Of a stretch of DNA of 64,000 bases, positions 1-64,000 are shown piece by piece. This stretch comes from Sphyrna mokarran. Taxonomy: Eukaryota. The stretch spans positions 17,174,001-17,238,000 of the forward strand of contig JAGIQG010000029.1 of the NCBI GenBank assembly GCA_024679065.1. The letters run 5' to 3'. The notes under the pieces were generated by a model that saw only the letters and a program-made list of their open reading frames with translations, was not told the DNA's origin and made no database searches. How positions within the stretch are numbered: the stretch's first letter is position 1; each line of letters begins with the position of its first letter. A program made the translations under genes and the position numbers.

Positions 1-150
1 TGTTCATAATGTGGCCAAGCAGGTTGATTATCAGCCTCTAAGTCCTTCCAACAACAGTGGGCAAGAGCGGGAGAATTTCCTGGTTCAGCCATATGGCAGA
101 AGGAAACAGCAAATGACTGCAGTACTTTGCCAAACATAATCATGGACCCA
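1..150 (+). mobile_element. SINE fragment with RTE/Bov-A-like segment
   Basis: gcagaaggaaacagcaaatgactgcagtactttgcc...atcatggac resembles the recalled RTE motif GGAGAAGGAAATGGCAACCCACTCCAGTATTCTTGCC...CATGGAC; related sequence with a tRNA-like head at about 47755-47960. Confidence 0.4.
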
Positions 151-710
151 TCCAACTGAAGTCAACAATCACCAATATTCTCTTAGGGTATGGAACCTGA
201 AGGAGGAAGAGATGTTGGATGGGAATGGGATTGGGCAGACTAAGTGGAAAGTGTTGGGAGTGTTGCCAGCAATGGTGTAATAACACATTTTCACTTTCAT
301 ATATTGAGAAGGAAAATGAGAACAGTTGCAGTTGTGAAATTGCAAAATTCTCAAACTGATATTCTACATACCAACCACACACAAAAAAATTCCTTAAAGT
401 CTCTCTCGGTTGAAACACCTCAAATAAATCAGAGGTATTAAGTGTCAAATAATTTGTAGGTAGCCATTGATTTTAGCCACCATAATCCCAGTTACAGCGA
501 TATCTTAGACTAAATAGGACAAAAGTTTAGTAATATGTCTCGCACCCTGTGTACAATTTGTCTAGCACTCAATTACATTTCATGCTTTCAACTTGAACAG
601 GACCTATCCCCACCACACTAAGTGGGAAAACAGGCTTCCCAGAAAGTTGGGATATAGAGCTTTGATTCTGAGACATGTCTAACTGGATAAAGGAGAGGAT
701 TTCACATTGA

Positions 711-893
<183 letters not shown>

Positions 894-999
894 TAAGTTA
901 TCTTAGGACACTACATATATTATTTGCGCACATATTTTAAATATGAGTTTTTTAAGATACAGTTAAGAAAATGTAATTTTTTAATCTCACTTCTGATAT

Positions 1000-1275
1000 T
1001 CAATAGATTCAGATGGGGTGGGAAGTTTAGGGAGGATTTGAGAAAAAACTTTTTTTTACTCAGAGTGGTGACAGTCTGGAACGTAATGCCTGTAAGAGTG
1101 GTAGAGGCAGGATATCTCATCCTTTAAAAGGTATGTGGATGAGAAGTTGACACATTCAGAGTTATGGGGCAAGTACTGGTAAAGTGGAATTAGGTGGGCA
1201 AGTCGGGGCATTTCATGTGCCAGTGCAGACTTGGTGGGCAGAGGAGCCTCATCTGCACTGCAGCATTCTGGGAAG
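1000..1275 (+). mobile_element. CR1-clade LINE 3' fragment
   Basis: GGKFREDLRKNFF..RVVTVWN is the typical CR1 ORF2 C-terminus, followed by a CR1-type 3' tail. Confidence 0.8.
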
Positions 1276-2318
1276 TTAAGGATCAACTAACATTTACCAT
1301 TAACATTTTCAGCTAACTCAGATATGAACTACATTTCTGTGGACAGAATAGAGTTAGTCCATATTTGTTCATTGTTATTCAATGGCTGCAGAACACAGGC
1401 ACAATGAGTGTAATTTATATTCAGATGATTCAGAACCAACTCTATCTCCAGCTAAATCAAGCCTCTCTATTGTCTTTCTCAAACTTGTAGTTTCACAATC
1501 TCATTTGAAAGGAAGTGAATAGTTACAGTTTTCTTTTTTGATATGTTAATCAGAGGTTATATTGCTATTGCAACCCCACTGCTGTGCATGAATTTAATGA
1601 TCGTGGCAAAACATCATTTAATGCCATTTAAAAAAGTCATGTTTTTCATAGCCTATGTTTTGATTGTGCTGGAGGCTTACAGAGCTCAGTAGGGAAGAAG
1701 AATGAGAATTGACATTTGGTTGACTCCTATTGAATCTGTTAAGGGGTTGGCAGTAACCTGGATCTCTCAATCAATTGGAGCGGGAGGCGGGTGGAAGCAA
1801 CCTCTGTTCAAAATAATCATGTTCAGACACTTTTAGAGAGGCTGTTCTATTGACATTCAAGTTTTCATTTTTTGACATAAAATATACCTTAAAAGAAAGG
1901 CAAATCTCATGATTGAGGGTTAATATCCAGCATAAAAACCAGTAGTCCAAGAAACACAGGCTGAGAAATTTGACCTTTTAATATCATTGCAAGAGCCTAT
2001 ATTTGATTGTGCTCACTGGCTCGATGATAATGAGGCCTGAGCCCAGTATCACATGCATCTCAGGCATGCTTTAACTTCTAGGCTACAGGAAGAGGTCTGG
2101 GTCTTCTAGGTCTGCTCACTAGACTTAGAGTCAGGCACTTAAAGTTATTCTTTTAAATTATTTCACTTCCCTCTTTCTGTAGTTTGTTCAATAACATAAA
2201 TGGTTATTTTTTGGTATCACAAGTAAGCTTACACTAATATTGCAGTGAAATTATTGTGAAAATTCCCTAGGTTATTCTCCTTGTTATTGCTCAGTTTCAA
2301 TATTCTTGGTTCCTTTCA

Positions 2319-2628
2319 GGTGGCATGGTGGCACCGTGGCACCGTAGTTACCACTGTGCCTCAGACTGCCAGGGACCCAAGTTCAATTCCGGCCTCGGAG
2401 ACTACGTATGTGGGTCTGGGTCTGTGTTTCTGAGTCTGCATGGGTTTCCTCTGGGTGTTCATGTATCCTCTCATAATCCAAAGATGCACAGGTTTGGTTG
2501 ATTTGCCATGCTAAATTGCCCCTTAGTGTCAGAGTAAATTAATAGGGTAAATGCAAGGGGTTACAAGGATAGGGTCTGGGTGGGATTGTCGCCGGTGCTG
2601 GCTCGATCCTCTTCTCTGATTCTTTGAA
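2319..2628 (+). mobile_element. HE1-like V-SINE
   Basis: tRNA-like head (ggtggcacc...gttcaattcc), central V-domain-like gggtttcctctgggtg...ccaaagatg, CR1-like tail. Confidence 0.8.
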
Positions 2629-2737
2629 ATCATACTATATAAAAGAGATGAGGAAAGATACTTCATGGAGTTGAGTGGGCAATAATGAAAACCAACGTGT
2701 CTACATTTAGCTGTTATCAAGGCAATGGTTAAATCTA

Positions 2738-2766
2738 TACACACACACACACACATATATATATAT
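2738..2766. repeat. (AC)n(AT)n microsatellite
   Basis: acacacacacacacacatatatatata seen directly. Confidence 0.9.
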
Positions 2767-2819
2767 TTTCTGTTCACAAAATCCTGAAGATTCAAATTGA
2801 TTTCCAATTATCATTACAG

Positions 2820-2886
2820 GACAGACTACCTGGCAATACCATCTGGAAACAAAGAGAATCACTCCACAGTTCCTGTGGAAGAGTAG
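2820..2886 (+). CDS. SCN3B: Sodium channel subunit beta-3, last coding exon
   Basis: ttacag acceptor; phase matches the preceding exon; TDYLAIPSGNKENHSTVPVEE-TAG matches the recalled SCN3B C-terminus SDYLAIPSENKENSAVPVEE. Confidence 0.96.
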
Positions 2887-4851
2887 GAACTCATTCACTT
2901 TGGATAGTAGATCATTTGGTAAGAACGCAAGCGGCTGAAATGACATTTTTCTAAACTAAAATAAAGAATTTAAATTTGAAAAGTGAGAAAAGAAAGCTGG
3001 AGAATTGCCAGTTGGCACATGATATTTTATCACAGGGTATGTTGCGGGGAATTCTAAAATCTGTTTAAATTATTTACCGGGTGATTATTTAATTTCTGAG
3101 AAAACCAGATCAGGGATTCAGGTACATTCCAGCAGCAGCTGTGTTGTTGAAACAGTCTACATTTTAAATAAACCCACTCTCACATTTTACACATTAAACT
3201 TATTTTCACACAGCAACACTCCAGTTAAATGCAGGAAAAGTAATCTATTTTCCAAGAGAGCTACATACATTTGCAACTAGCCACTATCAAATGTAGTTCA
3301 TGTCGTGTTAGACAATTTTAAAGTAATGCTCAGAGGAATAAAGGTTTCAAAATAAGCAAGCGGAATAAATGAGAGATCCAGCATTTCACTGAACACAGAC
3401 TGCTGATCATAGATCAGATTGCAATCTTTGTGAATCTGAATACCAGTGGCTGAATGTAACTGGTGAAGGATAATTAGTAGTAGATTGAGATTTCTGCTTC
3501 AGGGGTGAAAGAAAGAAATTCCAGATCTTCTCTTCAAAGTTTGCCATATCTCAGATCAGTCTGGGAAATGACAAGCGTAAATTGTATATGGCCTGTTGGA
3601 AGAAGTGAGCTTGGAAAGCCAAACGCCCTCTCCTTTTTCCACATTTAGTTGTGTTCTTGTCTCCAGCTGCAAAACATCCACGCGAGAGAAAACATAGATG
3701 TGAACTAAATTTGGAAAGTGATGAAAAGTGTACTGTTGTCTGTGAATACACTTTTTAATTAAAAAAAAGACAGCATGTGTGATAAATCTTTGCACAATTG
3801 ACAACATCTCCCACTCACTGGACTTCACTCCGACCGGTCTTCATCAGGTTTTCAACATCTGAACCAATTTGACATTTTTCCTAACACACTAAGTAAGAGT
3901 TTATTTCACATGAGAGGAAGGTAACTTATACCAGGGTGTATTCATGAGGTTTCTAGAATATGAAAATCCACCTTGGGTTTTGAAAAATCAGCAGTAATTA
4001 TCATTCCAGCACAGATACTAATTCATGTTCACTTTGTTTTACAACCTAGGCATGCGTTGTACTGATCTGATTTGTATGAATAGTTGTATGAGGGAGCTGG
4101 ACCTAGATCTTCAGGTGTTATCCAGTAGAACATTTCAGAGAGGTCATCAATTATAATCTCACTAGTGCAACAGAATTTTCAGAATGTATGCAGTACATGA
4201 AATATGATTCTGTTAATGCAAAGTTATATAATTTAATTGATCTTTTCTGAATGTGTTCTTGCTGACACAGCTGGCATTAATGTACCACTTCTGATCACAG
4301 AATGTGTTATCAGTCATTTATTACCAATGTGAGTGTTGTGCACAATGACATTAATTAAATCTGTGCTACCTAGTCAAAAACAGACAGAAATATTTTTGAG
4401 TTACATCGTGGAAGGGGAAACTGTTAGTTTGTCAAAGTGTGACCCTGGTGAATTTTCAACACAATTTTCTGTTTCCAGGCTTTACTATCAGTATGCAAAT
4501 GATATAGCCTGTTAAGCTGCAGCTCCAGTTTGTATACATGGACCTGTAGTTAGCAAAGTTTTCAAAAATCAGTAATTTGAACACCTAGTTGATAAATCAG
4601 AATAAATTTATTACATTGACCTCTCTATTTTGCAGAATTAAACATCAATTGCAAAGAAATGATTTTGCTTCCACAGAATTAATGCTTAGTGCAAAATTCT
4701 CTGTTTTTATATTTAATTGGTGAACCTCAGAAACATATACACCAAATATACCAATGGTGAAAATTGCTTCCTTTGGTTCAGATTGGTTATACCTTTAATG
4801 CAGAGAATTTCTCAACCCTTAACTAAGAGAAAAATCAAACATATCAATATA

Positions 4852-4980
4852 AGCTGGAATTCTCCAGCCATTCACGTCCCACTACTGCTGCTAGCGAGAA
4901 TTTGGCACTCAGCCAAATCTTCATCCAGCAGAGTGCAATGAGATAATCCCACCTAGGGGCGAGGTAGGGGAATCTGACCC
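4852..4980 (+). mobile_element. About 135-bp MITE-like element (family also at 7869, 48450, 50787)
   Basis: Shared core gagaatttggcactcagccaaatct and imperfect terminal inverted ends. Confidence 0.55.
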
Positions 4981-5529
4981 GTTGTCTTCGTGCTCACAGG
5001 TAAGAAGTGAGATAATTATATGTCAGAAACACTCATCTCTGAGTTAAGCTAACCTTGTATTTTACAAAATGTTTACTTAACTAACAGATGTGTTACAAAT
5101 GTACAAAAATGTTGGCTGGAAAGACCTGCCCAACTTCATGATGCCTGGCTAAAACCCTGATAGGAAACTTCCTACTATCCCTACCCCTCCCAGTTAGCAG
5201 CCTTGCAATACATAGGATGAGGAAATAAAAATGAAATGAAACTCAAGGTCAAACAGGATTAGAAAATTCTTCTCTAACTCTCCTCAGATAGTCATAATCA
5301 GACCAGCATATCACATCAGCCATGGTCATGTGAACTGTTAAATCTCTTACCTTTAATCTTTTGTGATCATTGCCTCAACAAAGAACAGGTTGGTTTAAAT
5401 TTTCAGCATTTGTAGTTCTGCACATTTCTTCAGTTCATCGTGTTTCTAAGGAAATAGCATTTAATTATATTAAATAGAAAAAAATCAATGGCAAAAGAAT
5501 TTTACTTTGTTACGTTAAAGTTTAATAGA

Positions 5530-5920
5530 AACGCTGAACTACATTGGCTCCTGATTAAGCAACGTTTCAATTTTAAGGTTCCTATTTTGGTTTTCAAATC
5601 TTTTCATGACCAAGCCCCTCCTTATCTTCATAACCTTCTTCAGCCCTGCACTCCTCTGAGATTCCTGTGTCTCATCAATTTTGTCCATTGTGACTCTACT
5701 TTCAGCTGCAAAGGCCTGAAACTCTGTACTACTTTTCTTCAACCTCTCCATCCAACTTTAGAATGCTCCTCAAAACCTCTCTTCGATTAAGAGCCTTTGC
5801 TCATCTCTCTTACAATTTAAGGAAGCTTGGTGTTAAAGTTCATATGATAATACTCCTGTGAAACTTCTTGGGAATGTTCATTATGTTAAAGGTGCGATAT
5901 TAATACAAGTTGTTATTGCG
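5530..5920 (+). mobile_element. L2-clade LINE 3' fragment
   Basis: LHWLLIKQRFNFKVPILVFKSFHDQAPPYL is the L2 ORF2 C-terminal motif (LHWLP..RI.FK..L..K....APPYL); ends in gttaaaggtgcgatattaatacaagttgttattg. Confidence 0.8.
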
Positions 5921-7445
5921 TACCTAGTGGGCTCTTTCCATAGAATTATGAAATGCTTCTGGCAGTTTCCTTGCTGTGAAATATGGGTGGAATGTAGATT
6001 TGATACCTTGTAAAATTTCTTTCTCTTCTCTAAGTCAATGACTGACTTTTATTTGTTTAGGTTCTGCAACCCCCCAGGAAGATCAGCCACTAGCATTGCT
6101 ATCAACTGAAGTGTTGTGAAGCAGAGAAAAACAAGTTTATAGAACTGTTTGGTTTGGATTCCATGCAGCCTTTTCTAATATCCTCACAATTTATAAACCA
6201 TAGACAAGTCATCACTTAAAATCTGAGGTATCTTTTACAAAAAGGTCTTTGTGCATCATTTGAACTTTTTAATTTCTAACTTTTTTGGATTAGCCAATTT
6301 CCAAATTTAATGGCCAAATGATTTTGCCAAAGGAGGATTTGGATAGAATTAATTCCAAGTTGATAGTCTAGATATGAGTCTATTTGCAAATGGTATGTAG
6401 GCTCACCCAAAGTCTATTGGCTTGTCTTGAATCTTATTAGAATTTTCAGCTCACATCATTGATAAATAATTTTATTTATTTTATAAATAATAATTCCACG
6501 AGAGAATCAGACATGAGTTCTTTATATCATTTTCTGCTCCAAATTGTACGCATTTGTCCGCAATTTAAAGACGGGCGATCTGCTGAAATCGCTGGAGTAT
6601 TTCAATTATCAAACTAGTGGTGAAAGAGCGGGGGTGTGGGGGTTGTATTATATTGTGATGAATAATTTAAGGTCACTTCCAATTTTTTTGATCGTCGGTG
6701 TAATTCTGAGGCCTATTAATGACCATCATCTTTTAGCCATGAACACTTCTTTTGTAGAAAAGTGTTAAAAGAGCTAATTGCTGAAAATTTTTATAAGAAG
6801 CAGTTACTCTCTGTAGTTCTTTTATGGTACTTGGACACACTGCTAATCAAGTGTTATTTGTGAGTATGATGTTTCAAATTGCAAATGTGGAAATCACACA
6901 TAGCGTGATTGGTTCTATTCTATGGGCTGGTACATCCAATTGCTGCATTTCCTGAAATATGACATTTGTTAGTGTTATCATTTACCCGTCTAATTAAATA
7001 GCTAGGAGAGATAATTGAAACCTACTTACACAGCAACACTACAGTAAGCAACAGTGAAGTAAATAAGAGGCAAAGGAATGTGATTTAATCCAATTTGTTC
7101 CATATTAAATCGTTTTTCCACACCAGTTTAGTAGACTGCAATTCCTTCATAATGTTTTGAATTAAAAAACTGGCTCATGTTGAAACAATTCATATTTTTC
7201 TAATGTCTTAAAATTGTACCGACATCTATTAGTCCTTTGTCTTTGAATTCAATATAAAGAGCCTCCAACTTATTAATTACTTTGATTACCTTAACCACTC
7301 AAGTTTCCCAGATGTGCACTTTTTTCAAATATTGTTAGTAACTAAACATTGTGAGGCTAATCTTGTAAAGTGACAAGTAACATCTAAAACAAAGATCTTT
7401 CTTTATACCGTCTCAATGCAACAGCATGCATTTGGAGTTGTGGTT

Positions 7446-7762
7446 TCATAGAATCGCTAAATACAGCATAAAGCCATTTGACCCATTGAGTCTGTATCAA
7501 CCACAATCCTACCCAGACCCTATTCCCTAACTCCATGCATTTAGCCTGCTAATCCCCCTGACAATAAGGGGCAATTCAGCTTAGCAATCAACCTAACCCA
7601 CACATTTTGGACTGTGGGAGGAAACCTAAGCGCCCGAAGGAAACCTATGCAGACACGGGAGACTATGCAAACTCCACACAGTCAGTGACCCGAGACCAGA
7701 ATTGAACCTGGGTCCCTGGCGCTGTCAGGCGGCAGTGCTAACCATTGTGCCACCATGTGCCC
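7446..7762 (-). mobile_element. HE1-like V-SINE
   Basis: Full-length reverse-complement copy of the 2319 and 52037 element. Confidence 0.85.
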
Positions 7763-7868
7763 ATGGTGTAGTTACCAAAGGCGGCTGTAGCATACAAGGT
7801 ATAATCCAAATTTCAAAGGTTTCTCATAGCTACAGAAATAAAATGTAACAAATTGTATAGAACACAAT

Positions 7869-8007
7869 GGGCATGATCTTACCTGCTGTTCATGTCACAC
7901 TCCCACTGCAATGAGATGAAGAATTTGGTGGCTAGCCAAATCTCTGTTTAGTGCAGCGGGATGGGAAAATCCCACCAACTGACGTGAATGGTGGTAACTT
8001 TTAGGCC
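7869..8007 (+). mobile_element. MITE-like element (4852 family)
   Basis: Core gaatttggtggctagccaaatctc...gcagcgggatgggaaaatcccacc. Confidence 0.5.
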
Positions 8008-9001
8008 TTAGAGTGAAGGAGATTTTCATCTGGAAATACTTAAAGATATTGTGGAAAAGCACATATTTTCATATCCTTAAATCATTTCAGACAGTACAAA
8101 GTGTATTGTCTGATTTTTGATAGCAACAGTTATATATCAATTCCACATAGATGGCAGGTTATGCTTAAATCTAATAGAATTTTTAAATAATTCCTTGATC
8201 ATTAAAAACTAGCTATTAAACAAGGTAACTGACACAGATTGCTGAAGGTTGCAGGGGAATGTTATTGCAGCAGTTTTAAAGAAATCAGTGTCAGACTTCT
8301 GGTTTTGTGAACCCTAGCTAAGGATCTTCATTATTATTGACTTGTCCCCTTGTGTAGCACCACCATAGTGAAAAGTATTCTCAAGTATGTTGACCAGAAA
8401 TACTATCATGATTTGGAAAATCACAACAAATGATATTTAGGATTTGAGAGTCAATTATTAAACTTCTAGGATAAACTTACTCAAAGTAAGATCTTGCCAG
8501 TAATATTGTTAAAGATGGTTAAAAAAAAAGATCTTGCATTTTTACAGCACCTTTCACATTGTCAAGGTAACCAAAAGCACTCCACAGATAATGCCCAAAA
8601 TTGCTTATTTTGATCAAACCAAATATCTTCACCCAAAGTTAAAGACGGTCAGCAATTAGTGCCAATTATTGCAATTCAGGGCATCGATTAAATTCTGCTT
8701 TGCATTAACAAGGATGGTAGAATCTTTTTCCCCCAAATCGAGATAAGCAGACTGACATAAAAATATTACTCTGAAATTAACTCACTTCAAAATAGTAGTG
8801 AAATAAAAAATTTAGTAATTAAATGTGTAAATCGTACATTTAATGTTAATAATATAGCTTCAAATAAATATAAAGTAGTAAGTTAATTTAAACTTAAAAT
8901 TCTACGATTAATTGATTCAACTGTAAATTGATATAATTTTACTGCGTCAAGATTGGTGTGATCAGGTCATTTTTGCATGACATGCCATTCTGAGTATGAT
9001 A

Positions 9002-9277
9002 AGGGTGGCATAATAGTTAGCACTGCTGCCTCAACGCCAGGGACCTGGGTTCGATTCCTGGCTGGGATCACTGTCTGTGCAGAGTCTGCATGTTCTCCCA
9101 GCATTTCCTCTGGGTGCTCTGGTTTCCTCCCACAGTCTGAAAAACGTGCTGATTAGGTGCACTGATCGTACTAAATTCTCCCTCGATGTACCCAAATAGG
9201 CGTCAGACTGTGGCGACTAGGAGATTTTTCACTATTTTCATTGCAGCGTTAATGTAAGTCCACTTGTGATACTAAAT
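9002..9277 (+). mobile_element. HE1-like SINE with alternative (Rex1-like) tail
   Basis: Same head and V domain as the other copies, but the tail is gcgactaggag...ttcattgcagcgttaatgtaagtccacttgtgatactaaa. Confidence 0.75.
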
Positions 9278-9804
9278 TAACCTAAATTTAACATTTTGGG
9301 TTCAGCTTTGCCTTACTAGATTTATTGGCTATTTGAAATATAATGTTTGAGAAGTGACAAAGGTATATGAAAACCATTGTCTAGTTGTAAAAAGATAAGT
9401 GTACCTTTTCACTTTCTCTCCTCAGTGATGCTTCTTTTTGTTCTCCTCTAATCAGTTTCACTGTTTGTTTGTTTTTAAGGTCAAGCTTATCCACAATTTG
9501 AAAATTCATTAGATCAGCTCACAGAATTAGATGCACAGAGTTTACAAGTTGTTTCCTCATAATGTACAAAAATATTTTACTGAACCTCAAGGCTTGGTGA
9601 ATTTAAACTGGAAAAGAAATATCCAATTAAAAACAAACACAAAGAAGTGCCAATTTAACATTGGGAATTTTGTCTTCATTAAGAAAAGGTATGTCAGTGC
9701 CAAGCAAGGGAGCTTTGAGCATCAAATATTAGCATCAAGCAGATTGAGTTCCCAGAACCCGTAACCCTCCTACCACCCAAAAAGACAAAGGTGGAAAATG
9801 GATC

Positions 9805-10245
9805 CAAATTTCCATTCAGGACATACCATCCTGACTTGGACATTTACTGCTGTTCCTCCATTGCCGCTGGGTCAAAATCTTGGAACTCTCTATCCATCAG
9901 CACTGTAAGAAGTCTCACAACAGCAGATTAAATTCAACAGGTATATTTGGCATTACAAGCTTTCAAAGTGCTGCTCCTTCATCAGGTGAATGCAGGTGAA
10001 GGAGTAGCGCTCTGAAAGCTCGTGATTTCTAACAAACCTGTTGGCCTTTATCTGATATTGTGAGACTTCTAACTATGCCCACCCCAGTCCAACGCTGGCA
10101 ACTCCACATCACAACAGCACTGTGGCAGTACTGTCACTGCACAGACTGCAGCAATTTTGTGGTGGAGACTCACTGCTACCTTCTCCAGGGCAATAAGCGA
10201 TGAGGAATAAATGCTGGCCTTACCAGTGACACCCTCATCATATTT
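9805..10245 (+). mobile_element. LINE 3' tail fragment interrupted by a fold-back insertion
   Basis: gggtcaaaatcttggaactc...cagcactgt [insert] ggcag...ccttctccagggcaat...aataaatgctggcc; same tail family as 43850 and 26020. Confidence 0.65.
9907..10111. mobile_element. Fold-back Penelope-like non-autonomous element with hammerhead motif (family A)
   Basis: Inverted arms around about 9990; 12-bp TSD catcagcactgt (9895-9906) / caacagcactgt (10112-10123); CUGAUGA...GAAA core on the minus strand at 9954-9988. Confidence 0.7.
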
Positions 10246-10344
10246 ATTAAAAACAAAGTATTACATAATCATAAGCATAAAAAGATTATCCTCTGTGCCC
10301 CCAAAAGGATGCCTCGATTCAAACTCAGAAAAAAGCTAAATATT

Positions 10345-10545
10345 GTAGATGCTGGAATTTAAAACAGAAATACAAAATGCTGGAAAATCTCAGCAAAGTC
10401 TGATAGCATCTGTGGAGAGAGAATGGAGTCAACATTTCAAATCTGGTCATCTGGATGACGGTAGTCGTCGAAATGTTGGCTCTATTCTCTCTCCAAAGAT
10501 GCTGAAAGACCTTGCTGAGATTTTCCAGCATTTTGTGTTTTTGTT
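10345..10545. mobile_element. Fold-back element family B (probably Penelope-derived)
   Basis: Arms caaaatgctggaaaatctcagcaa...atctgtggagagagaatggagtcaacatttc / gaaatgttggctctattctctctccaaagatgct...ttgctgagattttccagcattttg. Confidence 0.65.
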
Positions 10546-11189
10546 CCCAAACTCAGAATGTTCTGCAGAGATCTTTACAATTTCATTCCAAGTTTTCTTT
10601 GGCAGATTGCCAGATTTTCAAACATGCTGGGACATAGAATGATCAGATAATGCTCATTTCTCTCTTTCCCTTCTCATATTCTTTTTCTGTTAGGAGAGAT
10701 ATTTAACCAGAAGATAATAGCATTTAAATAACAAGAGAAGGTAAGATCAGTGAATAAGTCAACCAAGTTCATTCCTATACACTTCCAACTATCTGATCTC
10801 AATGCAATCTAGATGTAGACCTACAGATGATCTTGTGGTCTCAATGTCTGTCAAATAACATATAAGAGAGAGGAAAACAAAATTAAAATATTTAATTTTC
10901 AATATCTTGTAGCTCATGATTGTTATTAGATTGCAATAATGTGCGTCTTGCAAGCTACTCGGAGCAGTTTGAGCTTTTTGTTTCAGTTTTTATGCTCACT
11001 AAGAATCTGTTCCACTTTAACTGGATACTGAAATTAAATCGAGACTAGATTCAACTGCAAATTTTACTGGGGCTTTTAGAATGCAGAAAAACAGATTGCA
11101 CATTCATTCATTCCCAAAATCCAATGTTAAAAGTTCATTTAGATATTTCAGTTGTACACCAAGCTTTCACAGAGCTGTGCTTATCAATG

Positions 11190-11390
11190 TTCATATATAC
11201 ATAAGAATATAAAGAATCGGCCATTCAGCCCCATGTGTCTACTCGCCATTTAATAAAATCATTGCTGATTTGACAGTAATCTCAAATCTGCATCCAGCCT
11301 ACTCCCAATAACCTATTACCAAGAGTCTATTCTCCTCTGCCTTAATATTCAAAGACTCTGTTTTCACTGCCTTTTCAGGAAGAAAGAGTT
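11190..11390 (-). mobile_element. CR1 3' fragment
   Basis: cataagaa...ggccattcagcccc is the reverse complement of the CR1 tail. Confidence 0.65.
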
Positions 11391-11569
11391 CCATTATATT
11401 GATATCAAAAACAGAAGAAAGGAAGGCAGAAATTAATGGATTAGTTTAAATAAATACTGTGGTTTAGAATTGTATGTTTATTGGAAGACAATTTATATTT
11501 TCTACCTATAAAAGTTGTACATTATTTTGTAGATTGCCAAGTTGGACTGGTTTTCAATTATAGTCCATT

Positions 11570-11862
11570 AGACCATAACACAGAGGAGCAGAATTGGGCC
11601 CATCAAGTTTGCTCCCCCATTCAATTGTGTCTGATATTTTTCTCATCCCATTCTCCTACTTTTTCCCCACAAACTCTGATCCCCTTATTAATCAAGAACC
11701 TACCTATCTCTGTCTTAAAGACACTCAATGACCTGGTCTCCCCAGCCTTTTGCAGCAAAGAGTTCCACAGATTCACACCTCTCTGGCTGAAGAAATTCCT
11801 CCTCATCTCTGTTTTAAAGGATTGTCCCTTTAGCCTGAGGTTGTGTCCTCTGGTTCTAGTCA
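11570..11862 (-). mobile_element. CR1 3' fragment
   Basis: ORF TRTRGHNLRLKGQSFKTEMRRNFFSQRGVNLWNSL..FKTEIGRFL. Confidence 0.88.
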
Positions 11863-14800
11863 TGATTCACAGTAGGATCCAAGCTTCTCCAGGCAGAGTT
11901 GATCAAACTTAGATATAAGTGCAATGAAGGAAAGAAGAACAAACAAGATAGTCCTTTCCTAAACTGAAGTGTGTATTGTAGCCGCACTTGCTGACAGTGT
12001 GCTTTATCCAGTATTAACACATGCTGGTCCCTTCCAGCTTTCTTGTCAATGATAATAACATGGATTTGAAGGGAGTACAAACAACAGGAATTGCTAAACA
12101 TAGCAGAAATTACAGCAAAAAACATAACTTGTTTTAGAACAAAACCGTGTGGAAATCTTGGTAATAATTTGAACAATTAAAATATTCTAATTAATGTCAT
12201 TGTCAACATTTGAAAGTTTGTTAAATCTATTCCTGTGAGCTGACCTACTGCATCTGCCCCCAGAGACTGAGGTAAGCATAATATTTATAGCATTCCTCAA
12301 CAGCTTCTAATTCAGATCAACTTTATGTTTGCACTCCATCCTACATTTAGATTAACTGGTGACTTTAAGAGTCAGCATTACTGAAAGAATGCCAAGGCAA
12401 CTAAATGTCAACCAAAAGGAATAATGCATTACAGTCAGGAGAACTGTGTAGATCTCATGTCACTGGGGGTGTAAATGGCTGCCATTTAAATTTCTAATTA
12501 TGTGATCTACTAAGTGTGTATATTCTCTGCAATATTATCCCAGCGTGAGACATACTGCTAGTTTTCTAAAGCTGAGAAAGTGGATCTTTGTTTAGCATTT
12601 TCAAAGACTAAAACTGAGAGCCTTCTTATTCTAGGTTTTCTTGCTTTCTGAACAGCTTATTGTTTCTCCCCATCCTTGACTGAAACCTGGGGTTGCCAGA
12701 AGATTCTTCTCAAGGTAGTTATCACATATTCGCACCCCCCTCCCAAATCACTAGCTACAGTTTCAGGATCCAGCAAGTGCTTTTTAACAGTGTAGGTGGA
12801 CACTAAATATCCAGGAATAATAAGAAAAAGCGGTAGAACTTGGCGTCAAGTTAATGTTTTGTGTTCAACAGGAGTTCAGGATCTGTTACTGGTGTACAGG
12901 TGAAAGAAAATCAAGCAATTCGCTCAAACATAAGTCAAGAAAACTTGCTATTCATAATCCCAATCAACCATAGAGGGAATGAGTCTATAGAGATCCAATT
13001 GTTTAAATAGCAGGTGCCTAAAATACATGTTGGGAGTTCGCCAATGCAGAACCTAGAATGAAGCGACCTATGTAGCTAGAACAATATTCTATTCATAGTG
13101 CACCTTGCTCAAGGCACAGATCTAAGAATATTTTCAAAGCCCATAAAATTAAATGCAAAAGGTGCATCCGTTGATGCCAAGACTTCCAACTGACAGATGT
13201 TAGAATAGCCACCATTTTGCTTTAATCTATAGGTGTTCCTGAAACATGTGCTGGCATCAAGCTAACCATGTCTCATTTAGTTAATCCAGCTTGCCATCCA
13301 ACCTTACTGGTAAACCTAATTTTGAAATGGTCTTTTGTATCTGGATTCATGAACATAAATGTTCCTGGAAAGATAATTATTCACTTTCCAAGTGGAATTT
13401 GCATTTTACTATCAGAAAATTATAGTTGAGATCAGGTAACCCTGAAATCTTAAATTTCTAGCAACTGCATTAACCCCCATTTCTGAGCAGAGCGTAATGG
13501 AAATAATGATTTGGTTGCACGTAAAACAGACTATACCAACTCTGTCTCCAGTTATTGGTACTCTACATTGCACAACTTTCCATTGAGATTGACCATTCCC
13601 TAAGTAGCACTCGCCAATAATAAAGCTATTTAAGAGTGCCAATGTCAAATTAAAATATACCAAAATCAGATGCGCTGAAGGGCCAGTAACCTCCTTCACA
13701 AAATGCATCTCTGATTATGTCACCGGAAAATCTACAAATTACAAGTAAATAACTCTCATGCTCTATCATTTGCACACAGGCGATTAAAATAAGGTTCCTT
13801 GAGGCCAACCATGCAAAGAAAAATTGGTGGAGGTATCTCATTACTCAGTGCTCCCAAACCTTGCTTTGATGAACAAGACATTAAGTTGGTATCAGCAATT
13901 TCCTTTTCAGCTAATTTCATTTAACACTACATAAGTTATCACTAACTCTGATTTAAAGTTCTAACTTCTTATCAATAAACTTTAATTAATTGTGGAAATT
14001 ACCTACAGTCAAATGTCTCAACATTCAATAGAATGAATACTCCAGTGTTGCTGTTCATGAAGTTTTCTATGCAAGTCAGGTATTATTTCTGGACAATGCT
14101 AAAAATTGAGAGATAATTTTTTTGTGGTGGGGGGGGGGGGGGGGGAGAAACGAAAACAATTCCTTTTCTATCCCACTGAAGCATAGAAAGTTGGAATCTA
14201 GCCCATTTTTGGAACCTAGCCATTTTTGCATATAGTGTGTTTATGTCTGCATGTGATTGTATTTACGTGGGATCTGGTAGCATTATGATTGTAGTTCACA
14301 AGACATGATGCTGCACATTCCAAGAGCCACTCATCAAGCTTCCTTTCAAAACTGGAGTGTCAGCTGAAGGAATGATGGCATCATTTTCTAGAGATCCAAC
14401 AGGGTCATTGGCAAGGCTTCTCACTGTGGATTAATATTCGAAACAAACTTAATTTTACCTAAAAAAAAAAAGAGACATTGAAAGAAAAAGAATCCATGGT
14501 GACTACAGCAACGAGCTAAGTGATGTCAATGCCATAGTCAGGTGATGTGTGTTCTGTGACAGACTCGTTATTGGTCATCTTCTCTCCTTTGATTGACACA
14601 TGATTTGTGTAATTATTTATCATGGCTGTGGATCTGAGGGCAGCTGGAGTAATTTCCTTGGATTTTCTCTGGAAGATCAAAGTTACAGTGTGGTGTGGAA
14701 GAAGCTCCAGAGAAAGTTGTTGATAGCGTTCCCTCCACTTGATTCCATTTTAAATGGCAAGTCCATTTTAAATGATTGATGAGGAATCAGGAACTTCACA

Positions 14801-17632
14801 ACATTGATATCAATGAGCCATAAAGATGGAGCTTGAGCAGCTTATGATCATAGGCAGTGATGACATTACTGCCTTGAAGTCACCACCAGGAATTTATTTG
14901 AACATATAATATTTATGGTTGGTAGCGACAACATTATTTCAGTTCTTCACTGACAATGTTAGGAATCATGGTGGATATTGAGAGTGAAATTAAAACAACC
15001 ACAAAAATTAAAAGATAAATAATTGTTACAATCACTTTTGTTCTATTGCACTATGATTCTAAATTGATTGTTTTCTTCTAGAACTAATTTTCCCTAAATA
15101 TTAACATTTCAGTCATACCAGTTATGCTAATTACATTGAGGTGTGGTCTACTTAATTGGACAATGATTTTATAATGTAAACTGCTTCTTGTTGTTATACA
15201 TTTTAATTTACCATGTGCTTTGAAATATCATAGGAAAAACAAGTGTTTTGTAATGTGTTATGAGGGTAATAGTGTATATATATTATATATATACATAGAG
15301 AGAGAGAGCTATAAACGTGGTCAAATTATTTTAATCCATAGAACAAAATAATTGAATAGCACAAGTAGAAAATAGTTTATGAATTTTAGATTCAGGTTAT
15401 TACAGAAGTATTAACTTGTGAGGAAACGACTCTGATAAGCAATTGATTTAAATCCCTTACTTGCCAGTTCGTTCAGAGTAAAAGGTGAAGAAGTGTGAAA
15501 AGCTTTAGTAACAAAACCCTGACTCTATAAGGTTTTCAATCCTTGTTTTGTGTGTTTAAAGTACTGATCGTGATTTTTTCAGGTTCCATTTTGTGTGGTG
15601 TTCTGCGAAACTCGCTACAATTTTTTTTATAAAACACAAGCTGCCTGGCTTCTGAATGCTGTTATAAATGAGGTGGAGTTTACATTGTAAAATCCAGGTT
15701 TATTGTATCAATAACAACCTAATTCAATCCACCTGGATTTTATCCTGCCTATAATAGAGTTCTAAACATGGAAGGTCTTTGAAAGAATTGATAGCTCTCC
15801 ATGAAAAGTTATCACCTATTCTCTGGAATACATTGTGCTACCAAAAAAAGACTTTGGGACACCAACCACTTAATTATGTCAACTGTATCAAATCGAATTA
15901 CAACGTAAGAACAAATATAATATTTGAAATGACTTTGCTGCCTACTTTTTCTAATTCTTAAAATGTTGTGGACTATTCAAATGTAATTGTTTGGAAATTA
16001 TACTGAGAATCTGTTCACAGCAGCAGTGTGTACTAATAAAAGTCACAGTTTCACTGTTCCATTGTCTGTCCCCACTGATATCAAACTTGCATTCAACTGC
16101 AACGATAATGGAGTGGCTCACAAGTGCAATAAAGACACAGGAACATTTACAGAATTAGCCTTTCACTAGTCTATATAAACATTCTGGGCTTTTGCAAATT
16201 ATGCCAACTAGAGGCTATTGTGGAGTAATAGATACCACTTGGGACCAATTCCTCTTCCATGACTTTTTTAAATTGAATTTTGATGCCAGTATAAATCAAT
16301 AAAACACCCACTGGAAAATGATGTCTATGATCATCATCATAGGTACTTTTGAGCCAAACATGGTTGCAGATAAATGATTCGAAGCAGGTTTATATGATTT
16401 GGAATTAGCCAGATATGCAGAAGGACTTGCTGTTTGGTTGAGTAAATTATCTAATTTTTTGACAGAAAATTATTTAGTTGAAATGCAAGCATCTATGTGG
16501 ACATAAATAAGAACTGGCAAGAAACTGGATAATTTACTAAATGTAACCCATTAAAAATGGGTCATTGTTGATTCAAAATATGCATTTTTACAGTTTTTCT
16601 TTACATTTTGACATTTGCCAGTGATTAGTATACTGTCCTGGCACAATGCTGGTTTTCAGATTCTCTGTATGGTCACAGTTAATACTGATTCACAAGATGT
16701 ATTACTGTATATTTATATTGTGTTTTCCAGTGAAATAAATGTATTTACAGCTTTAAATCATGATTATGTTCCATGAACGTTCAATTAAGGAGGGTTTTAG
16801 TTAAAACAAGTTTTATTGGGAAATCATTTGAAAATCAAATTGAATATAAAGCAGAAATCCACATGTGGCAGACTCATGAGGACTCTCTGTAAAATTAGTT
16901 GAGAAGGAGCAAGTTCTGGATCTGTTCAATTCTGCGGTGGTCCCAAATAATAAGTACATTCTTGAAATATCCAAATAGTTTAAAAAGAAACATCTACCTC
17001 TGGAGGCACGAAAAGCATGAGTGTTTCTTAACTCCACAATTGCTGGAATTATCCACTCCAATTTCAACTCTAATTCCAATTTCCAATAGATTCAATTTGG
17101 CTGTCAATGGAGACCATAAGATTGAATTTCAGGTGACTCCAGACCTCAATGTCTGCAGTGCCATGTTTGGGCCCAAAATCAATCTGGACAACTATTAGGT
17201 CCATGATTCATTTAAAATGTCTCTAACATTCTATGGTACGCATTGGGATCCTCAGCTTCCAGAAGGTTCCAGAGGACATACAGCACAGGAACAAGCCATT
17301 CAGTCCAACCAGTCTATACTGGTGATTATGCTCAAGCTGAGCCTTCTCTCATCTAAATTTATCATCACAACCATTTCCCTTTCATTACTTCTTGTGAGTT
17401 AGCGAGATGAAGAGATTCAATCTGCTTGTAGTCTGTAGCTCACAGCATCAATTTGAACGTACAACTCTCAGAATTTGAATTTATTTTGACAGCGATCAGG
17501 TCCAAAACATGCTAAAACTTATCGTTTTTAAGCCTTATATTTCCTTCCTTTTTGGCTAACTGTAGCAAATTGTGGATTGAGAACAAAAAAATGCCAGAAA
17601 AATAATTAGTAGCAAAAAACAAATTTAAGTAC

Positions 17633-17944
17633 ATCATAAATCCCTACAAAGCAGAAGGAGGCCATTCGACCCATTGAGTCTGCACCAACCACAATTCCAT
17701 CGACTTTTCCCCATTACCCTACTTATTTACTCTCCCTGACACTGACAGGCAACTTAGCATGACCAATCAACCTAACCTGCACACCTTTGAAATGTGGGAG
17801 GCAACCAGAGCAGCCAGAAGAAACCCATGCAGATATGACGAGAATGTGCAAACTCCACACAGCCAGTCACTCAAGGTTGGAACAGACCTCAGGTTCCTGA
17901 CACTGTGAGGCAGCAGTGCTAACCACTGCCCCACCATGCTGCCC
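17633..17944 (-). mobile_element. HE1-like V-SINE
   Basis: Reverse-complement copy with tRNA-like head at about 17870-17944. Confidence 0.85.
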
Positions 17945-19570
17945 AACAAGCCAAATGATATGCTAGCATTTGTTGTAAAAGAGTTGGAGTACAAGAGGAA
18001 GTTCTGATATAATTATATAGGTTTTTGGTGGGACCACACCTGGAGCACCATGTACATTGCTTGCTCTAGAGTCAATTATAAAGGATATAAAAGACACCTA
18101 GAAAATATCAATGGGATTAGACAAAGTCAACATGGATTTCTGAAAGGGAAATGATGTTTGAAAAACCTCTGGAGCTTTCTAGAGCATGTAAAAGTAGAAT
18201 AGATAAAGGTGAAACATGGATAAGATATATTTGGATTGTTGGAAAGCTTTTGATGAAGTCCCACCTACGATGATAGTGTGCAAAATTAAAGTGCATCTGA
18301 TTAGGGGTAATATACTAACATGGATTAAGAATTGGTTGGCAGACAGGAAAGAGAGACTAGAAATAAATGGGTATTTTTCAAAGTGGCAGGCAGTGACTAC
18401 TAAAGTCCCACAGGGATCAGTGTTTGGGCCCCAGCTATTCACAATATACATCAATGATTTGGATGAGGGAAGTAAAATATCTCCAAGTTTGCTGACAAGA
18501 AACCTGGTGGGAAGGTGAATGGTGGGGAGGATGTTAAGAGGTTTCAAGGTGATTTAGGTAAGTTGAGTGAGTGGGCAAACACATGGTAGATGCAGTATAA
18601 TGTAGATAAATTTAAATGGTTTACTTCAGATGGAGAAACAGGGTGGCAGAATATTAATTAAGTGGCAATAGTTTGGGAAATGTTGATGTACAGAGAGACT
18701 TAGGTGTCCAAGTACACCAGTTATTGAAATCAAACATGTAGATATAGCAAGAAATTAGGAAGGGAAATGGTATGTGGGCCTTCACTGCAACACAACTTCA
18801 GTACAGGAGCAAGGATTCATTACTGCAGCTTACAGCACCTTAGGAAGACCACACCTAGTCTATTGTGTGCAATTTTGGTTTTGTTATCTAAGAAAGGATA
18901 CACTAACTTAGAGATTCATCAGACTGCTTCTTGATTGTCGTATGAGGAGAGTTTGGGTTGACTGGGTCTGAATTAACTGGAATTTAGAAGAATCAGTGGA
19001 GATCTAATTGAAATGTACACAGTTCTGACAAAGTTGTACACACTAGATGCAGGGACGTTGTTTCCTTTGGCTGTGGGACATAGAACAAAGTGTCATACTC
19101 TCAAGATGAGGGTAGGCCATTTCTGACTGAGAAGAGGAGAAACTTATTCACTCAGAGGTTGGAGAATCTGTGAAATTTTCTATCATAGAAAGCCATCAAG
19201 GCTAAGTTACTGAATATATTTGAAGAGGAATACATTTAAGAAGGAATTAGATTTATAGACTCTAAAGTTTTCAAAGGCTATGGGGACAACATGGAAGCAT
19301 GACATTGAGATAGTGTATCACCCATGATCATAGTCAATGGTAGATCTGATTCAAAGATTGAAATGCCCTCTTTCTGCCCTTATTTTTTTCTGTTTTTAGA
19401 AGGAGTGCAATTAACTTCCTCTAGATTGATTCCTGGGATAGGAATCATGTATGAGGAGAGCTTAAATAGAGTGGGAGTGTTCTCTGGATTTAGGAGAATG
19501 AGAGATGATCTCATTAAAATGGAGTTAAAATAGAAGATCAACTTGGAGGGTCATATGGCTCACGTGTTAT
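17945..19570 (+). mobile_element. Older CR1 fragment split by a nested CR1 insertion
   Basis: CR1 ORF2 sequence (gaccacacctggagcac...aaggatata) stops at about 18093 and resumes at about 19397 (ttagaaggagtgcaa...gagagatgatctcatt). Confidence 0.6.
18094..19395 (+). mobile_element. CR1 LINE, 5'-truncated, degenerate RT and 3' tail
   Basis: IYLDCWKAFDEVP...WIKNWLADRKERLEING.FSKWQAVT.KVPQGSVFGPQLFTIYINDLDEG are CR1 RT motifs; frameshifted; tail at about 19370-19395. Confidence 0.9.
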
Positions 19571-19584
19571 GGCCTTAACATCTC

Positions 19585-19740
19585 ACCCAATGGACTTTAC
19601 TTCAAGCAATGTTGGATTCCCTCAATACTACGTTGGAATATCACCTTATATTTATACACAGAAGCTAAGGATTGAGATTTAAATCAATATCCTTGCTACT
19701 TAAGAGATAAGAATTCAACCTACTGAATGAAGCTGATCAC
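19585..19740 (-). mobile_element. Highly diverged DeuSINE/SacSINE1-like head
   Basis: The minus strand loosely follows the recalled consensus (tRNA head ... CCAGTGCAGTACTGAGGGAG). Confidence 0.3.
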
Positions 19741-20699
19741 CTGACCTGAATTTGTTTTTAATATAAAATATTAATATAAACTAAAGCAAAAACTGCTCAA
19801 TATTTTCTGAAGTAACTTCACTGAACTATACAAGATAACAAAAGATGATGGAGTTGTTTATTTAGAAAGGTCACCGAGCTCTGCGTGTGACAAGTAAAAC
19901 TTTGCTTTTATTGAGTGGTTTTATTTTGTAATTTTCAGTACATGACTGCAGTTGCTGTAGTTTTTTTACCCAATTTTATTCTCAACACTGAAAACACTAT
20001 TAAAAAACACTGCAAGCCCTGGAATCACTGCATCATTATTCAAGCTTGGAAGGAAGCTTTGAACAAAAATGATAAATTTATGCTGCTTATTCAAGCAGAA
20101 TCCTTTCAGTTCAGTGCACAAGTGTTCCGAGAGGAGGAATAGATATAAAACATTTTAATGTTTAAGCTTTATTAATTTTGGCTTTATTTCAGAAACCTGT
20201 ACCCTAAGCAAATCTTCTAAGGTCAATTAAAAACACTTGGTTTACAGTTTTGTGCAGATCTTACAAAAATCTTGTCAAATACTTCAGTGGAAACATACAC
20301 CTTTTCTAGTTTCAAGACTCTCTATAACCAACACCACAGAAGATGATAGATTAATATGAAAGCCTGTTGCTCTGTTCATTAGGTTTAAATATTTTGCACA
20401 CTCGAGATAAGGAACCCATTCTGAGTCTTATTGACTGCAGCAAGTTACATGAAGTCTGCATCCTCCTTCAATGATTTGATTCCTTTTTTATTTGTTTATG
20501 GGGTGTGTGTGTGTTGCCAACTAGGTCACCATTGCCCTCGATAAGATGGTGGTGAGCTGCATTTATGAAGTGCTACAGTCCCTGTGACTTCCTCGCGAAG
20601 ATCAAAAACAAAGCAGTCCATAATCAGATTGATTGTCTGATCAAATACAGTCTGCAAGCTTAATCAATTAGATATTTAATTTCCCTCTTCCCTTTCAAA

Positions 20700-20975
20700 A
20701 TATACTAAGATTCCAAGGGCCACAATTAGAAAACGGTCACTAATGAAGAAAAGTAAGGAGAAATATGTTAACTGAAAATGGTAAAGTGCAGGAAGTGTTT
20801 GAGGCAAATAGTTTAGATACTTCCAAAACAAAACTGGATGAGTAGATGATAGAAAAAGAAATTGAAAGATATGCTGAAAGATAGAGACATGGAAGGGCAG
20901 ACTCCTGCAGTGTTAACACCAACACAGAAGAGGGCAGAATCACCTGTTCCTGTGTACAGTTTTCAGCAATTCCAT
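20700..20975 (+). mobile_element. CR1 3' fragment, diverged
   Basis: ccaagggccacaatt...gaggcaaatagtttagatacttccaaaacaaaactggatgag...cctgttcctgtgt. Confidence 0.6.
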
Positions 20976-21399
20976 GCTATTTACCAAGTGAGAAAAATCT
21001 CTCCTGTATTTTGAGTCATAGAGGTATACAGCACAGATTTTGTTTTGTTAAGATTACTTAAGCTGGGCCGAGTATAATTGCTATTTCAGATGCAAAGTGA
21101 TTTCAGCAGGAAAACATCTAGCGATCGAGATAATAACTTAATAATGAAGATTTTGGTGAACAAGCGGAAAAAGTAGGTCAGTCGAGAGGGACGGAGTGCT
21201 TAAGCACACCTATAGCTGAAGAGGTATCACAACAAACTCAAGGTCAAGGAATATAGGCAGCTTTGAGAGTATATTTATAAGTGGAACCACATGGAATATA
21301 TTCCTGTAATTTATATCAGCAGACTCCATTCTATGGTATGAAAGTATTTCTGCCAAATTAATATATATTTAATAATTTGCCTCCTGACATTACCTCCCA

Positions 21400-21613
21400 T
21401 TAGATAAATGGGATGTTTTGACCAGTAGTACTAACAAGAGAAAAGCTGATAAGGTGCCACACTGTGTTTTAAATCAACTCAATGCAATTTTATTTAAGAG
21501 CTGTTGCCAGATTGAAGTCCAACATGGGAGAGAGATAAAATCCTGCGAATGCCTCTGATCTCAGTACATCACTGAACTAATCGCCGAGTTGCACTGCTTT
21601 CCAGTACATAACA
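21400..21613 (-). repeat. 3' LTR of the Gypsy relic
   Basis: Begins TG on the minus strand immediately after the PPT; direct repeat of 24543-24765; internal AATAAA. Confidence 0.8.
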
Positions 21614-21754
21614 TCCCTCCCCTTTACTTTAGTAGTACAACAATAAACATTTAATCATCATTATCAAGTATTGTTATATACATGTGTGCAATTAATACAA
21701 GAATCTTTTTAGTGGACATCGATTTCATTTTGATAAGATATGGCTTTCCAAAGT

Positions 21755-21975
21755 CTGATCTCTGACATCCTCGGGAGCCTGACAGATCAGCACACGCACA
21801 GTGAGCCGCTCAGCACTATGTTACCGATCTCTCCAGCGGGAAACGTGCTCAATTGTGCACACTGCGAGATTTGGGAGATTTATTTTGAAACTCCAGCTGA
21901 AAAAAACGAGCACGATTTAGTCCAGTTTTTAAGCAAATTTGACACTTAGAACTTTTTTGGGAGAATCCCCTGCAA
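21755..21975 (-). mobile_element. One-ended fragment of a non-autonomous DNA transposon (family of 41842 and 56367)
   Basis: Minus strand ggggattctcccaaaaaagttctaagtgtcaaatttgc..aaaactgga matches 41842 gggcggaattctccccaaaatttctaagtgtcgaatttgcatgaaaactgga. Confidence 0.7.
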
Positions 21976-22900
21976 CATACTAATATAGCTATCTTGAGAT
22001 TTGATTTTGTTCTAAAAAGACAATCTTGACAAGGTATCTGCATTGGCATGCTGTTCTGATCTCTGAATCTTGATCTTATAATTATGTGCTGACAATATCA
22101 ATGTCCTCTTTGTAAATGACTTGTAGTTAATGATGAAATTCCCTGGTATGGGCCAAAAATGGTTGTCAACAGCCTGTGGTCAGTCAACAAAGTAGGTTCT
22201 CTGCCATACAGGTACTGGTGAAATTGTTTAATGCCAAAAAGATTGTTGAGCGCTCCTTTCTCAAGGTGTGCATAGTTTTCTTCCTCACTCAATAATGATC
22301 ATGACGCGAACGTTATTGGCTGTTCCTCTCTAATTGCTATGAGAGGCAACAGTACCCATCACATGCTAGTTGAATTTTCAACTCTGGGTGGACAAGTTAC
22401 TTCAGATTGCTGGAGCACATTTTTAATTCCTTTATACACATTTTCACACTCTTTCCTCCAATTCCATTGTTGGTTAACACACAATAATGTATTAAGTGGC
22501 TTTTGTAGTATTGCAAGATTTAAAATTAACTTCCCATAATAATTGATTTGTCCCAAAGTGATCATAACTATGACATGTTCTGTAGTCTTGGCACTTCTAG
22601 GATTGCTGCCATTTTCTTAAATTCTTTGTGGAGGCCATCCTTGTCTGATACATGACCCAGATAGTTGTTGGATGATTTAAAAAAAATCACATTTTTCTTT
22701 CTTCACATGTTCCAGATGCTTCAGTGTTTACGCTAATTTGTGTAAATGTTCAGTTCTGCATGTGATTAGAATGTTGTCCAAATAACACTGGACACCACTT
22801 AAGATTTGGTTCCTTTGATTTCTGGGATATTGTCAGTGCCAATGTTATTCCAAATGGTAGGTGCTTATGTTGGAACTATCTCTTGTGAATAACAGTTCTT

Positions 22901-23200
22901 GATGAGGAGATGCCGGCGTTGGACTGGGGTAAACACAGTAAGAAGTCTCACAACACCAGGTTAAAGTCCAACAAGTTTATTTGGTAGTAAACACCACTAG
23001 CTTTCGGAAAGCTGTTCCTCCGTCACGTGAGTGGAGAGTTCGAATCACAAACAGAGCATATGAAGGTACACACAGTTTACAGTATTCTGTAAACTGTCTG
23101 TGCCTTATGCCCCGTTTGTGATCAGAACTCTCCACTCACCTGACGAAGGAACAGTGTTCTGAAAACTAGTGGTGCTTACTACCAAATAAATCTGCTGGAC
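22901..23200. mobile_element. Fold-back Penelope-like element with hammerhead motif (family A), inserted in the Gypsy RT
   Basis: Arms 22966-23082 / 23087-23200 with a 4-nt loop; 13-bp TSD aataacagttctt (22888-22900) / agtaacaattctt (23201-23213); CTGACGA...GAAA at 23140-23164. Confidence 0.8.
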
Positions 23201-24542
23201 AGTAACAATTCTTAACAGTGGTTGTGTCTCAGTTGTCACCCTGATTTGGAGGTATGCCTAGGCACGTTTACCTTGCTGAATTGTTGACCACCAGTCAGTC
23301 CAGCAAAGAGGCCCTCGATTAGTAGCAAGGGGTACTGGTCGTCATATAGTACTGGACTTATCATTGTCAGAAAGTCCTCACAGATATGTACAAAACCATC
23401 AGATTCAATAACTGGGACAATTCATTGTTTCAGATTCAATCACTCTATCCTTGACTAATTTTTCTAGTTCCACTTCTATCTTTTGTTTAATTGCATTAGG
23501 CACAGTTCTTGTCTTGAAACATCTTGGGTTGCTATCAGGTTTTATCTTAAGCTTTGCCTCCACTCCAATCATGGATCCTAGGATATTCTTGAACACTTTT
23601 GTATATTTCTCCAGAAGTTTTGGTGCCATGTTCTTGCTGGAAACTAGTTGTTAATTCTTCCCCAGTTCAGCTTGATTTTGTGTAATTGTGCTCTTTCAAA
23701 GAGTGCAGGAAAATTTCCCTTTATTATGTGCAAAGGCAATTTTGCTGTTTGACCAATAGGTTTTACTTGAACCATGATATATCCTTTCAGCAGATTACCT
23801 TCACAATGTAGATTTGCAAGATTAAGTTTGACAGTTTATTAAAAAGTATTTAAGCTTCAGATTGTATATATTTTCTGGAAGAAGTGATATAGCAGCTCCC
23901 AAGTTTACTTCTTGTCCATTTAACTTTGGATAAACTCAGAACTTTTGTGTATCCTCTTTCATGGACAGGGCACCTAACTTAAGTTCTTGGATCTTTTTTA
24001 GGTCGGTATCATCTTGGAAATTTTTGTCCTCATCAGATATTTTGTAGACCACTTTTTCAGATCATGTGTTCTTGCATTTGCAAGGCCGGAGAAGTCTGTC
24101 GAATCCTACATGCTTTAGATATGTGTGGTCTTTCTTGCCACAGCTTCTACATTTATTTTCTCTACTCAAGATTCATGTGGAGCAGCCCGCTTGAGCACAC
24201 CTATGGCATGCTTGCATTTTAAGAGATTTCTTCTTGTCCGCTCCTATCTTGTGTACTTTGGCTCCAGCTCCAATTTTGGCAGCTTCTATTATGGCCAATT
24301 CCATGGACACCACAATCTCAATCGCAAGTTTTAATGTTAAAAGAGCTTTCGATTAGCAATCCTCTTTTAATTGCTTCATTTCGAAGTCCACAAATAAGTC
24401 TCTTTCAGAGAGTGTTTTTGAGGATTGAGCCAAACTCAGTTCTTTACTTTCACCTTCCCCCCATTGCCGGTTTTATCTTTAACAACTGAATTTTCATTGA
24501 AGATCCTTCTGAAAAACCTCATCATCGCAATCTTTATCTCGT

Positions 24543-24765
24543 TGTTATATATGAGATGTTTTGATTGGTAGTAGTAACAAGACAAAATATAATAATGTGT
24601 CACATTGTGAGTTTTGAACCAACACAATGCAGATTTATTTAAGAGCCATAGCCAAATTAAAGTCCAACATGGAAGAGTGATAAAATCCCTCAAATGCTTC
24701 TGCTGACATCACAGCACATCATGTAACTAAACACACAAAGATGCATTGCTTTACAATACTTACCA
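24543..24765 (-). repeat. 5' LTR of the Gypsy relic
   Basis: Aligns to 21400-21613 (roughly 80% over about 150 nt by hand); degenerate PBS-like gcgatgatgagg follows on the minus strand. Confidence 0.8.
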
Positions 24766-24796
24766 TTGAAGTTTCATTGTACTCACATTCTTAATC

Positions 24797-25045
24797 AGGG
24801 AGGCAGTGACCAAAGTGGTATTGTTACTGGACTAGAAATCCAGAAACCCAGAGTAATTGCTCTGGGGATTCAGATTTCATCCCACCTGGGCAGACATTGA
24901 AATTAAAATTCAGTGGAAAAATTTGGAATGAAAGTCTAACAATGACATTGAAACCACTGCCGGTTTGTAAAATGTCATCTTGTTTGCAAATGTCCATTAG
25001 GGAAGGAAATCTATCATCCTTATCTAGTCTGGCCTACATATTCCA
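24797..25045 (+). mobile_element. tRNA-like-headed retroelement 5' end
   Basis: gggaggcagtg...gtggtattgttactggactagaaatccaga...agggaaggaaatct..ccttatctagtctggcctaca; same sequence as the 46560-46810 head. Confidence 0.65.
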
Positions 25046-25679
25046 TCATTTTATAGACAGCAGTTTTATCCAGCATCAGAGTTGGTAAGAATTGTAATCT
25101 CACATTTAAAGCTAAATATTTCAGTGACATACTTACAACGAGCACTAGGAAATCAGAAATTAAAACAGAAAATGTGAGAAAAACACTGCACATCCACCAA
25201 TGCATGTAAAGAAAAACTTTTCACATAGAAATCATTTGCATTTTCTTTGAAGTATCATAATTAAGGTTTTAATTTTCTAAAGCCAGGTGTCCTTTCAACA
25301 TGCTGCAATAGAGTGGCAGTAATTGTGCACAATACCTCTTCCAGACTATAGATTGTTCAATCCATTGCCATTGCATTGGCCAGTTCAATCTATCACATAT
25401 ACTATCACTGTGCCAGAGATCAGCACCCATTTTCTAGTGCATAAGGCAAGATGTCACTTACCATTTTAGTGCTGGTCCAGTTACAGATACCATCTGTTGT
25501 TGACAACTTCAATGAGCTGTGAATTCTTCCACAATGTAGATTGATTCTGCTAAGCTGTTGTGAATTGCTTCTAATTCCGCTCAGCTTCATTTCATATCTG
25601 TTATGGAAAATCACTTACAGCAATGTTACAATAATAGAACAGTGAAAATGATGACAGACAGGAAAAGTCACCATTAATT

Positions 25680-25970
25680 ACATAGAACTTACAGCACAAG
25701 CTAGATACAAGCCTTTGGACTAATATTCCAGGCTTGTATTATTCTTCACACTAGCCTTCTCCCATCCTCTTCACCAAGCAGGTGAAGAGGATGAGAGAAG
25801 GCTGGTATTTCTTTTGCCCTCAGATACTGCCAGTTAAATGTGACTTTCAGCCTTAACTATCCACTGTAATGTTGAGTTCCATTTTCAAATTACTCTCTGA
25901 ATAAAGATGTTTTCTTGAATTCCCTATGCATGCTCACAGATGACAATTATATGGTGTTTTTCTCCCTCCC
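25680..25970 (-). mobile_element. Diverged CR1 3' fragment
   Basis: catagaacttacagcaca... is the reverse complement of the tail; gagttccattttcaaattactctctgaataaag. Confidence 0.5.
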
Positions 25971-26019
25971 AGACAAGCAGTTTTCAAATCAACAAAAGTA
26001 AGTTTTTTTTTGTCTTCAT

Positions 26020-26320
26020 TTTTTCATGAGATGTGGGCATTGCTGGCAAAGCCAGCATTTGTTGCCTTCCCTGATTGCCTTTGACATGAGGGCAGTTAAG
26101 GATGGCAGATTTCCTTCCCTAAAGGACATTAGTGAGCCAGATAAGTTTTTACAACCATTGCAAATAATTGATATGGTCACTATTTATGACTATCTTTTTT
26201 CTCCAAATTTATTAATTTAATTTAAATCCCACCAGTTGCAAAAGGGGCATTTGAATCCATGTCCCCACAGCATTAGCATGGGGCCATGCATTACTAATCC
26301 ACTGACATTACCACTAATTG
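26020..26320 (-). mobile_element. Bipartite SINE-like element (head plus tail of the 43850-46810 LINE)
   Basis: 26020-26100 matches the LINE tail; 26100-26320 matches its tRNA-like head. Confidence 0.6.
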
Positions 26321-26739
26321 TCCCCAGTCATCCCTCCACTGTGAGGTCAACATACATTAAGTGTTGTCACTCTTGACTGAAAATTTTGTTGTAAGAAATC
26401 ATGGACTCCTATAATAAAACAGAGGAGGCCATTTGGCCCATTGTACCTATGCCAGTTCTTTGCAAGTTCTTGAATTAATCTGCCCTTCTAATCTGCCTTT
26501 TCTCCAGAGACTTTCTCTTTAAGTGCTGATCCAATTCACCACCTTTTCAGTAAGTGCTTTTCAGATCATAACAACGCAACAAAATGCATAATGTTTTACA
26601 TAATGAGCTGATTGTCATACAATGAGATGATTTTCATACATGGAAAATATGCAGACAGATATATCCAGTCTGCTCATAGAATTGAGAGTTCTGAATTTCT
26701 GGTATCCGTATCAATATTTACTACATTGTTCTAATAAAA

Positions 26740-26960
26740 CGTCATTGACCTGAAACATAAACTTGTTTCTCCTTTCATAGACACTACCTGACGAGCTGAG
26801 CAACACTAAACTTTGTTCAGAAAATGCTGGAAAATCTCAGCAGGTCTCTTGAAACATTAGTTCTGTTTCCTACCCACAGATGTTGTAAGACTTGCTGAAA
26901 TTTTCCAGCATTTACTGTTTTTGTTTCAGAATCCAACATCTGCAGTATTTTGCTTTTAAC
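26740..26960. mobile_element. Fold-back family B copies (partial or nested)
   Basis: aaaatgctggaaaatctcagcagg / cttgctgaaattttccagcattt; gtcattgacctgaaac motif. Confidence 0.6.
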
Positions 26961-27784
26961 TGCACTTTTTCATTCTGTGCGGCCTGTTCATTTGAATACA
27001 CATCTTTAATTTTTTTGAGGATTATCTTAAAGGTAAAAAGTCTGAGTGGCTTTCATGGTATTTTCTAGTTGCTGTGCAGTCACAAGCTTACATGCTACTG
27101 AATATTTCCAACATTCTTCATTTTATTTCAGATTTACAGCATTCACAATATTTTGTTTTTAATCCTTGACTACGCTATGGACTGGTGGGATCTGTGGTTG
27201 TGTCTGTAATTCCCATAATACACATTTCCGGATCATTTGGAAAAGATTTCAGATAGAATTGCTAAGGTGAAAGGAAAGATTACAGCGACTTATAGGGCAA
27301 CTCTGGTGAACCTACAAGTACATGACCATCATTCCTTAAAGGGTAAAATTATACTGCTATTGCTCACAGTAATCAGATGCAGTCTGTTAAGAACAGAATC
27401 AAGTCCTGAAACGCACCAGTGCGCTATTCTTGTTTGTCCTTCAAATGTTTTGGTAGCACCAATGGCTTGCAAAACAATTAAAAAAAAATTGGTTTTAAGT
27501 GTTGCCTGCATGTATTTGAACCGAGAACTTTTATGATAATGTAAAGTACAATTCAGTCTGCACAACTCGGGTGCTGTTACTGCAATATTCTTTCCAGGTT
27601 CTGAACTTACACTGATACAGCAGCAGCTGCAAAATGGTGAATGGATTAGAAAATTTAATAAGTGAGAAATTGAGATTTCAGAATGTACGTCAATAGGTGG
27701 CAACTTATCTTGCATTCAGATTACCAGATAATTCTCAATCAGGAATGAGTTATTGTTAGTGCCAGACTGTGATTATTCAATTAA

Positions 27785-28380
27785 ACCATATGTTGAGCAG
27801 AATTAGATCATTCAGCCTGTCAAATCTGCTCTGCCATTCATTCATGGCTGATAAGTTTCTTAACCCCATTCTCCTGCTTTTTCTCCTAACCCTTGAGCCC
27901 TTCACCAATCAAGAACTTATCTCTGTTTTAAATACACTCAATGACCTGGCTTCCAAAGTCTTGTATGGCAACAAATTCCACAGATTCACTACCCTCTGGC
28001 TGAAGAAATTCCTTCTCATCTCAGTTCTAAGGGTCATCCTTCTACTTTGAGGCTGTGCCCACAGGTTCTGGTCTCTCCTACTATTGGAAATATTTTCTCC
28101 ATGTCCACTCTATTCATGTCTTTCAATATTCTATAAGTTTCAATGAGATCCCTCCCTCGTTTTTCTAAACTCCATTGATTACAGACTTAGAATCCTCAAA
28201 TGCTCTTTATGTCAAGCTTTTCATTCCAGGGATCATTTTTGTGAACCTCCTCTTGATCCTCTCCAGGGCCAGCATATCCATCCTTAGATACAGGGCCCAA
28301 ATTGCTCACAATCTTCGAAATGTGGTCTCACCCGAGTGTTATAAAGCCTCAGCAATACATCCCTGCTTTTGTATTCTAAT
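27785..28380 (-). mobile_element. CR1 3' fragment
   Basis: ttccacagattcactaccctctggctgaagaaattccttctcatctc, nearly identical to the 11570 copy. Confidence 0.85.
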
Positions 28381-28865
28381 GTATGATTCCCATAACACCT
28401 CAGCATATTTTATGCTTATATGAAACAGTGAACAATATACTTATTTTAAAATCAGGCCGAGATTGTTATGAAGTCAAAAGCGGTTCATGAAAAGTCAGTA
28501 ATAATAATTTTCACTTACATGGCTAATTTCCACGTTGATACATCCAAAAATTATAAAACAATATTGAATCAAAATGATATTCAGTATAGTATCTTTTTAA
28601 AGAAATATGGACAACAATCCTGCATTTATCAGCCAGTTAAACACTTCATCCTTGTAAACCCTTTTCCCTGACAAGCAGATACAGAAAAATAAACTGACAT
28701 AAACAGGACTGAGAACGGGCCACATGTTGGGACCATGAAAATCTCATCACCCATTTGCTAAACCTTGTATTTACAAGTAAAAATAAAGACTCAGGTGTCC
28801 GAGAGTAATTCCCAACATTAGTGAGAAATAAAAGACAAGAATATTAGGCATTTTTTTTAACACTT

Positions 28866-28871
28866 TTTATT
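28866..28871 (-). terminator. Candidate distal polyadenylation signal of GRAMD1B
   Basis: AATAAA on the minus strand with downstream U-rich tcttgtcttttattt, near the edge of the TE-poor zone. Confidence 0.35.
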
Positions 28872-30702
28872 CATACCTTGTGTCTACTTTACATTAACTT
28901 ACATGTGGGTTGCCATAGTAACCTAAACTCTAGTAGGCAAGGTTATTAAAACTAAACCTGCGCACAGCGCAGTGTTTACAATTAAGTTTCATATATGGAG
29001 ATCAAAACAGTTCTAAAAAAATGTACCTTATATTTGAATGCACATCGTGATACTTTATTACATAATGTCAGGCATAGTCAAGCTACACAATCCAATTCTA
29101 CTTCATTTCATCTGATGATGGCTGCATAGCCTGCAGGCTAGCATTAGGTAGCATCAGATGTACATGCATCTCTTTTAAAAAAGAAATATCTGCCTGGAGT
29201 GGGCACCATGTTTATTTGAACTAAATTACATTATAGTACAGCATCAACAGTTAGCAAAAATCCTGTTCAATGGGAAGGTTCATTTCAAAAGGGGATTTTT
29301 CAGGCACCAGTTCATTCCCCATGCATTCTACAATGTTTACTTAATTGAAATAATGGGATTACGGAATTAATTTGCATTTCCAATAGAACTTCTACTGTAA
29401 TCTTGTACACATGAAAAGCTTTTGCACGTTCGTCAATTGGTAATGTAGTAGAGCTAAAAAAACAACAATTAGCTTCTTTTTAATGGACTCCAACCGTTGC
29501 AATAAATACATTAATTTGTTCAATTTCCCCATGCACCTTGTCAGTTTAAAAATCCTAATGCAACGATCAATTACAACTACTTTTGTGATTCTTTGCATTA
29601 TTTAAAACCAAACGACAATTGGAATGACCCACATGAGGCAGACACTGTCCCTTTTAAACTATCATATTCACGTTTCCAAATCCTGCGAAATAAGTGATCA
29701 TTGTTCAATGTCTTGTAACACGATGGCAATCAGTTTAATAAAAAAATTCTTACCACACAGTCTGAAAACGTACAGCCCATAAAATTCCCCTCAACAGCAA
29801 ATTCCTTTAATGCATTTTGAATAATAAAGAGAATTCAACATTTTGACCTCAGTATGATTGGACTCCGCAAGACTTTATATGGGCTGTCTATTTTCTTCTG
29901 AAATAATACTATATTTGAGTTCAAGGAAAAGAAAACACAACAATACAGCTTCTATCTTGAGTAATAAGAATTAATGACAAGGATACTGCTGTGCATTAAC
30001 AGTACACATAATTGATTTAACAAATAGGTGTGCAACAAAAACAACCATTGCAATGTATGCGGCAAGGAATGGTGAAAAAACTAATTTCCATAGCCTAAAA
30101 ACTCAAGTGCACCTACATTTGGGGTGGTGATAATCGGGGCCGGGGGGGGGAGAGAGAGAGAGAGAGCGGAGTGGTGCTTGGCTGGAGTGTAAGGCCAGGT
30201 CCCTGCATTAGATGTTCAGACCCAAGGTGCAACTGATATTCCCATAGGCCTCATTAACATTGCATGGTGAGTGGGTTGAAAAAAAACATCTCACCAGCCC
30301 AGCAATGCTAATCAGGCTGCTGTGACAAGAGAGTTGATGGCTGAAAGAAGGTGATCAGGTTGGAAGCAGTGGTCAGGGGTAGAATTGGGGGATGGTTCAG
30401 AGTAGGAGATAACACCAACGATCAATGTTGGAAAGCAGCAACTTTGAATGGAGTGAGGCTGAGTGGGAAGAAGCAATGGCTGATATTCTTTTAACGTTGA
30501 ACATGGGGTCAGGAGGAGGATTCCCAACTCCTCTGACTTCCATATTCAGGTAAGTGTATTTTAAAGCTTAACTTGTTAGTTGCACGAGAACGGGTGGTCT
30601 CTTTTGGATCACCTGCAGTGCTGCATGTAACATCTGTTTTACCTGAGTATAGCTGGCGCCAGCACTGGCTGACTCAGGACAAAAGAATACATAAGCAGCC
30701 TA

Positions 30703-30915
30703 ATACAGATGCTAAAAATAGAAAATAAAAACAGGAAATGCTGGAAATACTCAGCAGGCCAGTTTGCATTTGTGGAGAGAAAAAGAGAGAGTTAACATTT
30801 TAGGTCAATGATGTTTCATCAGATGAAAGATCTCCAAGCTGAAATGTTAAGTTTCTCCCATCACAAATGCAAACTGGCTTGCTGGCATTTAAAACATTTT
30901 CCATTTTTACTTTGG
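30703..30915. mobile_element. Fold-back family B copy inside the putative GRAMD1B 3'UTR
   Basis: gaaatgctggaaatactcagcaggccagtttgcatttgtggagag...gttaacattt / gaaatgttaa...cacaaatgcaaactggcttgctg. Confidence 0.65.
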
Positions 30916-33900
30916 AATAAGCCAATCTGCAGTGGGGCCTGAAGCAAAAGTTAGGCCCCTCATGAAAATATAATTTTTGATCTTTTCTAAAATGGCAAAT
31001 TTCCAGCTTGAAATGAATGTGCATATTCTGCCTATTTGCTATATTAAACTCAAAAGGCTGTGTGGCCGAATTTCTAGGGCCATATGCAAGAGGTAATACC
31101 ACATAAAGGGCCACAAAACAGCATAGCTCTTACTGTTATTAGGAATGGTGCTTAATTTACCTTGATCTGATTTTAGTTTCAGATTATGCTAAATTTGGGA
31201 ATGACTGAAAGATGTATACTCAATCATGTTTAACCATAAAATGCAAAAACAAAGAGACAGAAGGTGGACAAAGTGCATGCCCCAAGATTTTGAATATAAA
31301 TCTGAGTAAAAGAGGTAATGCATGTGCCAGTGGGTCCTGAACACTCAAGCACACTGCATCTTTTGCAACAGTGGACATGACTTCTGCAAATGCATTTTAG
31401 CTCTAAGTAGTATCAATATATTGTCATTTCAAAAGTGCCATATGAATACAAAATGATTAGAAATAACTGCTTTCAAAATGTTTACTATAATTCAGTTGAT
31501 CAAACCTATTTTACCATTGCTCAATACTTTTAGAATTCTATTGGTCACAAATTATTTTCAGGCACAGGGATCACTTTACCACCTCCATTACATTATGATT
31601 ATTATATCATGGTAAAACACATTGTGCTACCTTCTAGAAAGGAATTTTGAAACATAATCAAATCATCCTTCACTCAAAAGTATCATTTGTTATACAGATT
31701 AAAGAAAGAAATAAAACAAACATAGCCAGTAAATTCCATCATGTAAATAAATACAAAAATCTACTTTTATTAAATATCCAGTCGGATTTACTATTCCAAC
31801 CCCGATATTGTTTTAAAATTTGTCCTAAAATCTTGGATGATCCTTGGATTAACATTTTACAACTTCTCAAACAAGATAGCTGTGGGACATTTCGTAAGGG
31901 TAACCCACCAAGAATGGTACTGCCCATCTATATTTTAAGCAAAACAATAGCTTAGTTCTGATGGGAGTAAATTTTTATTCTGACTGCTTCAACAATGTCA
32001 TGTGAGGAATTTAAATTTGATCCACAGACGATTACCCAGCTGTTGTACAGCAATTTAAATTCTGTGCATTTTATACAAATGCACAAATCCCTTCTGATAG
32101 ATACAGGCACGCACGCACAAACTCACTCACCACACTCACGGCTAAATATACTCTCAGGCCCACATTACCATTTCTTGATCCTGACACTTTTCTCAAATCC
32201 TGCTCAACTGATTTTTGGTGTTACACATAATGTAAACTCTAAAAACAAAACGAACCAAATGTGTCTTGGCTAATTTAAAGCCAAATAGTTTCAACTCATA
32301 ATATGCTGGCAATCCTATACAATACCAAGCACAGACACAAAAATAATGCAACTTCTGTAAGCAACTGAACAGAGTGAAGATATCCAAAATTACTTTCCTG
32401 CAGTGCAAGTCTATTTTTTTTTTAAACTAATTTTCAATTCCGTTTCATGATTTGAAAATATAAACTCAAATTTAAAGGCAACACAAAATGTAGCAATGAG
32501 CTCAGAATTAAAAAAAATAAGTTATTCATTTAGCACATAAAGAAAAAAGCCTGTGCTCATCAATATACTATATGGAGTGATCAAAAACACAAGCCTATCA
32601 AATCTGATGAGTGATGTTACTGCAAAGCATCTGCTACTTGATTCTACCAGTCATGTCGAATGTGGATGTGATATGACAAAAAGCAAGATGAGTGTGGTAT
32701 TAATGAGAGTGACCTGTTCACAGAATAACATGATTCCATAATTAAATTCAAAATGGATTTGTCATTATTTATCAAAACATCCAAAGTTATTAGAATTGGT
32801 CATTGCCTTTTTCAATATTTCCCACTATTTAAATGGACTGGGGAACTTAAATCGGACTATGCCTATCCTTAAAACTATTGTGAATTTATTGATAAATTGC
32901 ACTGAATTATTCTGTCAATAGGTGACAATAGTGCACTGGTATGTACTTGGGCATGTGTGCATACTTACAATGCAAACAATTTTCTGATCTCATACATCTC
33001 ACTTTAATTGATTCAATATTGTTATATAATTTCAGATTGATACCACAAACTTTGAAGCTAATAGAAAGGTTTGTTCCGTTTAGAAAGCAACTTTTTAAGA
33101 AAATGTCATTTTAGTCATCTTTAAGCACCTTATGTTTGATACTAAATCTTACTGTCTCTGACTGCATTGAAATGGTCATATCAGCAGCTATGTTATGAAT
33201 CTAGCAATTATCTACACAGGAACACTCTCAAGTAAGATGTGCTTAGGAGTTAGTCGCTGGAGTCCAGTCACTTTCAAAACCCTGAAGCACATAACTCTTC
33301 CCCCTGATTTCAGAAGTCTTTGAAATTTCAGTTTTCACAAGACTCATAAAATAGCATTGATACAATCCACAGTTCTGGGGAAAACCAAGTTACCATAAAT
33401 TTCACGTGAAAAACATCCAATGACATATTTTACGAGTTAGTCAGAATTCAACCTCCACTCCTTTCAGTTTGTCCCAACAAATTTTAAACACTTTAGGTCA
33501 GGGTGGTCCATTAGAATGAATGCTCACAATACTGGTCAGTCTTCTAACAAAATGAAAAAGCATATCCAATTCAGCACCTGTCAACCATTGCACTAAACTT
33601 TCCAATTCTGTCAGCTCATAGACAAGCACAATAATATATTATAAATAAACTATTTAAATATCATTTTTGGACTATATTAGTTAGAGATCATTTATTCCAT
33701 CACAAACAGTTCGCAGGTGAGCATTCAATTCCAGGACCTCATTTTTGACAATTGTATCCTAATGGGTCACATTGTTTTCAGAATTCACATTGAATTTGTT
33801 TTATTCTTGTACAAAGAGTGGATAGTTATCTACCAATGTCTCTTTAAAGTGTTAGCATGCACAAATTCAATGATGATATTAGGGCTCGAGTGGATTAAAG

Positions 33901-35284
33901 TGCTTGGCTGTTGTCACTTCATTTTATTAACTCTCTGCCCCTATTACACCGAGCAGCATGAGTGTTCCTGCACCATGCTCTTGTTATCGCAAATATCTCT
34001 GTTCTAATGAACCAATCAAATTGAAATTTGGTCACTAAAGATTATACCCTTGACTCCTCTGTATTTAGCATGCACAAGTAGATTTTCTGTTCTCTAGTGA
34101 GAGACTTCAAAAAAAATGGCAGGAAACTCAAATGAAAAATTCTACAGAATCCATTAAGATCCTGTCTTGCCTGTGGATCAAGTCACACAGGGAACCTTAG
34201 GAAAATCCATAACTTTCTTTTAATGAAGTGTGGCTCACTGATGCCTGTTGGGAAATTAAAACTCATTGTCAGACACGGGCAATATTATATGCGTATATAA
34301 AAAAAATTATACTAATATGCAGTTTTTCAAGTTTCTACGATACAACTGTAGAAATAAAAACTGACATGCCATAGTTCTACAGCACAGCTAAACATGCCAA
34401 CACACATCTCAGCTGCCTTGCACTTCCCTGCAACTGTCTCGGCATGTTAATGGTACTGATGATGAAACTCTCATCTGCAACTAACTGTTACCATTTCAAC
34501 AAAGAACACGGAATGCTTCACAGTCAGGTTCCACACATGCACTCTGTGAGCATCAGGTGAGAAATCTGCAGCTTTTAGACATGCTGTAATGAGAGTTACA
34601 GAACAGAGACACACTTTTACCCTATATATTCTGGGACCTGCCTATAATAGATTGTTTAGTCTGTATTTACAATAATAAATATCTAAGTCAGTCCATCAGA
34701 ATTCCAGTTATTTTCTGTAGTTTTTTTTTTCAATTTTCTATCATACAACTGTAGAACTAAAAACTGATCAGACTGACATGCCACACTTCTGCAAGTCATT
34801 TGTAACTTAGAATGTCTTCAAGTTTTATCAATACAGATATTCACAGTTTCTTTTTCCATTCACTCTGAGCCAGAATCAATACATTTGACTAATTTTGTTA
34901 ATAATGTGTATAAGTGGTGTTTTCACAGGCACAATGGCCTATAATCATTTCAAGATCCTCACCCTGCTCCTGTTTGATGAATACCTTAAATACAGAACAC
35001 AATGGACTTCAATTACATGTCTTCCACAACAGAGACAGCCCAAAGATTATTACATGCTTTTGTTACATGTTAAAGCTTACAGTACAACATTCTAGGATTT
35101 ACAACATGAGTGTGTAGGCAGATTAGTGTGGCTGCTGTCTTCTCATGATGCTTCAGTGCTGTCAGAGCCTAGTTCTGCCGCAGTTTCTAATCGGTACAGG
35201 ATCTTGATTTTGTCAATTTTGATTCCACTGACTGGGCAGCAGTCTGGAGGTCCAACTCAGCCTGTGATTCCAGTGTCTTTTTTA

Positions 35285-35328
35285 ATATATATATATATAT
35301 TTATTTATATAATTTATATATATCTATA
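35285..35328. repeat. (TA)n-rich microsatellite just after the GRAMD1B stop
   Basis: atatatatatatatatttatttatataatttatatatatc seen directly. Confidence 0.85.
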
Positions 35329-35365
35329 TTGCACACTATTCCCTCTTCGGCCTTTGTAATGCCCA

Positions 35366-35452
35366 TCAGTGAAACCGATCTCGCTTGTCTGTTTCAGAAC
35401 TGTAATCACGCAAACCGATGCCCTTCTGTAGAGTTATTAACGAGTCTCTCAT
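35366..35452 (-). CDS. GRAMD1B: GRAMD1B last coding exon
   Basis: ctacag acceptor, phase 0; MRDSLITLQKGIGLRDYSSETDKRDRFH-TGA, versus recalled human MKDSLINLQNGIRSRDYTSESEEKRNRYH. Confidence 0.95.
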   Translation of the reverse strand: MRDSLITLQKGIGLRDYSSETDKRDRFH

Positions 35453-37044
35453 CTGTAGGATGAATTTTTAAAAAAAAGATAAAATTCCAAAATCTTTCTG
35501 AGCATCTCAATTTTCAGCATCATATACACATAGCGGAGTCTGAATGCAGCCTGGCTGAGGGCCAGGTCTTCAGGATGAAGCAGATGCTCAGATTTCATTT
35601 CTGCCAACATAATATACATTTTTAACAAAGCAGTATATATTAAAGGAAAACATCAGTGCTAATGGCACCCTAACTTAATCAGGGATAAAACTGAAGTAAC
35701 AGTTTTCATAAAGAACCATTTGCTAAACACTTGAGGGATGATTTGTGAGGCAAACATCTGAATATAATGTAATAAACATAAAGTTCATTCAGGTAGTATT
35801 CTTTAAAGATCAGTTCCATTACTTGGTAGTAGTTTCTTCACAGATTCTTCTACAGCCTCGACATTTGAAAGGAAACTCGGGAAAAATTCTGATTAGGAAG
35901 ACGCAACAATGTTAAAATTTAATAACAGCTAAATATGCAATAACTTTCCTCATGCTATTAGCTTAGTGCAAAACATTTTACAGGCTTTGCAAGAGTTAAT
36001 CCTTCATCACATCAGACTGAAATGAAATACTGAACTGACAATCTCTGGCAAGTAGGAAATGGGCAGATTCAGAATCACAAATCTCTCATCAGCTTCAGCA
36101 GTTATTTCTGCAATGGCCGAATTGACACGGATATAAAGAGTTTCAGGATTCACGGTTGCTTACTCTCCACATTCTGAGATGTGTGCAGCCACGTGTTTAA
36201 TATGCAGAATGTGATCATGCAAGTTTTCACTCCAGTAAAGTCTACAGATATGAAAACCAGTTCCCTTAAATTTGATAGATTTTGTATTTAGGACAAACAT
36301 GATGTTGGTGCTGGTAAGTAGAACATTTATTCGTTTCAGTCATCTAAGTTGACTTTCCCAATTGGCCTGCTGTGCCAAGAGTGAAAAGCTAGTAGAAGCT
36401 ATGCTCTACTGCATCACCATCTTCCTGCCATTTGCTGCTAACCTAGTCTGATAAAATGTAGGTTGTAGTGTTACAAACGAGCACATGTAGGCTATGCACA
36501 ATCTGTTCAGACCTGCTAAAGTTCTACCCAATAACGTATTTCAGTGCTAATGTCAGAGAAGCACCTCATTGCATCAAGTGTGTCAATTTTAATTTGTTAA
36601 CCTCCTGGGGCCACTTTGATGGTGGATGACAATTTAATAGTAATTCATGCCGATTTGGGTGCAGTTTATGAGTCACTGAGGAGTGAATGAAAGCTCCCCA
36701 AGTTCATTTTATGTACGATGTTTCAAATCAATAGCCAGTAGAGACTTTCACCTCAGTATGGACTTGTTCCCAGAACCCAGAGATGAAAATCCAGTGAACA
36801 AAGGACTAATTGCTCAGCCCTCCATAATGATGATATGATAGAAAATTGGTTCAGGGTTAATAATGCATTGTAGTATGGCACAAAAATGCAAACATTTGTA
36901 GTCAACTCTTATCGACTTTTAAAAATAATATTGGGGGCATGGGATGTATTCTAGTAAATTTTCAAAACACCACTGAGTCTTGGCCGACTGATGGAGTTTC
37001 AGTGGTCCCAATGTTTGCATTAGTCAGTAAGAATTAATAGTCAC

Positions 37045-37165
37045 CTGATCTAGAAGTACTACTGATGATTTTAAAATCTCTCTCCATTTCTGTAGTTCAG
37101 TATCATGGTAACGCTGTTGTGACTCTAATAACTGGGCCCACTCCACCTGTGACTGGGGAAGTTTG
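37045..37165 (-). CDS. GRAMD1B: GRAMD1B exon (luminal coiled coil)
   Basis: AG/GT bounded, 121 nt; KLPQSQVEWAQLLESQQRYHDTELQKWREILKSSVVLLDQ. Confidence 0.96.
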
Positions 37166-37943
37166 CTGTATGGAAGAAAAGAAACAAGTTAAAGGCTTTA
37201 GCTGTGCCAGTACTTCCAGCCTAACCAGTTTACATACAGGATTACAGAATTTCTAACACAAATTATACTATGCGCAAGTCAGATTTCTGTGACTATTTGT
37301 GCTGGTTTAAGAAACTAGCCATTCCAATAGAAACAGATAGCCGAAAATTTCCCCAGGGAAATCATAGCCGGTGAGACAGAAAGTTTGGTGGACCATTTAA
37401 AGGTTCATCGAACTCGGCTGGGAATTTCTGGTCTTGGAGCATGCGCGGCTGGAAAATTCCATCTTATGTCTCTGATCAATTTAATTACTATAACAAGTTT
37501 TCTTTAACTTCATTTTTTGTAACCCCTCAAACTGACTTTTAAAATTAAACTTTTTTTAAATGAGAATTTTTCTTTAAAGATTTTTTAAAAAATTATAAAG
37601 TATTTAATTTACCTCAAAATTAAGAACACATCATTCAGCTGGTAAATCACACTGCATTGTTTCCACTAAGTCATTTTTAGTTATTTAAAATCAGGTTGTA
37701 AGTGGTAAACCAGACAATTCCAATTAAAAATGTTTAGTTTTGTGATGAACACGTATTCAGCTGTACTAGTTTTACAGTGATAGTTTGCTTTAACATCACA
37801 TTATGGGTGGTGAAAATGTAAATATGGTCATTGCCAACAGTACATCAAGAAAAAGTAGTAGAGTTCAGCAACTACTGAAGTCATTTTTTTTAAACACAGT
37901 CTCATATAAGTGGCCTCTGTCAGGTGAAAAATGTAGTCAATAC

Positions 37944-38051
37944 CTCTCCTGGAGCCTGATCCCATGCCACGTAGTGAGACTCTGTGTTGTATATTCCAAC
38001 ATCCATAGCTTATAAAATAACATCATATTCAGAAATACTAGTAACACCAAG
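37944..38051 (-). CDS. GRAMD1B: GRAMD1B exon (TM helix and luminal start)
   Basis: AG/GT bounded, 108 nt; LVLLVFLNMMLFYKLWMLEYTTQSLTTWHGIRLQE(S). Confidence 0.96.
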
Positions 38052-38069
38052 CTGTGGAGAGAACAACAG

Positions 38070-38580
38070 TTAACATAAGAACTAGGAGTAGGAGTTGGTC
38101 ATATTGCTCTTTGAGCCTGCTTCATCATTGAATACAATTGCAGCTGATCTTCTGCCTCAGTTCTACCTTTCACCACTATCCTCCCCATATTTCTTAATTA
38201 ATTTAGCATCCAAATATCTATTAATCTCTGTCTTGAATATACTCAAATTACTGAACAGCCACAACTCTCTGGGATGCAAAATTCCAAAAATCTATAAGCA
38301 TTTGGGTGAAGAACTTTCTTCTCATCTCAGGCCTAAAAGGCTGACCTCTTATTCTGAGACTATGACACTCAATTCTGGCCTGCCTAGGTGGCTCAGTCTA
38401 GAGAAGATTTGTTCCACTCCTTGTGAGACAAATACATTCTTTTTTAAGTAAGGAGACCAAAACTGTATATAATAGTCCAGTTCTGCTCTTACTAAGGTTC
38501 TATTCAATCCCAATAAGACTTCTTCATTCTTACAATTCCTTTGTAATAATCGCTAATGTAACATTTTCTTTCTTAATTGA
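38070..38580 (-). mobile_element. CR1 3' fragment abutting a GRAMD1B acceptor
   Basis: aacataagaactaggagtaggagttggtcat is the reverse complement of the CR1 tail; it ends about 20 nt from the exon acceptor at 38052-38053. Confidence 0.8.
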
Positions 38581-39500
38581 CCTGCACTGTCATCCTAAAG
38601 AATGAGATTAGGAAGGTGTGCATAGACTAAAGAAGAAAGATAGATAAAGAACAACGCTCAGCGTTACCCTTGTGCATTTACTACTTCTGGTCCAAGGGCA
38701 GGCAAAAACATTAAAGGTATCTTTGAAAATGATTCCTTTAAGCAGTTTAATTGTTCTTGTGCAATTTCATAGAGTGTCCATTGTCTCACTTAGATTATTT
38801 CAATGTTACGATGAATTAAACTTTAAATCCTGAATATTACTTAAAGAATTTTATTGTCCTTCATCAATTCTCTCCTTTCTTCAAAGTGTTCCCCAAACAG
38901 AGTTACAGCTTCACAGACATCCATCATCCCTGCACACTGTTCAAAATCTCATTTACATAGGATTACATTACAGTGAACATACAGCACAGAATAGGCCATT
39001 CAGTCCACTCAGTCCATGCTGTCGTTCATAGTCCACTCTAGTTTCCGCCCAAGTTTTTCATCAAAATCTACAATTATAACATTCCTTCCTCTTATATTTG
39101 TCTAGTTTCTTTTTAAATGCATTTATACTGCCACAGGTTTATACAATGAACACTGTAAAGAGCTAGAATCAGCCATTAGTACTATATCATTCTCAGCTCT
39201 GTTTTAATTTTTTAAAAAGGCAAAATGTAAAAGTTAGCATTTCATTACAACAAAATCTGAATAATAACAGCTGCAGTTTGAGTTTCCCAGTGAGGTACAG
39301 GTTTTCAGAGCAAACTGTCTATTATTTTAAAATCCCATTTAACCTTATTTAAACTGGATATCATCTTTACTTTAAACTGATGTTAATTCTAATGAGTTTT
39401 AATATGCATTTAACAAACCACTTCGCCTTTTTTTCCTCTGGAGTGCAAATATTATATAGAAAAGGGAACTGAAGAGAATGCAAAAGAACTACAGTTGTAC

Positions 39501-39512
39501 CTTAAACAGATC
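39501..39512 (-). CDS. GRAMD1B: GRAMD1B 12-nt micro-exon (adds ICLS to the TM helix)
   Basis: Minus strand reads long polypyrimidine tract ...ctgtttactgctccctttag|GATCTGTTTAAG|gtacaa. Phase 2-2 and frame-preserving; gives ISFV-ICLS-LVLL, versus recalled human ISCV-ICFS-LVLL. Confidence 0.85.
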
Positions 39513-40772
39513 CTAAAGGGAGCAGTAAACAGAAAAGGAAAATAGTGATCAGAAAGGAAAACTTCAGATGTTGAGTACAATGAGGTTTCAAGTAATTACT
39601 GAAGCTTGCTGTCTCAAATGAAAAGGTTCATCATTTACAAAGAATGCCTCAATCAGCATAAATAGTGAACCAAATGTGAAAGCAAATCAAATCAAATGTA
39701 TTGACTTTGTAAAGAAACTTGACTAGAAACAAATTTATGTACAATAGTTTCAGCTACAGATGCTGTGTCCTGGCTTATAAATGACCCAGAAATTGCCTTA
39801 CAGCAGCTTTTAAATATCCTTGGACAGTACAACATACAACACAATCTTAACCCATTTCACATTTGGAGTAGATTGAACCCTTTGAGAAAAATACCAACAA
39901 TTCCTGTACTAATCAAGGACATTCTCTGAAAGAATGTTATGCAAATGATTGAAGCTAAAGGTAATTTCACAATCTCATATATCCAATTACACCTTCATCC
40001 GTAGGGAACATAAATTGGATGGAGAGCTATTTCTTTCTACACCATTCTTTGACCTGTATTTCATGTGAAGTTAGCTACACGAGGGGCACTAAATTGTGGA
40101 GTTGACCACTAAAATTATCTTTGCATTTTTAAATACTACAATAGGCCATCTGGGGGAATGACATTTACAGTTCTGTTTGTTCCTCTTCTTGGTCAGATAG
40201 ATTGAATGGTATTTTAGAATCATATATCTATAGTCATCAGAAGTGCCAGCCCTAATTTGCTGCAGCAATTTTAATCTGCAGCACAAATACAGCAATTTAT
40301 TGGAATTCATGGTGAGGTCATTGGTGAGCTCAGGTTTTCACAAAGTAAATGATTTAGTGATGGAAATCACTCAGCAACCTGTGGCAATTAAAATTCAGTG
40401 TATCTATTCTTCACCGCAAATTGCTGAATCATGCACACATTAATAATGGAGCGTGTATTAATCTTCGCAGTATTTATCACTTTCTCTCAACAGAACATTA
40501 TGGAAGTCTTAAATGATTTCTTTGACTCACTACAGTTACATACTATAAACTTAAGTCTGTTGTTTATATACTCGAAGCTCATTTTCATTCAATACTGAGC
40601 CACTACTGTTAATCATGGGCCAGCCAATTCCAAATGAGGAATTTTCTAATCTTAAAGATTAAACAATGTATCCTTGCTATAAATCACCAATGAAATGACT
40701 TTACATAACCAGTCAAAATAGAAACCACATAGAAATGCAACCCATACAAGTAAAAGACTCTGGGTTGTTCTA

Positions 40773-41100
40773 TCATGGAATCATAGAAACTGTACAGTAC
40801 AAAAAGACACCATTCGAACCATCGAGTCTGCACAGACCACAATCACACCCGAGCCCTACCCCCCCATATCCCTACATATTTACCACTAATCCCTCTAAAC
40901 TACCATCTCAGGACACTAAGGGTAATTTTTAGCATGGTCAATCAATGGAACCCTCACATCTTTGGACTGTAGGAGGAAACCCACGCACACACGACGGGAA
41001 TGTGAAAACTCCACACAGACAGTGACCCAAGCTGGGAATCGAACCCAGATTCTTGGAGCTGTGAAGCAGCAGTGCTAACCACTGTGCTACTGTGCTGCCC
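40773..41100 (-). mobile_element. HE1-like V-SINE
   Basis: Full-length reverse-complement copy. Confidence 0.85.
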
Positions 41101-41841
41101 ATTCTATAGATCTCTTATTATTCTATCATTCTATTAAGTAGGGAAAAAAGCCTGGAAGCTATCATACCTCTTCTAAGTTGGCCTAGCATTTTTGAAGCCA
41201 AAATTTATTTTTGTCCTGATGCCTCCAAGAGGGAATACTAGTTGTAATATCTTTCCAGCACAAAAAATAATTTAATTCTTTAATTTTTGCACTGAGCACA
41301 CAACGGATTCATATGCTCCAGAAATCCAATGATTTTCTTTTTACCAGTTACTAAATATCCACTGTAATTTGCTTTTATCTTGCCTCTCTAATCTAAGTGA
41401 AGTAGAGGTGCTATGGTCCCAGATGACCATAGGCTACTCTCCCTTTTGAGATGGTGATTACCACACCTCAGGCGATGGACAACATTGAGAAGGCTGAGGT
41501 ACTTCCTTTCTGAAGATTACTATGGATTCTACTTCTGACATTGTTTTCAGGATAGCATTCTATCCAACAATTCATAAAAAAAAGTCATGTCACTTATCCA
41601 TTCCTTAGTTTTTACATCATTGATTACTACTAATGACTAATAGAAATAATTTAAGTTCATTTATTTGACTAGAACCCTTCAGAATTTTGAACAATGGCCA
41701 TTTATGAACCAAAAACCCCAAATTATTTTCAAAAAAGTTTATTTTTAAATTCTATTTATTAGTCACAAGTAAGGCTTACATTAACAGTGATCCAATGCCC
41801 TCTTTGACAAAAAAGCTGTGTGCATGCATTCAATTGGTGAT

Positions 41842-42580
41842 GGGCGGAATTCTCCCCAAAATTTCTAAGTGTCGAATTTGCATGAAAACTGGAGTAATTC
41901 ACACTTTTCCTCCAGTGGAAGTTCAGAGAACAATCTTCTATACCCTGTGCACTGCAAAGGCCACCAGTGTGAATATCATTAAAAACTAGCAATTGGGATC
42001 TATTCCTGCTAGAGAGGCTGAAGTCAGCACACTAGACAGAATACTGTGCATGCGCCGATCTGTCAGTGCTGAGACCCGCCCCAGCCCACCCTGATAGCTA
42101 ACCTCACTCCTTCTCCCATCAATCCCAACTGCAGAATGGCAGCGGGACCTCCCACCATCATTGAACACCCCCTAGATCTTGCCCTCATTAAGCTGGATCC
42201 GCCACAGACCCTGCCCCATGATAGGCAATGTCAAGGTGCCCCGTGGGCATTGGCAGTTTATCCCATGGGCCAGGTTGCCAATACCCAGGAGGGAATGGGG
42301 GTGCAATTGCCCTCCCTTCACTTCAGCAGAGTCAGGCTACCAGCTCCCCAAAACCCCACTGGAATGAAATATTCTAGTGGGGTGGGAGACCCTAGTGGGC
42401 CTGGAGACTAATCACGTTCAAATGCAATTGAAGTGACTATTTAAATGGTGTGTGCATCTCCCCGCCAATTTCCAGCATGCAGCAGATGCTTCTGGAAATC
42501 CGGTGCTGGGTGATGTAAACCGGGTGTGAATGCTCATGCAAACCCTGCAAATCGGCCACCTTAGGATTCTCCTGGACTGT
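41842..42580 (+). mobile_element. Non-autonomous DNA transposon / large MITE
   Basis: GC-rich island starting gggcggaattctccc; subterminal atttgcatgaaaac / catgcaaac inverted similarity; related to 21755 and 56367. Confidence 0.6.
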
Positions 42581-42846
42581 TGCGCTAAAAGTTTTGCATT
42601 AGAACTCAAAGGTACTGTGCATGTAACATTTAGTTATGCATTTCTTTGGCATCATATGCAGAGAAACATAGGAGATTCTAATAAAAGTTTAATTTTAAAT
42701 AAATTGTTTTCATTTAACTATAAATCCCCAGACACAGTCATAAAATTATTTTAGGAACTTACAAAGACTATCTTTGTACTTCCCAGATCTCAAACACAAT
42801 TGGAATAGAATTGTTAGAGATACTACCTCATAACATTGATACTCAC

Positions 42847-42937
42847 ACAAAACTTATGATGAGCAATAACTTGGAAACACTGTAAAGCTGAATTCCTCCT
42901 TGAACTTCTTCTGGGATGTATTTTGTTTGTGTGGAAC
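42847..42937 (-). CDS. GRAMD1B: GRAMD1B exon (juxtamembrane region and start of TM helix)
   Basis: AG/GTGAGT bounded, 91 nt; (G)STQTKYIPEEVQGGIQLYSVSKLLLIISF(V). Confidence 0.94.
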
Positions 42938-43849
42938 CTGTGGCAGTACAGAATGCAGATAATTTTAAGTGAATAACAATGTTGTTTCCATTAGTTGTGT
43001 CAGGCAATGTTTCAACATTAAAAAAATACGTATCCTAGTAACCTGATTACATTTCCTGAAATAATATAACTTGTAAGATAACCTGAGTGCAAAACATCAG
43101 GTTTGAATTAAGACAATGGGCTCAGTCACGTTGGAACAATAGTGGTGGATTAATGGTGCACATCTCTATTAATGAGTATTAGCCAACAAGTTCAGGGAAT
43201 GAAGAGCTGCACCACGAATGAAAATCTCCAGGGCTTGCAGGGCAATTTATTTTGCTCCATTATTTACTTCAGACAAACAGCAACTCACCCTTAGCCTCCC
43301 TATTAATTTTAAGATCTTGCAGAATCTGCATAACTAGCTATGGGGAAGTCAAGCTTCATAAGTAAAAATTAAGCACCCTGTTAATGCCCTAATAATTATT
43401 AATACAATGCAGTTCAGACTCCCTAGCTCAAAATGAGAACAATTTATCATTTGAGGGACAATAAATGGTTGCTGCAAGATTTTGAACATTTCAAATTTAA
43501 ACTTAAACTTACTTTTATCTATTTTTCTCCCTTTCCCTTATTGCAAGCTTTCTTCCCATCTCTTTATTGTGTTTTTTTTTGCACCTGATTTGACTCTAAT
43601 TTACATACTATCAATTCACCCTTCTTTGGCTTCCAGTGTCTCATTTCCAATCCTTACATAGCATTGAGTAAGGATATACATGGTTGGTTCCACCATTTGC
43701 TGAGATTCCAGACACTTCTTTTCTGTCACTTAGAGCAAGTTTCCACTCAAAAAAAAATTGATAATCAAGTGCAGGAAAATATCTAATTCTATCAAGACAT
43801 AATCCATTTAGTTTTAATAAATGAGACATCTATAGATTTTTTTTCTTTT

Positions 43850-46810
43850 TTCTATTCATTCATGGGTGGTGGTTGCCGCCTTCTAGGACAGCATTTATGA
43901 CCCATCACTAAGTGTCTTTGGTGGTGGTGAACTGTCTCTGGAGCCGCCGCAACAGTGAAGAAATGGTGATATTGCTTCAGGTCAGGACTTGAAGCCACAT
44001 GTGTGACTTGGAGGGGAACTTGCAAATGGTGGTGTTCCCATCCACCTGTTGCCCTTCTCCTTCTAGCAGGTAAAGGTTATGGATTTTGAAGGCATTGTTG
44101 AATGAGCCTTGGTGAATTGCTGCTGTACATCTTGTGTGTTGGTAGTGTGGGGGGTGGGTGCAGTGAGGTGGGGAAGACAGAGTGAATTTTTGAGGTTGTG
44201 GGTGGGCACCAATGGGTTGCTTTATTCTAGTTGGTGTCAAATTTCTTAAGTATTATTGGGTTTGCTGTCATGTAGGCAGGTGGTGGGTATTCCATTAAAT
44301 TCCTGACTTGTGCCTTTTTGACAGGTTTTGGGAAGCCAGGATGTGTTTTGCTCTCTGAAAAATTCACAGCCCCTTAGCTGTTCTTGTAGCCAGTGTTTGT
44401 ATGACTGGTCCAGTTTAGTTTCTGGTCAATGGTAATCCCCAGGCTGTTGACAGCAGGGAATTCTGTGATGAGGATGCATCAAATCTGAAAGCAAGGCTGT
44501 CAGATTCTCTTTCGTTGGAGACAATCATTGTATGGTGTGAATATTGTTTGTCACTTATCAGCCCAAGGTTGAATATTGTTCAGGTATTGCTATATATAGT
44601 CAAGGACTGCTTTAGTATTAGAGGAGTGGCGAATGATGCTGAACATTTTTCAGTCATCATCAAACGTATTATTTTTGAACATATGATGGAAGGAAGGTAT
44701 TAATGAAGCAGCTGAAGATGGTTAGGTCCAGGACACTATCCTGAGGAACTCCTGCAGTGATGTCCCAAAACTGATTTCCAAATACTACAACTGTTCTCCT
44801 TTGTGCTAGGTATGACTCCAACCAGTGGAGAGTATTCCTCTTGATTTTCATTGACTTCAGTTTTGCTAGGACTTTTGGATGCCACAATTAGTCAAATGCG
44901 GCCTTGGTGGCAGGGCCAGTCACTTTTACCTCACTATTTAAGATAGGTTGTTTGGACTAAAGCTGTAATGAGGTCAGGAACCGGGTGGTCTGACTGAACT
45001 CAAACTGAGCAGATTATTGCTGAATAAGTGCCATCACTTTGCAGATGATCAAGAGTAAACAAGTGGGGCTGCATTTGTATTTGTCCTGCATTTTGTGGGT
45101 AGGACATACCAGGACAATTTTTTAGATGCCAGTGGAACAACTGTCCATCGTCTTTGTTGTATTGTGTCTTCAGCCTTTTCTTGATGTCATGTGGAACAAA
45201 TCTGATATCTGTGATACTAAGGACTTCAAGCAGAGCTAGAACATCTATTCGGCATTTCTGGCTCAAGCCGGCTGTAAGTGCTTCGGTCTTGTCTTTTGCA
45301 CTGTGGTGCTGGATTCCTCCAACATTGAGGATGGGATATCCTTCTCCAGTTAGTTCTTTAATTGTCCACACCATTCAATATTAGATGTGGCAGGACTGCA
45401 GAGCCTAAGTCTGATCTGTTGATTCTAGGATAGCCTTGCTTTGTTTCTGCTCTTTGAATGCATGCAGTCCCTGTTCTGTAACTTCACCAGATTGACACTA
45501 CTTTATGATAAACCTGGCACTGCTCCATGCCTGCTCCCCTCCGCTCTTCCGTGAACTGGTGCTGACCCCCCGGCTTGATGGTAATGGTTGAGTGGGGCTT
45601 TGCCAGACTATAAAGTTACAGATTGTGGTTATATGGACTTCTGACCTGCTGGTGCTTTATAGTACTTCATGGAAGACCAGTTTTGAGTTGCTAGTTCCAT
45701 ATAGCAGAATCAAAGATATATTTGATGTGATAATGGGGCTTCATCTTCACAAGGACTGTCTGGTGGATCACTCGTAACATTACTATCACAGACAGATGAA
45801 TCTGCAATAGAATGATTGGTGAGGATTAGGTCATCTTGTTGGTTCCCTCATCACCTGCTAAAGAGCCCTTCCAACAGCCATATTCTTTAAAATTCAGTTT
45901 GTTCAGTCAGTAGGGATGCTACCCAGCCGTTCTTGGTGATGAACATTGAGGTTCATTTTGTACCTTTTTCACTCTCAATGCTTCCTCCAAGTAATGTTCA
46001 AACATGGAGCAGTACTGAATCATTAGCTCAGGTGGCAGTAGATGGTAACCAGCAGGAAATTTCCTTGCCTATGTCTGATCTAATTGCACAAGACTGCATG
46101 ACCCCTAGGACAATTCCATCTGAGGTGTCACCTTCTCAGAGATGGTGGTGGCAATATCACAGAGGCTCCAATGTTCTGACTAGGAATCTCTGCCCCTCTT
46201 ACTGCCAGCCATTGGCATTTGTTGGAAGTATCTGAAGGTTGATACGCAACCTGCTTGGATAGACTTTACCAATGGATCTTCCTGGGCCTTGGTATCTGAA
46301 ACTGTCTGGAACATATGATTCCATGAGTATGCCTATGTCAGAATGCTGTTTGACTAGTCCGTGGGACAGCTCTTCCAATTTAGTACATGACCCAGATGTT
46401 AGTGAGGAAACTTTGCAGGTTTATACCATTGTCGTTTCCAATGCCCATACTGATTCAGGTCATCTGTCTGGCTTTCTTTCTTTTTTGAGAGTTTGTTGTA
46501 GTTTGATGCAACTGAATGTCTTGCTGGACAACTTCAAGAGAGATTTAAGAGTAAACTATATTGCTGTGTGTCTGGAGTAACACATAGGCCGGACTAGGTA
46601 AAGACAGTAGACTTCCTTCCCTAAAGGACTTTAGTGAACCATTAGTGAGAGTGTTTATGACAACTGGCTACAATTAAACATAGGACTAGTTTTTAATTTC
46701 AAGTTTATTAATTGAATTTAAAATCTGCCGGCTGACGTGGTGGGATTTGAACCCATGTCTCCAAAACCTAGTCCTCTGGATTACTAGAACAGGGACATTA
46801 TCATTATAGT
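43850..46810 (-). mobile_element. Degenerate near-full-span CR1-clade LINE with tRNA-like 5' end
   Basis: RT remnant WHPKVLAKLKSM.I.RNTLHWLESYLAQRR.VVV...DITAGVPQDSVL..TIFSCFIN (44669-44887); tail at about 43850-43960; head with GGTTCAAATCC B-box-like motif at about 46740-46810. Confidence 0.8.
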
Positions 46811-47095
46811 AACAGAGGAAATAGGCACAGAAGTGGGCAAATTCAACTCTCTGCCACTCAATCAGATCATGGCTGATTTCTTCCTGGTCTCAAATCCATT
46901 TCCCCAACTGTTCTCCACATCCTTATCCGTTTTTTAATATTAGAAATATGTCAATCTCCCTCTTGAAACCATTCAACAATTCAGACTCCACTGCATGATG
47001 GGGCAGTGAGTTCCACGAATTCATCACCTTCTGTGGGAAGTAATTCCTTTTTATCTCAGTTTTAAATCTACTGCCTTACAACCTATACCTGTGGT
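46810..47095 (-). mobile_element. CR1 3' fragment
   Basis: gagttccacgaattcatcaccttctgtgggaagtaattcc...atctcagttttaaatc. Confidence 0.75.
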
Positions 47096-47370
47096 CAGTG
47101 CTTACACCACTGCTTTTCCAACAGCGACAAAGATATTATTTTAATACAGGGAACACATAATGAGAATGAGTTATTGATAAAAATAAATGATTAACTGGTC
47201 AAATATTGCACAAGTCACTATGAATTATTTTTGGCACGTCATAAGTTTGTGCCCATAGTTCAGGTCCAGCTCAAAATACAAATAAAGCATATTTTTCTTT
47301 TTCAAATATAAAAATCTGTAATAAAGAAAGCAAAGGGCACTGAAGAAATCTTCTCCATGCTTAATTTTAC

Positions 47371-47574
47371 CTGCCACATGTTTAATCCTCTGGGCTACTT
47401 CTTCATCAGTCGGTGTAGTTACAGGACTGATTGTTTCATCGAGATGTTGGCTTCGCACGTGCATGTGAGGTCGCTTTCTCCTTCGAATTGTGGACGATTT
47501 GTTGGGTTTTTCTTTTGGAGATTGCCTGTGCAGTTCAGCAGCATATTGTTTCTCTACTTTTGCAAGTTCAATAT
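47371..47574 (-). CDS. GRAMD1B: GRAMD1B exon (basic linker)
   Basis: AG/GT bounded, 204 nt; (D)IELAKVEKQYAAELHRQSPKEKPNKSSTIRRRKRPHMHVRSQHLDETISPVTTPTDEEVAQRIKHVA. Confidence 0.96.
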
Positions 47575-48449
47575 CTATGGATACCAAAATAGGCATGTTT
47601 TAAATTGCAGTCAAGCAAACAAAACTGTGTCTTATCTGACTAAGTATTACATTATTCAGAATTGAACCAATCTATTTGCTACCTCCTGAATAACACATTG
47701 CTTGCAAGCATGCCCATTTTATGCAAAAATCCAATTATTTAGTTAGTCTACATCAGCTCAAAGGATGGTCTGTATTACAGTGGAAAGTGTTCCTGCCTCT
47801 AAGCTATAGTTACAGGTTCGAGGTCTACCGCAAGATTTGATGGCTAAGGAAGGTACTATGGTAAATGCAAGGCACACATTGAACACCAACTTTCAAATTC
47901 TTCCAATAAATGCCATTGCCAGGCAGTAAGAGTGGTAGAATTTTCTGGTCAGAATAATGAAGCCTTTACTACTACTTTCCATAGCTCCAAATCACAATAT
48001 GAACGAAAAAGTGCATACTGCAAGTGCAACTTGGACTTCCTGGAAAAGTTCTTGCTGATGGCATTTCAATGCACCTTGTCTTGGCCTATTATGGTAAACT
48101 GAGGAAACAATTTGCATTTAACATAGTACTGCTCAAATTAAAATTATTACAACCATTAGTGTATTTTGTGATCTCCAATTGTTCAAAGAAAAATAGAAAC
48201 AGGCTAAAATTATTCCTAACTGCTCAGACTAACGTTCCTTACCTAGAAACAAGTCTTGCTCCCAATTCTTTGCTGATCTTAATCTCGTAACCATAGCTTT
48301 AGCTTTTCATACAGAAGGACGAAATGTATTAAAGTTCACACTCCTCTGAATATGCAGTAACCAGGGATCAAGTTTGGTTGTGACAGCGCACGGAGAAAAT
48401 GGTTCATCATCTCTCATCATTGGGCACGTACAGGAAAAATAGCCACTCA

Positions 48450-48780
<331 letters not shown>

Positions 48781-49746
48781 TTAAGTTAATTGATTAAAGA
48801 ACACATTTATAATTCAGTTATCTTTCAAAACTTTATGTCATTTATACATGCAATCTCGAACAGCATGTCAAATACATAAAGGAAATTATTTACCTGCTAA
48901 CTTACAGATAACTTAGAGGTCAGTGTGCATGAATGGGATCTTAGACTTTGTGAGGTAAATGACTATTTCTAGTACAGCCTTTCTCCTGGGCAACAAGATG
49001 CACAATTTGTGAGGCATGAAAGAGTTATTAGGATAAGTTCATCTGGTTCTGACATGCCAACATTTATCCTGAATGCACTTTGCACTGATCATTAACCAGC
49101 AAAAACAACAATCACCTTGCAGTTAGAAAAACAAGTACATCATTGTCATAATGTTGATTGCTTCTCTGTTAGGTTGGTTCAAAAACAGCATTTAAATCAG
49201 GGTGGCTAAGGTGTTATACATTACTTGTTATTTAGTATGTGTTTTAATGCATACGGGCAATGACATAGAATTAGTGAAACTTTCATGACGAGCATAGCGT
49301 TTTGGTAATGAATCTTAAGTCTTCTAATTTTAGTCACTAGCACTGTGAACAAATAAAATTCACAGCTTACATATTGAATTGAATAGACAGGACATTGTTT
49401 CATTGCAAATATCCTTGCTTCTAAAGTTTGTTGAATGTGGATGGAATTCAGTCTAGAATAATATGACACAATAGGTTGTTTTGTTCTGTGTATTAAGATG
49501 AAAAACATTATTTGCCAGATGATAAGTGGACCTGGAACTTATTGGAAAGACACTGTTAATACTCCTAAAAGGCTGTCATTTGGAACTCCATAAATCTTTA
49601 AATGAATAGTTGGCAATTTTACTTTGTTTTGAGAGGTACATTTTGATCTCATTTTTTTCCTTTTCAAATTTCAAAGGTATTGGTGCAAAACTCAGGGTGT
49701 GTCTGTCCAGAATTTTCGAAAGCCATCATAAGGAAGAAGGAACACA

Positions 49747-50041
49747 GAATCATAGAATCACTATAGTGTAGAAGGAAGCCATCAGGCTCATCAAGTATGC
49801 ATCGACTCTTACCCAGGATAACCATTTACTCCACATATTTCTCCCCCTAACACACAGATCTTGGGATACTAAGTGCAATTTAGCACAACCAATCACAACT
49901 TTGGAGTGTGGAGAAAATTGGAGTACCTGGAGGAAACCAATGAAGATACAGGGAGGACGAAGGCTGTGAATCGAACCAAGGTCCTTGACATGAGGTAGCA
50001 GTGCTAATTGCTGTGCTACTTGCTGTGCTACTAAGCTGCCC
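49747..50041 (-). mobile_element. HE1-like V-SINE
   Basis: Diverged reverse-complement copy. Confidence 0.75.
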
Positions 50042-50169
50042 ACAGGACCAGTAGTCAACTACCCAGCCCTTCAGTTTGTTTTGTCATTCAATTAGATCAT
50101 TATCAAATTAAGAAGCACTTTAAGGAAGCACAGATTAAAAAGGGTGACAGTCTGTGGGGACCATACACA

Positions 50170-50398
50170 TCCTTCCCATGTCTGCGAGGGTTTCCTCAAG
50201 GTGCTCTGGTTTCCTCCCATAGTACGAAGATGTACAAGTTAGGTGGATAAACTAGTTGCCCCTTAGTGTTGAAAAATGGCTAGGTTAGTGGATTAACCAT
50301 GGTAAATGTGTAAGGTTACAGGGATAGAGCCAGGGTGTGGGCCTAGGTAAGATACACTTTTGTATGGCTTCTTTCTGCATTGTGAGGATTCTATGGTT
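50170..50398 (+). mobile_element. HE1-like V-SINE, 5'-truncated
   Basis: gtctgcgagggtttcctcaaggtgctctggtttcctcccat...ggattctatg. Confidence 0.75.
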
Positions 50399-50786
50399 CC
50401 AAACACAAAGACTGATTGATGTTTAAAACTCTTCTACAAATAGCAACAGATGCAAAATAAATTTTAGGGTATTAACAGATTGGGGAGTTTGTGGATTTAG
50501 TTTGCAAATGAGCCATAACATCACTGAAAGGCAGAATAGTTTCAAATAGCCTACCCCTGGTTCCTACTTCCAAAATGTTGAACAGTACTTCCCACGTCCA
50601 TCTGCTTAATTCCCTTGCCGAACAAAGATTTATCAATATCATTTTTGAATTTTCAAGTCTCAACAGCGTCTCTGGGGAAAAAGTCTCATTTTCTATTCAT
50701 CTTTGTGTGAAGTAGTAGCAAAGTAGTTGTCTAAGTATTAGAATGCTCCATGGCACGGCGGCAGCGGTGGGTGGGTGGGGGGAATG

Positions 50787-50920
50787 ACTAAAATTTTCAG
50801 TCCTCATTCGCAGTTGGGGTTTTCTGGTGCCGCTGAAAAGAAATGGAGCTTTGGCTGGAAGACCAGATTTTCCATTCTCGCTTGCACTGAGTTCCACCAT
50901 CGACAAGAGGGAAAAACCCC
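50787..50920 (-). mobile_element. MITE-like element (4852 family, reverse)
   Basis: aatggagcttttggctg..ccagattttccattctcgct is the reverse complement of the family core. Confidence 0.5.
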
Positions 50921-51556
50921 ACTCAAAGAATATCATCTGAGGTTGCTGAGAGATGTTGCATTATTATGAGATATTAAGAATACAAGCAAAGACTATTTTT
51001 ACTATTTCCTGTATTCAAGAGAGAATACATTCTAGGAAGTTGTGCAATCTTCTGGATTGACTTTCCTATTAATTATTAGTCATTATTGGTGGATACTTTC
51101 AGTAAGTTATAGTATAAGAATGTTTCTTTTATTGCTTTCCCAAATCTAGGAGACTAGGAGAGGGCTGTCGATATTTCCAGTAAGATAAAGGAGAAGAGTT
51201 TCTGGTTGAACCCTGAGCTTGCAATGTTACTAAATAATGGGTATCTGAAGCTGCAAGTTGGTTCTTAAAGAGAAATGGTGCATCCGCAAGATTGGTCTTT
51301 GACACTAAAAGTGAAACCATATCAACCCATCAAAGCAGCTGCACAAAAACATAACATTACAATGGTGAAAGTTTATTCCAGCTCCATTCAGATTCCACTG
51401 TCTAAAATTATATCCTTGGTGTTAAGTAATGCTGTCTTAAGAGAAATGCAAAATGATGAAGAATTTAAGAATCACAAACTTTTTGTGGTACTTGCTGCAC
51501 TTAAATTCAATATGTTGCGACACAAAACTAGTAAATCAAGAGTAATAGCTTTCTTA

Positions 51557-51703
<147 letters not shown>

Positions 51704-52036
51704 TTAATGAAAAAAATTTCAATGTGCACAAATTGCAATCAGTACATTGGAAGAATACTCTGGAGAACACATGTCACAAATGGTAATTGCTTACTTCAAG
51801 ATCAGTCCTCTGCAGTTTATATTAAACAATATTTTATCAAACTAAATAGTTATTTAGTTTTTTTATCGTTGAAATTACAAAGCTCAGGAGTCGTTGTTTT
51901 GTAGTGCTATAAAGTGCTAGTTTTGATAACCTGCAAACAGCAAGTATTTTAGATGGGTAAAATAGCCTAATGTATTTCATAACTAATTACAGCTTCACAG
52001 AATCGGTGCTGTCAGTTGTTAGAAGCATAAAAACCT

Positions 52037-52343
52037 GGGTGGCACAGTGGTTACAGGTGCTGCCTCACAGTGTCAGGGACCTAGGTGTGATTCCCGGCTA
52101 GGGTCACTGTCTGTGCGAAGCTTGCATATTTTCCCCATGTCTCCATGGGTTTTCTATAGGTGCTCCGGTTTCATCCCACAATTCAAAGATACGTGGGCTA
52201 GGTGATTTGCCATGCTAAATTGCCCTTTAGTGTCGGGGGACTAGCTAAAGTAAATGCATAGGGATGGGGCTTGGGTGGAATGGTGGCAGATTCAATGGGC
52301 TGCATGGCCTCCTTCTGCACTGTTGGATTCTATAATTCTATGA
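52037..52343 (+). mobile_element. HE1-like V-SINE, full length
   Basis: gggtggcacagtggtt..tgctgcctcacagtgtcagggacc...ggattctataattctatg tail repeat. Confidence 0.88.
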
Positions 52344-52463
52344 AATTGTATGGAGATCACAGGATTTACTTAGTCCAACAATACTGACTTAGGAATCAAA
52401 GATGAACTCTGCACTAAAGATATCAGCAAGATCACATTTAATGTTAACTTTGAAGAGTCTTAC

Positions 52464-52582
52464 CTGGGTCTCGGTGACTGTGGCAGTTTTTGGTGCAAGC
52501 GGGTTTGAGAGAGCAATAGTGTACAACATCACTCGGGTCTGATTGCCATCAACTTCTTTCTTCCAAGGATGACTAACAATAT
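52464..52582 (-). CDS. GRAMD1B: GRAMD1B exon (VASt domain)
   Basis: AG/GTAAG bounded, 119 nt; (D)IVSHPWKKEVDGNQTRVMLYTIALSNPLAPKTATVTETQ. Confidence 0.96.
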
Positions 52583-52954
52583 CTAGAGTGAAAAAAATTC
52601 AGTATTATTAGCCATTCTTCATCATTCTAGGACCTTCATCTGGAATGTAAATTTACAGAAGTAGCTTTCATTATGGTTAATGAGTGTTCAGTTTCATCAT
52701 TGACATAGGTCAGAATCTGACCTCGCTGTGGTGAATTTTTCTGCACTGAGTGAGCGAGCCAATCAAACATCCACTGACTTTGGCAGGAAAAGCCAGGAAG
52801 TAGAATGTGTGTGAGTTTTTAAACTTTTCATTTTACTTTCACTTAATCACTTATTCCAATTCAGGATCATGCCGAATTGTGGCATTTGGCAGGGTTCACA
52901 CAGGACAGGATCCCAGTTCAGCATAGGACTCGCACTCGCACACAGACAAACTTA

Positions 52955-53148
52955 AGACAATTCAGCATGGCCGATTTACCTAACTTGGCATCTTTAGACT
53001 GGGGAGGAAACCGGAACATCCAGTGAAAACCCACGCACACACAGATAGAATCTGCAGACTCCACACAGACAGACATAAGGCCGGAATCAAACTCGGGTCC
53101 CTGCAGCTGTGAGGCAGCAGCATCAATTACTGTGCTACCATACTGCCC
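52955..53148 (-). mobile_element. HE1-like SINE head and V domain
   Basis: Reverse-complement head ending ctgtgctaccatactgccc; the adjoining 52840-52955 differs from the usual tail. Confidence 0.75.
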
Positions 53149-54624
53149 AGTGTTTTTTAAACATCTCTGTCAATTAGGTGATCAATGTAGGTTGGAGGTT
53201 TAAAAATATACATTTTATGATTGTTTGATTAAACAAATCATTTTCTTTCCTGTTGAAACATTTCTGAATGCATGATCAATTATGTTAAACATCATACATC
53301 AGCAATTTCTGTCCTCAAAGTCTCACTGCTTTTCACATTTTTGTGTTAATCCCACACATCAGAAACTTCCTACATATGTTTATCACATTGTGATGGCATT
53401 TTATTGCTTCAGTTTTGCGTTTCCAGCTCTTCAGTGTGTAATAAGACTTCAGGTTCCAGCCAGATCTACTCTTGTGCTTCCCAAAATGCCATAAGTTTTG
53501 CAGAGAAAACAATTTCAAAAATAAATTGATTGGATGGCCACAAAAAGGAAATACACTTGCCAGATAGAGCAGAGAATAGGACTAATTGGAATGGTCTACA
53601 GAGAGCCAACATGGACTTGATGGCCTCTTTCTGTTTGTCGTGAGACAATGCACCTTCATTTTTTTGAAAATATGGTTTTTCAACTTTCAAGTGACTGAAA
53701 TTTGGAAATTTTGCACTTTGAATTGAAACAGAGCAAACTGTTTAAAAATACAAGGTCACATTCCAAAGTGAAGGTGAGGAACAAATAAATTACCCTCAGG
53801 GAAACTGAAGAGAGCGACATTTCCTATAGTCTAGGAACAATAACTGTCACAAAGGGACACGCACAAAACCTCTTGGAAATACAAAATGGATGAAGTATTT
53901 CAAAGCAAAGCTGATCAATCACTTGAGAGAGATTGCAAGTGACAATAAGTGGTGTCAAGAAAGTCATCAGCAGAGAAAAGAGACTGAAGGCTGCTTTCGC
54001 TTCTACTCATACTTTTGGAATAAGAGTGTCACCCAATTTGAGAAGCCAACTCTATCAGGAACCTACCAGCACTGAAGGATCTCGTAATAATTACAACATC
54101 TTCTGTAGCTGATTGCATCAAAGAAATAAGCTAACCTAAATGAGCCACAGCATTTAAAATCTATACCTCAATGACAATCAAAGGACATTTAATTGTATAT
54201 TATTTTACCTTTTTTGGACTCTAACTTCCATATGCTTGGCTTCACATTATTACCAGTTTTCTTGAGATTAGAAGTTAATAAATTTGTTTTTTTCACTCAA
54301 AACACTCTGTTGATTCCTTATTAGTTTAAAACATTCTGATTTGGAAAAGGCACACTCTTGTAAAAGAGAAATTTAAACCTGTGTACCAAAAGGAGCGAGT
54401 TCACCTCTTTTCTCCTGATTATAACATAGACCATAATGACTTTATGATCTAATTGTGAATGATATGAACTTAAAATACCTTACGTAAATAAGAGTGGAAT
54501 GGATGATTATAAAATAGAAATTGAATTAAGCTTGCAAGTGGTGGTTCATTGTTAACTGCCCTCTATACGTGCTTCACCTGAAAAGTACCCTTGGTTTGAA
54601 TCCCATTGCACAATGTTAAGAAAT

Positions 54625-54845
54625 GCTTGCGTGGGTTTTCTCCGGGTGCTCCAGTTTCCTCCCACATCCCAAAGATGTGCTCTTAGGCTAACTGGCAGAA
54701 CAAATTCTCCCTAAATTGTCTCAAATTTGGTTTCAATCCATAGATCTATAAACATGGACAGGGATCACGGGTAGAAGTGGGAACATCGAGGTGGCAGCGC
54801 GGGTTCTTGGGCTGAACGGCCTGTTTCCCGTGCTGTTTTGTTCTT
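54625..54845 (+). mobile_element. V-SINE fragment
   Basis: gcgtgggttttctccgggtgctccagtttcctcccacatcccaaagatgtgc V-domain core. Confidence 0.7.
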
Positions 54846-55116
54846 TGAAACTGCCTAGTTTATGTCAAAAAAATCACAATTCAAATTTCAAACTATCAAA
54901 ATAAATCCTTACATTGCTGGGAAAAGAACTATTATTATCACATCTAAGGTGATACAATACATTTTGTTCATCTGGTTGTAAACAACAGAAGGGTTAATAT
55001 ACATTTTTATGGTGTTCATGCTCTTCAAGAACTTTGTATATGGATATGTTCCAGTAATGATTGATTGTATATTTTTGTTGATGTTAATCAATTCCTCAAA
55101 AAAACAATGCAGATAA

Positions 55117-55315
55117 TCCCCAACCGACTCAAGAACAGCTTCTTCCCTGCTGCCATCAGACTTTTGAATGGATCAGCCTTATATTAAGTTGATCTTTCTC
55201 TGCACTCTAGCTATGACTCTTAACAGTACATTCTGCACTCTCTCCTTTCCTTCTCCATGTACAATACTTTTCACTGTATACTAATACATGTGACAATAAT
55301 AAATCAAATCAAATC
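55117..55315 (+). mobile_element. Rex1/Babar-type LINE 3' end
   Basis: RLKNSFFPAAIRLLN C-terminus; tail ttttcactgta..catgtgacaataat(aaatc)3. Confidence 0.7.
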
Positions 55316-55327
55316 CATCAAGCATAC

Positions 55328-55386
55328 AGCTCCTCTAGATCAGTGAGGACACCAGAGCAGCCTGTCCTCACTGATCTAGAGAAGCT
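55328..55386. repeat. Near-perfect inverted repeat (24-bp stem, 11-nt loop)
   Basis: ctctagatcagtgaggaca (55333-55351) and tgtcctcactgatctagag (55363-55381) are exact reverse complements; extended by agct/agct. Confidence 0.95.
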
Positions 55387-55849
55387 AGAGGAAAAAGGAC
55401 CAAAGTGGTGGGCCCCTTCTCAAGCACATTTAATATTTTGTCTGAAAATACAAAAGAATTTTTCCCATGCACAACTTTTTTCCCTTCTGACATGCTTCTA
55501 ATGTAGCATTTTCAAATGTCAAAAATATAAAAGAGAAAAATAAAGGCAGTCTGTTTCATCTTAGTTTCTTCTGATCTGCAGTTTGGTATTTAAGAGTACT
55601 CGCCAATTTGGAAGTCTCCTTTACCCATAGTACTTAACCATAAATTGATCTCAAGATGCTGTTATTAAAATAGTAAGACACTATGACCATGAAGGGTTAA
55701 AGGCAACTGTAGCTTAACAGAAAAGCAGGTTGCCCGTTAATTAGCACGAATCTGCTAACGCACAAAGGTCTTCCATACCTGTCAAGTGACCATGAGTAAT
55801 ACCGTGGGAGATTTTAGTATTAATTATTAGACCAAAAAAAAGATAAACT

Positions 55850-57535
55850 CTCACTCTCCATCCTTCTCATCCTGTCCAGTCTTTGAGACTGTTGATCACA
55901 CCATCTTTCTCCAATGCCTCTCCACTGTTGTCTAGTTGGGTGGGACTGCTTTCATGTGGTTCAATTATTATCTACTCACAGTCAAAGAATCACTGCAATT
56001 CTTTGCTTCTTGTGTCTACACCATTATCTGTGCTGTCCTCCATGGATCTATCTTGAGCTCTTTTCTATTTCTCATTTACATAATCTGCTTCAGTGGCATT
56101 ATCCACAAACTGACAACACCCATCTCTACCTCACCATGACTTTGAGAGTCCCACTCTTGATATATCAGATAGTTTATTTGACATTCAATACTGAATGAGC
56201 AGAAATTTCCTCCAACTAAACTGGAAAGACTGAAGTCGTTGTTTTCATTGTTTACATATACTGCTCTCCAATTACTGCCACTTTTGCTTGACAATAGTAT
56301 GAGGTCAAACCAGTTTGTTCAAAATCTTGGTGTCACATCTGATCCCGGGTTAGGTTTCTGACATCATGGCAGAATTCTCCCAAAAACAAACTAAGCGCCC
56401 AATGTGCAGGAAAATGGGAACATTTCCTGTCTGTTTTTTGGGCTCTCCCACTAGAGCGAACCTCCAACACTCTGAACATTGCAGAGTACCTCAGCGTGAT
56501 TCACTCTGGTAAGTAGGGGATGAGGCCTACTCCTGCCCAAGAGGCCAGCAGCATAGTGTTGAGCAGACCACTGTGCATGCACCAATCTGTCACAGCAGAG
56601 ATCAACATATGTGCAGTGCTCCCTTCCCCAAATCACTGATCTTCCCTATCGCTGTCCAACCCCGCAACCCCCCTGATCACTGGCCTCCCGAACGTTCCCT
56701 AGCCAACTCCTTTGTTCTCCCTCTACCCGAGCGCTGATCTCCCCTGCCTTACCTACCCCCGAGAAGTCCAAACACCAATTTCCCTCTCCCACCCTTTGCT
56801 CGAATAGTACAGCGTGGAGCTGATTACGCTACACGTGGGAGATTGTGCCCAGCATTACAGGCCCCCTGCTGGCGTTTCCTGACCCATACTTGTGCATTAC
56901 TAAGACCACCTATTTTGACATTTGTGATGTTGCCTGAATTCATCTATCTCAGCTCATGTGCTGTGATAATCCTCATTCATGTCTTTCTTATATCCATATT
57001 CAATTTTCCAAATACATTCTTAGTTGGCCATTCAAAATTTTTGTAAACTTGAGGTCACCCAAATTCTGCTGCCTTTGTCTTCAATTACAGTAAGTCCCAT
57101 TCCCCTTTCAATCCTGAGCTCAATGATTTATATTGGATCTCAGTCAGCAATGTCTTGAGTTTAAAATTCTCAATCTTCTTCTTAAATCTCTCCATGGCCG
57201 TATCCCTTTCTATTGCTGTATTCTCGTTCAGCCCCCCAACCCTGTGAGATTTCTGTGCTCCTCTAAATCATGCTTATTGCACATTCCCAATGATAATTAA
57301 TTCACCACTGGTGGCCACACCTTCAGTTGCCTAATCTCCAAGCACTGGAATTTCCCTACATCTCTTTCCTTGCTTTTCCTTCTTTCAGGAGATCCTTAAA
57401 ACATATCTATTCAACCAAGCTTTTGGTCATTTAGCCTAATATTGTCTTATGTGAAGTTTTATTATGCTTCTCTGAAGTGCTTGGGATATTTCATTACGTG
57501 AACAGCATTATATAAATGTAAGTTATTGTTATTGG
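55850..57535 (+). mobile_element. L2 LINE fragment, interrupted by a DNA-transposon remnant
   Basis: tttgagactgttgatcacaccatc (AFDTVDH-like) and ggtgggactgctttcatgtggttc; 3' tail identical in type to the 5530-5920 copy. Confidence 0.8.
56367..56850 (+). mobile_element. Non-autonomous DNA transposon nested in L2
   Basis: Ends ggcagaattctccc ... gggagattgtgccc form imperfect TIRs; internal sequence shared with 21755 and 41842. Confidence 0.65.
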
Positions 57536-57771
57536 CTTTCAGATGGTAATTCACTTTGGGATAGAAACTTGAACCTTTTCCCCTTTAATTATCTTCAGAA
57601 TTTAAATAACTTTGATGTATACTCTTCACCTTCGTTTGCAAAGTTGCATTATGCTAAGAGTAAAATAAAACTTTTTTTCAGCTTTTCTGAGACAGAAAAA
57701 CACCATAGTTCTGGGAGTACTGAGTTCTCCATAAGCTTTATCTACACAAGATATTATGAAAATTAGTTTAC

Positions 57772-57915
57772 CAGTGAACCTCCGCTGCTCAAAGAAATCT
57801 CGTAGAAACTGGGAGTCAGTGAAGAGTAGATCATACAGCTTGTCCACATTGACATGGAAAACTTCATTAATGTACTGTCGGCCATTGAGATCTTCATAGA
57901 ATGCTTGCACTTCTC
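57772..57915 (-). CDS. GRAMD1B: GRAMD1B exon (VASt/ASTER domain start)
   Basis: AG/GT bounded, 144 nt; EVQAFYEDLNGRQYINEVFHVNVDKLYDLLFTDSQFLRDFFEQRRFT. Confidence 0.96.
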
Positions 57916-59340
57916 CTGCAGTGAGGAGATGTGAAAATAAAATTAGACATAAATTAATCCAACATCGAAAAACAAAACACTATACAACCGGTGGAAGATT
58001 ATAGCAATAGCTTTGAGAGATGATGCTGATCATCAGTTAAATTCTCTTCATTTACATCCTGATTTAATGCATGGTTATAAAAGCTCAGCAACTAAATAGC
58101 CAAATGGTAGATCTGCTGCAGAGTGCTTCAGGCAATATCGTCTCCTCTTTTATAATTCAATCTAATCTCTTCCATATGTATGTTTGCTTAAAATATTTCT
58201 TGTAGGGTCCTTTATCAGTCAAATTAACAAAAACTCTTCTACTCCAGCTCCTCATAGTTACTGAAGAAACAATTGGAATAATAAATTTGACATATATGAG
58301 ATGGGAGAAATACAAAAATATGACATTAGTATACACTATTATTTTCTTTGAGAGAGATGAATAATGATCCCAACTTGTTACTCATGATTGATAGTAACTA
58401 TCAGTGAACATTTTATTTATCAGTCTTGCATCTAATCCTGTAACCCACATAAAAATTATTTCTTTTAAATTCTGTACTGTCCAGTAACCACCATTCTGTC
58501 TTATTGCTTATACTCCACGAACGTTTGTGAAAATTGATTCTAACATGATTGTTTGAAGAAATGCTTTTTCTAAAACACTAACTTCTTGTTCTACTTGATT
58601 ATCATTTAATGATCCACATCATGTGTCAACTTTGGGGCTGACTGTAAATCAAGTAGAATGGGTCATGCACTACAAAAAGATTTAAAACAAAATAAATATT
58701 GCACTCGTGATATTGCGTCCCAATTTCTTTACACTCAAATCTGTATCAGCAACCTACATCTCACTTTGAAAGCAGCACAAATGCAACTTAATTTATTAAC
58801 AGCTATTGTTACATGCAGAAAAAAGTCCATTTTATTTGGAAGAAATTAAAGGGAACTTCAACCCCACTTAAAATTGGAAAATGTGAACAGTCTCCACGCC
58901 AAAGCAGCCTTTTAATTTGCTTATCATTTCATACTTGCAAAATAATTTCATGTCTCCAAAAAGTTAATGATGTAATGCTCTTTAACAAAAAGCTGCCTCA
59001 ATAAAAATATATTTTGCTTTGCCAAAAATGAGAATCCATCTGGGATGTCCTACACTTGATAAGGCTTGGATTCAAAACACTTGATGGAAGTGAAATTGTT
59101 ATGCAATTATTTAATAGGCACTGTGGGAGGAAGGGGAAAAGGAAGTAAAAATATTCAGTGACTGATTCTATATGATAATTATGCTCCATGTGTTTAACCC
59201 AAGGAACGAAGGGGTGAATCTTTGGTAATTGTGGTAAGAAATGTCCTGTCATGTTTTACCAAATGCATTACGGCCATTCTGTAACTAAACCATATGATTC
59301 TGAGGTCCCTGTGCTGAAGATGTAGGAAAAAATACAGGAC

Positions 59341-59412
59341 TAATTGAATGTGGGAAAGCAATTTTATATGGCACTGAATTAATTGAATTTGGGAAAGCAA
59401 TTTTATTTGGCA
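59341..59412 (+). repeat. Tandem duplication, 39-bp period
   Basis: taattgaatgtgggaaagcaattttatatggca / taattgaatttgggaaagcaattttatttggca. Confidence 0.85.
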
Positions 59413-60314
59413 ACCGATTAGACTGCACCAATTTTCCAGTATCTTGAGACAGTAAATATGTTTATACCTATACAATTAAGTGTGATCACTTATTTTAAAT
59501 TGGGTTGAATTCTCCTTACAGGTAAAGAATCTGTGTTCTTTTCAGTATTCACAAGACACAAAAATATTTATTAAATACTCTTAAAATCTAGCAAATGAGT
59601 ATCTTTAAACTCAATGGTTCCATACCTGTTTTCAGTTTTTTAAAATCAGCTGTAGTTAGTCCCACTAAAATGAATGTAGACAGGAAAAATGAAAGTGAAA
59701 ATGGGGCAAACGTTTCTAATATATACTGTGCTTAGACTAGTTATCATCACAGCTTCAAATGTGCTTTGTGTCAATCATTCTGATTCAATTTTTCAAAGAA
59801 TGGTCCAGCAAGCATTGAAATTTTGTTTGTGTGTACCACTGAGGTAACAAAAATATACTAAAAATGAAACAAACTGCTTCTGAATATTTCATAAAAAAAT
59901 TAAAATGCATTTCTGAAGATGCACATTATGCTCTATTTTACATGCAGATTTTTTTCTAAAATAAACCTAGCTACTCTCTTCATTCCCTCGCTGAGAAGCC
60001 TTCAACCTCATGCAGTTTTAAAAGCATCAAGCTGGATAAAATTATGTAAAACATGCCTTAGCTAATTCAAAATAATCCCCACAAAGTTAACTGTTTCAGC
60101 ATGATGGTCGATCAATATCATGTGATCAATATCGCCTGATCAATTTCATAGGCCCTACATAGTACTTAATAACAAATAAAATCTCTGTCTAATCATGGTT
60201 TGCTGATGTTCCCTTCTCACCCCCTCACTCCAAACTAGGTTTCAGATCTGAAGTGTTAGAGAACCTCTGAAGGGATGTAAAAATTGGCAGCCATAAAATG
60301 GGTTAATGACATAC

Positions 60315-60489
60315 CCTCGTCATGTGTTTCAGAGGAGTCACTAAGCTCTGTTGGAATATCCTCATTATCATTGAAGTCCAAGGAAGGAGAATTCACTGGC
60401 AAAATGATTTCATTCTTGTCAATGGCCTGAAGGGCTTCAATTTCATCTTCTAGGTGATGGTCATCCTCCTCTGGCAGAATACCGTCGAA
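60315..60489 (-). CDS. GRAMD1B: GRAMD1B exon (acidic linker)
   Basis: AG/GT bounded, 175 nt; FDGILPEEDDHHLEDEIEALQAIDKNEIILPVNSPSLDFNDNEDIPTELSDSSETHDE(G). Confidence 0.94.
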
Positions 60490-61667
60490 CTATGACAATA
60501 GAAATAAGGGAAATTCAGATTGCAGTAAGAGTTTTGAAGATACCTTTGAAATCCACGTTTATTGGTTGTGATTATGAATTTAAGTGTAGTTAACATTTTC
60601 TTCATTAGTAAATGTTATTTTTCATAGGGATCATCATTAGAACTTTATTTTATTCAGCATGGTTTCTGAGGTCTGCTCTTGGTGGATATTGGATGAATTG
60701 GCATAGACAGAGTGCAAGAGAAAACGGTTGTGAGCATATCTTGGAGTGAGTTGTCATATAGGCTATAAAGGGCAATGGGGATGACAGATTGGCACAAGTT
60801 GGCACTGCTAGCATGGGGATGTTGGGGTCATGACGTGGTGAGTGGGGGCATGAAATGCATAAATTGGCATGAGGAAATATATGAAGGATGGGGTGTGAGC
60901 TTTTTTGTGTGAAAGGCGCTAATCCTTCATAGAGACGGTGTTGGCACCTAGCACTCCTGTGGCTGCCTCCATATTATTTTCCAGGAACAAAATTTGGAAC
61001 ATCTGGGAATTTTCTCAACCGAGCAAAAATCCAGACCTAGCTATTTTCACTTAAGCAAAGTCTTAACTAATTTAATAAATATATTTGTTAACAAATCCTA
61101 ATTTATTAACAAATTTGTAAAGGTTAAGCTTCAAAGTTTTGACTAAAGTTTTGCAAATGAATTACTTGGGTAAGATGGATAAGCTTTAAGAAAAGGGCTG
61201 AAAAGCTAAGCAGATTTTTTGGAACTACAGTTAGTGCTATGGATGACAGGGGAGACAGGAGGCAGATTGCAAAAGGAGGCACTAAGACAGATGCCCAGTC
61301 CCCGCCAAAGAACCAGAAACAGCAACAGAACATGGTATATTAGTAATGATAGCTAGCTTAAAGGGGTAGTTGTACTTTAATGAAAAATCATTCAGTGAGG
61401 CTCAAGGTTGTCAAACGATACCTTTAAAACTTTATCATGATGAGATCAAGGAACTGGTTAATATACTCTAAATTTAACTTTCCTGGATTTTTAACTTAAA
61501 AAAAAATTAAAAGAATTGCTTGCGATAAAGTGGTATAGTGGTCGGTTGTTTTAAATTAATATTGCTAAGTTTCCCCATTTCTTCTCAGCATAAGGCATTA
61601 ATTTCCACCGGAGCAAAATTCCAAAAGCTGCCCAGTTTTCAGCCAAGTGGCAGGTCTGGACAATAAC

Positions 61668-61750
61668 TAGAAATCATAGAAAACCTACAGTGCAGAAAGA
61701 GGCCATTTGGCTCATTGAGTCTGCACCGACCACAATCCCACCCCGGCTGT
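61668..61750 (-). mobile_element. HE1/CR1-type 3' tail fragment
   Basis: tagaaatcatagaaaacctacagtgcagaaagaggccatt...gagtctgcaccgaccacaatccca. Confidence 0.7.
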
Positions 61751-62405
61751 TGTTAGGTTATTGAGACATCATTGCTGAATGCGTTACCATCTTTAACAGA
61801 CATCCCAAAAAGTACATTTTCTAGCAAGAATCACCAAATAGCAATTAGCAGTAAGAATGTGAAATGATTTTCTCACCATTAGCCAATTTGGTCATTTGCA
61901 ATATCCTACTGCCATCTTGGCTGAGATCATCTAACTCAGCATAATCTAGAAATATAATTGTGATCTTGAGGACATTTCCTAATGTGTTTGGGTTACGCAG
62001 CTGGGAAGGTGAAGACATTTAGTTGTAAACATTAATATGCTACTCCGCATCTTCCAGGCAGTAGTTTATAACGTCATTAACTCTTAGGTATTATAGTTTC
62101 TCAATTTGATTTGTCTGAATTGGAATAATAGTTGCAGTTAAGGCTGCATTTCTTATTTTAAGGATTGGGAGGTGAAGGGATGGGGTGTTGATTTTATTAA
62201 GTGAGCCACTGGAGTTAGTAACATTAAAAATAAAAAGGAATATATGGGTAGACAGGTAGATCACTGGAATATGGTGCCTATACTTCTAAATATCAGTATT
62301 TTCATTGCATTTTTTTTGTTTCAGAAAGGCATGCAATATTTCAGTTTTTTTAAAAAAATTGCTGAAATAGATTGTAAATTGAAAATGCTAGAATTATTCA
62401 CATAC

Positions 62406-62562
62406 TGAGGCAGGAGCCTCACTGCTCCCTGTGGAGGTTATTGTGCTGTTCGTGACTGATTTCTTTTGCATCTGTGGACTGGCATCCGTTTTTACTTCTA
62501 TGCTGCTTTTAGATGTGTTATCATTCACCTCTACTTCTTCCACTGGGATTTCTTCGCAGAAC
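62406..62562 (-). CDS. GRAMD1B: GRAMD1B/Aster-B exon (linker after GRAM domain); upstream exons lie outside the window
   Basis: AG/GT bounded, 157 nt; FCEEIPVEEVEVNDNTSKSSIEVKTDASPQMQKKSVTNSTITSTGSSEAPAS, similar to recalled human YCEEIPVEENEVNDSSSKSSIETKPDASPQ. Confidence 0.93.
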
Positions 62563-64000
62563 CTACCAGAAATAGAATAACACCTTTACATATGACAATA
62601 ACATACTGGCAAATATTTCACAAGGCAGACACTGAAAAGCTCTATGTTCCTGTCCGTGATATTTGTTAAGAGTCTTTCATCCATTAAATTCGTCAGATGG
62701 AAACAGAGGAAGAGAACTGCAATTTCTGATCTTCATTATCCCATTTCAAATAAATGCATTAGTGTTGCCATAAAATAAGGCAAACTGAAAAATCTATGCT
62801 GGAAAGTCTGTTTATTCTGAAGTTGATTAGTAAGTAACATATAGTATTTCTTTGGATTTACTCTCATTTTCTGAAATATACTTCTTTAATATTCATAAAA
62901 TGACCACATAGCATTTGAGTTTTCAATTATAATTCATTCTGCAAATTTCTCAGAAATCTTTTTCTCCCAACCATCTCAATTCTCCTCTCACTAATTAATC
63001 TTCAAACAAAATGGTTCCCATTGAATGTAATTACCACAGATCTACCTTGTCTGATCTTGTGTATGATTCTGATGCTCATTCTCTGACAGATAACATTCCT
63101 AATAGCACTGTGGATGTGTCTACAAAACACGGACTGCAGTGCTGCAGGAAAATAATAATCATCACTTTCTTAAGGGTACGACCGAAAGACATCTATGACG
63201 TTACTGTACTTTTAAGAACTTTTTTTTTAAAAAAAATCATGTTCCCTAAAGCAATTAGCTTTTTGATTTTATTGCTGTCAGGCTGTCTGCTAGAAGTCTT
63301 TTTATTGCTGCTTCAGTGGTTTTAACAGGGTTGTTTTTTAAACTCTGGGATCTTTTATGATCCCAGAGATCCACTATTAGGAGGAAGATCATGTGTTTTA
63401 GACAGCTGTTTTCTTCTTAATAAATTTAAGGTTTCATTTTCTGTTATTTGGCTGGCTGCAATTTTAGAAGGGACATCAAGCTCTCTCTCATCCCGGTTTT
63501 GGAAAATTCTGTTGGTTCACTGAAAGCGAGGTTTCTTGCCTTCCTGGAGTAGAACATCTGCTGTTGGTGGCTTGACCAGAGAGTCTCCCTGGTGTTCTGG
63601 GAAACTGCTCTCACTTCAACTTGTTCTAAAGTGTCCAGAGGACTGGTAGAAGTTACAAGGCTGAGAAGTCAGGATTTTCAATTCTCCAACCAAAGGACTC
63701 AGTTCTAGTATCATGTGAGCAGTAGTCTTTGTTGTGCTAAACCTGCAGAAAGGGTTTTTTTTGTCTATGGGAAGTTTTTATTTGATTGGAACATCTTAGA
63801 TATATCTGTTAAGGGTTATACATTATACATTATTGTGGTTGATTTGTTCCTGTCTGAATTAATAAAGGTTATTTCTAATTTTCTTCCTATACATGTTAAC
63901 TATATTGTTAAATAAACTCTATTTGATAAAAGCTCCCTAGTGGGTCATTTGAATCATATCTAAGTGAAACATAACATGCTTATCCTATCCAACTTCAAAG

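Follow-up and report, generated by a model that had tools for sequence, protein, structure and literature searches.

The insertion and its site

The window analysed here is a 64,000-nt stretch of contig JAGIQG010000029.1 of Sphyrna mokarran, and what interests us in it is a 300-nt insert at 22901–23200 composed of two copies of one sequence set head to head: two truncated end repeats (pseudo-LTRs), as argued below, of a Penelope-like element (PLE). The features at the locus, in window coordinates, are these.

~21981–24429, minus strand: decayed pol relic, presumably of Gypsy type, with many stops; the stub is inserted in its RT region
22888–22900, no strand: target-site duplication, left copy, 13 nt, reads AATAACAGTTCTT
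22901–23082, minus strand: long (tailed) arm, a 5'-truncated PLE pseudo-LTR, with the position of the ORF's ATG directly at its 3' end
22901–22937, minus strand: PLE 'tail', 37 nt, in the long arm only, counted between the ATG and the usual short end; there are two end classes
22995–23029, minus strand: minimal type I hammerhead motif, altered by C3G, A9G and a mismatch in stem II; cleavage predicted after 22998
23080–23086, plus strand: junction, a CAG overlap common to both arms followed by right-arm TATT
23080–23200, plus strand: short arm, without the tail: the other copy of the pseudo-LTR, which stops 65 nt ahead of where the ATG would be
23137–23171, plus strand: minimal type I hammerhead motif, core intact, with G10.1-U11.1 and the palindrome AGCU disrupted by a G to A change at 15.2; cleavage predicted after 23168
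23201–23213, no strand: target-site duplication, right copy, 13 nt, reads AGTAACAATTCTT

The two copies of the target duplication differ by 2 mismatches over 13 nt. When flanks were aligned one by one to 14 relatives of the interrupted element in the same genome, they overlapped by exactly 13 nt in 12, each of which has the 13-mer once; the remaining two are without the right flank. Translated from the minus strand, the flanks read ..LLRIVT and ..VIHKR, with many stops around them. The name Gypsy for this relic is our own presumption, from RT motifs. With that understood, the relatives and the flank translations bear out the preliminary description of a 300-bp insert, bounded by a 13-bp duplication with two mismatches, in a Gypsy RT.

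Laid against each other, the arms give 98 matches, 16 mismatches and one 3-nt gap (86% alike); a further 65 nt at the outer end of the left arm have no counterpart in the right. They had been described as inverted arms around a 4-nt loop. The arms stand; the loop does not, for the apex TATT (23083–23086) is element sequence of the right arm, joined to the left arm via the 3-nt CAG overlap. Uninterrupted copies read AATACTGATT past the junction point on the other strand, at 23 of the 36 places found. The short arm of the window ends ~28 nt earlier than the usual short end. From the majority state of 29 relatives the long arm differs at 10 of 182 positions and the short arm at 8 of 114, and the insertion is therefore old. 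Folded as RNA, the insert reaches -169.6 kcal/mol (z -17), as good as which none of 100 shuffles was.

Two other pieces of retroelement lie in the window. At ~9900–10111 there is a second, older PLE pseudo-LTR remnant, on both strands, with a degenerate minus-strand hammerhead near 9991, and at 18213–18515, on the plus strand, there is an RVT_1 fragment of another retroelement (E 9e-10).

The arms belong to a coding Penelope-like element

Searched with the left arm, the genome gave 2636 candidates, and identity is 87–92% in the 40 full-arm matches that were scored, not counting the window itself. A 26-nt anchor of the window type has 15,789 exact matches in the genome and 0 in the control. Longer copies run upstream into decayed GIY-YIG and RT on the same strand as the arm (L005 and L021, for example), and PLE ORF matches occur in 16 of the 29 closest loci, a few of them perhaps from neighbouring copies. 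The reverse test gives the same association: the arm lies ~1 kb downstream, on the same strand, in 14 of 19 independent loci fetched with RT (15 of 20 if the query's own locus is counted). The check proposed in the preliminary description, for copies attached to RT and GIY-YIG ORFs, thus finds the link from both sides.

A protein search turned up many open frames, up to ~900–1000 aa. One of these, an 893-aa ORF of a sister subfamily, has an RVT_1 match (E 1.2e-9) and a GIY-YIG match (E 4e-4) whose score of 21.1 is just below the Pfam cut-off of 22.6; Atlas neighbours at 0.98 carry RVT_1, HTH_animal and GIY-YIG. Ahead of WYIGET at residue 806 the same ORF has a C-x4-C-x2-C linker, CHSNLCKTC, at residue 755. 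A zinc-finger-like CX2-5CxxC linker between RT and EN is given in PMC8557442 as a mark of Neptune and Nematis, and the source element would appear to be a Neptune-type PLE, an assignment made from a linker that is also found in Nematis.

In intact sister copies the sequence that ends the window's left arm is followed directly by the ATG. A hammerhead follows the stop in all 10 intact-ORF loci and also precedes the ATG in 4 of them, which have same-strand repeats at both ends; the hammerhead would lie in the pseudo-LTR for the reason that it stands at either end of full-length tandem units. These intact-ORF copies belong to the sister subfamily, 74–79% alike in the pseudo-LTR, and among the open frames found none was an intact ORF of the window's own subfamily. 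The single ORF with RT and then GIY-YIG that characterizes EN+ PLEs is present in the family, then, and absent from the stub. From the continuity of the arms with RT and GIY-YIG, the adjacency to the ATG, and the hammerheads that flank intact ORFs, it follows that the arms are the pseudo-LTR of a coding PLE.

Several sister copies are young. L088 (2187–4868), L089, L090 and L095 have open ORFs of ~900 aa and same-strand hammerheads at both ends, ~3.0 kb apart. In L088, at ~1970–2045, donor-like, branch-like (TTCTAAT) and AG motifs can be picked out by eye upstream of the hammerhead, and might mark an intron of 65–70 nt; four presumed-RNA contig sets yielded no joint in support of it on the sister copy, and contigs of this kind are unable to show absence. 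For the window stretch no RNA source was listed.

The hammerhead, in the family and at the locus

In the majority state of the 29 relatives the hammerhead has an intact core, G10.1-C11.1, and AGCU-A, at every position. The intact 35-nt pattern has 47 exact copies in the genome and 0 in the control; a looser minimal-hammerhead pattern has 30,043 exact matches genome-wide and 0 in the reversed control. From the top of the list of 30,043, in genome order, we sampled 68 motifs in 60 loci, in which stem II takes 45 different sequences. Its third and fourth pairs, both at positions left free in the pattern, are formed in 43 and 29 of these 45 stems, against 26.9 and 16.7 when shuffled. In helix I, pair 2 is Watson–Crick in 28 of 38 (17.1 shuffled), switching between G-C and A-U, and pairs 1, 3, 4 and 5 are not above shuffles in the 68 motifs. 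A hand-picked alignment of 22 rows has 97.7% of its cells paired and 35 double changes against 11.4; these covariation counts, all of them, are inflated by the relatedness of the sequences. Just downstream of a PLE ORF end, most often by ~224 nt, stand 21 of the 68 sampled motifs.

An Rfam scan of the insert gave no hammerhead family at E<=10, only hairpin noise such as MIR869, and when four motifs were folded singly in short windows the result did not surpass shuffled sequence (z 0.26 to -1.21). Judged by sequence, the minimal type I hammerhead motif is real at the family level. It had been suggested from the two arms alone that a consensus would restore the CUGANGA/GAAA core and a palindromic AGCU, and that the motif would prove to be of the PLE type, with stem II covariation and a PLE link; the majority of the 29 relatives confirms the first, and the stem II pairs and ORF adjacency the second.

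At the locus matters are different. The readings first offered for the plus arm (23137–23171) and the minus arm (23029–22995) are correct as written, and both motifs are mutated, lie on opposite strands, and would be buried in a hairpin; going by these features, they are probably inert here. C3G, present in the minus motif, abolishes cleavage in an Anolis PLE hammerhead (PMC11167929). For the right arm, inactivity is only inferred, because its core is intact. On the minus strand at 23134–23143, the antisense of helix I and the start of the core matches the consensus splice donor CAG/GTGAGT, and does so within the subfamily.

The family to which these motifs belong amounts to a very large natural library of minimal hammerheads, accompanied by sister copies with open ORFs of ~900 aa.

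A single insertion rather than a discrete family

The preliminary description saw in the insert a short, non-coding, PLE-dependent family. The link to a PLE has held up; the separate non-coding family has not, since the arms are the end repeat of the coding PLE itself, insertion lengths are continuous, and the apex is unique. Head-to-head pairs are common among relatives, at 34 of 59, and their total lengths range without a break from 188 to 1672 nt, yet among 342 other loci fetched, 149 of which were picked for window-type sequence, not one has the window's apex. A discrete family would display numerous copies that agree in their ends and in their internal junction, and such copies were not found. 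What is found instead is the organization of PLEs: pseudo-LTRs that are partly tandem or inverted (4 of 10 intact-ORF loci, and 34 of 59 relatives), and a 30–40-bp tail at one end together with a target duplication (31 of 32 insertions are long/short pairs; the duplication is 13 nt in the window). Coding relatives, a long arm that stops at the ATG, the 188–1672-nt range and the unique apex lead us to read the insert as one insertion and not as a member of a non-coding family: an old, one-off, head-to-head pair of 5'-truncated ends of an autonomous Neptune-type PLE, to which we would give a probability of roughly 0.87.

Two other readings fall well behind this one. In the first, the insert would belong to a discrete, non-autonomous, retrozyme-like ribozyme family that moves as a fold-back unit by means of the PLE protein. 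Most copies are indeed very short, and 47 of the 68 sampled motifs have no adjoining ORF remains; retrozymes derived from PLE pseudo-LTRs have been reported, in one chondrichthyan genome among others (bioRxiv 10.64898/2026.07.22.740005), and pseudo-LTRs can act in trans (PMC3846280). Against these points stand the continuous lengths, an apex that does not recur among the 342 loci, and the sampled motifs, among whose 68 there is no tandem head-to-tail array, the sole same-strand neighbours being 1406 nt apart. Nor can the two motifs of the insert ever be in one transcript, because they face opposite ways, and the head-to-tail units with same-strand ribozymes by which non-LTR retrozymes are known are replaced here by opposite-strand motifs in a single insertion. 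The discrete, non-autonomous family is already largely refuted, and we regard it as highly improbable.

The second, co-option of the stub by the host as a source of hairpin RNA or as a regulatory ribozyme, is the least credible of all: a hairpin of ~120 bp would form were the stub transcribed, and a weak match to Pfam VASt (57629–57979, minus strand, E 1.4e-4, below cut-off) leaves an intronic window possible, but the arms are 14% diverged, their motifs have substitution rates like the rest of the arm, and the stub sits in a decayed retroelement. The VASt match may represent an exon of a lipid-transfer gene, by sequence resemblance, in which event much of the window would be intronic.

How the stub may have formed

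If the insert is a head-to-head pair of truncated PLE ends, then its relatives should tell us something of how such pairs arise. We compared arm ends in 32 head-to-head insertions, and junctions in the 32 of 36 hand-picked loci that were resolvable; the window junction was read by eye. In 31 of the 32 insertions an arm that ends at the ATG is paired with one that ends 27–58 nt earlier, mostly 35–44. A target duplication was found in 26, and is 12–14 nt in 18 of these. The untailed arm reaches further 5' in 20 of the 32, the tailed arm in 8, and the two are equal in 4. At the junctions, 17 of 32 overlap by 1–10 nt, 1 is flush, and 14 have extra bases. The 5' ends of the two arms are correlated (rho 0.47), and lie no more than 15 nt apart in 17 of the 32 insertions, against 7.4 by permutation.

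Two cDNAs primed on two nicks, and joined by a short overlap, fit these observations best. The GIY-YIG domain would nick both strands, 13 nt apart; of the two cDNAs, one would begin where the ATG is and one farther upstream, and each would stop after 120–180 nt; and their 3' ends, CAG and CTG, would then pair and prime the second strands. The hammerhead would be a passenger in all this. In full-length tandem units its cleavage would be that of a dimer formed by way of the palindrome AGCU. An Anolis PLE protein has been seen in vitro to nick and extend both strands, with two internal start sites that bound the tail (PMC11167929). Staggered double nick, two cDNA starts, and CAG/CTG annealing are, taken together, the course of events that we favour, with the confidence due to something somewhat better than an even bet. 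The early end of the window's short arm, by ~28 nt, is not something that two starts predict, and the 14 junctions with extra bases and the flush one also tell against joining by overlap.

The alternative is that a single cDNA snaps back on a CAG-AATA-CTG mini-hairpin and copies itself, and an endonuclease resolves the ends. The apex does fall on a natural 3-bp mini-hairpin of the element, the correlation of the arms' 5' ends (including the 17 of 32 within 15 nt) is what self-copying would give, and self-priming has been proposed from junction palindromes (PMC3846280). In the window, however, the loop belongs to the untailed arm, which is without the other arm's 65 nt and so cannot have templated them, and insertions whose tailed arm is the one that extends further number only 8 of 32. 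We think fold-back unlikely overall, and fold-back from the tailed cDNA we reject as the main route, both for the ownership of the window's loop and for those 8 in 32.

5' ends near the ribozyme

To see where truncated copies end we assembled a young set by means of an anchor downstream of the cut site: 101 copies, or 86 after removal of 2 duplicates, 1 internal deletion and 12 partner arms. Of these, 69 extend beyond the core, and 21 of the 69 have their end in the 25 nt that follow, where neighbouring rates lead one to expect 5.7 or 7.2 (P about 1e-7 and 4e-6, with those rates taken as known). In the older, window-type set 20 of 43 end in the same zone, in an alignment that is less reliable. 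This pile-up, 1–25 nt upstream of the core (loci L194–L272 and L275–L344), is a possible transcript start or RT pause. Upstream of the core, C is found at -7 in 59 of 68 motifs and A at -6 in 62 of 68; the conserved CA could be an initiator, or it could be the end of helix I. The junction of the window is 56–60 nt upstream of the core, outside the hot spot.

A peak of 5' ends at the predicted cut site itself is not clear. Of 146 ends, 10 fall within 3 nt of it; the young set contributes 7 of its 92, among which are one duplicate and one internal deletion, and the window-type set 3 of its 54. Such ends are not clearly more frequent than the adjoining rate, and so we claim no signature of cleavage in vivo. 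L203 and L210 share an unusual 5' junction one base past the predicted cut site; a compound element or a duplication may be the explanation.

It is tempting to put the pieces together. The stubs, which number tens of thousands in this genome, might record twin target-primed reverse transcription, with a stagger of 12–14 nt and a single cDNA begun at each of two start sites, in which both cDNAs often end at a natural 5' end of the RNA, or at a pause, immediately upstream of the hammerhead; we offer this tentatively, as an idea with the odds somewhat against it. If it is true, the ribozyme would be at the very start of the transcript. Given a family of this size with open ORFs among its sister copies, some familiar questions about PLEs—where the inverted ends and the tail come from, and what the ribozyme does—become testable, by junction statistics and by in vitro assays.

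Comparison with known systems

As here, EN+ PLEs show pseudo-LTRs set head to head and much shortened at the 5' end, a tail confined to one arm, duplication of the target, and, in full copies, an ORF with RT and GIY-YIG; an inverted, 5'-truncated copy together with a one-sided tail of 30–40 bp is described for PLEs by Schostak et al. 2008 (PMC2377424), Arkhipova et al. 2013 (PMC3846280) and Craig et al. 2021 (PMC8557442). The window departs from these examples in that both of its arms are too short to leave any ORF, and in that its short arm ends ~28 nt early; and the duplication is 12–14 nt here, as opposed to 8–10 bp in the A. vaga examples.

With the minimal hammerheads that Cervera and de la Pena 2014 (PMC4209133) describe from PLEs of metazoans, ours share the CUGANGA core, the extra base before G10.1, the G10.1-C11.1 pair, a palindromic 15.2/16.2, the want of a stable helix III, and a division into many subfamilies with compensatory changes. 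Hammerhead pairs on opposite strands, 100–700 bp apart, occur there likewise. The minimal hammerhead of that paper showed no cleavage in monomeric form and weak cleavage when dimeric (PMC4209133). Our 30,043 pattern matches compare with ~4,000 in coelacanth and ~9,000 in Xenopus in the same paper, from descriptors that differ. No shark is named in the text or supplements of it that were covered, and our search found no literature on shark PLE hammerheads, although supplements may list chondrichthyan motifs. Among the papers that a search for twin priming in PLEs brought up, the two terms were found together only in one review.

The Poseidon PLE of Anolis, PAc (Frangieh et al. 2024, PMC11167929), resembles our element in having a hammerhead in its end repeat, a tail bounded by two internal starts, and both strands of the target cut and extended. 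In PAc the hammerhead overlaps the ATG, whereas here it is ~130 nt before it, and RT starts 111–118 nt into the ORF, whereas the ends here are at the ATG and ~37 nt before it. Non-LTR retrozymes (bioRxiv 10.64898/2026.07.22.740005) are, like the insert, short, non-coding, furnished with a type I hammerhead and derived from PLE pseudo-LTRs; they are head-to-tail tandem units with same-strand ribozymes, in contrast to the single head-to-head event here.

PLE hammerheads, opposite-strand pairs and one-sided tails have, then, all been published already, and the locus itself matters little. The interest that is left is mechanistic, and lies in the pairing of tailed with untailed arms and in the pile-up of 5' ends.
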